Positions 1 to 64,000 of a stretch of 64,000 nucleotides of DNA are shown here, one piece after another. Made by a program: the position numbers and the translations under genes. The notes below the pieces were generated by a model. It was not told the origin of the DNA and made no database searches. It saw only the letters and a program-made list of their open reading frames with translations. Source of the stretch: Corallochytrium limacisporum Hawaii (taxonomy: Eukaryota > Protista > Pluriformea); NCBI GenBank assembly GCA_002811645.1, contig PDIP01000048.1:1-64000 (forward strand), given 5' to 3'. How positions within the stretch are numbered: position 1 is the stretch's first letter; every line of letters begins with the position of its first letter.

Positions 1-267
1 CACCCATTTTGCTTCCCTCTCTTTCCCATCTTTTCAAACCCAACGAAGATCAGCGCACCCGCAAAAGATTGGCCTCGTGATATACCAACTTGATATTTTC
101 AGAGTGCCATTACTCGGCGAGGGGGAGGCGTGACATTCGGACCCGGCCCACCGAGTGGTACTTCATAACAGATCAATAACTGGAGTCTCAACTTCAAGTA
201 CTGTTCCCTGAACTCTTCGACAGCAGCAGATTTTGACAAGCTTGTTTGCCCTTGCACAGTAGCGAAC

Positions 268-705
268 ATGAAAAAGTCATTGATCACCGGGCTGTCAGCC
301 GTTACAATGGCCACGACTGATATGCCAAGAAGCGTACGGTTTTACGAATCGCTTGGATTCAAGATCAAACTCGGCGGACCGAATTCTCCCTTTACTTCCT
401 ACTGGGCAGGCGATTCTACGTACCTCAATATCGCCAACCAAAAAGACAAGCCAAACTGGACTGGAAGAATTATCATCTACGTCGCCGATGTGGATCAGAT
501 ATACCAACAATGCCTCGACAGCGGTCTCAAGCCCGAGTTCGCGCCGTCTGATGCGTTCTGGGGAGAACGATACTTTCACATCCATGATCCTGATGGCAAT
601 GAGCTCTCGTTCGCGAAGCCTCTGCCCCCAGAGCGGACCCCGGAGATGCCCGAACGGTGGAAGAAGGTGCTTGAGGGATCCGGAGACGCCAAGACCAGAT
701 TGTGA
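268..705 (+). CDS. VOC (glyoxalase/bleomycin-resistance) family protein, bacterial-like
   Basis: 145-aa ORF from ATG. VOC motifs: 'SAVTMATTDMPRSVRFYESLGF', 'IIIYVADVDQIY' and 'WGERYFHIHDPDGNELSF'. Confidence 0.88.
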   Translation: MKKSLITGLSAVTMATTDMPRSVRFYESLGFKIKLGGPNSPFTSYWAGDSTYLNIANQKDKPNWTGRIIIYVADVDQIYQQCLDSGLKPEFAPSDAFWGERYFHIHDPDGNELSFAKPLPPERTPEMPERWKKVLEGSGDAKTRL

Positions 706-1377
706 ACACGAGACGTGATTTTTGAACACCTAAAGAAGAATACACACAAATGCTTGCAACAGATCCGTAAGCGCAATCGACAATATGCGTTTATGGACGC
801 CATTGGACTTCCGAAAGAGGATAGATGGAGCAATGTTGTCCGCCACCCGAAGGAGGTTGGCACCCCATCCGTGTCCTTGCACATCGCCGGCCCTCTGGAG
901 GGCGGGTAGCTCCCCTGCAGTGCGCAGGGGGGGGGGTGTCCCAAGGAGCAGAGTCCTTATTTTCCCCCGTCCGCTGTCCGAACGGCCCCCTTCCGAGAGT
1001 ATTACTTGGCCGTCCACAGCGTTGCGTTCGGACGCCCCTTCCCCCCTTTCCCCCGGGGAGGGAGGTGGGAGAGGACGAGGTGGGTGCGGTTGAGGAGAGA
1101 GCGAGCGGGATATTCAAAGTCTAAAGAGTACCCGTGGCCACTCTTCCCTGACTCCATCTGCCTGCGAATTCTTTTGGTACCGCCCGTGCCTCAGTGTCTT
1201 GGGTGTTGATGACTGTTTACAGCTCTAGCGTATGGCTTACAGAGGCAGGCCACTGCAGTAATTAGCCGACAAACGAGAAAACATATACGAGAAAATGAAC
1301 CATATGTAATCTGTAAACGAATGAATGTGATTGTGTGCAATAGCAACGGTCATGTTGATGCTCTCTCTTTCAGCACC

Positions 1378-4300
1378 CTATTCTTCTACCATCTGCGGAA
1401 AAAGACTTTCCGCCGTATGGTTTAGATGTTCGAGGATGGTTCCTTTACTAGCCGGTTTGATCAACACCATGTTCACGCCGGCATCGAGGAAGTGCTGCTG
1501 CGACGAGCTGAGAGCATGGCCAGTGAAGCCAATGATCTGACATTGCACGCCCATTGCGCGGAGCCTGCGCGTTGCCTCCAGTCCATCCGAGACGGGCATA
1601 CTGCCGTCCATGAAGATCAGGTCGAATGGTCCCCTGGACAGCTCTGATTGGTCTGGAGCATGTTCCTGATACCACTGCTCCGCGTAGTCAATGATTTCTT
1701 GGCCATTGATGTAGAGCAGAGGGCTCGCGATACCAAGCTGGTTGAGGATGCGGGTCATGGCACGGCGAGTGATAACATTGTCTTCTGCGACTGCAACCCG
1801 CATCCGGTGTCGTGCAGCTGACAGTTTATCGCTGGACTGAACGGGCGCAAGACCCCTCGTTGGCTCATCTGTCTTCAGGGTCACCGGAGTAGGTACCCCC
1901 ACCGTGATCACCGCGGTATCAGTCGTAGCCTGAGGGCCTGCCTCAGAAACAGCTGGGTTCACCATGGCATCGCTAAGAGTCGCAACGGTAGCTGTCGAGT
2001 TTGACTGCTGGCGCTTGACAGCGGCTGTGCACTTGGCAGCAGCGCAGTCCTGATCCCGCCCATCAGTACTTAGGGCATGGTCGGTGGCATCGGGATGTGG
2101 TAGAGCGTTGAAGGTGCGCACTAGTGTATCCTGCGCTTGTGCCTGCTGCAGCCTCTCAGTACAGCTGTGGGCTCGCTGCTCGGAGTTTGCCTTCACATTC
2201 TCCACAGCGACAGACAGAGGCACGATCTCCGCAGACATGGGAATTTCAAAGGCGAAAGCTGAGCCTGCGCCTTCCCTGCTCTCGACCTGAATGGTGCCAC
2301 CGTGTTGCTCGATAATGGCGCGGGTGATACTAAGACCAAGTCCAGTGCCAATATGCTCGTTTTTGCCACTGATAATCTGGGTGTACGGCCTGAAAAGCAG
2401 AGCCATTTCTGCCTCTGGGATACCAGGACCTTCGTCGATGACAGTGACCTCGACCAGAACATTTCCCATGTCCCTCGCAGGGCCGGCGATACTTTCCCGG
2501 CCAAGCATCTTTACCTTCGCCGCCCCCTTACCTAAGCGTTGCGTGTGCTCAGGAACGGATAGCTGATCGGTTTTCTCATCATCAGGAGGAACGGTGTAGA
2601 TGGCATCCATATCGACAGAGGTATGGCTCGCCCCCTTGGATGGACACTTCAGTGCTTGCTCAGTGCTGGGGCTTCGTGCGGACTTGTACTTGTGCGCTCC
2701 CTTCCGTGTCGCTCTTACCTTGAAGCACCACTTACTCTGGTTGTCTGGGACTTCCTCGAAAGAATTTGCTTTGTTTGGTGAATCAGAGCACACGGTGGAT
2801 GTCGACGAACCAACGCCCAAAGAACGGTCAACCTCGGTGACCCTCAGGCAGACTCGCAGGTTCGACCCTAGAGGAGAGTACTTGATGCCATTGCTCAGCA
2901 AGTTGCCTAGACACTGTTTCAGACGGCGTTCATCACCATCCACGATACAGTCCATCTTTTCGACGACGCCTTCGATCTCAGTCTTGATGGTAATGTTCTT
3001 TTCATGCGCGGCCTGCTGGAACAGTTTGCAAGTTGTCACAAAGAAGGTGTTCAGGCTGAACAGGCCACGGTTGAGTTCAAAGTAACCCGTCTCAATCTTA
3101 TGCATGTCTAGCACATCGTTCAGGGTGTGGCGGACCACATCCGCACTCTCCATCATGTCGATGCATGCGTCGTGCAAGGACGGCACAGAGCTGACAGTTT
3201 TGTCATCACACATTATCTGCAGACCTAGGTAGATATTGTTGAAAGGCACGCGAACCTCGTGGAACACATAGTTCATGAATTGACGCTTGGAGCTGTTGGC
3301 TGCTTCGGCCAGGTGACGCCGCAGGATCTGTTCCTCATGTGCCTTCCACAAATCATTCTTCTGAATCTGGAAAATGAACATAACCACACAAAGAATCAAG
3401 AAGACTGTGACTGCCACGCCTACCACCACGATAATGGTGGCTGCTTCACTGCTGGCTTCGTCATCAAAGGCCTGAGCGCATTGAATGAATAATACCCAGT
3501 TCCTGCTCGACAAACCATTTTCCACGGTGACCTTGGACACCCGTTCGCCCGCTGTGAACGTGCTCTCGCCGTTGAAGACTTCAGCAGGATCCTGGCAGTC
3601 CGGCAGGTCGCAATCACCAAAGAGTGACACATCCCAGGCCCCATTCACTCCGTCCACAATGACCACCGTGTTGACCGTGTCCTTGTTCATTCCACTATCC
3701 ACGAGGATAAAGCGGAGGTCTTCGTACTCTACATTCAGTAGCAGGTCCTCAAAGAAGACATCGTAGCGAATCGCTCCTGCAATCACACTCTCCACGTATT
3801 CTTCCCGTTGCGACTCAGTCGCAGTGTCCAGATCTAGATTTGGATTATAGACAGCATGGTAGAGGACTGATGCAGTACCGCCCTCAATGATCGGTAAAGC
3901 CTCCGTTGCCTGCACGGAACCCGTCCGAATCGCAGTCGAAATCGCAGCCTTTCGTTCCGGGTTCTGGCTGAGATCTGTCATTTGTGGTTTGCCACTGGGT
4001 AGCGCGTACAACACTGGTGTGTAAAAATCATTGCCCGGTGCGTCCACCACTGGATTTCCATCAAAGTCTTTGACAAACAGATCACCATTGGCACCAGGCA
4101 GTAGTTCATTGGCCTCCTTCTCAAAGGCAGCTATTTCTCCCTGCCTTAAGAATCGTGCCACACCGAAACTAAACAACAGTTCTCTGGCTTCGATCGCAAT
4201 ATCGAAGTAGACTTGAAACTGGTCATAGGTCATTGCCGTGGACCCTATGGACGTAGACCAGGCCCGGTGGTCGTCGTACAATTGTTCCAAAAAGCGTGTG

Positions 4301-4719
4301 GCTTCACCCACGGACTGTGCCAATTCTTCTCCGAATTGTATGCACAGCTGATTCCGTTTCTTCTGCTCGCTGTCAATCTCACTGTGATAGAGTAACAAGG
4401 TCGTGGTAAGTCCCGTAATCAGTAACAGAAAAACCAGTACCCAACCAAAACGCACTGACCGCTTTGAATATTTGCTCGGTGATCTTTTTCCCGAAGATGC
4501 AGACACTGAATAGTCCTCAGGCAATGCCATGCCGTCCATCTGGTTCTTTGACGATTTCCTCCTTAATTTTGACATGAAACGCTGCCGTCTCCGCATGCCA
4601 GCAGCGGAGTCGTCGTTTAGGACATCCTCAAAAGTGGGTGGATTGTGGTGATTAGACTGCCAGAGAGGACTGGGTCCGTCCAAATTTGAACTGTCCGGTT
4701 CCACGTTCGTTGGATCCAT
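1378..4719 (-). CDS. Membrane hybrid histidine kinase, TM-CHASE-TM-HisKA-HATPase-receiver
   Basis: 1113 aa. Two hydrophobic segments flank a CHASE-like region ('FYTPVLYALP...DLSQNPERKAAISTAIRTGSVQATEALPII'). H-box 'FHEVRVPFN', N-box 'LGNLLSNGIKYS', G1 'DEGPGIP', G2 'GTGLGLSI'. Receiver 'VAEDN...DLIFMDGSMPVSDG...KP'. Confidence 0.92.
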   Translation of the reverse strand: MDPTNVEPDSSNLDGPSPLWQSNHHNPPTFEDVLNDDSAAGMRRRQRFMSKLRRKSSKNQMDGMALPEDYSVSASSGKRSPSKYSKRSVRFGWVLVFLLLITGLTTTLLLYHSEIDSEQKKRNQLCIQFGEELAQSVGEATRFLEQLYDDHRAWSTSIGSTAMTYDQFQVYFDIAIEARELLFSFGVARFLRQGEIAAFEKEANELLPGANGDLFVKDFDGNPVVDAPGNDFYTPVLYALPSGKPQMTDLSQNPERKAAISTAIRTGSVQATEALPIIEGGTASVLYHAVYNPNLDLDTATESQREEYVESVIAGAIRYDVFFEDLLLNVEYEDLRFILVDSGMNKDTVNTVVIVDGVNGAWDVSLFGDCDLPDCQDPAEVFNGESTFTAGERVSKVTVENGLSSRNWVLFIQCAQAFDDEASSEAATIIVVVGVAVTVFLILCVVMFIFQIQKNDLWKAHEEQILRRHLAEAANSSKRQFMNYVFHEVRVPFNNIYLGLQIMCDDKTVSSVPSLHDACIDMMESADVVRHTLNDVLDMHKIETGYFELNRGLFSLNTFFVTTCKLFQQAAHEKNITIKTEIEGVVEKMDCIVDGDERRLKQCLGNLLSNGIKYSPLGSNLRVCLRVTEVDRSLGVGSSTSTVCSDSPNKANSFEEVPDNQSKWCFKVRATRKGAHKYKSARSPSTEQALKCPSKGASHTSVDMDAIYTVPPDDEKTDQLSVPEHTQRLGKGAAKVKMLGRESIAGPARDMGNVLVEVTVIDEGPGIPEAEMALLFRPYTQIISGKNEHIGTGLGLSITRAIIEQHGGTIQVESREGAGSAFAFEIPMSAEIVPLSVAVENVKANSEQRAHSCTERLQQAQAQDTLVRTFNALPHPDATDHALSTDGRDQDCAAAKCTAAVKRQQSNSTATVATLSDAMVNPAVSEAGPQATTDTAVITVGVPTPVTLKTDEPTRGLAPVQSSDKLSAARHRMRVAVAEDNVITRRAMTRILNQLGIASPLLYINGQEIIDYAEQWYQEHAPDQSELSRGPFDLIFMDGSMPVSDGLEATRRLRAMGVQCQIIGFTGHALSSSQQHFLDAGVNMVLIKPASKGTILEHLNHTAESLFPQMVEE

Positions 4720-6711
4720 GTTTGGTGTCCGTCCAAGTACGCTTGTATTCTTAGTTGTTACTCATGGTATCTATGTTTGATCTATTGTACTGTATACACT
4801 GGGTCACATCCGGTTTCACTGACGTGTATCCCCTTTATCACTTATTGTTGACTGCATCAAACGGGTCTATTGCTTCGCTGTATAACCTCAAACACCTTCT
4901 GAATTTGATCTCGGTGCGTATCGCGAGCAACCCGAACCCAAAGGTTCCAGCCACACCCAAACTCCATCACGACAAGGACAGCCCGTGAAATCGGACACGA
5001 TCCCTAAGTTACTTCTGACCCATGTTTGTCATAACCAAGATGTATTGAATATTTCTCTGTTTCGGTGCTGCTTAGTCACCGTAAGGAACAAAACCCCAAG
5101 TGAGAAACTATCATTCTCAAAGCTGTCCACCGGTCCCGCGAGCCCCAATGGGCCGGTTCCCGTGCACCCCTTTTCCCCCTTTGCCACACTCCCCTTCCCC
5201 CCCCCTCCCCTCCCCTCCCTCTTCGCCCCGCGTTCCACCCCTCTACCGCGCGACGTGTCCATAGCAAACTCCAAAGGTCCGTGAAATGCGTGTTCAATAC
5301 CTAACGTAAGTACCAAAGAGTATATTATCTTTGTCCGTTTCGCGATCTCTATCTTTCTTTTTTTTTGATTTTCTTACAATTCCCTTAGGTTCACCGGCCC
5401 TACCCCCGCCCCTCTCTCCCTCCCTCGCGGGTCCCTCCTTCTCAACCGGCCTGGTATGCGCTTCGCCTTCGCCTGCCCTGCGTTCCAACACCCGCGCCTT
5501 GGGGGAGGCGGGGTGTTTTGAGAAATCGGCGATGGAGAGCAAAGGAAAAGAAACCCAAATTTTTAAAAATCGAAAAATCGGGCGGGTTTTCTGCACCACC
5601 GATCGCAGTGTATCAATGGGCAATGGTTACGCCAAGCGAAAGAGAGAGAGAGAGACACGCACACACACCCAGACCAACAGTCCTCTGAGAAGAGACAGTG
5701 TGAGTGGGAGAGAGAGAGAGACGCGATGGGGGGTTAGAGGGGGGGGGGGCAAAGAAAAGAAGGAGTACCCACACTCGCACACATGCGCAAATGAAGATAT
5801 ACCGGGAAAAGGAGGAAAAAATATGCAACAAATCGCACTGCAAACTCTCGGTATGAAGGCAGTGTTTACCGGTTTCGGTCAAGATGGCTGAGGAGGAGGA
5901 GAGGGGGAGGGTACCGGGGGGACCTGGTACCGAATGTACCTAATCAGGCGCGGACCCTATCAGAAATGAGAAAAAAAAAAGACGGAGAAAAAACAATGGA
6001 GTACTACTGGATTAGAAGTACTAGGCCTTAACCATCGGCCCCCTCAACACACACACACTCTCTCTCTCTCTCTTGCCCCCGTCTCTGTGGGGCTCCTTGC
6101 GCCCCAAGAAATTTTCCTTCACAAAGCCGCGATCGATGGGGAATGTGTGTGCATGTGGTGAAATTCTTGCCCCTGTTTCACCGAAAAAGGGGAAACTGGC
6201 TTTGGGCTGGTGAACAAATCCCCCTCTCCGGCCCTCCCAAGAATAAGAAAGAGCAAACGAAAGAGAAAAGTTGGTGGTGGGTTAACCCGCCAAAGGTTGA
6301 ACAGCGGGCTGCCAGTGCATAGGCCCACCACACCACACGGGAAATTCAGTGGAAATACCTTGGTTTTTTGTTGGTTTTTCTCGTTTTCGGCCCTCGCCCC
6401 TGGCGTACGGGTCCCCCCCCCCTCCCCCGGGGCAATCACCTCCGCTGGGCACAAAGTTAAAAAAGTATATAACACCCGGTCCCAAGAGTTAGCCACGCAC
6501 GCGACCTGGTCACTCATAGTAAATGAATAAGCGATCCGAACGATGAGAGAATACAGGCAGTCAAAAAAAATGGGAGCGAGAGTGAAGTCAAAGCAAGAGA
6601 GAATATTAAAAAAACAAAATACAAATAAAAAATAATGGGAGCGGGGCCCACCAGCGGCGGTGGTGGAGACTGGACCCGACCGACAGGGTCCTTTCGGGTG
6701 CGCGCGCGATG

Positions 6712-6912
6712 GGAGAGAGACAGACAGGCAGACAGACAGACAGACAGAGAGACAGAGAGAGAGACAGAGAGAGAGAGAGGGGGAGCAGGAGCGAGCGAAG
6801 CAAATAGGACCCATTAAATTTTTACTAATGGTGGTAAACCAGGGCAGACTGAGTCAGGCACCCCCCCCCTCCCACCACCACCACCACCACCACCACACAC
6901 CACACACACTCA
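6712..6912. repeat. Compound microsatellite: (GACA)n/(GA)n, then (CAC)n and (CA)n
   Basis: Simple repeats read directly from the sequence. Confidence 0.85.
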
Positions 6913-8975
6913 CACAGTCACACTCCCACCCCGGGTGGAGTTGCCGTTCAAGTACGGGCCCACTACTGCCTGCGCCCGGCAGGGCAAAAAAAAAAACCAC
7001 CCGCTTGGGAAAAAAAAAGGGGGAGGAAAAAGAAAGAAAAGTAAAAGACAGAGAAAATAGATAAACGGGACTGAAATGGGGAGAGTCCCATTAGTAGCGA
7101 TGCGAAAGTGGCTGGTGTCGGTTTCCGAAGCGTGGCAGATACGGCACCATGTTTCTTCTGCAGTTGCACACGGTCCCTCGGATAACGTGACGCGGGAACG
7201 CAACCGTCTCAGCATTGCGGTGTAATTCTTCTCCTGGTTTACTCCGTTTTGCGGATCCGATCGACATGTACAATGGCGGTCAATTCTGCTCATGATGCGT
7301 GCGCGAGCAGAAACGTACAAGCTACGTTTAGCACGTAGTTTGTCAAGCATGCTGATGCGGTGCATTCTATTGCTTGTGTACGCGTATACCTTCCCATTTC
7401 CGCAACCTACGACCTCCTGATGCATGATCTATCACCAAGAACTGAGTCCACCTGATGGGCTCAGCTCTTCAACGAGTGGCTGAACAAACAAGGATGGGTC
7501 AATGAAAACAGCGGCAACGCAATCGGATCGCAGCAACGATTCTCATTCATATGATACCAGCGCTCCTGTTTGTTAGGTTAAAAGCGATGGACTCAATATC
7601 TGATGCTCGATACGTTTGGCGATGGTGAGGAAGGTACACACCCTCGTGAATCTCTATAACATCCGGCAACCAAATACTTCCACGGAAACGTACGGTTTAG
7701 CGTCACGAACAGGCCATCACCCGTTGAGGATGGTGCCCTTGTATAAGGGAGGACACCGTTCAAAACATCAGCAAACTTCCTCCACTTTCGATGCTCTGCT
7801 ACGACGTAGCAGCATTGCCATGGATTGTCGAAGGACAATGAAACGTATAGGGTAGACAAAGAAGATACCGCCGTACGATGCACATCTAGTACCCTCAACT
7901 TAAGTAGATTTGGGCGGGGTGTGAGTATCTAATTTCGAAGGTATGCAACCCAAACCATAGTCCAAACACGGTTACAGCATCGATACGACAAGTTGCCTTC
8001 TGTAGCATGGTGTTTCCTTCGCGATGCATCGTCGGCGCTATCAATCTCTCCCGTAAAGTCTGCAACCAACCTGCTCACGATGACCCGCCAGCTTTATAGT
8101 GCTGTATCAGACGATCAGCATAGTTTCAAACAGGCAGATAAGCCACGATGACACTTTGTCACTGTGCGTGGTTCTTACACATCCTCAATCTGGTGATGGT
8201 CCTTGCCTCTTTCTCTGTGTGTGGTGACCAAGGTCTGGGGTCGTGGTGATCATGGATTGAGGTGCAGAGAGCGCATCTCAGCACGTTAGGTGGCTGAACC
8301 GGTCAGGAAATTCGTCCCCGATTCGGTCGTCCCATTTTCTTTCTTGGGCACTTCGTGACCCTTTTGCGGTCAGAGGATTGCATCGCAATGGAATTCTACC
8401 TGTTTTTGCAGGCCCCGTGGTGTCAAAGAAACAACAGTTCTCCCCGGGGTCCCTGCTGAGCTACTTTGAAAATAAGGTCTGGGTCGGAACGATCACGGTG
8501 GTGGTTTCTAGTACAACGCAAAGAAACCGTGACCTTGCCGTGCCCGTCGGAGGAGCGAAAGAGGAAAAAGAACGACAACAATACGCTCCACCGCGGCCAC
8601 ACAGAACGCTGAGGTTATAACGTTCGGCCCAGCGGATGCAAGTGTAATCAAACAAAAATAGTCAGGGCATCATCCATAACCGTAGCGCTCCCTTTCTCGT
8701 TTTGAGGAGGAGGTGTGGAAGGGGGAGGGGCTGTATGTCACGAGAGAAGTTAAGACTAGGAAGAACCAGGGCCTCCAAAAGAAATAGACAGCGAAATGAG
8801 CGAAGCGGAAAATACGGGTTAATTGAAGGAACCAAGGCCGGGATTGCTTTGGCCCCAGGAGGCATGGACAGGGGAATCAACAACACAACAAGCCCCCTGG
8901 CCCTTCAACGATGGCTAAACGTAAGCCGCCAAGGCCGAGGACAAGCACTCACGTCCTAGGTACCGTACATTGCAT

Positions 8976-9295
8976 TGCTCTTCCACGGTATGGCCCAGTG
9001 ATTACGACTAGCCTGTCCATACCCATAGGGTAGAAGTTTCATCTTTGGTCTCCTCGGTTTCATTTTCTCAATTGCTTTCGCCATTCTCACCCGTTCCGGT
9101 TTCGACCACCTTTGTGTGACCGAGGCGACATTTCGTCGAGCAAAGACCTGTGCGACGGTTTCCCAACATTGGAGGGCGATGCTGAAACTTTGGTGCCAGT
9201 ACTCACGCTTGTATCTCAGGTTCGGTTAGATGCTGAAACCACCTGAGCAGGGCTGTGAGCATAGCGGTAGGCCATGAAGAGCACCACCTCCTTTT
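8976..9295 (+). ncRNA. Candidate structured non-coding RNA, family not identified
   Basis: Nested helices found by eye: 8976-8983/9276-9283, 8990-8995/9270-9275, 9034-9040/9184-9190, 9052-9058/9119-9125, and a long hairpin at ~9202-9259. G-U extensions favour the + strand. A T4 run follows at 9292-9295. Confidence 0.3.
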
Positions 9296-10060
9296 GTCCT
9301 CTATTTGAAGCACTGGGATCTACCCTATGCCACGTTTAGAGCGTTCGTACCGGTTCCACAGTTGCTCGCGTGAGGTGTTCGAAGGGCACAGACCGCCATT
9401 TTCAATGGAGAATGGCAACATAGGGAATGAATAGAAACACACTGATCTAACGAATGAAAATCATCTCGCGTGAGTTGGCCGCGTCTGCACGAAATACGAA
9501 CCCTACCCAAACAGCCCGAAAACAACCGTTCTTGTTGCCTTCCCCCTCCCTCTCTCTCTCCCTGTGGCTTGCCAAATTAGACTCCCGTTTAAGCTACGTT
9601 TTCCGTAGTAAATATACTAACCTCACACTCCAACGATTTGACATCCCCCTTAACCTTAGTGTCCAGCCATACCAACGATACGTGGCTTGCCAACACCGGC
9701 ATCCTTAGACGCTTGCTGATGATGCTTTGGAACTTTGGTTGTTGCGGAACCGGCCCTCTCTTCGTGCCACTGGGGGACACATTCCTGCTCCTTCAATAAG
9801 CCCTCTTTGCGGGCCCTGCTCGCCACAGGGTGTGGAGACCAGAAGATCCAGTGCCTGCGGGCAGCGGTGCATGTCACACTACGAAGGCCGTTCGAATATT
9901 TTTCCGAGGAGTCTGTTTTTTAACGAAAGAGTGTGTCACCAGGGCTACAGCCGGCAGGCAGAACTCCCGAAGCTGGATCCCAACTGTGACGCCAACGAGT
10001 CGCTGAGCGGTTTCGTAGCCTCGCGAAGGATCTTCACCGTTGCAGCTAAGTGTGAGTGAG

Positions 10061-10114
10061 CACTGGCACTTCCTGCTCACTACCTACACTGACACTTCCT
10101 GTTCATTACATGCT
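10061..10114. repeat. Imperfect 26-bp tandem duplication
   Basis: cactggcacttcctgctcactaccta (10061-10086) versus cactgacacttcctgttcattacatg (10087-10112), 21/26 identical. Confidence 0.7.
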
Positions 10115-10768
10115 TAAGTCGTAGGTATGAGATGTGCGGACATGTAGAGAACCCAACAAATAGGCGGGAAGCATGGAACCGCAAGGACACGCAAGCCCTC
10201 CACCGAGTCAGAGGGCAGATGATGATGCCAATGTTTCGGTATGTATGTTCATAGCCTGTGGTTTCATTGTGAGAAGCCATCAGCAATTAGCGGAACCAGA
10301 TCACCAATGTCCACTGTGGCTTACAGACTGCTTGGGTACAATTCTAAAATAAGAATGGGTAGAGTACATCATTCTGATTCCCCACTTGGGAACCCAAGTG
10401 GGACAGTGCCCGGTCAGGCACACGCGCTGATGTTCGTGCGTACCGTTAGTGCGATGTGGGGTAGATCAATTCACGTTGTACGAACAGTTCATTACATGCT
10501 CTGAAAGGTAGGGACCTCCCAGTTGAGTGAAGTTGGAAGAGTCCAACAATGCAAGACTACGGTGCACCTGATGGTGCCGGCTAGTACTCCCGGGGATGCC
10601 CAAGCCCCTTGCCTTTTGCTCACCATCGAATATCCGGAAAGCGGACCGACAGCAACGTAACCAATGTGCCGCACCCCAGCGCGCGGCCGCCCCATTCAGT
10701 ATGGGAATCAAAGCCACCATTTACCAGCGCAAAAAAAAAAAAAAAGGGCCAAAAAAAAAAAAGCACAT

Positions 10769-10851
10769 TGGTGAGAGTGGGATTCGAACCCACGCCTCCG
10801 GAGAGACTGCGACCTTAACGCAGCGCCTTAGACCAACTCGGCCATCTCACC
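10769..10851 (-). tRNA. tRNA-Leu, anticodon AAG (read as IAG)
   Basis: The reverse complement folds as a cloverleaf: acceptor GGTGAGA/TCTCACC, D-arm TGGCCGAGTTGGTCTAAGG, anticodon arm CTGCG-TTAAGGT-CGCAG, long variable arm, T-loop GTTCGAATC. A poly-T terminator lies downstream (A-run 10751-10762) and a TATA-like tract ~30 nt upstream. Confidence 0.97.
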
Positions 10852-11271
10852 CGTTGTACTGAAGGAGGTGGTTGAAAAATAGCTATATATAATACTGTAC
10901 AGGGTCTTTTCTCTTGATTCTTGAAATATTTAGTGCGAGGCTTTAATTTTTCGGTAATGGCCCTGACAAGCTGGGAGGGGACCCCCTCCCCCGGAGAGGA
11001 GGGGCCACGGGCCCTAAAGCCACTGATCGGACACGCGCAGACAGACATTCCTCTCCGATACTAACCCCATAACGGCCACGGAGAAAGATTCATCAGTCCT
11101 TCTTACGGACCTGATGACTTCACACCAGCCTTTGGGGAACGTGATTGGACCTCTGTAATGGGTACTTTAACATGGAAGTTATAACTGTGGTCTGGTGCTT
11201 ACGGAAGTTCTGTAACACCATACAGAAGACTTTTGTTTTGGTTAAACAATCGAAACGGTCTTTGCAGATTC

Positions 11272-12462
11272 ATGTCGGTCCTCTTGAGAACCATGGCGGC
11301 CAGTACGGTCGGGAGGCGTACGATAAGCAGTCAAATTCGGCACTTCCCGGTCCGGTCAATGGCCACCCAACAAGGCGTTAAGACCGCCGTGATTCTGATG
11401 AACCTGGGAGGCCCGGCCACGCAGGAAGAGGTCCATGACTTCCTCCTGCGCCTTTTCAGCGATAAGGATCTGATTCCCTTGCCGGCCCAAGAGTACCTGT
11501 CCAAATATATTGCTTGGCGCCGTACCCCTATGATTCAGAAACAATATGCAGAGATCGGCGGAGGGTCCCCGATCAAATACTGGACTGAGCTCCAAGGTAA
11601 GGGCATGTGCGAAGTCCTAGACAAGATCAGCCCCGCGACGGCACCGCACAAACCGTACATTGCCTTCCGGTATGCCAAGCCACTGACTGAGGACTGCCTG
11701 GATGAGCTGGCCAAGGATAAGCCTGAGCGCGTAGTCGCATTCACACAGTATCCGCAATATTCCTGCTCGACGACCGGATCCAGTCTGAACGAAATGTGGC
11801 GCCGTTTGAGGGAGCGGCCGGAACTGTCCCAGGGTATGAACTGGAGTGTCCTGGACCGCTGGCCCACACAGGAAGGTTTCGTTAGGGCCAACGTTGAGAA
11901 TATCAAGAAGGCCCTTGAGCAGTTCCCAGAAGGAGGGGAACGAGATAGTGCGGTTATCCTGTTCACGGCTCACTCTCTGCCCATGTCCGTGGTGAATCGC
12001 GGTGACCCGTACCCGCAGGAGGTAGCTGCTTCCGTGCAACGTGTCATGGAAGGTTTGAACTTCAGCAATCCCTACCGTCTGGTCTGGCAGTCTAAGGTTG
12101 GTCCCCAGGAGTGGCTTGGAGCCCAGACAGAGGATGCTCTGGAGGGTCTGCATCGCAACGGCCGCAACAATGTAGTACTAGTACCCATCGCATTCACCAG
12201 CGATCACATCGAGACGCTCTTTGAACTTGATCTCGAGTACATCCAGGATGGTAGGGAGAAGGGCATGAACATTGTTCGCACTGAATCAATGAACGATAAC
12301 CCAGTGTTCATCAATGCCATGGCTGATATGGTTAAGGCGCACCTGGACCGGTCTGAGAAGTGCTCAAAGCAGATGCTCTTGCGCTGTCCTGGCTGCATCA
12401 ATGAGACCTGCGGTGATGCCAAGCAGTTTTTCCTGCAACAGTCCGCTTCTAGTGGTGCCTGA
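11272..12462 (+). CDS. FECH: Ferrochelatase, mitochondrial, [2Fe-2S] type
   Basis: Motifs 'LMNLGGP', 'YAEIGGGSPI', 'QYPQYSCSTTGSS', 'FTAHSLP' and 'FTSDHIETLFELD'. C-terminal 'RCPGCINETC' cluster ligands. Arg/Ser-rich presequence. First ATG is at 11272. Confidence 0.96.
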   Translation: MSVLLRTMAASTVGRRTISSQIRHFPVRSMATQQGVKTAVILMNLGGPATQEEVHDFLLRLFSDKDLIPLPAQEYLSKYIAWRRTPMIQKQYAEIGGGSPIKYWTELQGKGMCEVLDKISPATAPHKPYIAFRYAKPLTEDCLDELAKDKPERVVAFTQYPQYSCSTTGSSLNEMWRRLRERPELSQGMNWSVLDRWPTQEGFVRANVENIKKALEQFPEGGERDSAVILFTAHSLPMSVVNRGDPYPQEVAASVQRVMEGLNFSNPYRLVWQSKVGPQEWLGAQTEDALEGLHRNGRNNVVLVPIAFTSDHIETLFELDLEYIQDGREKGMNIVRTESMNDNPVFINAMADMVKAHLDRSEKCSKQMLLRCPGCINETCGDAKQFFLQQSASSGA

Positions 12463-12828
12463 ACGCCGTGTACATGCGAAAGCTGTGTATAATAAAAAAT
12501 GTCTCTGAGAATAGTTTCATCATATATGTGTTTTCATTCATTAGTTTTGGTTTGTGTTCTTGCTGTGCATGTGGTGCGGGTTCGTACAAGCATGGTACTA
12601 ACCAAGAGCCGGGTCCTCCTCTGTCTTCTCCAATGACCCAAAATTTATGGGTCGTGGGGTCACAGACAATCACATTTCATAAGGGCTACCACTCCTATTT
12701 CTCCCAGGATTGATAGCTATTCTCCTCTCATGGCTGTGTCCGTGTCCCGTTCGCAAAATGAAGGACCCATTTCTTCAACCCTTTCTTATCCCTTTTCCCC
12801 GAAGTAGTTAACGCGAGATGAGATCTGT

Positions 12829-14277
12829 TTAGGCCTTGTTGAATTCATCGTGGTGGGCAGCGACAATGTAGGCGACAGCCTTGGTCACGTTCTTAGACTG
12901 AGGAATATGCATGAACTCATTGGGACCGTGAGCATTGGAGTTGGGTCCAAGCACACCGGTAATGACGAACTGGGCCTGAGGGAACTTCTCGCTCAGCATG
13001 CCCATGAAGGGAATGGAACCACCCTCGCCCATGAAACCAGCGGGCTTGCCGAAGAAGGTGTTGGAGGCGCCATCAATGGCAGCAGACAACCAAGGGTTCT
13101 CCACGGGAGCGTGCCAGCCAGGAGCGGACTGGTCGAGCTCGAACACCACCTTGGCGCCGTAGGGGGGGTCCTTCTCCAGAACCTTCTTGATTGCCTCAGC
13201 AGCCTGATTGGGCTCGGTGCAAGGGGGCAGGCGGATGGACAGCTTCAGGCTGGTGTTGGTGCGCAACACGTTGCCAGCAGAGCCAAGGGGGGGAATGCCA
13301 TCGACACCGGTAACGGACAGAGTAGGCTTCCAGGCCTTGAAGGCAAGACGGGCAGCGTTGTCCTCACCCATAGGACCGGCGCCCTCAACGAAGGGGAACT
13401 GCTGCCAGATTTCGTCACCGAGGGCATCGGCGTGGCCCTGAATCTGCTTCACGCGGACCTCGGGGATCTCGCAGAAGAGCTCAGGAACCTTCATGACACC
13501 AGTGTTCTCGTCCTCAATGCGAGACAGGAGCTGGCGGATGATCCGGAACGAAGAGGGAACCACACCGGAAGAGGAACCTGAGTGCACACCCTCGGTCAGA
13601 ATGTCGACCTTCAGAGTACCGATTGCAACACCGCGCAGAGAAGTAGTCAGCCAGAACTGTTCGTAGTTACCGCAGCCAGAGTCCAGGCAGATAATGAGAG
13701 TGGGGCTTCCGATCTTGTCGACGAGCTTACCGATGAAGTATGGCAGGTCAGCGCTGCCAGACTCCTCGCAGGCCTCGATCAGGATGACAATGCGGGCGTG
13801 GGGAGTGCCAGCCTCCTGCAGAGCCTTGATGGCGGAGATGGCAGAGAAGATGGCGTAACCATCATCGGCACCACCGCGACCGTAGAGCTTGTCACCAATG
13901 ATCTTGGGGTTCCAAGGGCTACCGAATTCGGGGTTCCAGGTATCGGCCATGGGGGGCTGCTTGTCCATGTGGCCATACATCAGGATGGTGTCCTTGCAGT
14001 TGGAGTCGGTGGGATCGACGGTGATGAGGAGCAAGGGAGTGCGGCCAGGCTCCTTGAAGAGCTCGAAGACGGCGCCCTTGACCTGCTGGTTCTCAGCCCA
14101 GACCTTGAGCAGGTCCATGGCCTTGTCCATGAAGCCGTTGGTCTCCCATTCCTTGTCGAACAAGGGTGACTGGTTGGGGATGCGGATGTACTCGCAGATG
14201 GTGTCGATGACGCTCTCGTCCCACTTGGCCTCGACGAACTTGTCAACGACCTCCTTGTTGAATGCAGTGGGGGCCAT
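12829..14277 (-). CDS. M20-family metallopeptidase (DapE/CNDP-like dipeptidase or deacylase)
   Basis: 'YGHMDKQP', 'LYGRGGADDG', 'EACEESGS', 'GEGGSIPF' and 'NAHGPNE'. Strong codon bias. Confidence 0.92.
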   Translation of the reverse strand: MAPTAFNKEVVDKFVEAKWDESVIDTICEYIRIPNQSPLFDKEWETNGFMDKAMDLLKVWAENQQVKGAVFELFKEPGRTPLLLITVDPTDSNCKDTILMYGHMDKQPPMADTWNPEFGSPWNPKIIGDKLYGRGGADDGYAIFSAISAIKALQEAGTPHARIVILIEACEESGSADLPYFIGKLVDKIGSPTLIICLDSGCGNYEQFWLTTSLRGVAIGTLKVDILTEGVHSGSSSGVVPSSFRIIRQLLSRIEDENTGVMKVPELFCEIPEVRVKQIQGHADALGDEIWQQFPFVEGAGPMGEDNAARLAFKAWKPTLSVTGVDGIPPLGSAGNVLRTNTSLKLSIRLPPCTEPNQAAEAIKKVLEKDPPYGAKVVFELDQSAPGWHAPVENPWLSAAIDGASNTFFGKPAGFMGEGGSIPFMGMLSEKFPQAQFVITGVLGPNSNAHGPNEFMHIPQSKNVTKAVAYIVAAHHDEFNKA

Positions 14278-17200
14278 GGTTGCTTGTTTGGTTTGTTTGT
14301 TGCACTTTGGTTAAACAAGAAAACAAAACTGTGTGTGTTGAATTGATCTCTCCGACACCAACCGCCTTGCTGGACAAGCTTATGGGTCTCCTTAAGTACC
14401 CGCACAGGATTGGATTCGGTGCACTGCGGCCATTTTGCTACAATCAACAACCAGCCGCCAAACAAACAAGAGACAGCACCAGCCCACAAGATCTCCCATG
14501 CACACAATACCCACACACAGCAATACGCGGAGAGATCAAGACAGAGAGTTTCAAGAAAAAGTAATACACAACAAAGAGGAAGGATCCACCCTGTCTGTTG
14601 AGTCTGCTGAGATTCATACAAAGCAAGCGCAGACACGTACAAGTGCCAGTAGGTACGAGCTATGGGACTTGTCAGTACGCAAAATCAGCAGGTGAGAAAC
14701 ACGCAATCTTGCAGCAAGCAAGCAAGGGTCAGTGTCTGACAGGGCGGAGCACGAAAACGGAGGGAGGCCCCCCCGGGGGGGGGGGAGATCGGCAGACACC
14801 GGACGAAACAACGGACCCCCTCACAACTTTTTACACACTTCCCTCCCTGCCTGCGTGACCCTTGCCTCTACCCAAGAACCCACCCATCCACTCCCAACCC
14901 AGCCCCCGGGGGGGGGGGGCCACCAGCGAAAATGAAAGCGAAAGAGCCGAGACCCTGTCTCTCTCTCTCTCTCTCTCTCTTTTCAAGGAAAAGATTTTCT
15001 TTATGGTTGGCCCGTTCAATAAAATAGCAAGGAACATGATCCCAAGGCTGGCTATTTTCTTTATATATTTTGTCCCTTGGTTATTTTTTTTCATTTTCAT
15101 ATTTAATTGGATAGTTAGCACCAGTACAAAGACGGGCCTTCGGTGCTTCTCCGAAGGTCCGCCGCCAAAGCCGGACACTACTCCTCCCTCCGCTCCGGTT
15201 CATGCACTCCTTGCACTCCTTTGTTATTGAATTTTCAACTTTTATTTTCTTGTCTTTTTTTGTTTGGCCTTTGTTGTGGTCGTTCTAGGACACGGTGGGT
15301 GATTATTTACTTTTAGCTTCTCTCCGTTCCCTTTCGTCAACAAAAATACACCGTAGTTCTTTCATACTTTTGTTTTCCCTCTTTTTTTTTCACTTAGTTT
15401 CGTTTTATTTGGGATCATTGGACAATTATGTCTTACGGCCTGGTAATTTGTTTGATCTCCCACGCCGCACCGCCCGCCCCCCCCTCTTCCTCCCCCTTTT
15501 TCCCTGGGAGTGTGAATTGGTTATTTTTCTTATACCCAGGGGACTAGAGAGGGTCTTATACTGAGAACGGGGGGGTGTGTGTGTGTGTGTGTCTGCGGAC
15601 GGACGGTGAGAGAATGTCGGACACTCTCACTCTTTAGCTCTTCTTGCCCCATGTGAACCCGATGTGTGGCTCCTGTGGTGGTAAATGACATCAACCTGTA
15701 TTTTCTCTACGTGCCCGGTTTTGCACTTGGGGGAGCAGGGAGGGGGTAGGGCGCTGTGGTGGTGGTGGTGATTCTTCCCCTATTTAGAGTAGGCAGGAGT
15801 GACCAGTGCCAGTGCACACGGGTAGAATGTACATCTCCATACTTATTTGGACGAGAACCGATAAGGATGAGAAACCCCCCGTAGCGGGCTTGTGGGTGTA
15901 TCACTATCAAGCCCCAAATTTGCTTTTACAGGGTGTGTCAAAGTTTGCGTGTGCGTGCGTATCCTGCGCGTTTCAAAATGGTTCCCTCGTTCGTGCGCCG
16001 TGTGTGTGAGTGTGTGTGTGTGTGTCTCATGGATGGCGAACACCAGGAAATGCCGCAGTGTTTGCTGGGATGCTGGTGAGACATCTAAGCGCTGGGGTAC
16101 AAATCATTCTGTCTAGGACCACTGTACGCGTTCCCAAACATCAGTATTGCCAAAGACGATGACGATGACAAACATCCAGCCGTGACATCCGTACCAGGGA
16201 TACAGTACAGCAAAGATCTTGTCCAAGCCCCTAGTCTTTTGTGGCAAACCTGGATGGTTACATTTCCAGTCGATTCGCATGCACTGCTCGAACGACAGAC
16301 AGATGAATGATGGGATCCGTACCCATCCCCCGAAACAGCTCCCGTATTGGAACTGCGCGGGAACCCAACATCTCCCCACTATCATCATACGATCTCGATG
16401 GTACCCGTTCATCGATTGCAACCAGGGTAAAACAGCCGAACACCGCAGGCTAGAGAGGAGAGATGAAGTGAACATGAACATTGTCCTTTCCCATGTGCCA
16501 TGCCCCGCTATGCAAAACTTAAGAACTTGAATTTCGCTCCGGCGAAGTGGCGATGGGTTATGCAAGACTGGACAGGGTGGGACACCGATGGCGATTCACT
16601 TTATATAGTAGATACGCTGGTGAAAATTCGGATTGTCTGTGCACAGTCCCGGACTCTAAGCGGGAAGTGGCACAAAGTGCGGTGGACAAGAAAAAAAATC
16701 TCATGGTTGCAGTATATTCACTACGCATTTTGTTTGCTCTGGATCATCTCGATGTCGTGATTGGGATGTCCAAACAAGAGAAAAAGCCTTAGATCTTCGA
16801 ACATAGACCCCGAAAGCTTTCAATTCCAGTACATTTATAAATTGTAATTGTTTATTTTCAGGAGTCTATTTAATTTGACCAGTACTGTCAGAAATGGTGC
16901 AGTGGCCCTGATTCCCCTTTCTCCAGGGACCCCTTCCTGGCGCTTGGCCTCGGTATATTCACTACCGCCCCGCGATAGTGTTTCCCACGGGAGAATCTTC
17001 TCCGCTGATCCCTCGGTACTGTCACTATGGCGGGTCGTGCTAGGACTTTTTGAGTAGCAGAGGACGGCGTAACAAATGGCCGCCATCATCGTCATCAGAC
17101 GGTCCTTTGTTCTCCCTCCGTCATGGGTCTATGTTGCATATTGATACCATGTTTATGTCCCATTTTGTTCATATCCATCTTGGATCTGTGGCTAATAGAA

Positions 17201-18960
17201 CCTATCTATCTGCTGGGAAGAACACCTTTGGTGCAGTCGGTGACTTGTGTGTGCTGATGATTGGGTGGTGTTGACATTTGATCTCACTGGCCGCGGGGTT
17301 TCAAACTACCGACAAGCTTCAACATAAAGTCGTATGCTGCCTAGGGGTTTACTGTCAAACCTGTCACGATACTTACTAAGGAGGACATGCTTTAGCATCC
17401 ATAAACAGGAGACTTCCATGTCGGATTTCTCGAGTTTGGTGATTGAGGTCGTGTGGTCACAGGAGTCGTAGACGGTTCCGTTGCATCGCGAGAAGAAGAG
17501 AGCGGACACGATGTTTTCGAAGGCCGGGTCCCCTTAGACGCGAGTTTACCGGCACCAGCCAGCCAGCCAGCCACCTACTCAAATTTTCGCGTGGTACTGT
17601 GTGGGCGAATCAGACAATAATAATTGACCCCCAATTTGGCAGACACTACATGTAGGTATATCAAATACGGACGACAATCGGGCTCGAACGCAGAGATATA
17701 TTGGATAGGTCCTTGGAAAAGTTATCGTCTGGTTGAAATAGCTAGGTGGATGGGTATTGCAAAATAGATGGTAGCATCTATATACATAACACATGACATT
17801 GCACCACATAATCTTTCCTATTAACCGTACTCCAAAATAAAAATATTCGGAAAATTCTGTATATTATGTACATTTTTGTCTGTCTAAATATTGGCCTAAA
17901 TTTCATACTAAACGCGCCCGCTTCGTATTTCAAGACCTATCCTTCCTAGATTCCGACTCTCACGGCTCACCTCCACCGTGCCGCAGCTGCCCCGCCGACC
18001 GGGGCACAACCGTGCTCCCTTCCGCGAAATGGCGCCAGAAACGCTCGGGTTGAGGATGTGTTCTCCCCGGAAAGGTTGGTACATTTTCTATAGTCAAGCA
18101 CGCCCAGCTCTGGCACCAGGCAGGGTGCACCGAGAGCGGTGCCGCTGTATTCGGAAATCGTTCACCTGACACACTCCCAATATTAGACACAAATGGTGTC
18201 CAGAAGTAGTCATTAGTCTCATATATATCTTATAATTAAACGGAAATGATAGGAGAGGAAGACGTATCTGCAGGGTTTTGGACCGAATGTGCAGTCTGCT
18301 TGGTCGGTGTCCAGGCACTGTGTGCGTCCGCGTTGTTCCTCTGTGAATGTACCACTTTTCCTCCGTTGGTGTTGAACAGAGACGATCTCCTCCGTCCCTC
18401 CTGCCATACTGAAAGTATTCGAAAACGACATCGGGGTCACAACGGGGAGAATATTCTCAGGGGGACAAGTGTGGTCCTTCCCTCTCCCGTCGCCCACGGC
18501 ACAAGTGGGAGAGGGGGGGGGGTTTTACAGGGAAAAAAAAGGGGGGGTGCCTCCAGAGAAATCGCCCACTTTTATCTTCCGGAAAATTCAAATTCTTCAT
18601 CAAATTGAATTTGAAGGTATTTAGAATTAATCTATGGCCATGATCAATTGATGAATCGATTTATAAAATTTTACTCTATCAAATGATATGCAACAAGGGT
18701 ATATTATACGGCTCAAAAAATTTCTGCGTGTCTTTGATCACTTTTGAATAATTTTAGCACCTATCTCGCCAAATCTCGAGGTGGCTGTAACCCTTGATCA
18801 TCGGGCCCGATATTCAATCAACCATTTTACATTCATTCATCGTATCACAATCAGTTGACAGTGAAAGTCATGGAGAATTTGGACTGATTTTAGATACTTT
18901 GTGCGAAGGTTTAGATTTCCCTATAGTTTACTATTGACAGGGCACCAGATCCGCGCCACC

Positions 18961-20748
18961 ATGGGTTCAGACATTGTTGTGCTCCATGGAGAGGAGAAGA
19001 AGCCACCACGTCTTCCTCCCTTGCTCCATGAAGGTCCAGACCATGGAGATCATGGTAAGTATTTCGGCTTCATGCACAGGTTGCCAACGTTTAATTTGAT
19101 CCGGATCAATTCTGCTAACACCGTAATTCATTCTCTATTTTCTTACTATGATACAGACCAACCAAAGATCCAAGAAGGAACGCAATTCCAAGCAGATATT
19201 CCTGACACGATAGAAGAAACACGGACAATGTACGGGGCACCCCTGTCCGACCGGGCGATGCCATATTTCCAAGGCGATAGTTTGGTCCGACGCGCAAACC
19301 TTGTGGACTTTGAAGTCTACTTGTCCAAGGCCCAGAGCCGTAACCATTGTATGAGTCTTGAGCAGTGCCTTGCACTTTTGCATGCCAACGATTATGTGGT
19401 GCAGGGCAGTATGCTCGACCTTAATTTCTACAGTCCAATTGTGACGGAATGGACGGAGGCAGAGATGCGTCAATTCGACGAATCTATGAGCCGTTTTGGC
19501 AAGGACTTTAAACGCTATCGACGTCTGTTGCCTAACAAAAACATGCGCCATCTTGTGTGTTTCTACTATAAGTGGAAAAAGACGCGGCGGCGTGACATGC
19601 ACATTGACCAGCTCCTCAACGTCCCGAAAAAGAAAGTCACTCTTGAAGGAGCGGCAACCACAACTCGCCGGAAGGCCACCAAAAAACCACGGAGCACGTC
19701 AGGGTCTAACAAAGGAAGAGGTGGGCCACGCGGCCCATGTCTCAACTGCGGTGTGCGCACATCGCCCATGTGGCGGAAAGGACCGGACAATCATGATTGT
19801 TGTAATGCATGCGCCTTGTACTGGAAGAAGTACGGCTACTTTAAGCCTGGTACTCAGCGACCTCCGCAGCCGCTCGAGGATATTCCGGAGCAGGCGGTAC
19901 TGACTATCACACCCCAACATAGTGCAGGTGTCGGAGAGACAACGGGATCCACTGCGCCTGTGACAGGCGCGGATAAGAAGGATCTAGCAAAGGAGAAGGA
20001 AAGGGAACAGAAGGAGAAGGAAAAAGAAAGAAAGAGACTTGAGGAGGAGGAGCGGAAGCGCAAGGAAGAGGAAGAAGTAACAGTGGACTCGCTGGTTAGT
20101 ACGTTAATCACCGCTGCCCAAGAGAGCATTGATGCGAAGCTGTTAAGTAAAATGCTAAAGTCCGATCTGGAGTCAGCCCAGCCGTCGAAGTCTTCGCCAC
20201 GCAATAATCTGCTGCCCAGACTAGACAACGTCAAACAGGAGGTGATCCACCTCTGCAACGAAATGGAAGGACTAGAGGGTCCAACGGGAGCCGGAGAACG
20301 CTCGAAAGCTGCGAGGTGGCAAGATGTGAAGGCGAAACTGCGGATCATTTGCCAGACAGTCCTAGCGGATCTCTTTGACAGTGTTGTCGTTGACGGCAAT
20401 GACGAAGAGAGTGACGCTATGGATCTAGGCGTCCGCGTAACCCGCAATGGGACACGTCTCATGGAATCATCGGCCGTGACAGAGGACAATCCCTTGGACC
20501 TGGAAAAGAAGCCTGCAGACAACGATCGAATGGCCACAGATGCAACTGCACCTGAGGTACCGGCTGTTAAGGTTGAAGTAACCTCCCCTACGCTTCCTCA
20601 GACTGCACCTGAAGCCATCGGAATGACCACCGCTATGTCCGAGAACCCTGTGGACGCTGTGGCAGCGGTTGCGGCTAGTGCTGTGGCCCAAGATGCAAAA
20701 CCCCCGATTCCGCCGGTTATTATCAAAGACCCCATGGATGCTCAGTAA
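18961..20748 (+). CDS. ELM2-SANT-GATA zinc-finger transcriptional corepressor (CoREST/MTA/RERE-like), probably with one intron at 19055-19156
   Basis: ELM2 'IQEGTQFQADIP', SANT 'EWTEAEMRQF...FGKDF...LPNK...LVCFYYKWKK', GATA finger C-x2-C-x17-C-x2-C. ATG in gccaccATGg context at 18961. Confidence 0.88.
   Translation: MGSDIVVLHGEEKKPPRLPPLLHEGPDHGDHGKYFGFMHRLPTFNLIRINSANTVIHSLFSYYDTDQPKIQEGTQFQADIPDTIEETRTMYGAPLSDRAMPYFQGDSLVRRANLVDFEVYLSKAQSRNHCMSLEQCLALLHANDYVVQGSMLDLNFYSPIVTEWTEAEMRQFDESMSRFGKDFKRYRRLLPNKNMRHLVCFYYKWKKTRRRDMHIDQLLNVPKKKVTLEGAATTTRRKATKKPRSTSGSNKGRGGPRGPCLNCGVRTSPMWRKGPDNHDCCNACALYWKKYGYFKPGTQRPPQPLEDIPEQAVLTITPQHSAGVGETTGSTAPVTGADKKDLAKEKEREQKEKEKERKRLEEEERKRKEEEEVTVDSLVSTLITAAQESIDAKLLSKMLKSDLESAQPSKSSPRNNLLPRLDNVKQEVIHLCNEMEGLEGPTGAGERSKAARWQDVKAKLRIICQTVLADLFDSVVVDGNDEESDAMDLGVRVTRNGTRLMESSAVTEDNPLDLEKKPADNDRMATDATAPEVPAVKVEVTSPTLPQTAPEAIGMTTAMSENPVDAVAAVAASAVAQDAKPPIPPVIIKDPMDAQ
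19055..19156 (+). other. Candidate spliceosomal intron (102 nt)
   Basis: Donor GTAAGT at 19055, branch-like TGCTAAC at 19113-19119, pyrimidine tract, and CAG ending at 19156. AT-rich relative to the flanking coding sequence. Confidence 0.7.
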
Positions 20749-21311
20749 GTATGAAACTTTCAAGTGTTCGATTGTCTGTTCTCACTTTGCTATTCCTCGG
20801 ATCTGCCGTGAAGCCACAACTGTCCATCAGCAGTCAAGATTACGTGTTGCTTCCGTCAATCTTTTCATCATATTCCAAACACTGTACATCATATTAATAC
20901 ATTTTCTTATACATCATCGCTCTAGGTGTGTGCTCGCAATATCATAATCGACTGGCGGTGTACAAGGCAAAATCTGGCCCCCGTCACCGAGGGGAGGAAC
21001 GGAGTTCTAGGATTTTTGGCGCGAAATTGTCAGCCCCTGGGGAGGCACCTAAGAACCGCCTCCACGGAGACCAAAACTTGTTGGATTTTGTGATACAATG
21101 CTATGCATGCTAAGCCTGCCCTCTTCATGATATTTCAAACTACAGATCATTAAAACAAACTTTAGCGTGAACAGCGATGTATATTACATGAGCATAAAAG
21201 AATAACGGAATCAAGCAAGTTGAAGGACTGTGACTAAGGAGTAGGAAAGAAGCATGAGCTCAGTGTAGAACCGAATTACATAGCAAGGTTGCAAACGTAT
21301 GGAACATAGCA

Positions 21312-23222
21312 ATGGCATACGAGGTGAAACAGATCAGATGGCATTCCATGGATCCTCTGTACGCCGTGGACGTCTGTCCAAAGACTCAGCGGGTCGCCAC
21401 TGGGGGTGCGGACCGCAAAGTAAAGATCTGGCGCATTGAACGTGCTCCTGTGGATGAGGCCCAGACGCTGAGCTCGGCAAGGAGATCTGAAGAAGGAGAG
21501 GCAGAATCCAGCACCAAAAAACGTAAACTTGAGGCACTAAAGGAAGTGGAGCGTCAGTCATCGTTCAAAGTTACCTTTCTCGCAAATCTAGAGCAGCACT
21601 CTGGAACCGTGAACGTCGTCCGCTTTAGCCCAAATGGCAAGCTTTTGGCCTCTGCCGCAGACGATCATTTCATCCTCATCTGGGAACTGGTCGATGACAC
21701 CATGGGAAAGAAAGCAACATTTGGAGACAATGGTGAGGAGGAAAAAGGAATAGAGACCTGGAAAAGCATTGGACTGTTGCGAGGGCACACTGGAGATATT
21801 TACGATCTTGCCTGGAGCCAGGACGGCAACTATCTCCTCAGTGGCAGTGTTGACAATAGTGCCATCGTCTGGGATGTCAAGAACCGGAGCATTGTGCACC
21901 ATTTGCGCGAGCACCGACACTTCGTGCAGGGCTGTACCTTTGACCCTCTTGGACGTTACTTTGCGACCATGAGCTGTGATCGCTCCGTGCGCGTTTATCG
22001 CTGTTCTGCCAAACGGGAAAAGCAACGCAAGTACAGCTATCCGTTGGCTGCTGTCGTTAGCCACCAGCGCGTCAAAGACACAAGAGAAGAAGAAGATACC
22101 GTAGAAGGGCAGCCACCGCAGCCCCAACAACCACCGGTGCGCCAGCGGCTCTTTCACGACGAGACACTGCTGTCCTTCTTCAGGCGTCTGACCTTCAGCC
22201 CGGATGCGAGCATGCTCGTGACCCCCGCGGGTCTGCACGAAGCTTCCGAAAACGCTGTGCTACTGTTCAGCAGTGAGGACCTGAACAGCCCGGTGGTCAG
22301 CTTGCGAGGCTTCACGAGCCCTGCAGTTGCTGTTCGCTTCCACCCGGATCTATTCAAATTGAATAACGCTCCGGACGAGGATACTAAGGTAGAAGTTAGT
22401 GAGGAGACAGCGTCAAAGGGAGAAACGGAGACAAGCGAGACGGAAGAAAAACCGACTGAGGTCAACAGGGACGCAAAGATCGAAGAAACCGGGAAGGAAT
22501 CGACCACAACGGAAGAAGGGAACGTAACTATTAACGCAGAAATTGGCAAGGAGAGAACTCTAGATGAACAGGTCGATGATATCCTCCGCAACGGGCCAAA
22601 GCCCTTCAAAACCAGTAAGGATACCCCGGCCAAGAGATCCAAGCCAGCCGTTGATGTCGCCAAGATCCGCCACAGTAATCATTCCACGGACCTGCCTCTG
22701 GATCACCCCTATGCCATGGTATTCGCTGTGGTTACGCTAAACGCAGTTCATGTCTATCGTACGGACCGTGCCAAGCCTATCTTTGTGGCACAGAATCTAC
22801 ACTATGCGTCCTTGACTGATGTCGCCTTCATGGCCGATTCTGACATGATGGTCGTGACCTCAAAGGACGGATTTTGTTCTCTTGTGCATTTTGACGGCAT
22901 ACAGTCTCTGGGAGAGAAACTGCCGCTCGACCAGTACCCATCTGGCATGAAACACTTGCGAGAGGTGGCCGAAGGGGCGTGTGCGTGGCATCTGTCCCCT
23001 GAAGAGTTAGTAACTGCGGCTGCCGCTCCAGAATCTGCAGGAGACAAAGAAAACTATCCCGTCGTGGCGAACACTCTGGAGGTCAAGCGTGTTGCGAAGA
23101 AGGAGACGCCGACTCCTGTGTCACCGGCGACTAAAGGAGTCACCCCTGCGGCTGCGGCCGCGGTCACCCCGACATCAACCAAAACCGCAAGTGCCCTTAC
23201 GCCCATGGATATTGCACAATGA
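21312..23222 (+). CDS. CHAF1B: Chromatin assembly factor 1 subunit B (p60/Cac2), WD40 protein
   Basis: 'QIRWH', 'ATGGADRKVKIW', 'VNVVRFSPNG', 'LRGH...DIYDLAWS', 'HFVQG', 'LFHDETLLSFFRRLTFSPD' and 'NLHYASLTDVAF'. Confidence 0.93.
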   Translation: MAYEVKQIRWHSMDPLYAVDVCPKTQRVATGGADRKVKIWRIERAPVDEAQTLSSARRSEEGEAESSTKKRKLEALKEVERQSSFKVTFLANLEQHSGTVNVVRFSPNGKLLASAADDHFILIWELVDDTMGKKATFGDNGEEEKGIETWKSIGLLRGHTGDIYDLAWSQDGNYLLSGSVDNSAIVWDVKNRSIVHHLREHRHFVQGCTFDPLGRYFATMSCDRSVRVYRCSAKREKQRKYSYPLAAVVSHQRVKDTREEEDTVEGQPPQPQQPPVRQRLFHDETLLSFFRRLTFSPDASMLVTPAGLHEASENAVLLFSSEDLNSPVVSLRGFTSPAVAVRFHPDLFKLNNAPDEDTKVEVSEETASKGETETSETEEKPTEVNRDAKIEETGKESTTTEEGNVTINAEIGKERTLDEQVDDILRNGPKPFKTSKDTPAKRSKPAVDVAKIRHSNHSTDLPLDHPYAMVFAVVTLNAVHVYRTDRAKPIFVAQNLHYASLTDVAFMADSDMMVVTSKDGFCSLVHFDGIQSLGEKLPLDQYPSGMKHLREVAEGACAWHLSPEELVTAAAAPESAGDKENYPVVANTLEVKRVAKKETPTPVSPATKGVTPAAAAAVTPTSTKTASALTPMDIAQ

Positions 23223-23340
23223 GTTTGTAACATTTGTCTTCCTCTACTAAATTAAGGATTACCTAACACCGACGATGACTTCTTACTAGTGATATGAGAT
23301 GGACAGACTGCAATAAGTTTAATGATATCAACGATCTCCT

Positions 23341-24462
23341 TCACAGATCAACCAAAGCCCGACGGAGCTTGTCTCGGCTCGCCTCATCGAATCCTATTGT
23401 GTCCAGGTATGCATTGATACTTCCGTACTTCTCCTTCACTCTTTCCAATAGCTTATGCATAGTCTCCTCCTGGGCGTCAGCGTAATGGTCAGGCAGGTCG
23501 ATGCTGCGGAACTCCTTCAGAGTCCGCTCCCTCCACGGAAGCATACCCTCACGCGTAAGCCCATAGTCGTGAGCGACAACATCCTCAGGCACACCCGCGA
23601 TCAGCAGCGAGAACGCAATGGTAACACCGGTGCGATCCTTACCGTGGGCACAGTTCACGAGGCAGGCGTGGTTCTTGCGCTCGGAAATCATGCGCAGGGC
23701 CCTTACAAGCGCCGGCTGGCAGTGTTCGAGGAAGTAAAAGTACTCGTCGACCAGCGTCCTTTGCGAAATGATATTTCGTCCGACATACTTGTGGGCCTCC
23801 CTGCTCTGCTCGGCGCTGCCACTGAAATAGTTCATAAAGAAATCATAAGTGAAGTGCCAGGCCAGGGCCATTTTGTCCAGCCATGTCATAGGGTTGATCA
23901 CGGTCTTGTTTACGTAGTTCGATCCGATGAACTCGATGTGGTATTTGCGCCGCTTGCGACCCGTCTCTTCAATGTTTGCGCTCGGAGGGTCCTTCAAAAC
24001 CTTCTCTCTGGCTGTGCCTTCAACGTCAAAGACAAGCTCTACCACCTGGAAATGTTCGTCCACGGACTTTGGACCCCTGTGGCCCTTGGCCTCCCATGCC
24101 GACCGGAGGTCGAGGATGGTAATGATTTGGTACTCCTCGAGTAGTTTCTTGATGTCCTCTGGAGTGGCCTCGTCCGGACGGGCAGAACGGAGAAGGGCCT
24201 TGCGCCTGATCTCGGCCTGACTGCCATCGGGAAGAACGACAGGAAGGCCCCCGGCATCGCGAAGGTTCACCATCTGATCCATGGGCAGGATCCGTGACCC
24301 TTGCTTCTCCAGCTTTGCTTTGCCGGTACTTGTGCTCCTTTCTGCTTCTGTCATTTTGTTTACGGCCCTGCTATAGCTGAGTGTGTGGGCGGATAAATAT
24401 TGCGTAGCGTGCTTATTGCTTGCTATGCCTGTTCTCCTTAGTAGACAAAAGGATCTGAACAT
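23341..24462 (-). CDS. Protein tyrosine/serine phosphatase, IphP/Y_phosphatase3-like
   Basis: 'NLRDAGG', 'LLRSA', 'ILDLRS', P-loop 'VNCAHGKDRTG', 'VAHDY' and 'KYGSINAYL'. The N-terminus looks like a presequence, with a second ATG at 24354. Confidence 0.88.
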   Translation of the reverse strand: MFRSFCLLRRTGIASNKHATQYLSAHTLSYSRAVNKMTEAERSTSTGKAKLEKQGSRILPMDQMVNLRDAGGLPVVLPDGSQAEIRRKALLRSARPDEATPEDIKKLLEEYQIITILDLRSAWEAKGHRGPKSVDEHFQVVELVFDVEGTAREKVLKDPPSANIEETGRKRRKYHIEFIGSNYVNKTVINPMTWLDKMALAWHFTYDFFMNYFSGSAEQSREAHKYVGRNIISQRTLVDEYFYFLEHCQPALVRALRMISERKNHACLVNCAHGKDRTGVTIAFSLLIAGVPEDVVAHDYGLTREGMLPWRERTLKEFRSIDLPDHYADAQEETMHKLLERVKEKYGSINAYLDTIGFDEASRDKLRRALVDL

Positions 24463-25256
24463 CCGATAAGTCTCGGCCGTTTACGTTTTGGCACCTAATC
24501 CGTAGCCTCGGATCGTTTCTCCAAGTACCGGCCCAAAGAACTAAGCTCACGCGACAAATCGAAATAGGGTAAAATAACAAGATCATTTACATATTTAAAG
24601 GGTGTATTTGGGAACCAGTAGAATAACAATCGTCACCCAATTGCCCGCGGCCTCCAATCATAGATCACGCGGAATTAGCTCCGGTCCTCACTACCGTCTC
24701 CAATCGGGTCCTCCCCGGCCCCCCTCCACGTCAAACCGCCGGCCGGGCTCTATTTGTTCGCTATGGGCCCTCGCAGTCTCCCCGGCATCAAACAAAAGTT
24801 ATTTTCCGTAGAAAGACTATGGCAGCGATCTCTCGCGTAGACAACAGAGGGGCACCCCGGCAGGCCCCTCTCTCACGATGAGGTCGGAGTTGCGCAGTAC
24901 CGAACGTAGCAGAGTGTGTGCATTCCAGGGTTGGCACGGTAGTGAATGTACCGCACACTCGGCAACTCCATAGTATGTATGGAGCCCTTCCGTGCGCCCT
25001 ATGAGATTATCAACCTGCTCACCGATCAGCGGATCTAAGGCTACGGGAGCGTATGACAAGACCATGAACAAACAGTAAGGTAGTGTTTTCCTTTGGAATT
25101 CCTTTCTAAACGCGTATATTATGATGACATTATGCATATGGATGGTATGTTGAAAATGATAGAGCAGTAAAAAAAATTGTGTGTCCACAACGGACATCCA
25201 AAGAGAAGCATGCTCCAGCACGCTCGCTAGGATGCCATGATTGTGCAGCCAAGAAC

Positions 25257-25661
25257 TTACTGAGAAGCCTTCTTGCCAGTCTTCTTGGGCAGCAGAACCT
25301 GGTGGATGTTAGGAAGAACACCACCCTGGGCAATGGTGACACCACCCAACAGCTTGTTCAATTCCTCGTCATTACGGATAGCGAGCTGAAGATGACGGGG
25401 AATAATACGAGACTTCTTGTTGTCACGGGCAGCGTTGCCAGCCAACTCGAGAATTTCAGCAGTCAGGTACTCCAGGACAGAAGCGAGGTACACAGGGGCA
25501 CCGGCACCGATGCGCTCAGCGTAGTTGCCCTTGCGGAGGAGACGGTGGACGCGACCAACGGGGAATTGCAGTCCAGCGCGAGAGGAACGGCTCTTGGACT
25601 TGCCGCTCTTTCCGGAGGTCTTTCCGGCCTTACCCTTACCTGCTCCAGCTTTGCCAGCCAT
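25257..25661 (-). CDS. H2A: Histone H2A
   Basis: '[36 protein letters not shown]...[13 protein letters not shown]'. Confidence 0.99.
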
Positions 25662-26660
25662 GTTGATTGTTTTGTTAAGTTACTTTTTGAAGTTGAGATC
25701 TGTAGAACTTAGTTGAGGGATCTTCTATGTTAAAAGCTGTGGACTTGCGAGCATATAAATACCCGTACGTGCATTGTGGTACAAACAAAGAGTAGGCAAA
25801 GATGTGCACGTATATGTCTCACTGCAGTTTGCAAAGGAACTGTGGTACAGACGTCGGCAACGCATACGCCTACTACGTAGTTCCAGTACTGCGGCCAAGG
25901 CAAGTTTGCAGTGCCTTGGGGTTCGCGGGTCGTTTTGGTACAATCACTATAGAGTCTGCGCCCAGTCCGGGCCCCGCGTCGGACACAAAAATGTCGCGAT
26001 CCAAACGAAATTTGGGATCGAAAGGGCAAAATATAGTCAATTAGTATCGGTGTACTTTTGATGAGACATTTTTGTCATATAATTAGTATTAATTTTAGAA
26101 AGTACACAACGGTGTTGACATAAAAGAGATAGAGAATACTACGCACATGTATTTTTAGTAAAAATGATTTACAATTATAATATAAATATATGGCGATGTA
26201 AGATTTATTTATTGCAAAGTACACATTTTAAATCAGAACCCTGTTGTTGCTACCCGCGGCGCGTCTCCTTTCCGTAAAAACATTATAGAAATAGGTTTTG
26301 ATTTATTTTTGATTATAAATATAGAATATTGTTACCACTTTTGCATCCGGATGGGTTGTAAATATAGGTTGCTGACCTCGAGGGCGCAAGAGAAACAGCC
26401 AGACGGTCTCATCCAAGGTCATGTCCCCTTCCCTACTGACTCGAGGTTCTCCACCGTGTTTGTTTGCCTGCGCAACAGGCTCCAGTTCAGACGAGCGAGA
26501 GTCATGTCATGGTCCTCCAAAACTACTTCAGCTGTCTAGTTCAAGATAGGCTACATGGCATACAGCTGTGCGTAAAGACAAAGGAGAACGAAGTAGTTCT
26601 TTTCTTAGGGAATTTGTCTTTCGAAGGGTAGAGACCCGAAACGCAAGAGATTAAAACTGT

Positions 26661-28946
26661 ATGTATCGTATAGTTCGGGTTTTTGGAAGGAGTAGAGCTT
26701 CACATCCCCTGCTGTGCGTAAGGACATATATACCAACCAATAGGGCTTGTCGTCAGAACGGACACCGGTGGTATCACCAACAAAGACACATTGACAAGAT
26801 GGCACTGCAGCAGCAGGTAGATGAGCTCGCCGCCAAGCTGGCCGACATGCGGGTGCAGATTGGTCCCGCTGCGTTCGGCGGTCGTGGTGAGGCTTTCGCT
26901 GCCGAACTAAATCGTCTGCGCCAAATGACGGAGGATCTGAACAGCGAGACTGCCCAGAAGCTTCGGGACGATATCAAGGAGACCGGTGACAAGATCCGGC
27001 AGATGAAAGCAGACAAGAAGCCAAAGGACGAGGTCGCCGCTGAAGTGACCAAACTTAACGCCGCGAAGAAGGCATTGGGTAAACTGGCCGGCAGCGCTGA
27101 GGAACGCTTTGACCGCGCTTTGCTCGAGGACGTCGCCAAGCGCCGCTTTATTTTTGGCCTGGCTAACTATATCTACGGTGGTGTGGCCGGTCTCTATGAC
27201 TATGGTCCCATGGGCTGCGCAATCAAGGCAAACTTACTGAACTATTGGCGTCAGTTCTTTGTACTCGAAGAAGATATGCTTGAGGTTGACTGTGCTGCCC
27301 TGACGCCGGAGGTCGTGCTCAAGACTTCGGGTCATGTCGACCGTTTCACGGACAAGATGGTCCGGGACACGGAGACTCACCAGTACTTCCGCGCCGACCA
27401 TCTTCTGGAGGACGAGATGGACAAGCTTATGGCTGACCCCAAGCTTGACGCGAACAAAAAGAAGCAGTACGAGATCATCAAGGGTCAGGCAGACAGCTAC
27501 AGTCTGGAGGAATTGACATCTAAGCTGCGGGAATTCGGTGTCAAGGCGCCCGAAACTGGCAATGAACTCACAGACGCTATCGATTTCAACCTTATGTTCG
27601 GAACGCATATTGGTCCCACCGGCCTAGTCAAGGGTTTCATGCGGCCTGAGACTGCCCAGGGAATCTTTGTCAATTTTAAGCGCCTGCTTGAATACAACGC
27701 TGGACGCATGCCCTTCGGAGCAGCACAGATTGGCAATGCATGGCGCAACGAAATCGCCCCCCGCGGTGGCCTGCTGCGCGTACGTGAGTTCACTATGGCG
27801 GAGATTGAGCACTTTGTGAATCCGGAGGACAAGCAACATCCTAAGTTCGCCGATATTGCGGACCTGGTCGTAAACTTGTATCCGGCTGATCGCCAGCTTA
27901 AGGGAGACGGACCGGTATTCATGACCCTCGGCAAGGCCGTAGAGACGGGTATGATCGACAACGAAACGCTGGGATACTTTGTGGGCCGCATTTATCTCTT
28001 CCTGCGCACGATTGGTCTGCAGGAGAACCACCTTCGGTTCCGGCAACACCTGCCCACCGAAATGGCGCACTACGCCTGCGATTGCTGGGACGCTGAAGCG
28101 GAGACGAGCAGTGGCTGGGTCGAGATTGTTGGCTGCGCCGATCGCAGCGCCTACGATCTCACCCACCACGCGGCGGCATCGAAGACAGACATGGCCGTGG
28201 TGGAGAACTTGGACAAGCCTTACGAGGTCGAATGCATTACGTGCACCCCAAACAAGAAGGTCATTGGCAAGACCTTTGGAAAGAATGCCGCTCCGGTGTT
28301 CAAGTACCTAGATGCAGCCTCCGATGAAGATCTGAAGACACTGATGGACAGCCTGAATGGGGATGGGAAGGCTACTGTCACGGTCGAAGGTGGTGAGACG
28401 CGTGAATTAACGAAGGACATGGTCGCACTTGCTCCGGGCAAGAAGCGCGTGACCACCAAGTCGTACATTCCATCCGTCGTCGAACCGTCCTTTGGTATTG
28501 GCCGCATAATTTACTGTGTGCTCGAACAGAACCTGTATGCCCGCGCTGACGATGCGCAGCGCCAGGTTTTCCGCCTGTCCCCGGCCATCGCCCCGTACAA
28601 GGTCCTTGTGGCGCCGTTGTCCAACAACAAAGATTTTAACCCGGCCGTTTTCAAGCTGTCCACTGCCCTGAAACGGGCCGGTGTGAGCTCCAGGGTTGAC
28701 GCGTCGTCGACTTCCATTGGCCGCCGCTATGCGCGTGCGGACGAGATTGGCATTCCGTTTGGCATCACTGTTGATTTCGAGACTCTGAAGAATGACTCTG
28801 CAACCATCCGTGAGCGTGATACAATGAAGCAAATCCGAGTTCCCTGCGCTGAGATTGCGGACGTAATCAACAATCTCTCAGAAGGACATCTGACATGGGA
28901 GGCTGCGTGTGGCAAGTACCCCGAATTCGTTGGTCAAGACGTTTGA
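26661..28946 (+). CDS. GARS1: Glycyl-tRNA synthetase (eukaryotic alpha2 type), likely dual mitochondrial/cytosolic
   Basis: 'YGGVAGLYDYGPMG', 'SGHVDRF', 'MRPETAQGIF', 'RVREFTMAEIEHF', 'VEPSFGIGRI' and 'IGRRYARADEIG'. WHEP-like N-terminal helices. Second in-frame ATG at 26799. Confidence 0.97.
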   Translation: MYRIVRVFGRSRASHPLLCVRTYIPTNRACRQNGHRWYHQQRHIDKMALQQQVDELAAKLADMRVQIGPAAFGGRGEAFAAELNRLRQMTEDLNSETAQKLRDDIKETGDKIRQMKADKKPKDEVAAEVTKLNAAKKALGKLAGSAEERFDRALLEDVAKRRFIFGLANYIYGGVAGLYDYGPMGCAIKANLLNYWRQFFVLEEDMLEVDCAALTPEVVLKTSGHVDRFTDKMVRDTETHQYFRADHLLEDEMDKLMADPKLDANKKKQYEIIKGQADSYSLEELTSKLREFGVKAPETGNELTDAIDFNLMFGTHIGPTGLVKGFMRPETAQGIFVNFKRLLEYNAGRMPFGAAQIGNAWRNEIAPRGGLLRVREFTMAEIEHFVNPEDKQHPKFADIADLVVNLYPADRQLKGDGPVFMTLGKAVETGMIDNETLGYFVGRIYLFLRTIGLQENHLRFRQHLPTEMAHYACDCWDAEAETSSGWVEIVGCADRSAYDLTHHAAASKTDMAVVENLDKPYEVECITCTPNKKVIGKTFGKNAAPVFKYLDAASDEDLKTLMDSLNGDGKATVTVEGGETRELTKDMVALAPGKKRVTTKSYIPSVVEPSFGIGRIIYCVLEQNLYARADDAQRQVFRLSPAIAPYKVLVAPLSNNKDFNPAVFKLSTALKRAGVSSRVDASSTSIGRRYARADEIGIPFGITVDFETLKNDSATIRERDTMKQIRVPCAEIADVINNLSEGHLTWEAACGKYPEFVGQDV

Positions 28947-29141
28947 AATGTTGCGATTGTGACTCATAGCCAGTCACTCGACTGGCCCGGTTGGGTACGT
29001 AGTTTAGCATGTAGCAATAAATTTCAAGATCATGATTGTAGGCAATATGAATTTTTTTCTAGTAATGTACACTGGGTATTCAATGTTGAAGTATGGTGTG
29101 GTTGCGAGGGATCAAAACGAACACTGCGAGAAACGGCCTGC

Positions 29142-32100
29142 TCAGGTGTTGATCACCAGGATCGAACTCGCACCGGCAATCGCCATCGCAATGAAACAGA
29201 ATCCATAGATGGACGAACGGTCATTGAAGCGAGCAATGTGCAGGCCCAGGACCAGAATATGCCCGATGCTCAGTACGGTGGCAGCAAACAGAAGTAGATC
29301 GTTGCCGAAACCGTAAAGTATTACTTGCGCAAACGAACTGTCCACGAGCCAGGAGAGGATCGGATACTGTCGGTGCATATAGACGCTCTGCTTGATGTCT
29401 TCGTCGCAAAGCGCCAGACAGACAAAGACAAGGATAGGTACCACAATCATCGACACACCGCCAGGCGCCATGTTTCGTTCGCGTTCTTCCCACACTGCCC
29501 AGCGTCTAACATCTTCAACCATTTCTCGTGGATCACGTTTGAATTCTGTTCTAGGGCGAAGGGGAGAGTCTTGCGTCTCCCTCTCAGTGCAAGCGTTGTC
29601 CTCGGCGATGCTGCTATCAGTACGCGACTTTGGTACTAATCCTTCAATATTCTCGGCATGCAGGTCAGCCGGTTCCAAAAGCATGAGCAGCAGCCGTTGT
29701 AGAGCAGCCGTAGCTACGACATTGTCGATTTGTGTCAACTTCTTGCACTCTGGTGAACGCCGGCTTCGATTGGGATCCAATGCCTCGTTCCGGGTCTCCT
29801 CACCGTGGTACCCGCGCAGCGCAGCGACACCGAGCGCCTCAATAACCAACGATCCCTCCGTCCGGGCAAAGTCGAGTGAAGTACGCATCTTCTGCGGACT
29901 GCGGCCTGCCGCGAGCGTAGATGCAGGGCAGGTCACTGTGTGCTCCATTTGAGACACGTACTTGTTGTACGCCTCCTCCACTAGGGATGGCAGAAAACCA
30001 TAGCGGTGGTGGTGCCGGTACTTGCGCGCTCGCTTTGCCGCCTGCGCATTGCTCTCACCCGAGAGGTGGTGGTCGCCTTGATAGTGGCTGTCCTCCGTGT
30101 GGGACGTGTCGCCGTAGAGGGCAAGCAAAGTATTAGTGTACTGCTCGCCTTCGCGTTCGAATTCGTCCATGATTGGCAAGTCCAGCGGCTGTGGTGAGAC
30201 GCGGGGCTTTGGATTGGTCCACCGCTTCCGCGAAATTGCCATGCGTTCCTCGATCTCAGCTTGGAGAGTTTTCGGTCCAGCGAGGAAAGACTGAAGGTTG
30301 CTTAACATCGACATTGTGTCCTTGGAAACGTCTTCAACATGGCCTATCAAGGCCTTGCGGATGACCGGTGCTTTGGCTGTGATATCCATGCTCGCAACGG
30401 CGTCGTCACGCAGTCCCTGCAGGCGGCGCACAAATTTGAGCAATTTTTCCACATCCTCGCGGTACTTGCGGCGTGCCTGGTCCACTTCTTCAGTGGCGGC
30501 CGTAATGGTTGCGGGAAGTTCGAGGGCCAGCGAATCAAAGTCCAGATGTGCAAGAGCTGCCTGAGCGTTGCGCACTGCATACTCGAGCAACGAAAAGACC
30601 GTGACGATGATCGGATCATTTCCTACGTCCTCAACACTGACGTCTCCGCTTAAATCGTCATCTTCGTGCTCCTCGACGTGTTCGTGGGCTTTGCGTGTGG
30701 TCTCCCGCAACTTGTCCATGCGTTCCTTGAAGAATGTACGTGCCTTCGATGGCACTCGTTGCGGCTGTGCCTGGAGTGGCTGTTCCGGTGATGCACCACT
30801 GTTTGAGCTTTTCTTGCTACCGGTTCGCTTCGGAAACATGGTGAAACGCTTCTTTCTCTTATCATTATCAACAACCGTAGGATCTGCGTCATGATGTTCT
30901 TGGTCATTGCCATGATCCTGATCGTGCTCACTGCCTCCGAACGCACTATCGTCCTGTCCTATGCTTGCAGTGGCATCCCTACTGTGATTGTTGCTCGCCG
31001 TCGATCCATTACCCTCATTAGCATCTTGGCCCCTTTCACTCCTGCTCTCCGTTTCGTTCTGCAAAACTTCGATGTCTTCATCCAGCAAAAGTTCTGCCTC
31101 TGCGGGAGCGTTACATAGCTCACATTTTACCAGCCAATGATGACTGACACCGTGCAGTGTCTCCACAATACGCAGGTCATGTTGATCATATGGTACCAAA
31201 TCAATGACCACTTCCCAGTCGGCGCCTGCCTCGAAAACGAGATAGTCTAATAAATCCGCATTCGGGCCCTTGTGGGTGAGCAGGTTCTCCTCATAGATCG
31301 TGTGGTCCTGAGCGCCGCCATTCATCGTGCTGTCCGCATCAGAGCCCCAGTCCGCTCCCTCGTCCTTTGCATTGAGCAAACGTTTAAAACTGATCGTCGA
31401 AGAGCCGGCTATATGGCTCCGCCGCTTCTCCTTCTCCTTTTGATCAACCTGTCCCGAGGCTGTGGAAAGCATCGATGGAGCCCGTAATTTCTGACCGCTG
31501 TCCGAACTGCGAAGCCATTCATCGGATGCAAAACTTCCGCTCCGTCTCCGTCTTCTTGGTGTTGCCAAGGATCCGGCACCCAGTGGCATAGCTGTGAGAT
31601 CTTGCGCTGACAATGAATCGAATCCTTCAGCAATTGACAGTTTCCCTCGCGGCGATAACAGCGATGCCTTTGAGGGGCTCCCGCTTCCACTCAAACCCCC
31701 AAGCGTGAATGCGTCTGTGCTTTGTCTGGTGTTTTGTGGTTGTTGCGCGGACTGATTCTCTTCGTGGATCCCCGAAGCGCAGGCCCACATCAGCGGGGTG
31801 AACCGCAGCATGCCCTCTCGCCGGTTCACTGGTGCATTGGCCCACTCAATCAGCACACGCACACACTCATAATGGCCGTGGTAACACGCCAGTCCAAGCG
31901 CAGTGCTCGGATAGTAGGCCCCATAGTCGACCTCCGTCTCGACCTCTGCGCCAAGCCGGAGCAGGCGCCGGACAACGGAAACGTGCCCAGCGACACAGGC
32001 CAGATGCAGTGGGGTTGCTCCGTCAATCAGTCGTCTTTGATTGGCCATCGCTTTCGGTACAGCCGCGTTCGTGATAAAGGACTGTACGTGCCTTTTCAAT

Positions 32101-32642
32101 CCTAAACGTGCCGCAGTGTGGATTGGTACCTCTCCAAGTAGAACATCCCTGCTGAATAGCATCACGTCGTTATCCTTGACGTCATCGTCAAAAAGACGGA
32201 ATCGTTTCTTTTCCAGGTCCGTGCCGTAAGCCGCAATGTAGCAGAAGGCGTGCAGAAGGGTACTCTGGCTACGTAGGTAATCTGGAACGCTCTTGTAGAG
32301 CGTGCTCAGGTGGGTCGCAGCATTGTCTTCAACCGGATCGAAGGGGACGTTGTCATCCTCCCGGGGACTGCGTTCCCAGTTGTTCTTAGTGGATTTTGTT
32401 GACAGGTTTTCATTCTCCAACGGGATCGGTGCATCCTGTGACGATGGGGTGAACTTAAGCCTCGGTGTCGTCATTGACGTTGTGCTCGGCATTCTACTTG
32501 TGGAAGCAGCCCGCTGTTTGTTCTTGGGCCCGAACTTGAGGAAGCTCAATCGGCCGCTCTTCTTCTTCGTTCGTGGCGGTGCCGGCTGACCCGGCAAAAT
32601 CTGCTCCGACACGGGTGTCACAGGCTCTTGGGTTGCTGTCAT
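29142..32642 (-). CDS. Large ankyrin-repeat protein with coiled coil and C-terminal transmembrane helices, function unknown
   Basis: 1166-aa ORF. Ankyrin motifs 'VPIHTAARLG', 'GATPLHLACVAGH', 'TALGLACYHGH' and 'FTPLMWAC'. About 3-4 hydrophobic segments in the last ~110 aa. Confidence 0.8.
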   Translation of the reverse strand: MTATQEPVTPVSEQILPGQPAPPRTKKKSGRLSFLKFGPKNKQRAASTSRMPSTTSMTTPRLKFTPSSQDAPIPLENENLSTKSTKNNWERSPREDDNVPFDPVEDNAATHLSTLYKSVPDYLRSQSTLLHAFCYIAAYGTDLEKKRFRLFDDDVKDNDVMLFSRDVLLGEVPIHTAARLGLKRHVQSFITNAAVPKAMANQRRLIDGATPLHLACVAGHVSVVRRLLRLGAEVETEVDYGAYYPSTALGLACYHGHYECVRVLIEWANAPVNRREGMLRFTPLMWACASGIHEENQSAQQPQNTRQSTDAFTLGGLSGSGSPSKASLLSPRGKLSIAEGFDSLSAQDLTAMPLGAGSLATPRRRRRSGSFASDEWLRSSDSGQKLRAPSMLSTASGQVDQKEKEKRRSHIAGSSTISFKRLLNAKDEGADWGSDADSTMNGGAQDHTIYEENLLTHKGPNADLLDYLVFEAGADWEVVIDLVPYDQHDLRIVETLHGVSHHWLVKCELCNAPAEAELLLDEDIEVLQNETESRSERGQDANEGNGSTASNNHSRDATASIGQDDSAFGGSEHDQDHGNDQEHHDADPTVVDNDKRKKRFTMFPKRTGSKKSSNSGASPEQPLQAQPQRVPSKARTFFKERMDKLRETTRKAHEHVEEHEDDDLSGDVSVEDVGNDPIIVTVFSLLEYAVRNAQAALAHLDFDSLALELPATITAATEEVDQARRKYREDVEKLLKFVRRLQGLRDDAVASMDITAKAPVIRKALIGHVEDVSKDTMSMLSNLQSFLAGPKTLQAEIEERMAISRKRWTNPKPRVSPQPLDLPIMDEFEREGEQYTNTLLALYGDTSHTEDSHYQGDHHLSGESNAQAAKRARKYRHHHRYGFLPSLVEEAYNKYVSQMEHTVTCPASTLAAGRSPQKMRTSLDFARTEGSLVIEALGVAALRGYHGEETRNEALDPNRSRRSPECKKLTQIDNVVATAALQRLLLMLLEPADLHAENIEGLVPKSRTDSSIAEDNACTERETQDSPLRPRTEFKRDPREMVEDVRRWAVWEERERNMAPGGVSMIVVPILVFVCLALCDEDIKQSVYMHRQYPILSWLVDSSFAQVILYGFGNDLLLFAATVLSIGHILVLGLHIARFNDRSSIYGFCFIAMAIAGASSILVINT

Positions 32643-34503
32643 GATGCCCTTTGATACTAATCTATTTTCTTATTCTTTATGTTCTCAGTTCTCTGTCAGA
32701 TCTGACCCACCATCATCACCTACTTCACATGCCAGATGCATGAGGTGGTCTATATTGGTTCATACTCATTTTCCCAACGTGATCCACTAACAATATACTG
32801 TGTCATTGTGCATGAACCTTTAGAGGCTCTGAAATACGCTCAATGACAGTGATCTGTAGCAACAAAGGCTTATACACAAAACAAAATCATGAACCGACGG
32901 AAGGGATGGGTCTCAAACCCCATCTCGATCTCTCGCCACGGCTGGTGGTTCGTCTCCAGCTCAATCGCCCTTCGCCACTCTCGAGCTCTCTCCGCTCCCC
33001 GCCTTGGGTGGGGCGTACCTCCTGGCCACGAAACTTCCATACTAAATGTATTGCAAAAACAAAACGGCGGCCCCGCCGACCTTTTGTTTCCTCGGGTCTC
33101 CAGTACAAAAAAGTTTTGCTTGGCTCAATCTGTCCGTTCCGGCCTGGCTGCCAGCCTGGCCCTTTGCAAAACCCCCCCCCGCCCCCCAACCACCAACCCC
33201 CGTCTACGGATTTTCAGAACGGCTCTATGTTCCGTGTCAGCCAGAAGCCGGGCAGTACGTCGACCGATGGCCCAAAATAGGTAGAGGACCGAGATCTGTG
33301 CGTATACGTTGTAAAGGCCAACAAAATATTTTCGTGACAGGAGAATTGGTACCCGTTTCTTGCGTTTCTCTGGTTTCTCAGTTCTCGTCGACTCCTTGCC
33401 CTGATCATTTCTTTCCTTTCCATACCGCCCTGAGCTGCGTATATTTGCCATAGAAACTTGCACTTTCCTGTCTCTCTCCCATTTCATTCCCTGTCTCACT
33501 GTACCCTCTCCGTCTCCCTACACCCCCCACTTACATCACTCGTTTCTGCGTCCCTCGCCGCCCACCAAACGTTCTGCCTGCGGTGAAGTACTCATCACAT
33601 TCTGATTCTTTGCAGTTCTGCCCACAAACCTGATCGTTCTTGTACACCAGATCACATGTCATATCCGGATTACTTACTACACAATTTATTAGGATGCTCA
33701 AGGATGTCCATGCTGGATACACAAATGATACCGGCCACACATGGTATCTGTGCTTCAGGGGTGGGCGTAAAACAGTACGCTGCGGACAGCCCCCGCTGCT
33801 CATGTGATGCGTACATACGAGTGTACAGTACTGTGTGACAGATCCAGGTCCCCTTGTTGCGTAAACTCCGCAAGAATAGGCAGGTGCCTCTGGGCACGCC
33901 GACAAGAGTGTGCGATACCACCTACAGAGAGTGCATAAAATCCCTGGGCGGCACACATTCCCATCCCAACAAAATGTGTTTTGTATAATATACGGATACT
34001 TTTATATTAGTGGGATACTCATAGGCAGATCTGATGATGGTGACGGGTGGCCCATGGCTACACATCAAATATACCGTAAAGTTTACAAGAATAAGTATAT
34101 GAAATTAAGATATTTCCCCGGGAGTCGCAGTCGTTGCCCGGGGAGAAGGGGGAACCGTAGAGAAGGGTCTCGCAGGCCAGAGGGGGAGTGTGTCGCCTAT
34201 TGGCTGTGCGGGCCTTCGCGTTCGCAGCCAGGCGGTCATCGGCCCCTATGATTTCAATACACTCGTATACAGTGATCTCAGACTGTACAACTCGTCCAAT
34301 CCTGTACCGAACGTGGAGAGACAGGTGAGATAAACTTCGGAGGCCCGCGAAGTTGCAAACTCTAATCCAGGCATTCTGAAATTTTTGGCGTGAAGGTATG
34401 CTCATCGATATTGTAAAGGTACATCGGTAGCGCAGGTGCGTCTAGACACTCTTTAGTCGACTCCACTATCTATCACAATATTCAGATATCAGAGAAAGTC
34501 AAA

Positions 34504-34788
34504 ATGCAAATGTTTGTGACAGTCGGACTGATGGTCCTCGCGCTGGCAGGATTCGTGCAAGGATGCAGCCGGGACTCGGACTGTGAGGTCGGTAGCTATT
34601 GCCACAGAGATGAGGACCATTCATGCGAACCCTATCTGGAAGCCTTCCAGATGGGCTGCGAAGAATTCAAGTGCGGACCAAACCTTTTCTGCGATCTAGA
34701 GACTTTTAAGTGCGCCCCGAACTTTGTCATTGATTTCTTGGACGATCGTGGATCAGACGGTCGCGTGCCGGCGTCCCAGCGTACCTAA
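34504..34788 (+). CDS. Small secreted cysteine-rich protein (94 aa, 8 Cys)
   Basis: Signal-peptide-like 'MQMFVTVGLMVLALAGFVQG', then C-x5-C-x5-C-x7-C-x10-C-x4-C-x5-C-x6-C. aaaATG context. Confidence 0.72.
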   Translation: MQMFVTVGLMVLALAGFVQGCSRDSDCEVGSYCHRDEDHSCEPYLEAFQMGCEEFKCGPNLFCDLETFKCAPNFVIDFLDDRGSDGRVPASQRT

Positions 34789-35050
34789 TGCAGTTGAAAC
34801 TTGACTTATTCGAGTCAACCACGGATCACTATCGTGGAAATGGATCAATAAGGAGCGGGTACTCCCTTGATCTTAGATGTTAGTCATGTAGAAAGGGTAC
34901 TGAATACAGACTACTTATATCATTACAAGAATACGACCTCTGTTATCTATTTATATGGAATGAGCTGCAACCTGTGGTGTTGTACCTGTGCATTTAGAAT
35001 TGAAATTTTGTATCTAAAACATTTCTTTATATGTTGTCATTGGTTTCTTT

Positions 35051-36502
35051 TTAAAGATGAGAGACCTTTCGTTGGTCTTCCACTTCTGCCTCCGGTTCAA
35101 CTTTGTACTGCGTCGGCAACCAGGACGGCCAGTGCTTGCTTCCATTCGAGTGCGTGATCATCTCCGCGATCGCCCGTCCTGCCATCGATGCCTGTGGCAT
35201 ACCGTGGCCGTGGTAACCAGCGCAAACGAAGAGTCCTTCCATCCGCGGCACCGGACCTACGGCAGGCAGAGCGTTCGGTGTGTAGGCCATTACCCCGGTC
35301 CAATCCGATTCAGCCTGTTCCAGGCCCCTGGAGGCATCTTCCGCTTCGCCTGGCTTGCAGAGATGGATGCCCAAGTAATGCCCGAGTGTGGCCCGCAGGG
35401 TGCAGGCGACAGCGTAGTTTGTGTCCACTCGACGGTCGTTTATGCGGTCAACCTCAGCCCCGGCACCAGCAGCTCTGCGCCAGCCGCCGTAAACCACGCG
35501 CCCATCGCGGCGGATAACGCCGTAATCATCACCGCCGTGGAAGATCAATCCCGGGAACTTTTCGTCGGAGTAGTTTCCTGTCAGAGTCCGGGACTCAGTG
35601 GCCAGCACCTGACCCCGCACCGGGACAATGCGGCGTTTTAGGTATGGCGCGAGCTGAGTACTGTAGGCACCGCATGCCAGCACAACGATGTCCGCCCGGA
35701 CCGTGCCACGGGAGGTCTGCATAACCCATCCGCTATTGCCCTCCATGTCCAAGGTGTGCACGAAGGTCTGCGTCCACAGCTGAGCACTACGGCGCTTTGC
35801 AAGGTGGTGCGCTTCCATTTTACAGTATTGTGCTCCGTTCATCTGCCAAACGTCCTCTTCAAGAATGGCACCCGACCAGTGGCTGGGATCCAGCAGCGCG
35901 TCCTTCATCGTTGCACGTTCAAACCACGCGCTCTCCCGCAGCCTTTGGACCACTTCCGTCGGACTGAGTACCGTCAATTTGGAACTCACGCCCTCTACGC
36001 CGTCCCTCTTCGCGCGTTGAATGGAAGCCACTGCCTTAGCGAATCCTTCCTTCTCTCGGGCCAGGAAGAGGCGCAGACCTCCACCCCGGCGAACGTTCTG
36101 CACCGACCCCTGTTCGAGGGTACGAGCGTTGCCTGCGACATCAAGCGCTGCGTCAAACTCGAGCTTCAAGAGCTTCCGAGCAGTTGTTGTTCCTAGAGAG
36201 TCACACCAATCATTGTAGACAGCCATGGATCGAGGCCACAGATGCCCTCCGTTGCGTCCCGTGGCTGCCCCTGCCGGTCCGCGGGCATCGACTGCAATAA
36301 CTTCTGACGTCGGGACGCCGTGGTCCAGCAAGTTCCGCAGGACGCTGAGTCCCGTGATACCCAAGCCGATGATCACAATCTTTGCGTGCTTGGGTAGGGA
36401 CTCAAATTCGTTGGAAATTGGTCCGCGGTAGTCACGGTCTAAAGCTGCGGCCTCAGACAGCCAGTAACTGCCCTGAGGTACGTTGTCAGGTCCTCCAGGC
36501 AT
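35051..36502 (-). CDS. FAD-dependent oxidoreductase (DAO/PuuB-like), PTS1-like C-terminus SHL
   Basis: 'IVIIGLGITGLS', 'ATGRNGGH', 'IVPVRGQV', 'WTGVMAYT' and 'CAGYHGHGM'. Confidence 0.9.
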   Translation of the reverse strand: MPGGPDNVPQGSYWLSEAAALDRDYRGPISNEFESLPKHAKIVIIGLGITGLSVLRNLLDHGVPTSEVIAVDARGPAGAATGRNGGHLWPRSMAVYNDWCDSLGTTTARKLLKLEFDAALDVAGNARTLEQGSVQNVRRGGGLRLFLAREKEGFAKAVASIQRAKRDGVEGVSSKLTVLSPTEVVQRLRESAWFERATMKDALLDPSHWSGAILEEDVWQMNGAQYCKMEAHHLAKRRSAQLWTQTFVHTLDMEGNSGWVMQTSRGTVRADIVVLACGAYSTQLAPYLKRRIVPVRGQVLATESRTLTGNYSDEKFPGLIFHGGDDYGVIRRDGRVVYGGWRRAAGAGAEVDRINDRRVDTNYAVACTLRATLGHYLGIHLCKPGEAEDASRGLEQAESDWTGVMAYTPNALPAVGPVPRMEGLFVCAGYHGHGMPQASMAGRAIAEMITHSNGSKHWPSWLPTQYKVEPEAEVEDQRKVSHL

Positions 36503-38737
36503 GGTAATCTGTCAATTGTCTATGGTTCTGACACCTGCTTTGCTAATTTGTGTTACTCACTGTCTCGCTTTGATGTTCTGTAGAGACAGCCGATGTGTTT
36601 TTAATTGTTCTGTTTGCTAAGAGTGAATTCTAATGTGGCAATGTCGTGTTTGACCTACTGCCGAGTCCCGAAGTGTCTTGCGAATGAGATCCACCATGAA
36701 GTAGCTTAAGTGGGCCTGGTAAATGATCTGGCATTTAAGAGACCACAAGGGACCTCGTTAAGTCACAACCAATCCACATACCCGTGCCCCGCCACACACA
36801 CGAACGCGCAAACGAACCAGAGACACACCGAAAGGAGACCGATGCATGCAACTGTATATCGCGGATGCGGCACCGAACAAACTGCACAGCTCCCCCCCTC
36901 CCCCCGGCCCCCCCCCCACGGAATCCAGACGCAGCGGGAGAGAGAGCACGGCCAAGGGGGAGGACTTGGATGGACCGAAAACAGCGGGGAAGGAACCCCG
37001 GTGCCTCCCGGTCTATATCGGGTCCGTTCTACCGCGCTCCGTTTCAGGCTCTGCCAAAGGGTCCAAAAAAAAAACAAAAAAAAAAAAGAATTTGGTGCAG
37101 TGGGGCGCTCCAGGAGCTATAACACCCGGCATTGTTCGCTAAAATCTCGCCTCGCTCGCCCTGAAGTTATCAATGTAACAGCAGCCCCGTCGGTCACACA
37201 CTGGACAACAACTAGCTCTACTCCCAGTCGGCCCTCAGAGGGGCGGCCCGGTGACAGGTCAGCCAAACAGAGGGTGTGATTTGGCGAAGCGGGTACACAG
37301 GTGTACTTCAGGTCACAGGCTCCACGGGGACAGCGTGACCCCGTGGAGCAAAAGGGGCTCTAGATACACGGGCCGTGGGGCGCTACGGAATAAAAATATT
37401 GCCAGAAGAAGACGGGTGAGATCGATGGATGAAGAGATGATGGACGGGTGATGATGATGATGGGGGAGGAGGATTCGAGGATCACACCGCTCCCACTCTT
37501 GATATGAGCACGGGTTCGGGTGGTTGTACGCCCTTGTCGCTGTGCCCTTCGAAAGGGAACAAACCCCACCTCTCTCTCTCTCTCTCTCACTTTTCTTTTC
37601 CTCCACGGCCTCTGGGAGGAGGGGGCAGGAGAGCAGCACCGCTGGGTCGTTCTCGACCACCTCCCCCCCGGGGGGGGGAGCATTTTTGCATTGTTAACAT
37701 TTTCCCAGGCATAGTCAGCTGAAATTATGAAAATCTGTCCCAGCCAAAACCATAGAAAAAGGGTAGGGCGCTGACAACAACAAACTCCCCCTTTCTCCCT
37801 TCTCATTCGGAGCCCAGTTGAGTAAGGCAGCAGCCCACTGGGGCAGCCTGACCGATCACGGGAGAAGGGAAGAAAGGGTGGCACTCAGCAAAACGGCTGC
37901 GCGGAGAAAAAAAAAGCAAAAGGGAAAAGGCCTTGCGGAAAAACTTCTGCCTCATTTAGACACGCCGTACCCTGGGGGCCCCGAACGTGTCCCGCACGGC
38001 TCTCTCTCTCTCTCTCTCTCTTGACTTTCTATGTGCCTGCTAACGCTTCCCCCCTCTACCCCGGGGACCTGCCTTTGCCGTCTGTCGCGCGCCCAATCTT
38101 TTATTACTTTCGTTTTTTTGTGCTTGTCTCTCCTCTGTTATGAACCTGTTTGGCTATCAAATCAGTAGTGAATGTACCGCACCCGCGCACCCACACCTTG
38201 GCAGTTTTCGTGGGCCCCGGGTCTGCTGATCGATGGGCTGAGAACGGCTTCTCTCCCCTCCAACCTTCCCTGGTGGAACTTGCTGCACTCTAAAAATAGC
38301 CACAGGCCGAAAATTGTCTTTTGTAGATTGATGGTGGGTTTGGTGCCCACCCCTTCTGTGCGCGCTTGGGAGGTTTTTTGGTGTGTGGAGTTCTGACCTT
38401 TTATCGAAATCAATTGGGATTTCCAATGGCACACTGCGGGGACAGTGTACCACCTTCATAGTGTTCATGACATCTCTGGCCGGGTGTCCTCATCTCTTCA
38501 TACATTGGCAGTGCAGAGGTTTGTAAGCTCTGTGAGACGCTTTGACAGAAAGGGAAGATGGGTTGCTCCATGAATGTTACGTATACATTTTTTATAGCTT
38601 TTACTTATCCGATGTGACGGATACGGTTGAGGGGTGGACACATGGACATGTGCGCACTACGGATAACCGTGCTTATGACGCTCAATGTTCCCGTGACACC
38701 CCTGGTGCCGTCAATTTATATCTTCCTCATACATCAC

Positions 38738-40705
38738 CTAATCAAAGTCACGGTTACGCAATGCGTCAAGTGCCAAGAATGCGGTCATAACCTGACGGTC
38801 ATTGAATGTCCGACCAGAGAGAGCTTGCTCCGCTGCGATGGAATCTTCCACACGGCCAAAGTGTACAAAGACTTTACCCATGCCAGGCACGTGAGTGCCA
38901 TCATCCGAAGGCTTCGGGATGACTACGTCGATGACCTGCCCGTACCGACCACATTCCTCCCGGATGTCCTCCACAATGTCCTCATATTCTTCCTGGTCTC
39001 GCAGCTCGTCCTCTTGCACCATGTTCATGAGCACCAACACTTCGGTCGGACTGGAAGCTGCCTTCGAAGACACATCTTCAGGGCCTGGTCCATGGCCACT
39101 GCTGCTCGTCGGCAAAGGCCGTCCCTCAACGTACGCCCGTATGACCTCAAGGTCAAGTGGGAGCATGACTGGAGGCCCGACCTTCCTATCCGACTGCCGC
39201 CCTACTGAAGCACGCTGCACGACCAACTGCCGCTCCCCAAGGTCGATGCCGTTCATGCCCCAGATCGCCATATCTGTGACCCCCTTTTCGGCAAATTCAG
39301 CGAAACAGTATCCCTTGGAAAAGCCAGAGTTGGGATCGGACATGAGCGTGAACCCACGAAGGGGTCCAAACTGCTGCAACAGTTCCTTGACCTCCTCTGC
39401 GGTCCAAGCTGTGGGTAGTCCACCAATGAAGAGCTTTTCCGGTCCATCCATAACCTGCGTACTGATGACACCCTTGACCTGAATCTGTTTCGGGTTGCCG
39501 TGCTCTGGCTTCCAGACGTAGTCTTTCGGACGGCGGATCTTTAGGCCATGTCCTCGGAGTTGAATGCCATCCAGGGCCATGGCATATGTCGCTTCGGGTG
39601 CTTCTCTGAACTCCACAAACGAATATCCCTTGTCCCGGTTAATCTGAGCAGCAATGGCTGGACCACCCGGTTGTGTGGTCAAGTTGTGTTTCTCCATGTG
39701 TGTGTTCAAGAACATAATCAACTCCTGCTCGGTAATATTATGGGGCAGTGATCCTACGTACAATCTGCGCGCCTGGCGCTCCTCCTGCGGTTCCACACTG
39801 CTCTGGCGAGTGCTGGGATTACCATCGGATGCCATAGACTGGCGCTTGGAGCCCATACCACGCCCTCCTGGTCCATGCCCACCGTCCTTGCCACCCGCCC
39901 CAGACCGGACCTGGGATGACTGGGCCTGTCCCACAGCCCCAATACCAATGGCAGGAAGCTGGCCATCAGCGACCATTTGCTTGTACTGCTGTGCAGTGAT
40001 GGTGTCAAATCCCTCCGGAGGGACATCCCAGTACTTGCTCTCCTTTCGGCGCAGCGTGGTCTTCTTCTTCTTGGGGATTCGGAACTTTGACGGAGAAACC
40101 TCGCGTTGGGTTTCAGCAACAGTTTCTTCTTCCTCTTCGACCTTATCTCTTCCACGCTTTTTCAGTGCCTTCTCCTGCGGTTCTTCCGGGAATGATGCGT
40201 CTTCCTTCGGCTCCTTCCCAGGTTCCTCAGCTGATTTGACTTCTGCCGATCCTGTCTCAGGTTTCCGATCTTGAACGTCATCTGGTGCCTTTTTTTCATC
40301 TTCTTTATCATCATCAGATGTGGTAGCCTTCTGGGATGTTGCGAGTTTGCTACGTTCTTCTTTAAGATTTTGTTGTATGTCCTCGTTTTGCGTATCAGTA
40401 ACAGGCGATGGCACTTCTTCCTTGCTTTCCTTCGGTTCTACCTCTTTCTGTTGGTTACTGCTGTCAGCTTCGCCTCCACTGGCTACTCCTGGTGCTTCTG
40501 CAGGTGCGCTATTAGCCTCTTCAACTTTCTGGTCTTCGCCCTTGCCTCCATGCACTGCCATATACTCCTGAATGCGCGAGATCATGTCAGCTTTCCGACC
40601 ACCGGCGCCTAAACCAAAGGCCTTAAGATGGACTCGGAGCTCCGTAACCTTGAGCGTGGTCAGGTCTGAGATGCCCCGGAGGGTCTCCATCGCCTCTTCA
40701 GCCAT
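38738..40705 (-). CDS. U2AF2: U2AF large subunit (U2AF65)-like splicing factor with N-terminal SAP domain
   Basis: ULM 'KYWDVPPEGF', RRM1 'ARRLYVGSLP...KIRRPKDY', RRM2 'KLFIGGLP...SKGYCFAEF', UHM 'PTEVLVLMNMV...YEDIVEDIREEC...GKVFVHF'. Confidence 0.92.
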   Translation of the reverse strand: MAEEAMETLRGISDLTTLKVTELRVHLKAFGLGAGGRKADMISRIQEYMAVHGGKGEDQKVEEANSAPAEAPGVASGGEADSSNQQKEVEPKESKEEVPSPVTDTQNEDIQQNLKEERSKLATSQKATTSDDDKEDEKKAPDDVQDRKPETGSAEVKSAEEPGKEPKEDASFPEEPQEKALKKRGRDKVEEEEETVAETQREVSPSKFRIPKKKKTTLRRKESKYWDVPPEGFDTITAQQYKQMVADGQLPAIGIGAVGQAQSSQVRSGAGGKDGGHGPGGRGMGSKRQSMASDGNPSTRQSSVEPQEERQARRLYVGSLPHNITEQELIMFLNTHMEKHNLTTQPGGPAIAAQINRDKGYSFVEFREAPEATYAMALDGIQLRGHGLKIRRPKDYVWKPEHGNPKQIQVKGVISTQVMDGPEKLFIGGLPTAWTAEEVKELLQQFGPLRGFTLMSDPNSGFSKGYCFAEFAEKGVTDMAIWGMNGIDLGERQLVVQRASVGRQSDRKVGPPVMLPLDLEVIRAYVEGRPLPTSSSGHGPGPEDVSSKAASSPTEVLVLMNMVQEDELRDQEEYEDIVEDIREECGRYGQVIDVVIPKPSDDGTHVPGMGKVFVHFGRVEDSIAAEQALSGRTFNDRQVMTAFLALDALRNRDFD

Positions 40706-41602
40706 GATTCCTGAGTATGTGATGTCCTTTGATCTCTACGGTCTATTCTTTCTTACATGGCTGTCAAAAAAGTCCTCGGCAATTCGAACAAAGGACGAGC
40801 CCAACCGATGTATGAGCTCAAGACAAAGTGCCAGTTTCCGAACTCGTGACGTACAATAATCATCCACGTATGGTATGTTCTCAAATATTGAAAGGCATGT
40901 TCCAAAGTACCACCCGCAAGGTCAAAAAGCAAGTGCTAGCGCCTACACACTTACGTTATGGAGCACATTGAAGAAAAACGGGACGGACGAGAAATGTGGC
41001 GCAAAGTTGCACTAAGGACTCAGGGTGCCAACACCGGTGCCCCCCCCCTCCCCCCTTGAGAACGCTCCCTATACTCAGTTAGCCACGAGGGGCTGGGACG
41101 AACACAACGCTTTTCCCGCATCTCCAGGGTCGGGTGACAGTGGACCTAACGGCGCCCAGGAAGCCAAAAGAGAAAGCGGCGAAAGTGAGGCAGGCGGGAG
41201 AGGGGCAGCGCGAGACCCCCGGGGGTCCATTTTCCAGCAGCCCTACATTACGTTCTATATTTCATATCCGGATCAATTTCTAAAATGCCTCCTCTCCCTT
41301 TGATTGGCCGTTCACGGGCGCAAGAGCAAAAGGGGGCCCAATATTAGAGTGGGGACGGGTCACAAAAGGCAAGAAAAAAAAACTTGGCCCCCCCTCCCCG
41401 GGGAGAGGAGGGGGCGTTGGGGGTTGGGTGCACACCGTACCAAACAAACAGACGGAAACCGGAAAATAAATAAGGGCAAAGCAAAGTGGAAGGGGCCGCC
41501 CCCAGCTCACCGCAAGAAGGAAAAACTGCGTACGGCTTCGTTGGACTTGTACTTTCTTACAAACTCGGAGCACACACACACCCACACACGTACTCTCTCC
41601 CT

Positions 41603-41690
41603 CTCTCCCGCTCTCCCGCTCTCCCGCTCTCCCGCTCTCCCGCTCTCCCGCTCTCCCGCTCTCCCGCTCTCCCGCTCTCCCGCTCTCCCG
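41603..41690. repeat. Perfect tandem repeat (CTCTCCCG) x11
   Basis: Counted directly from the sequence. Confidence 0.95.
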
Positions 41691-42535
41691 CTCTCTCCTT
41701 TTTTTTACAAGGAGTTCAAATGTTTCTTCCCGGGTGGAACGGCATGGGAAATCGCACACACCAACTGCAAAGAGCGGACACGGGCCCTTTTGCCGGGGAG
41801 AAAAGGGGGGGGGGTGTTGAGTGGAAGTGGGACTTCACCAGGCAAAAAAAAAAATAAGAAAGAAAGAAAAAAAATGGGGGAGAAAGTTCAAAGCCTGCGG
41901 GGAGGAGAGAGAAAAAAGGGGGAAGGCCTCCCCCAACGCCCATCCCTCCGTAGAGGAAGGCCTAGTAGCGGGACCGTAACCGGGGGGGGAAAAACGAAGG
42001 AGAGCCGTAGCGAAACTGGAGACCGTGGGGGGTGAGCAGGGGACCTGGCGTACGAGGGGGAGCCCTTGGAATGTTTGGAACTTCCTCGTTGGGATATGCA
42101 TAGTAAATGAACCGGAAAATCAGACTAACGCGGGACGAAGGGGAGCCGGGGAGGAAGAGGGAGGGTGGGGTAACTGTGCCTTGGCACGTCTGGACCAGAA
42201 GGGGGTCACAATAGGGACACTTGTCTCCGTTTTCAATCCATTCGACCATTGGTATTGTTTGGGGGTTGCTGTTTCATTGTTTTGTTGGTCTCGGAAAAAT
42301 CAACGGGTAATGGGATAAATCGAGCCAGCTGCTGTACTTCTATCAGCGGTGAGTCAATGTTGTTTCAAGTGTTCTCACTCCCGGATCGGGTACTTGAGGA
42401 ATTCCAGACGAAGAGCAAACCAGCAGGAGTCGTGGTGTTGTGCAGGGTAGACGTTTGAATTGCGAGCGACTGATCCATTCTGCAATCCTAATCACCATGT
42501 GAGACAGGGAGATAAAGCACAAGACTGCCAGAACC

Positions 42536-43777
42536 ATGGTGAAATCAGCCATCAAGGGCAAGGCCTCCGCGTGGGAGCGGAGGTTCTTGGACGCGGCTAA
42601 AATCGGAGATCTCGATACCCTCCAGCAGCTTTACGCCAGCACTGTCGGTGATGATGATGCTGAGTCTGAACTGAACTCCAGCATTTCGGGTGGGTTTTCG
42701 AATAGCAGCAACAACAGCAATAGATCCGGCGCGGGCGAGCTTCGCAGCAGACTGAGGGCAATGGTTGTGACAGACCCGGAGAACCATGCCAACACTGCGC
42801 TCCACTACGCAGCAGCCCAGGACCACAGCCATCTATTCCATTTTTTGATCAAAGTAGTTGAGATTCCAGTGGATGCCAAGAACGCCCACGGCTTTACTGC
42901 GCTGCACTGTGCCATTCAGAATCGTCACCCTTCCGCTGCTCGGGAGCTAGTGGATGACTACGGGGCCGACTGGACTCTAACTACGACCTATGGACACACA
43001 GTGCTCCATCTAGCTGCTCAGGCAGGTGATAGTGAGAGCTACCACTGTTTTCGTAAGCGCTGGAAGGTCGATCCCTCGGTCACGGACATGGCAGGACTGA
43101 ACGCCATGCACCACTGCGCAAGAACGGGAAACGTAGAAATGTTTGATCTGGTACTGGAGCTTGGAGGCCTAGACATTAACAGTCAAACAGGATCGGGTAC
43201 GACGTGCCTGCATATCGCCGCATCCCTGGGTCACAAAGATTTGCTTGAGTATTTACTGGGGCATCCAGAAGTTAATGTGGGATTAATGAATAGACGACGG
43301 AAGACTGCACTGGATGTCTGCACGCGTGACCCGGACCGATACAAACGTGCGTCGACTATCGTGCAGAGTGGAGGACGCCTGGGGCTGGGATTGAATGCAT
43401 CTTCTTTATCTGCGGTAGATGCCGGAAGCATGCCTCCAACGCCGGGAAACCTGTCAATGGTTGGAAGCGATGACGACGTACTCGATGATACCGGTGTGGA
43501 GGCACGGAAGCAGTCCGCACAGGAATTGGAGATGATTTTCTGGGATTCGGGCACTTACATTCGGTACCGCATTAACCAGCTCGAGGAACGCGTCGTGCAG
43601 CAGCGGCGGGAACTAAACACCATGAAGATTGTGGTTATCTTTCTGCTCTGCGTGGTGGCAGTCGTAGTTGGAATACTAGTGGCAATCTTCGCGCAGGTCT
43701 GGCGGTCGAACGAGCGGACGTTTGTGGCCGGACTACACTATTCGCGCGCGTTTGCGGATTCGGTCGCAGATTCGTGA
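42536..43777 (+). CDS. Ankyrin-repeat protein with C-terminal coiled coil and single TM anchor
   Basis: About 5-6 ankyrin repeats ('NTALHYAA', 'GFTALHCA', 'GHTVLHLAA', 'GTTCLHIAA'). Hydrophobic 'IVVIFLLCVVAVVVGILVAIFA' near the C-terminus. Confidence 0.88.
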   Translation: MVKSAIKGKASAWERRFLDAAKIGDLDTLQQLYASTVGDDDAESELNSSISGGFSNSSNNSNRSGAGELRSRLRAMVVTDPENHANTALHYAAAQDHSHLFHFLIKVVEIPVDAKNAHGFTALHCAIQNRHPSAARELVDDYGADWTLTTTYGHTVLHLAAQAGDSESYHCFRKRWKVDPSVTDMAGLNAMHHCARTGNVEMFDLVLELGGLDINSQTGSGTTCLHIAASLGHKDLLEYLLGHPEVNVGLMNRRRKTALDVCTRDPDRYKRASTIVQSGGRLGLGLNASSLSAVDAGSMPPTPGNLSMVGSDDDVLDDTGVEARKQSAQELEMIFWDSGTYIRYRINQLEERVVQQRRELNTMKIVVIFLLCVVAVVVGILVAIFAQVWRSNERTFVAGLHYSRAFADSVADS

Positions 43778-43991
43778 ACGATGACCATGAACACCAACAA
43801 ATCAAACCTTAATCAAAACTACTAGCGTTGTCAATTTATAAAGAAATTTCGACCATCTTACAATGTCATCATCAATCATGGCGTGTAGACTGCGTGTTTA
43901 TTATAAGTGCATGTTTTTATGAAGTTATGGAGAGAATGGATCAAATATGTTTTGCAGAGTTGTTTTGAGGAGAAGAGGTGCTGTTGAAAGG

Positions 43992-46900
43992 TTAGTCTGA
44001 CGCCCAATCAATCAGGGGTTCGTCACTGTCTCTGGTGGTATGCTCACCACCGTTTGTGCCATTCGACAGCAACGAATCCGGCGTCGTCAGCTGCAGAGAC
44101 CTGCGTTTGCGATACTCCCGCGCGCGTTTCAGGCAGGCCTTGAGCGTACCCAAGTCGATGGGCTTCGGCACAAAGTCGTCCATGCCGCACTCCCTGGCCT
44201 TCTCCTCGGTATCAGGTCGGGCGTCTGCGCTGAGGGCGACAATGTACGGTCTCTCTGAGCTGCTCCGCCCAAAGTGCGCATTCATGCGCCGACTCGACGA
44301 ATAGCCATCCATGACGGGCATGCATAGGTCTATAAGCGCACAGTCGTAATACTTGGACATGGCCATTTCTGCACCTTCTGCGCCATTATTGGCGATATCA
44401 TATTTGTGGTTCAGCCTATCCAGAAGACGCCTCATCACCTTCTGATTAATCTTGTTGTCTTCGACCAGAAGAATCGTCATACTCGAATCTTCTGAGACCA
44501 CGGAGCCCGTTGACGAGTCTCTTGTCACGGAACTCCGTTGGCTCGGAACCTGGACGTCTTGCTGCTTTGCGTCATCCAACCGGTTCACATTCATGTTGAG
44601 CGAGGACTCTTGGCATCTTGGGCACAGAGAACTCAGCTCGTTGCGGAGCGTGGAGATGAGCATGGGCCTCATGACCAGAGCACGGTGAGGACAGTCGGCT
44701 AGCAGTGACCGTTCCTTGGAGGGATTGCCGGAAAGGAATATGACGATGAAATGCTGATTCCACCAGTGGATATTTTTCATCGTCTCCGGAGTACTGAGCT
44801 CAATGTCAATCAGAGCAATCATTGGCAACCTGCGTCCAGCGCGTTGCGTGTCCAGCATTGCACTGGCAGCGTCCTGCAATTGCTTGAAGTACTTAGTCTG
44901 GTTGATGCCACACAACCGCAGAGAGGCAGAGTAGTCCTCGGCTTCTATCTCGGACGCAGTGACGAGAATGGCATAATCCTGGAGCAGCGTTGGGTGGCTG
45001 CACCTGTTTTCACCACAAGCCCCGTATTCCTCAGGAATCTGAAGATTTACCGTAACCGTAAACTCGGAGCCCCTGCCAAGCTTTGACTTGACCTCAATCT
45101 TACCTCTCATGAGCGAGACGAGCTTCTTACAGATGGCTAAACCGAGGCCTGTGCCACCATACTCGCGTGTGGTGGAGCCGTCGAGTTGACGGAAGGACTG
45201 GAAAAGGGTGGGAATGGAATCCTCGGGAATTCCGACGCCGGTGTCAGATATGCAAATTTTCAGCGAGCAGTAGCGATGCCTAAGGTCGCTGTAGCGATTA
45301 TTATTCGAGCCGGCTTTGTGCAATTGGCCGACACTCTCATCGAAGAACGAGCTGCAGAAATTTGCTGCATCGGCACAGGCCAATTCGTACTCATCGGAAC
45401 TTATCTCACGACCGGTGACGTCAATGCGGACATGGCCCTTGGAGGTGAATTTGATGGCGTTACTAGTCAGGTTGACCATCACCTGTCGCAAACGTAAGCT
45501 ATCACCTTGCAGGATCTGTGGCGTCTGGGGATCAATGCGGTAACGCAGGGCAATCTTCGAGTCGTACGCCGAAGAGGCGAAAAGACTGATGCAGCCTTGC
45601 ACACAATCAACAATGTCGAAAGGTGAGTTCTCGAGCTGGAAGCTGATCGACTCGTACTTGCTGAAGTCCAGAATGTCGTTTAGAATGCTCAGCAGGGTCT
45701 TACTCGAGCTCTTAATCGTTTCAAACGTTTCCTTCTGTTCCGCTGTCATCCTTGATGTGTCCAGTACGGAGATGAGAGCAATGATGGCATTCATGGGTGT
45801 ACGAAGCTCGTGGCTCATAACAGCCAAAAACTCCGACTTGAGCTTGGTCTTCATTTCGGCCATAATCTTGGCCTCTTGCAGCCTGTGGTTCATCATTTTT
45901 TGATTGGCCAGAATGCGCAGGTTATTCGCTTCCTTGCGCAGCTGGTACGCCTGTTCCAAGGCAATGCTGATGGTGGTGGCAGCCTCTATGGCTATTGTGG
46001 CCTCCGGTCCGCCAATGGGCCTGTCCGAGTACAGAACAATGATCGCGTCATTACCGCGTTCCCAACTACCGTTTATGTCACTATCCGTGTTTGCCGATGT
46101 GTCGTCATTGAAGGGACGGTAGTGCAAAAGTATGGGTACACAGTGCCGGAATTCCGACCGTATTAACTGTCCCAGACCAGCCGTTTCGTTCAGATTCAAA
46201 AACTCTGCCCCCGCAGAGTACGGCAAATCGCGACCACTGGTAAAATAGTGCGGCAGAACCTTCGGCACCGGAATATTTCCCGCGACTGAGTATTTGTGCT
46301 GCAGCTTAAGCACCTCGCCCTTCTCACATTCGTCCAAGGATGGAAGGTAAATGGAGCACATTCCCAGGTCACACAGGTCGACAAATGCTTTGGTGGCCCG
46401 TGCAGCTACAGTACTGACCTTAATCGACGAACGAACCGTGTCGTTGAATTGCTTGAACTTGGCAAACCGTGTGTTTTCTTCTTTGAGTGCTTTGGTGACC
46501 TCCAGACGGTTGCGAACTTCATCCTCCAGGGAGGTCAGCCGAGCAGGGAATTCAAGGATCTGTGGAATGACCCGAGCCATGGCTACTGCCGTGACAACAG
46601 AAATCACAGCAGTTGCAACCTTGCTGGCACCGCTATAGGCAAAGCGAGGTCGGTCCAAAAACTCCAATGCCATCATTAAATGACTCAACCCGCAAGCGAG
46701 AATGAAGGCTTCGAGTAGACCCACGACATACCGATACGGAAAGTTGCCCAAGTGTGCCATGAAATACATAATCTGTGCGGGAATCGCAAAATATGAAAGC
46801 GCAATCAGAACGTCCGAAATGAACACGGTCCATTGCATTGCATCCGAAGAGATCGGCCCACCGTAGAGTACGGCTGGATCTCCCGCTTCCATAATATTCA

Positions 46901-47027
46901 AGTCGGCAGCCGCATTCTGCCGATCCGTAGGTAACCCATGAGTGGTTTGTATCGTGACCACAAGGGCAACGACGAGCCGTACCACGCCTTCCATACTACT
47001 AAGATGTATGTACGAACGCCTCAACAT
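43992..47027 (-). CDS. Ethylene-receptor-like hybrid histidine kinase (ethylene-binding TM domain, GAF-like region, HisKA, HATPase, degenerate receiver, receiver)
   Basis: 'ISDVLIALSYFAIP', 'FPYRYV', 'AFILACGLSHL' and 'SKVATAVISVVTA'. H-box 'EFLAVMSHELRTPMNAII', 'NLTSNAIKFT', 'DTGVGI', 'YGGTGLGLAICK'. Receiver 'ILLVEDN...IDLCMPVMDG...KP'. Confidence 0.93.
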   Translation of the reverse strand: MLRRSYIHLSSMEGVVRLVVALVVTIQTTHGLPTDRQNAAADLNIMEAGDPAVLYGGPISSDAMQWTVFISDVLIALSYFAIPAQIMYFMAHLGNFPYRYVVGLLEAFILACGLSHLMMALEFLDRPRFAYSGASKVATAVISVVTAVAMARVIPQILEFPARLTSLEDEVRNRLEVTKALKEENTRFAKFKQFNDTVRSSIKVSTVAARATKAFVDLCDLGMCSIYLPSLDECEKGEVLKLQHKYSVAGNIPVPKVLPHYFTSGRDLPYSAGAEFLNLNETAGLGQLIRSEFRHCVPILLHYRPFNDDTSANTDSDINGSWERGNDAIIVLYSDRPIGGPEATIAIEAATTISIALEQAYQLRKEANNLRILANQKMMNHRLQEAKIMAEMKTKLKSEFLAVMSHELRTPMNAIIALISVLDTSRMTAEQKETFETIKSSSKTLLSILNDILDFSKYESISFQLENSPFDIVDCVQGCISLFASSAYDSKIALRYRIDPQTPQILQGDSLRLRQVMVNLTSNAIKFTSKGHVRIDVTGREISSDEYELACADAANFCSSFFDESVGQLHKAGSNNNRYSDLRHRYCSLKICISDTGVGIPEDSIPTLFQSFRQLDGSTTREYGGTGLGLAICKKLVSLMRGKIEVKSKLGRGSEFTVTVNLQIPEEYGACGENRCSHPTLLQDYAILVTASEIEAEDYSASLRLCGINQTKYFKQLQDAASAMLDTQRAGRRLPMIALIDIELSTPETMKNIHWWNQHFIVIFLSGNPSKERSLLADCPHRALVMRPMLISTLRNELSSLCPRCQESSLNMNVNRLDDAKQQDVQVPSQRSSVTRDSSTGSVVSEDSSMTILLVEDNKINQKVMRRLLDRLNHKYDIANNGAEGAEMAMSKYYDCALIDLCMPVMDGYSSSRRMNAHFGRSSSERPYIVALSADARPDTEEKARECGMDDFVPKPIDLGTLKACLKRAREYRKRRSLQLTTPDSLLSNGTNGGEHTTRDSDEPLIDWASD

Positions 47028-48459
47028 CCTTCGACCCTAAGACTTGGAAGGATATTCTTCAACACCCGTTGTATTCGTGTAAACCATGTTGTCGATTCAC
47101 CAACAGTTTCTTTTGTTACTAAATCTTCGGTGCAGTTTCGCTGTGACAATTCACATCTTTCCCATGTGAGATCGCATGCTATATATCCTCATATAGCTCT
47201 TGAACCGCACGTTGCACAGTCCGATTACGAATGGTGGTCAGAGGAAGCAACGAACGGTTGTCCAAGTGCGAACCTTTTAGATCGCGAGACAGATCTGTGA
47301 GAAGGCTTGACTACAGTAGATCCTGTGACATAGATTCATCCCGTGGATTGCGGTTCAAAAGACATATCCGAGATCCCATTAGGGACGTTCTTTTGTGTTG
47401 CTGGCGGGCTGGACATATCGGCCCCTGATGACGGTCATTAACACCTATTGACAGTGGGAAGTTGAAGGTGGCAGCTTTTGCTCCAGACCTTCCCCCGTTC
47501 TCTAACCATCCCTTTTTTCCACTGTCGACGAGAAAAGAAATTTCTGGTGAAGAAAAAAATGAGAAAAAGCAAACCGGAGATGTTCCCCCTCCCCCACAAA
47601 CACACACGCACACACTGCAGGAGGGGGAGAGAAGCAAAATAGTTATAAGCGGCATATTATGTATAGATATCTCCTTCCTGATTGTTTGGGCCCAATGACA
47701 CACACACGCACCCTCTTCACTTCTTTCGTTGCACACAGGAATTTCGTATCCACCTCTTCCCCCCCCCCTTTCCTTTCCCCTCATCTCTGTTCCCTCACCA
47801 CCCCAACCTCTCTTGCGACCACCACTTTTCCTGCTGAATCCCCAATTTCCCCCCTCCTCCTCCCTCCCCCGCTGTGACTCCCACACCGCTTTTGCTGAGA
47901 TCAGCGGATGATGGATCTTCTCTGGCTGTGCAAGTAGATAAATTTCTGTCCATGCTGGAATATCAACATCAGCGCAACTGACCTGTTTTGGGAACGGTTG
48001 AAGTTTGCGCTACTGCGCGATCTCTGCCTATGATTGTGGGTACGTGGAACCTTGTGTGTCGGGGCCGGCCAACCAACATACGTATAATCATTCCTTCAAC
48101 ACGGGGCGGTAGAAAACCTGCATGGTCGGGGTAAACGGTACCTCCTGTGAGCCGCTTGTACTCGCATGCCCCCAATGAATTTCTGGCACTCCTTTCTTGA
48201 ATAAAAACTCACACCAAAGTGTGGCAAGGGGGTTGGCCAACAAAACGGCAGGCACTCAGCCACAACACCACCGTGTGCATTGTTCGTTCATAGTCAACGA
48301 GCCGGCAGCGAACGAAAGGGGAGTGGAAGGAGAGCCATGCATCGAAAATAAGAAAAAGGGAAGCAAAGATTCACCTCAGTGGGAGGTGTTGCGGCCACGA
48401 AGGGCACGTGCACAGATGCCCACCCTTCCGACATCGGCTGGCTTAGGGGTGGGGAGGGG

Positions 48460-48651
48460 NNNNNNNNNNNNNNNNNNNNNNNNNNNNNNNNNNNNNNNNN
48501 NNNNNNNNNNNNNNNNNNNNNNNNNNNNNNNNNNNNNNNNNNNNNNNNNNNNNNNNNNNNNNNNNNNNNNNNNNNNNNNNNNNNNNNNNNNNNNNNNNNN
48601 NNNNNNNNNNNNNNNNNNNNNNNNNNNNNNNNNNNNNNNNNNNNNNNNNNN
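48460..48651. other. Assembly gap (N run)
   Basis: N run flanked by G-runs. Confidence 1.
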
Positions 48652-50869
48652 GGGGGGGTAAGGGGGACCCACACGAAAAAAGTCGTCGAAATTGCGGGCT
48701 GGACAAGCTTTCGGTGCGAGAATGCGTAGAGGAGAGTTGGCCCAGGGTGTACGGACGAAACAGACCTGGGCGACGAAGAAGGGGGGGTGGGGGAGGGACC
48801 GAAAAAGTGGGGTGGGCGACGGGATGGAGAGCGGATGCAAATTTGAACCTGCGCCTTTTGGAGACAGACGAGGGCAAGGAGAGGGGAAGGGTAGGGAGAG
48901 AGAGAATCAAACTTTCCTGGAAAGTATTCCCGCGACGAAAGTGGGAGATCCCCGGCGAATCAAATTGCTCCAGCAAAAGAACAGAAATTCGAGAAAAAAA
49001 AACCTGGGCAAAGCTTGCGCTTGTACCGTAAAAATCTCCGCGCGTCATTCAACAGAAACCTGTTTTTTTTTCTCCCAGCGGCGTTGACAATTTTTTGAGC
49101 CGTGCTCAGTGTTCTTGTCTGCGTCACTGGCTCTCGCCATAGGACACCCTCCCGCCGGTTTCGCAAACTCTCCTTTGCCGAGAGCCCCCTTTCGGTAAAA
49201 TTGAGTACCAAACCAGAACGGGCCGTCCCCACTCCTGCAGATCGTACCATACGCCATCGGATTAATATTCAATAGTTTCAGTATCGAAGTGGCACGAGAC
49301 ACTCGGCAGGGACCCCGAATCTCTTGGGAGATAAAATCAAAGTGTGACTGTGAACGTTGCGTTGACCGTACCAGCAAAATTAGAAAAGGAAGGGGGCCGC
49401 AGCAGGGGACCCCCGGGGAGCCGGAGGGGGGGGGGTGCCAGGGGCCGAATTTGTTTCAAAGCACTGAAGGACCATCCCTTCTAGGGGAGGGGCGCCTTAC
49501 CCTGCCGGGGCCACCAAGGTCACATCGCAGTGGTACTATGGGTGTTCATGGAAATAGAGGGCCACAAACTATTGGGGGGGGGGATTGTTGTTGGAGGACC
49601 AGTTATTCCTCTCGGATTATCAAATGCTTTGCCGACAAACACAATTCCCTCTGCCCAAATTGGTCCTTGTCAGGAGCATACAAATCCCCTGAGCATCAAC
49701 ACAATCTTTTCGCCACGACAACAGAGAGATCCTCAATTTGAAGATTTTCAACTGAGGTGAAAGTGGCGTCCCGCGCTCTGCAAACACATATTTCGCACAG
49801 CAACCGATGTCACAGTCTTCCAATCCTTACACACAGCCCGATGGCACCAATCACATTCCGCCCCGGAAACTGAGTCCGCGCATTCCTCAAGATTGCCCTT
49901 TGCGGGGGGGCAGCTAAGTGTTTTTCCCCCCTCAATAAACATTGTATGGCAGCAAGCGCAAAAAACCTGGATGATCTTTGGCTTACAGTACGACCGGAGC
50001 TTCAGAGTTCCACCCTTAATTCCACCCGCCATTGTCGGGCCTCATAGCTGTGACACGGCAAGGCGATCCATTCGAGCCATCGAAGGAAGCTGTATGGAGA
50101 TTACAAATGGCTATTTGCAGTGGAATGAAGATTCCACACCTTGATTCCAAAACATCGGAGTTCTTTGGTCAACAAAACGGGGAACGCAATCATCAATGAA
50201 TTGACTTTGGGGTTTGATTTCAACTCTAACCAAGACTTGAGGGACGGAATGGAAGCGGGAATAGACTTGTTGGCAAGGAGAATGGTATGTTTGCGGGATT
50301 GTGTGCGGACGGAGAAGGCGCCGCATAACTCGAATGGTGGTGCTGTAAGCGAACTATGGTAGATCTAGATTGTGATGCTTATTTCCTAAGACAATCACGT
50401 CCTTTTTGTTCACTTGGTCTCGGTCAATGGCCGTCCGTATTTCCTCCGGTACCATTGCACTATGAATAAAGCACATCATTATGGTCTGCAAAGACATCTT
50501 GTGCTCCGTCCGTGAGACCCCGTTTCTATGGGTTGTTCAAGCAAAGGGACATCTGGAGCGCTCTGTGCAGAGACCGCACACGCATACTTTGTCAACAGCG
50601 GTTATCGGTTTCTTGCGCCTTCCACTTTGTTCGGTTATTCTTTGCTTGACTTGGGTTAAGCCCTCCAGCCTCACAACAAATTTATATATACGGACTATTT
50701 TTAATATTTCGGATTTCTTGGACCTGATATCTTGGGGGTAGCCGGGCTTCGTCCCCGTGGTTTCGAATTGCGCATGGGTACATCAACGCCCAGTTCCCGA
50801 ACAAACTGCATGAACCGAGGATTTCAGGTGTAAACAGCAACAGCATGATTATGGGTTTTCTTCTCTTCC

Positions 50870-51279
50870 ATGATGGCAGAGTTCGTTGTCTTCGGAAAGC
50901 CTGACTGTGTCGACACTGCAAAGATGGAGCAGATGGCAGCGCAGCTGAAGATCAGTTTGCGGACTTTTGATCCCGTGTTGAATCTCATCGATTCCGGCGA
51001 ATGGGAGATCAAGGTGAGAGAACTATGTAAAAAAGAGATGTGGGATGACAGAAAGACCTCACCGATTATCTACCGCAATTAGGGCGACTCAGGGAAGCGT
51101 TTGGTCGGAGGTTAGGAGATGATGGCGTACTACTATATTTTTTTGAACATGACTAAAGTGCATATGACTTTGCCAAGATTCCTGTGGAAAACGCAGACAA
51201 TTTTTACGAAGGAATCCCAAAATCAGGTGCAAAGGTCAGCGAGGGAACGCTGGAACGGCCCGATAGTGAGGCCGCATAG
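50870..51279 (+). pseudogene. Disrupted MDH1B N-terminal (glutaredoxin-like) domain gene
   Basis: Reads 'MAEFVVFGKPDC...AKME...W...LCKKEMW...SPIIYRN*GDSGKRLVGG*EMMAYYY...MTK', then a frameshift to 'AYDFAKIPVEN'. This is colinear with the MDH1B N-terminus as I recall it. TAG at 51080 and 51113, frameshift near 51157. Confidence 0.6.
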
Positions 51280-52835
51280 CACACACAATCGAACTTTCGC
51301 GTTTCGCTCCCCAAGGCAACCGCAAGACCTCAAGCATCGTGTGTGCCAGCAAACACAATATGCTGAATGATGGGACTGAGTACGATGGCAACATGGCAGG
51401 TACGGCCAACCATGGTGACAGCTCGTCTGATGGAGCATTCGAGAGGAGCACAATAGAAACACGTGTATCGATGTATTCATTACCTCCCTCCCCCCTTGCC
51501 ATGGGAATCCATCCAGACCTCGCCACTCGCAGCACCAGTACTCCGTGCACAGAGTGCGTCCGTACGCGATGTTTGCGCTGGCTGTTCCTTGGTGCACAAT
51601 ACATGTGATCCTACCCATCGAAGGTTTGTAATATCGGGGGTTTACTGATTGAAAGGAGTTGCAAGTGACGTGTTGAAAGCACCCGACAGTGGATACGCGC
51701 ACAGGAAATCAGAATAAGTGCTGGCGAAAAAATATATCGCGATCCTCCGTCCTGGCCCCCTTCCGTGTCCTGAGAGTACTGAGAGCTGCTTCCCGCTTCC
51801 CCAGAGGCGTTCGGCGAGAATGGTAGTAGTGCACTCAGTACCGTCTGGTACGGTTCGCTGCTGGAAAAGGAAGGTTTCGCCTGCCTTTGTGTTTGATGCG
51901 CGCTCTTCTCCCCCCTCCCAACCCCCAAAACCTCATTGTGCAGTACATTAACTATGAGCTCTCGCACCTGGCTGAGTGCGTCTCCTGCATTGGGGAGTGG
52001 GTGTGCGTTGTTCCTTTTGTCCCATTTCTCGTGGAAGCAGGGATGAAGAAAAAAAAAAAAGTTGGGTGCCCGCTACCCGACTATACTTTCACTACCGAAA
52101 TGCCACCCGGTGCGATGAAAAACGAGCGTTTGCAGTGCCGCACCCATGGCCAGGAGACGGCTCACCAGCGGGCGGGCATTTGGCACAAAGGGGGTTTGCG
52201 CAATGAATTAGATACTGGTCCCACCGTTTCAATACACATCCAGTACTGAACATACTGACGGTTCACCTAAGAGCAATTGGGCAGCCCTGCCACACCCGTC
52301 ACTTCCGAGATCTGTGAAATCAATCTCACAGTTTTGGTGACTTTCTCATGCGCCGGGAGCCGTATATTCAGTATTAATGAAAGGGAGTGGCTGAGCGAGA
52401 GTGGGTCAGACAGGGGTGCTAAGGATTGTTCGCAGTGGAGAAAGACGGAGAGTTTTTGTGGGAGGTGCGACCGTCATCAAACCAACTAACCCCCCGCCCA
52501 TGTCTGCCTCCCAACTCACAGGCTCTGTGGTGCTGTTGTGCTTAAGCGATTGGACGTGCGCCACACCTTTTGGGCGCGCTATGTGCCTAGCCCGTGCCTC
52601 TGTTTTGCTTCACAGCCGTACATAGTACATAGGCAAAGTCCTATGATCTTGTTTGTCGTCTTTGCCTGAGTTATGCCAAGGAATTCATGTATTGCTTGGA
52701 TTCCGGAAGCTGTTGGGTGACAGAACTGGTATTTAAGGGCGGCCAATCAGGAGCAGGACTTTGAGCATACAGACAACCAAAGCTTAAAGAAACATTCTTT
52801 ATATTGTGTGCAACAGTAACTGACTTAATTAAGTA

Positions 52836-53498
52836 ATGACCATCATGCCCGGTAACGAGAAGCGTAAGCCCGTAGTTCTCCTGACTGGTTTCGGACCTTT
52901 CAACGAGTACAAGGAGAACCCGTCCTGGGACTACATCAACGAACGGATCGTCAAGAAGGTCGACAATGTTCTTAGTGACATCTGCGAAGTCCATTGCAAG
53001 GAGCTGGTGGTCAGCTACGAGCACTGCGCAACCAACACCCCTCGTCTGCAGCATGAACTTAAGCCAGATATTACCATCCACACCGGTGTAGCCCTGCCAA
53101 ACCAGTTCGCCGTGGAGAACAAATGTCGCAACGGACCCTTTGACAAGCCCGATCACTACAAGGACATGCGTGAGAGTCACAAGGTTGTCCCGGAGCTGGA
53201 TATCGACCATCACTACATGTGCCGCATGAACCTGCCCAAGATTGTGGAGGATGCAAGCCTCAAGATCAAGAAGACCATCCACACCAAGGACCCGGTGGTC
53301 TTCAAGGTATCCAACGATGCGGGTCTCTACCTGTGCGAGTACAACTATTTCCTGTCCAGTCACGCCCGCCAGCAGCCTGTGGTCTTCTTCCACATCCCGC
53401 CCTTCAACGAGCCCTGGACTAAGGAGGAGATCTTCGACACCTGCGACGTGATCGTCAAGACCATCGTTGAGGACTGCATTAAGCAGTTCTCTTTGTAA
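52836..53498 (+). CDS. PGPEP1: Pyroglutamyl-peptidase I (peptidase C15)
   Basis: 'LLTGFGPF', 'NPSW', 'IHTGV...VE', 'SNDAGLYLCEYNYF' and 'FFHIP'. Glu-Cys-His triad present. Confidence 0.93.
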   Translation: MTIMPGNEKRKPVVLLTGFGPFNEYKENPSWDYINERIVKKVDNVLSDICEVHCKELVVSYEHCATNTPRLQHELKPDITIHTGVALPNQFAVENKCRNGPFDKPDHYKDMRESHKVVPELDIDHHYMCRMNLPKIVEDASLKIKKTIHTKDPVVFKVSNDAGLYLCEYNYFLSSHARQQPVVFFHIPPFNEPWTKEEIFDTCDVIVKTIVEDCIKQFSL

Positions 53499-53917
53499 TC
53501 CCCCCCCATTAAACCCCCTGTTCCTTTTTTATCTTCCTTCCGTATCATCCATGAACCGTGCATGCTTGTTAGCTCTGACATGCAGAACAGATCACCTTCC
53601 TGCGGTGCGCACTCTTGCTGCATAGCGATCGAACGGATCACCTTCCAACACCGGTCCGCTTCCCCTGGTCAGGTCCTTTCTCTTGAATGAGGAGGAAGGG
53701 AGAAAAAGGAAGAGGGGGGGTGTTGCTCTCTAGTTCTCTCTATAAATAGAGCACAGGCTAACACCAATACGCACATCGTCCATAGATTAGCCACCTCGCT
53801 CAGGTCCTTCAGGGCCGCCTACATTGGCTCACTGTGGTCCACGAGAATGTGTGTGGCAATCGCTTCTTTACTTGTACGTCGGACTTGGTGCAAATTAAGG
53901 CCTGGGAACGGACGGAA

Positions 53918-54958
53918 ATGTCAACGGCTGCCATCGTCGACGCCCTGCTCTTCGGGCGGGTTGCTAAGCAGGTGCCGAAGGTGGTGCAGGACATAGTGAC
54001 CGGCACCGCCCGCATCACTACGCTGCAGGAATGGAAGCAAGTATACCAGTCGCGAATCTGTCCGGAGATCTCGCTGTCTATTCTAAGATCACTGGTGGCG
54101 GGATATGCAAGCGATCGCATGGCATGGGTATTCTCATCTGGCTACCAAGGCGCATTAATTTGGCACCTAAGGGCAAGAATACCGGAGGAGACGCAGTTGT
54201 TAAAGTCTCTGGAAACCAAGATTATGTGCTTTAGTGTGAATGAGAAAGACGTTAAGAACCCTAAAACCATGGGCACAGTGCTCACTGCCCAAGGTGATGG
54301 GTTTTTTATCAATGGCAGCAAATCCTGGGTGACACTCGGAGAGATGTGCGAGGTCATGCTGATCGCAGCCGGATATGGCGACGCAAGTCCTGATGGGAAG
54401 CGTAAACTGAAGCTCTGCGTGGTCCCCACGGCGGATGCAACTGGTATTACCTTGAACCTGAAGAAACCAACTCCGTTTACTCCTGAGATGCCTCACTCCG
54501 CCGCAGTACTTGAGAATGTATCCGTGCCTTCGGCCATGGTCTTCCCGCCGGGAGACAAAGACGGTTACGAAAGCTACGTCCGATGTTTCGGACCAGCCGA
54601 GGATGTCCATGTCATGATGGCGTTGACAGGCTACTGGTTGTCCATCGCCAACGGTCCGCTGAAGGGATCCGTGGACGCGACCATGCGCGCCGGCTGGATC
54701 TCCGAACTGGGCTGTGCTGTATCCATGGCACAGTGCCTGACTGACGTGGCCAACGGTGTGGATGCCGATTCGAACGCCGGACGTCTCATCCTGCACACTC
54801 TCTGCGAACGTGTCGTGAAAGTTCGATCGGCCATAGCGGAAGAGCTCAAGAAGGTGGACAAGGAATGGTACGAGCGGGAAAAGAGGGATGAGCCCCTTGT
54901 TCTGTTGCCAGCCAAAATGCGAAAAGCCCGGTTCGAGAGTTTGGCTGCGAAACTTTAA
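53918..54958 (+). CDS. Acyl-CoA dehydrogenase-like protein, bacterial-like, PTS1 C-terminus AKL
   Basis: 'WVFSSGYQGAL', 'CFSVNE', 'INGSKSWVT', 'PEMPH' and 'AEDVHV'. First ATG at 53918. TATAAA at 53741. Confidence 0.78.
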   Translation: MSTAAIVDALLFGRVAKQVPKVVQDIVTGTARITTLQEWKQVYQSRICPEISLSILRSLVAGYASDRMAWVFSSGYQGALIWHLRARIPEETQLLKSLETKIMCFSVNEKDVKNPKTMGTVLTAQGDGFFINGSKSWVTLGEMCEVMLIAAGYGDASPDGKRKLKLCVVPTADATGITLNLKKPTPFTPEMPHSAAVLENVSVPSAMVFPPGDKDGYESYVRCFGPAEDVHVMMALTGYWLSIANGPLKGSVDATMRAGWISELGCAVSMAQCLTDVANGVDADSNAGRLILHTLCERVVKVRSAIAEELKKVDKEWYEREKRDEPLVLLPAKMRKARFESLAAKL

Positions 54959-55122
54959 TGCGCGCCGACTATACAGAAATTGATTCCGTCATGTACATGC
55001 TTTCTCTGCTATTTTTCGTGTATTAAATCCCAATTTCTTGTTTGAACAACGTTTGCACACAACGAAGGAAGATGAACGTGTACAGAAGTTGAATTTTACA
55101 GTAGGTATCGGTAAACCTGATC

Positions 55123-56265
55123 TCAGAAGGAGATCTTATCACCGACCTGTTCATCCTCCACAATCGACGCCGGTTGCGACTGCAACAGGGAATACTGTCG
55201 CAGTAACTGACATTCACCTCCCTCTTGCGAGTCCAGAGCGTAGGTGTAGAAATAGCCCTCATTAGTGATCACCATGACCGTAGGGCTGGAGTTTGATATT
55301 GCACATATGCTCTTGAGTCCGGTCTTGGGAAGCTTAACGTGCGCGAAGTGACGCACTGGCTCCCAGATTTCCGTGAGCATCTCCGGAAGATAGGAACTAA
55401 GATACTCTGTGGTGTTTCCGAGACCAAGATAGTTCTGATTCGGGCTGACTTTCTTGATAGCCGACCCTTCAGACACTCCAGAACCCCCTGATCCGTCCTC
55501 GATTTTGAAAATGTGGATCGTGTCCGTGTCCGAGCTCACGCAGAGGAATTTGCCGGTCACACTGAAAGCGATCGAATAGATCGTGGCTGGTTTTGTACCC
55601 CTCCGGAACTGGAATAGTTTCTTGGAGTCTGGTACACTAAAGATCCGAATGATCGTTCCTTTGTCGCTGGCTGTGGCAATCATCGTCCCTGACTGGTTGA
55701 AGGCAATACAGCGTACGGGTGACTTGTGGGCCTGCAGCACGTTCACCGCTTGAATGCTCCGCACGTCAAAAATTAGCAATTCTCCCGTGTTGGCATTTGC
55801 GGGATAGGCCAGGAAGTTATTGTCCTGGTCCGGGCTTAATGCGACAATGCCAGCCTTGTTGAGCGTAGTCTGAAGTGTGTGCAGGAGGTTCATTGTGTTA
55901 ATGTCGTAAATGTAAATTTTGTCCTCCAACACCACTATCAGTCGTTTCCGATTCAACTTGACGCAAAGAATTGTGTTGGAGAAGTTAAGCTGACAGATTA
56001 CCGTGTTGCGTTTCGTGTTCGCGACCTGCAGTACGCGAGGCGACCTGTCGACTTTGTGCCCTCCGCCGACCTGAGCAACCAGACTGGTGCAGAAGAGCAT
56101 TTCAATGATACCCGTGTCCCCACATTCCTTGGTGTAGCCCTTGTTAAAGGGGTCACAGTTGTAAATGTGATAGCCAGTACTCGTACCCACCGATACGCAG
56201 CTGTAGTCCTGGTTGAAGTTCGCAAACAGGAACTGACTGCCGTCATCTAGCGAACTGACATTCAT
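55123..56265 (-). CDS. ATG18: PROPPIN autophagy protein Atg18/WIPI
   Basis: 'NFNQD', 'IEMLFCTSLVA', 'ATASDKGTIIRIF', lipid-binding 'FRRG' and 'SSDTDTIHIFK'. Confidence 0.96.
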   Translation of the reverse strand: MNVSSLDDGSQFLFANFNQDYSCVSVGTSTGYHIYNCDPFNKGYTKECGDTGIIEMLFCTSLVAQVGGGHKVDRSPRVLQVANTKRNTVICQLNFSNTILCVKLNRKRLIVVLEDKIYIYDINTMNLLHTLQTTLNKAGIVALSPDQDNNFLAYPANANTGELLIFDVRSIQAVNVLQAHKSPVRCIAFNQSGTMIATASDKGTIIRIFSVPDSKKLFQFRRGTKPATIYSIAFSVTGKFLCVSSDTDTIHIFKIEDGSGGSGVSEGSAIKKVSPNQNYLGLGNTTEYLSSYLPEMLTEIWEPVRHFAHVKLPKTGLKSICAISNSSPTVMVITNEGYFYTYALDSQEGGECQLLRQYSLLQSQPASIVEDEQVGDKISF

Positions 56266-56700
56266 TGTTTCACTGTTTGGCTCTTGTAAACTCGACCCAA
56301 CAATGTTAAACTTTCTTCAAATCAACCAATGCGTATTCCTGGTTTGGGATTCGTCCGAACACCCTCACATTGTGTTCTAATGCACCGTATGCGTTTTACT
56401 TGCCGGTATGTTACTATTGCTGGTTCTAGTCTTCCAGACACAGCGTATGGTCAATAATCAAACATCGTTTCATCAGGTACGTCGCCATTTTGCCACAAAT
56501 ACTTTCAATGGACGTACCCAATGATCTTGGCTACGCGTGTCTCCATACGGTCATGTACCTACTTTCCCAACACCAGCGAGCGACAGCACCGATCACGTCC
56601 GGGCTACGACCCGCTCGGGAAGGGGGGGGGCCTCCTCCTGCGAAGCCGCCAGTGAACCCAGCCCCGGAGAGCAGCCAGCGCCTGAGGAGTGGAAAAGGGG

Positions 56701-57643
56701 NNNNNNNNNNNNNNNNNNNNNNNNNNNNNNNNNNNNNNNNNNNNNNNNNNNNNNNNNNNNNNNNNNNNNNNNNNNNNNNNNNNNNNNNNNNNNNNNNNNN
56801 NNNNNNNNNNNNNNNNNNNNNNNNNNNNNNNNNNNNNNNNNNNNNNNNNNNNNNNNNNNNNNNNNNNNNNNNNNNNNNNNNNNNNNNNNNNNNNNNNNNN
56901 NNNNNNNNNNNNNNNNNNNNNNNNNNNNNNNNNNNNNNNNNNNNNNNNNNNNNNNNNNNNNNNNNNNNNNNNNNNNNNNNNNNNNNNNNNNNNNNNNNNN
57001 NNNNNNNNNNNNNNNNNNNNNNNNNNNNNNNNNNNNNNNNNNNNNNNNNNNNNNNNNNNNNNNNNNNNNNNNNNNNNNNNNNNNNNNNNNNNNNNNNNNN
57101 NNNNNNNNNNNNNNNNNNNNNNNNNNNNNNNNNNNNNNNNNNNNNNNNNNNNNNNNNNNNNNNNNNNNNNNNNNNNNNNNNNNNNNNNNNNNNNNNNNNN
57201 NNNNNNNNNNNNNNNNNNNNNNNNNNNNNNNNNNNNNNNNNNNNNNNNNNNNNNNNNNNNNNNNNNNNNNNNNNNNNNNNNNNNNNNNNNNNNNNNNNNN
57301 NNNNNNNNNNNNNNNNNNNNNNNNNNNNNNNNNNNNNNNNNNNNNNNNNNNNNNNNNNNNNNNNNNNNNNNNNNNNNNNNNNNNNNNNNNNNNNNNNNNN
57401 NNNNNNNNNNNNNNNNNNNNNNNNNNNNNNNNNNNNNNNNNNNNNNNNNNNNNNNNNNNNNNNNNNNNNNNNNNNNNNNNNNNNNNNNNNNNNNNNNNNN
57501 NNNNNNNNNNNNNNNNNNNNNNNNNNNNNNNNNNNNNNNNNNNNNNNNNNNNNNNNNNNNNNNNNNNNNNNNNNNNNNNNNNNNNNNNNNNNNNNNNNNN
57601 NNNNNNNNNNNNNNNNNNNNNNNNNNNNNNNNNNNNNNNNNNN
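56701..57643. other. Assembly gap (N run)
   Basis: N run flanked by G and A homopolymers. Confidence 1.
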
Positions 57644-58701
57644 AAAAAAAAAACGGGGGGGAAAGGGGGGGGGGGGGGGGGGGGGAGCTGGTGAGTACCC
57701 ATACCCACTCGTATACGGTAGGGCACGGGTACGGTGTCAAAAAAAAGAAAATCACGGGAAACGCAAGACTCCGCACAGTTTTTTCTTTTGGAGCGCGATC
57801 GGTGTCCCAGTGGCAAAACCTGAACTGGCTGCCCAAGAGGGGGGGGGGGAGAGGAAGTGCAGTCACGCCCGGTACTGAGAGTACTGCCGTTCTACCCTGC
57901 CAGAGTGGGTTTGGGACGGGGGGGAGGGAGGGAGGGAGGGAGAACTGCCCCCGTGATCGGAGCCTGTTTGTACGCGAACAAACCAGCGAACACTTTCTCG
58001 GTATATTCACTATTTGGAGAGAAGGGGGGATGCGGAAGCTTCGGGCGAAGGGGAGGTTGGCGGAGGGGGAGAGAGGAGAGCCAGACAGAGAGGCGAATTA
58101 GCGGGATGACGATAACAGAAAATCTTTACCGCCTGCTTCCATCTCGGGTCGGTTGGTCCACTATGGGCTCAGCAGTCACAACAGCGAGCGTCAGCCCATC
58201 AGGAGGCGATTCCCAGCTGGGTCCCCCCGCGGGGAGGGCCAAAGAGGGCCCAAGAAAAAAGCCATACGATGGTGGGTGGACTGGTGGTGGCGGTTACGTT
58301 TTTGTGTTTTTTGTTCCGATTCACCCACCACACCAGCACGGACGGCCCCAAGAGATGATGGCAAACCGGGATGGAACCTGCGTCTTGTTGCTGCAGGCCA
58401 GTGATATCGAAGAGGATCTTTCGTTACATTTTCTTTTGTGCTTGTATGTTTTGTCAATTTTGACGTGGTAAGTTCGACATGGGTTTTCTTTCCTTTTCCA
58501 GGTGCTTGTGTTTTCGTTTTGTTTTTGTATTGCCTTGTTTATTCTAGATCATTTGCAAATATTGGGGGTATATCAGAGAGTCAATCTATATTAATTTACA
58601 GACGTTCATATTGCTCATCAATTGACCAACGTGGGCAATTCGTGTACATATAGAGCAGGGGTCGCATACTTAGGTAAGCACTCTTGCGCGTGTATATAGC
58701 C

Positions 58702-61700
58702 ATGGAGGATACAATGGATATGGATGAGGCAAAGTCGCCTACCATCACATACACAAAGACAGAAGCTCCTGAGTCCGAGTACGATTCAGAAGTGAAGGAA
58801 CGCGGACAGATTAAATGGAAGATCCCGAAGGAATATTTTGAAGCCACAGGGCCCCGCAAGCAGTATTCGGACCGAGTAGTGATCGATGAGGAAGGATGGC
58901 GCTTTCTGCTATTCCCCCGCGGAAATGATGCCCAGGCCAACACTGCCCAGGCCTACGTGAGCCTTTACTTAGACTTTGCAGACGCCGACACGCTGGCCCC
59001 CGGCTGGCAGAAGACCGTGAACTTTAAGTTGACCATCATTAGCACCAAGGGACCAACATACAATGCCTCTAAAGACGCAAACCACCGCTTTTTCATCGAC
59101 GAACGGGATTGGGGTTTCACTCAGTTCATGCCCTGGGAGGAACTCACGGATACAAGCCGAGGTTATTTCCATACTGACGAAGAAACGGGCCAGCAGTACG
59201 TTCTTTTGGAGGCTGATCTCTTGATCTACCATGACTACTCAAACTATGATTCGAAGAAGGCCACGGGATATGTCGGACTGAAGAACCAAGGGGCCACATG
59301 TTACATGAACAGTCTCCTACAGACCTTCTTCTTGACGCACAAGCTTCGGAGGGCAGTCTACAGCATGCCGACGGTCAAAGATGATGCGGATAAGAGTGTG
59401 CCTCTGGCCCTCCAGCGGGTATTTTTCCAATTGCAGAGCGGTAATCAGGCCGTGGGCACGATGGACCTGACTCGTAGTTTCGGATGGGATACTATGGATA
59501 CCTTTCTGCAGCGTGACGTGCAAGAATTTTCCCGTGTGTTGTGTAGTCATTTGGAGACAAAGCTGAAGGGTACGGAAGTCGAGACATTGATCAGCGATCT
59601 GTTTGAGGGCAAGATGAAATCTTACATTCGGTGCATTAATGTCGACTTCACCTCGGAACGAAGTGAAGCTTTCTTTGACATTCCTTTGAACGTCAAAGGC
59701 ATCAAGACACTAACAGATAGCTTCAAGGACTATGTCCAGGAAGAGACTCTGGATGGTGAGAACAAGTACCAGGCTGAGGGCCACGGTCTGCAGGATGCTA
59801 AGAAAGGTGTGATCTTTGAACGGTACCCTCCAGTCCTACATATTCAGCTCAAGCGTTTTGATTACGATATGGAGAAGGATATGACGGTAAAGATCAATGA
59901 CCGCTTCGAATTCCCTGCGGAGGTAAACCTCGACGACTTTTTGGAGAACCCGGACGCGAGTGATCCAAGTGACTACGTCCTGCACGCAGTCCTTGTGCAC
60001 TCTGGCGATTTACACGGAGGCCATTACGTTGTCTACATCAAGCCCGAATTGGAGGGTACTTGGCTAAAGTTTGATGACGACCGGGTGGTTAAGGTAAGTC
60101 CCAAGGAAGCATTAGACGACAACTTTGGACAGGATCCACCCTCTGAGAACGGAAACGATGCGAACAAGCACCTCAGGTTTGGCGTTCGGACGGCTCGAAG
60201 GTTTACAAACGCCTATATGTTGGTCTACGTGCGCAAGAGCAAGTTTGCCGAGCTCATGAAGCCTGTTGCCGATGAGGAGATTCCGGACCAGCTTGTCGAG
60301 CGTTTCAAACGCGAGGATGAGGAAGAAGCCAGACTGGAAGAAGAACGCCGTAATGCACATCTGTTCCTGAAGGTCCAAGTGGCCACCGACGACGAAATTG
60401 CGATGAATCATCGGGACGATTTGATTCCATGGAGGGATGAAAGCGTAACCGATCGCATCATCAACATGAAGGTCAGGCGGGACGAGACCCTGGGTAACTT
60501 GCGCCCGCAGATTGCAAAGGAACTGAATCTGGCCGTTGATGAGTTCAGATTGTGGGTGTTTGTGAACCGCATGAACAAAACTGTGCGTCCGGACAACTGT
60601 CTAACTGAGGACGAGAATGAGAAACAAGTCGAGATGCTGAGCCAGAAGCAGAACCCGTGGAAACTGTACGTTGAGAGACTCAACAATAAGGAAGCCACCA
60701 AGGAACAAGACAGCTCTGCTGTCAGCGAAAGCTTCCTGATCTTTTTTAAATTCTACGACCCCGTTAACGAGCAATTGAGCTATGCAGGTCATTCTCTTTG
60801 CAACCAAAATTCCACGGTCGCGGATCTGTTCCCGCAGATGCGTACTCTGGCCAACCTGCCCGAGTCTACGCCTCTGGCGGTTTACGAGGAGGTCAAGCCG
60901 CAAATGATCGAGCCATGCGGGCCTGATCGCACTCTTCGGGAATGTGAGCTGCAGAATGGTGATATCCTGGTCTTTATGAAGGACAAGGATGGCATGGACA
61001 TGGATGAAAACGGAGCCACGGCGACCGGATCGGGAGCCAATGTGCGTCTCCCAGATCCTCCGGCGTTCTTTGAGGACCTCGGTTTACGGATAAAGGTCAC
61101 GTTCAAGGAACTCAACACGGATGCCAACACCAAGGAATCGAAGGACTTTGAGCTGGAGCTGTCTAAAGCAATGGATTACAAGACAGTTGCTACGGCCGTG
61201 TCGCGACACCTTGGTCTAGACAGCGATCAGATCCAAATTACTGGTTACAGCTATGTCCATGACCGACCGATGCATACCTTCCCTAGGGACAGCATGCTGA
61301 ATTTGGATCAGATGCTTAAGGCAGGCAACGAATCCTACTCGACCTACGGCAACGGCAGGGCCCAGACGCTCTACTACAATGCACTGCACACTAATTTCGG
61401 AGGTGATACACTGATGATCAGGCTGGACTACTTGAACGCAAAACTAGACAACCAGCGGGTGAACCTTGTGATGAGCGGCAAGAACACTGTCGAAAACTTG
61501 CTGACTAAAATGAAAGAGAATCTGTCGGACAACTCGGACGAGCTGCAGTTGCGCCTGGTCTTGGTGCAGAACTACACAATTGTCAAGGTCTTCGACCTCA
61601 ACGAGCAATTGGAGCCTGTCCAGAAAGAAGCAGATGACTGTCGAGCGACCATGCGAGTCGAGGAGATTCCGAAGGAAGAGAGCCAGAGAATGGAAGGTTC

Positions 61701-62028
61701 CATTGTGGTGCAGTGCATCCACTACGACAAGAACCCGAGCCAGCGCCACGGTGTGCCATTCTACCTGTCCATTGGAAAGGACGAAATGTGGAATTCAGTG
61801 CGGAAGAGGATCCAGGGTAATCTGAAGCTCTCCGAGAAGGTGTTCAATACGTACACTTTGACCAAAGTAGATTTGAAACAGGACCGTCGCAGTGTGATCA
61901 CTCAACTGCCAAAAGACGATTTTGTAGCGCAAGAGGAGTTCCAGGACGGCCAGGCCATCGGTCTTGACCATATCAACCGTGGCTACCGGTCATCTGGATA
62001 CGACAAACCGATTACGATCAAGGAATAG
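58702..62028 (+). CDS. USP7: Ubiquitin carboxyl-terminal hydrolase 7 (MATH + USP + UBL domains)
   Basis: MATH 'WRFLLFPRGN...DWGFTQFM', Cys box 'GYVGLKNQGATCYMNSLLQ', His box 'VLVHSGDLHGGHYV', C-terminal 'IGLDH...ITIK'. gccATGg at 58702. Confidence 0.97.
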   Translation: MEDTMDMDEAKSPTITYTKTEAPESEYDSEVKERGQIKWKIPKEYFEATGPRKQYSDRVVIDEEGWRFLLFPRGNDAQANTAQAYVSLYLDFADADTLAPGWQKTVNFKLTIISTKGPTYNASKDANHRFFIDERDWGFTQFMPWEELTDTSRGYFHTDEETGQQYVLLEADLLIYHDYSNYDSKKATGYVGLKNQGATCYMNSLLQTFFLTHKLRRAVYSMPTVKDDADKSVPLALQRVFFQLQSGNQAVGTMDLTRSFGWDTMDTFLQRDVQEFSRVLCSHLETKLKGTEVETLISDLFEGKMKSYIRCINVDFTSERSEAFFDIPLNVKGIKTLTDSFKDYVQEETLDGENKYQAEGHGLQDAKKGVIFERYPPVLHIQLKRFDYDMEKDMTVKINDRFEFPAEVNLDDFLENPDASDPSDYVLHAVLVHSGDLHGGHYVVYIKPELEGTWLKFDDDRVVKVSPKEALDDNFGQDPPSENGNDANKHLRFGVRTARRFTNAYMLVYVRKSKFAELMKPVADEEIPDQLVERFKREDEEEARLEEERRNAHLFLKVQVATDDEIAMNHRDDLIPWRDESVTDRIINMKVRRDETLGNLRPQIAKELNLAVDEFRLWVFVNRMNKTVRPDNCLTEDENEKQVEMLSQKQNPWKLYVERLNNKEATKEQDSSAVSESFLIFFKFYDPVNEQLSYAGHSLCNQNSTVADLFPQMRTLANLPESTPLAVYEEVKPQMIEPCGPDRTLRECELQNGDILVFMKDKDGMDMDENGATATGSGANVRLPDPPAFFEDLGLRIKVTFKELNTDANTKESKDFELELSKAMDYKTVATAVSRHLGLDSDQIQITGYSYVHDRPMHTFPRDSMLNLDQMLKAGNESYSTYGNGRAQTLYYNALHTNFGGDTLMIRLDYLNAKLDNQRVNLVMSGKNTVENLLTKMKENLSDNSDELQLRLVLVQNYTIVKVFDLNEQLEPVQKEADDCRATMRVEEIPKEESQRMEGSIVVQCIHYDKNPSQRHGVPFYLSIGKDEMWNSVRKRIQGNLKLSEKVFNTYTLTKVDLKQDRRSVITQLPKDDFVAQEEFQDGQAIGLDHINRGYRSSGYDKPITIKE

Positions 62029-62969
62029 GGCTCAAAGTTCATCGAACAACTCGTCTCCATTCCGTAAGCAAACGAGCATGAACCCCACGCAGCATTTTTC
62101 GACGGGCGATTTACATCATCATCTTGTAACTAAACTGACAGCCACCACCAAAACATCCTTTCTACTGAATTTTTTATTGATGATCTGTTTTGTTCTCATT
62201 CTCCTTACATAATTTTTCTGTGAAAGTAAAAAACCCGCTTGCCTTCCTGTTGTAGTTCTTTATTTTCCATTACCGTCCTCGGCCAGTTGTGCGTTTCGCT
62301 TAAATAAAATGGTCGTCCGCACTCTGTTTTCTCATTTCTCCTTCCAAAATGGCACCACCAACTACCAATTAGGAATTTAATAAAGGTCCGTATAATAGAT
62401 TCCTCTTTAGTATAATGAGAAGGTACATTTTACAAATATTCGGTATATATTTATTAACATCTGGCACACGACTGCGAGACCATGCGAGACAGGGTTTCGG
62501 AGAGACAGTAAATCTATTGGCACAGGCTTCAGCCAAGGGAAGCCAGAACAAAAAGCCCCTCACATTCCAAGGGTCCCGGTGCTGAACCGTGTACCCGCGT
62601 AGATTGCGTCAGAATAGCCGGATATATCCAATACGCGGCCCCGCCCGTTTTTCCTTTCGGTGTGCGGCTGGAGCCGAATCGAGAAAGTCTCGGCCTCGCA
62701 TCAGCTGATTTTGCGGTATACCACCATTCGGTATGTGAGGGGAGGGGCGGGAGGGGCGATTCCATAGGGTTGGGGGTGAGCTCCGACAGGACACAGTGAC
62801 GGACCACAGAAGATTCCCTCACCGCTGCGATGCTCATGTTCATGTTCTGTGGGCCGGTGAAGCTACTTATGCGACACTTCCCGAGCACAACATCGAAGCC
62901 AAAAGTTTTTTTCCGTAAACGATTACGTTTGCTCCGGGATAGTTGTTCACACAGCAGGCCAGAGCAATC

Positions 62970-63542
62970 ATGCCCATCGAGGGTACGTTTGAGTTGGACA
63001 CCGAGGTCCTTGACCTCGAAAACAGCTCCATTAAACTTGGTGACATTCTTGCCCAGTCCCAGAGCGAGGCTACTGTCCTCGTTCTGATTCGCCGTTTCGG
63101 CTGAGCCTACTGCCACCACCAGGCCACGATGATCCTGTCGGGCCGCACCGAGCTTGACCAACTTGGTGCTCAGGTGGTGGGTATTGGCAATGGCAGCGTC
63201 CTGTTTGCCAACAGCTTCAAGAAGAATACGAAATGGGACTATCCAGTTTACCGCGATCCCAAGTCTGCGGTATACAAGAGCATTGGCCTGCCTCGCCTCA
63301 GTGTTTGGCAGGCTCTGTCGCGATTCCTTTTCAACAGTGCTGCGCGGGCATTCTACAATGGCACTCTGTCAAAGGAGCACCCTTCCTCTGATTACAAGGG
63401 TGACGGTCAGCAGACCGGTGGTGTTTTCGTTGTGAATAAGGCGGGTGAGTTCACCTTCGCCTTCAAGGAGCACGAAAATCCTCCAGAGAAATTTGCAGAT
63501 GTGCAAGACATCATCGCAGCGGTAAGGAAGATGAACAAGTAG
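62970..63542 (+). CDS. Selenoprotein of the SelU/PRXL2 (AhpC-TSA-like, thioredoxin fold) family, 190 aa with Sec at codon 45
   Basis: ATG 62970 is in frame with the tracked ORF 63129-63542, separated only by TGA 63102-63104 within 'VLVLIRRFG-U-AYC'. Downstream family motifs 'VVGIG', 'VYRDP...VYKSIGL' and 'GDGQQTGGVFVV'. Confidence 0.88.
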
Positions 63543-63876
63543 ACAAGACAGATCAGGATCTCACTTCCATATTGGTTGTTGTAGTCCTGTCCAATGAACC
63601 TAATGAGTTGTCATGTATCTCCGAACTGGAAGCGAAGAAAGACAAACATCAGCATCGCTGCTCCCAACCATACCTTAACCACACCGAACGCAACATGAAC
63701 GGCAACGTAGCAGAAGCTGGGAATGAGAACAACGAGGAACACAAACAGGGTTACGACACATCCTCTGCAGAGCAAAACGGATATGACCAGGTACGTGAGA
63801 CGAATAATAATTTGAGAAGAAAGTGGTGTTCATGCGTAGTCGAACTGGTGGCCAGGCTTCCACCAACTGACAGCAA

Positions 63877-63924
63877 ATGACGGAGCACGCCAAAATCCTG
63901 AAACGGAGGCGTTGCGATCCTGAT
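63877..63924 (+). promoter_or_regulatory. Type II SECIS element candidate
   Basis: ATGA-C-GGAGCACGCC-AAAA-TCC-TGAAAC-GGA-GGCG-T-TGC-GA-TCC-TGAT. This gives a UGAN/NGAN quartet, a 10-bp helix II, unpaired As 11 nt after ATGA, and an apical mini-stem. Helix I is weak. Confidence 0.75.
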
Positions 63925-64000
63925 ATCTAACGAAGGATACAGAGGGATAGAAACTGTTCTGCGACAGTGGTCCAAGGTTTGGTCACCTTGGCTCCCATCC

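Follow-up and report, generated by a model that had tools for sequence, protein, structure and literature searches.

A PRXL2B-like gene with a predicted selenocysteine codon, and tRNA genes with T-loop introns, in Corallochytrium limacisporum

Does the TGA that interrupts an AhpC-TSA_2 reading frame in Corallochytrium limacisporum end a gene, or does it specify selenocysteine (Sec)? The locus lies close to the end of the 64,000-nucleotide stretch of one contig that was analysed (referred to here as the window), in a genome of 24.1 Mb and 286 contigs with few introns. No literature linking C. limacisporum with selenoproteins was found. The evidence described below indicates that the locus is, in all likelihood, a functional selenoprotein gene of eukaryotic type that belongs to the Prx-like2/AhpC-TSA_2 group, with PRXL2B as its closest known relative. 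It would be a selenoprotein of the ordinary kind; the unusual biology is found in tRNA genes on other contigs (Table 1).

Table 1. Features of the selenoprotein locus, its neighbors, and related genes elsewhere in the genome. Positions given without a contig are window positions. BHB, bulge-helix-bulge.
Feature	Location	Strand	Description
Full CDS	62970..63542	+	190 codons/aa, intronless; AhpC-TSA_2 (PF13911) thioredoxin-fold protein, PRXL2B/SelU3-like
N-terminal 44 codons absent from annotation	62970..63101	+	RRFG motif at end; homology to Cys forms
In-frame TGA, inferred selenocysteine 45	63102..63104	+	Aligned with Cys44, the catalytic residue in human PGFS
TGC, Cys48, second residue of UxxC	63111..63113	+	Equals Cys47 of human PGFS; invariant in family alignment
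Internal ATG (Met54)	63129..63131	+	Taken as start by ORF track and public model
3' UTR, ~640 nt in total	63543..64000	+	Continues beyond window; AATAAA at contig position 64161
Form II SECIS	63877-63924	+	AUGAC/UGAU core, tandem G.A pairs; found with own pattern
USP7-like protease	58684-62028		Intronless neighbor
Atg18/WIPI-like protein	55123-56265	-	Intronless neighbor
Acyl-CoA dehydrogenase-like protein	53834-54958		Intronless neighbor
Pyroglutamyl peptidase	52836-53498		Intronless neighbor
SPS2	L015 (C14)		In-frame UGA at active site
SelW	L019 (C54)		In-frame UGA at active site
Second Rdx gene	L018 (C234)		
tRNA-Sec, sole gene	G000:C110:371719-371866 (L001:1501-1648)		56-nt BHB intron at 59/60 in T-loop; genomic CCA
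tRNA-Leu(CAA)	L029 (C15)		T-loop 59/60 BHB intron (23-52 nt across this and the next six genes)
tRNA-Ser(CGA)	L032 (C33)		T-loop 59/60 BHB intron
tRNA-Arg(ACG)	L067 (C273)		T-loop 59/60 BHB intron
tRNA-Gly(TCC)	L117 (C11)		T-loop 59/60 BHB intron
tRNA-Gly(GCC), first	L118 (C4)		T-loop 59/60 BHB intron
tRNA-Gly(GCC), second	L119 (C88)		T-loop 59/60 BHB intron
tRNA-Cys(GCA)	L115 (C44)		T-loop 59/60 BHB intron
tRNA-Ala(CGC), circularly permuted	G000:C242:178108-178010 (L116)	-	3' half, 26-nt spacer, 5' half, poly-T
tRNA endonuclease subunits (two catalytic, one Sen54-like)	G000:C122:130320, C181:136325, C248:52727		

The reading frame and its TGA codon

No other ATG lies between an in-frame TAG at 62940 and the ATG at 62970 (context caatcATG). 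As described in the initial annotation, the frame that opens there is interrupted by a single internal stop, the TGA at codon 45; it comprises 190 codons and terminates in a TAG (63540-63542). The TGA stands in the context RRFG-stop-AYCHHQ, which corresponds to RRFG-U-AY-C. Both the mechanical ORF and public protein model P0001 (eukprot; 137 aa) begin at 63129, downstream of the UxxC motif, and standard annotation therefore does remove the active site. The 44 residues before the TGA were homologous to Cys forms of the family (BLASTP E 3e-8 versus P0054; HMM E 4e-6). The flanks were searched as separate pieces, with the UGA represented by X in scripts and by C for the tree; both flanks aligned, the alignment ran unbroken through the TGA codon, and the HMM score was 178 bits for the read-through protein with X compared to 136 bits for the annotated piece.

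Of 153 relatives collected, 43 span the TGA column and 110 stop short, many of them starting just behind the TGA. The read-through alignment proposed at the outset placed the UGA in a column occupied by Cys in 42 of the 43 spanning relatives. When the DNA of 11 truncated relatives was read, TGA was present at exactly the same codon in 10 (RRFG-stop-xxC), and neither TAA nor TAG was seen there; relative P0017 (L123) was omitted, as its motif is not in frame. Sec and Cys forms were interleaved in a quick tree, and a Cys relative with TGT was found side by side with a Sec form to which it is 62% identical. In soil relatives L012, L013, and L130, Sec and Cys forms alike, the PRXL2 domain is preceded by a long N-terminal extension.

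The TGA is covered by one DNA contig, possibly the assembly source itself, and by contigs of two RNA-type runs from separate samples and studies, "RNA" being the type guessed by the tool. At the contig level, all three data sets read TGA, with no alternative letters, gaps, or joints at the codon. A TGC or TGT misread as TGA, or a codon spliced out of the RNA, had been named from the start as a way in which the Sec reading could fail; given these contigs and the continuous alignment across the codon, the probability that a sequencing error or an intron accounts for the TGA is negligible.

The RNA-type contigs are empty over intergenic positions 62144-62976, consistent with an RNA origin. They start at 62977 and 63002, just within the frame, and extend beyond the window; because they begin inside the frame, the start codon is uncovered, and such contigs cannot show a start. 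The longer contig ends near 64182, 16 bases past the AATAAA, and the next long ORF begins ∼1.8 kb beyond the transcript end, which together give the length of the 3' UTR. A short ORF with a GT-like site (63572-63880) was considered as the next gene and rejected, since no splice was seen in the RNA-type contigs, and this region was assigned to the UTR. At the contig level, the gene is transcribed.

A pseudogene or nonsense allele, in which a Cys codon has become TGA and the locus is either inactive or yields the 137-aa piece alone, would need one base change (TGC or TGT to TGA) and would agree with the Met54 start of the public model. However, the same TGA is found in the 10 diverged relatives, the locus is present once in the genome and has no further lesion, coverage in the RNA-type runs is deep, a SECIS element lies downstream, and the 137-aa piece would be left without the redox motif. 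The pseudogene reading is thus largely refuted, and we consider it highly improbable.

SECIS element and selenocysteine machinery

The SECIS element was located with a pattern of our own, defined by an RUGA/GA core, helix II, and an unpaired AA, and was the sole strict match on both strands of the window (128 kb). It starts 335 nt past the stop and falls inside the RNA-type contigs. Helix II has 10 bp with bulges, followed by an unpaired AAAA (63892-63895) and a 3-bp apical mini-stem (-13 kcal/mol), and helix I is weakly defined. The pattern matched 10 of 2,000 dinucleotide shuffles of the UTR, and for the initial 150 nt of the UTR, folding was no better than that of shuffles. The same pattern located an element behind the SPS2 gene of this genome and gave no match downstream of either eEFSec or the Cys-form Rdx gene. 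Six of the 10 relatives with TGA had a SECIS-like hairpin in their short UTR (per-case shuffle rate, 0.5 to 7.5%). Rfam SECIS_1 gave no match at the region or across the genome; this blank is uninformative, because the model misses the SPS2 element too. For the SelW gene of this genome, a strict SECIS was not found by our pattern, and a long candidate lies at L019:1852-1924.

A working Sec pathway, which the Sec reading presupposes, is represented in the genome. SecS (482 aa; E 3e-111), eEFSec (565 aa; domain III, E 2e-27), SPS2 (itself carrying an in-frame UGA and a SECIS), and a single tRNA-Sec gene were clear. Candidates were found for a PSTK-like kinase, with a score below the curated cut-off, and for an SBP2-like protein of 502 aa with a C-terminal L7Ae domain, below or outside the curated cut-offs. 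At the level of gene content, this shows an organism that uses selenocysteine. A second candidate tRNA-Sec (L002) was rejected; it encodes tRNA-Ser(UGA), and the contig on which it lies is rich in tRNA genes and probably mitochondrial. The second Rdx gene has Cys in place of Sec and resembles bacterial SelW-like proteins. In a second AhpC-like gene (L006; G000:C241:42400-43100), a UxxC motif (GDW-U-PYC) likewise includes an in-frame UGA, and the C-terminal tail of the product is hydrophobic.

UGA is reassigned in some protists, and a changed code or leaky read-through could have it decoded as Cys or Trp without Sec. Against this, TGA ends 11 of the 21 long ORFs of the window, more than any other stop, which argues that the code is not reassigned, and the sole UCA tRNA found has the Sec structure, with tRNA-Trp being CCA; decoding as Cys or Trp is very unlikely. 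From the conservation of the TGA, its equivalence to Cys, the SECIS, and the Sec machinery, we infer that Sec is almost certainly inserted at UGA 45.

Family placement and proposed redox mechanism

The piece after the TGA matched PF13911 (AhpC-TSA_2) with 70.5 bits (cut-off, 27). A profile of the Cys relatives matched human PGFS (PRXL2B) with an E value of 1e-41 and with RRFGC in register. A structural model of Cys relative P0012 (pLDDT 92) has a thioredoxin fold, with the motif at residues 39 to 42 and the helix starting at residue 40; its best structural match was PGFS (E 4e-12), in a PDB search that returned no PRXL2A or PRXL2C chain for comparison. The C-terminal piece compared directly with human PGFS gave a weak match (E 0.006). 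In the quick tree, which contains no animal PRXL2A, PRXL2C, or SelL references, the protein groups with protist sequences, those of Capsaspora and Vitrella among them, in a clade of 26 rows (SH-aLRT 94) that is sister (support 99) to a clade with an animal PGFS-named sequence.

SelU1/PRXL2A (of fish, birds, and algae) and SelL belong to the same Pfam family and also have Sec first in the motif. PRXL2A carries RRPG, and SelL combines RHFG with UxxU, whereas the protein described here has RRFG with UxxC. The SelL motif UxxU is absent, codon 48 being TGC, and the NCBIfam SelL-related model NF040769 scored the C-terminal piece at 50.6 against a cut-off of 120 (full Cys relatives, 51 to 69). The SelU/PRXL2-type identity given in the initial annotation holds at the level of the PRXL2 family, and the subfamily appears to be PRXL2B/SelU3-like rather than SelU1. 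By sequence, the protein looks closest to PRXL2B (SelU3, prostamide/PGF synthase).

It is also conceivable that the Sec assignment is right and that the protein belongs to a separate protist Prx-like2 clade with another substrate, for example protein disulfides, and is not a PRXL2B orthologue. The protist clade does stand apart from the animal PGFS-named clade, and the weak direct match between the C-terminal piece and human PGFS is consistent with such a separation. However, the two clades are sisters, RRFG-C/U is common to both, and PGFS is the best match by structure and by profile. We regard a separate clade as a serious possibility, somewhat short of even. A PRXL2B-like protein is the reading adopted here.

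In PGFS, Cys44 attacks the PGH2 peroxide, Arg40 and Arg41 make the site positive, and the motif cycles via a disulfide (PMC12938796). By analogy, a similar redox cycle is likely for the C. limacisporum protein. Translation would start from the ATG at 62970; at UGA 45, the 3' UTR SECIS, bound by the SBP2-like protein, would recruit eEFSec with Sec-tRNA, and the product would be a 190-aa protein in which UxxC opens the first long helix of the thioredoxin fold. The Sec45 selenolate, activated by the two preceding arginines, would attack the substrate at a peroxide or disulfide; Cys48 would then resolve the Sec45 adduct, forming a selenenyl-sulfide that would be re-reduced by the NADPH/thioredoxin system. 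Most likely, the protein would act in the cytosol to reduce lipid or organic (endo)peroxides, with a lipid peroxide as the substrate being a tentative guess from analogy with PGFS. No functional tie was seen between the selenoprotein and the four intronless neighbors.

PRXL2B/FAM213B/SelU3 (PDB 9us9 and 9usa; PMC12938796) shares with the protein described here the thioredoxin-like fold, RRFG, the second Cys, and a GD..Q.GG motif. Human PRXL2B differs in having Cys at the attacking position, where Sec is predicted here, identity is ∼25% for the modeled relative, and the C. limacisporum protein occupies the separate protist branch of the quick tree. Sec forms have been published for SelU3/PGFS in invertebrates and for SelU in algae (Jiang et al. 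2012, PMC3473315), and the gene thus adds a member to a known selenoprotein group. With the invertebrate Sec-form SelU3 (PMC3473315), it has in common Sec in the SelU3/PGFS lineage and a 3' UTR SECIS, a likeness drawn without sequence-by-sequence comparison; the carriers here are a unicellular holozoan and environmental eukaryotes. Sec-form PRXL2B-like proteins would thereby extend from invertebrates to protists, and the natural Sec/Cys pairs lend themselves to comparison of catalysis. The analysis also corrects the public protein model, from which the entire active site is absent, and many database entries of the family, among the 110 relatives that do not span the motif, are similarly cut.

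tRNA genes with T-loop introns and a permuted tRNA gene

The insertion in the tRNA-Sec gene is framed by a strict BHB motif, and once it is excised at 59/60, the T-loop re-forms along with a T-stem of 4 bp and an acceptor of 9 bp, and ARAGORN calls tRNA-SeC. Among the seven other genes with a T-loop intron, those for Arg and Gly(TCC) have a BHB whose outer helix is relaxed. Genome pattern counts found no intronless copy of the Gly, Cys, or Arg(ACG) tRNAs in this incomplete assembly. For this reason, the organism very probably splices T-loop introns, and the main doubt on tRNA-Sec is thereby removed. A loose genome pattern for more T-loop introns gave matches at chance level. Genes for the Tyr, Ile(UAU), Leu(UAA), Ser(UGA), Val(CAC), and Gly(CCC) tRNAs were looked for among the nuclear contigs' tRNA genes by sight of those recovered and were missing from them. 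Metagenome scans for tRNA-Sec and tRNA-Gly with T-loop introns gave no match, with one pattern's gap being 1 base short even for the gene of this genome.

The permuted tRNA-Ala(CGC) is the sole copy found. Its halves form a perfect cloverleaf when rejoined and none in genomic order; its leader and trailer pair, with a BHB-like junction in the D-loop, and the exact cut is uncertain by 1 to 2 nt. Three tRNA endonuclease subunits were identified (Table 1), and no Sen15 was found over the cut-off in the genome; Sen15 has been reported missing in C. merolae too. tRNA-Thr(CGT) (L114; G000:C257:40830-40955) has a canonical intron, and its first two acceptor pairs are mismatched, which may reflect an extra intron, editing, or a pseudogene. 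The window itself has an ordinary intronless tRNA-Leu(AAG) (10769-10851, minus strand).

A review lists holozoan tRNA introns at 37/38 alone (PMC10485636). In reviews, T-loop introns and permuted tRNA genes are recorded solely from archaea, from red and green algae, and from nucleomorphs, and permuted tRNA genes from algae, nucleomorphs, and one archaeon only. No report of either feature in holozoans was found in the literature, our coverage of which is incomplete. Should the organism process these T-loop introns and the permuted tRNA, they would represent an exception, in a culturable organism, to the rule that opisthokont endonucleases act at 37/38 only, and standard tRNA finders would miss genes in such genomes. 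We consider it reasonably likely that a protist-wide PRXL2B-like branch alternates between Sec and Cys and that, in C. limacisporum, its Sec codon is decoded by a tRNA-Sec spliced at a T-loop BHB intron by an endonuclease that would also act on the permuted tRNA-Ala(CGC) and on no fewer than seven further T-loop introns, which would amount to archaeal-style tRNA processing in an organism closely related to animals. Two known systems come close, namely the T-loop intron of Lokiarchaeota tRNA-Sec (PMC4989117) and the ectopic introns and permuted tRNAs of C. merolae (PMC4090602, PMC3978253). The features in common are a BHB intron in the T-loop and a permuted gene with a D-loop junction; the genes described here differ in being nuclear genes of a holozoan.
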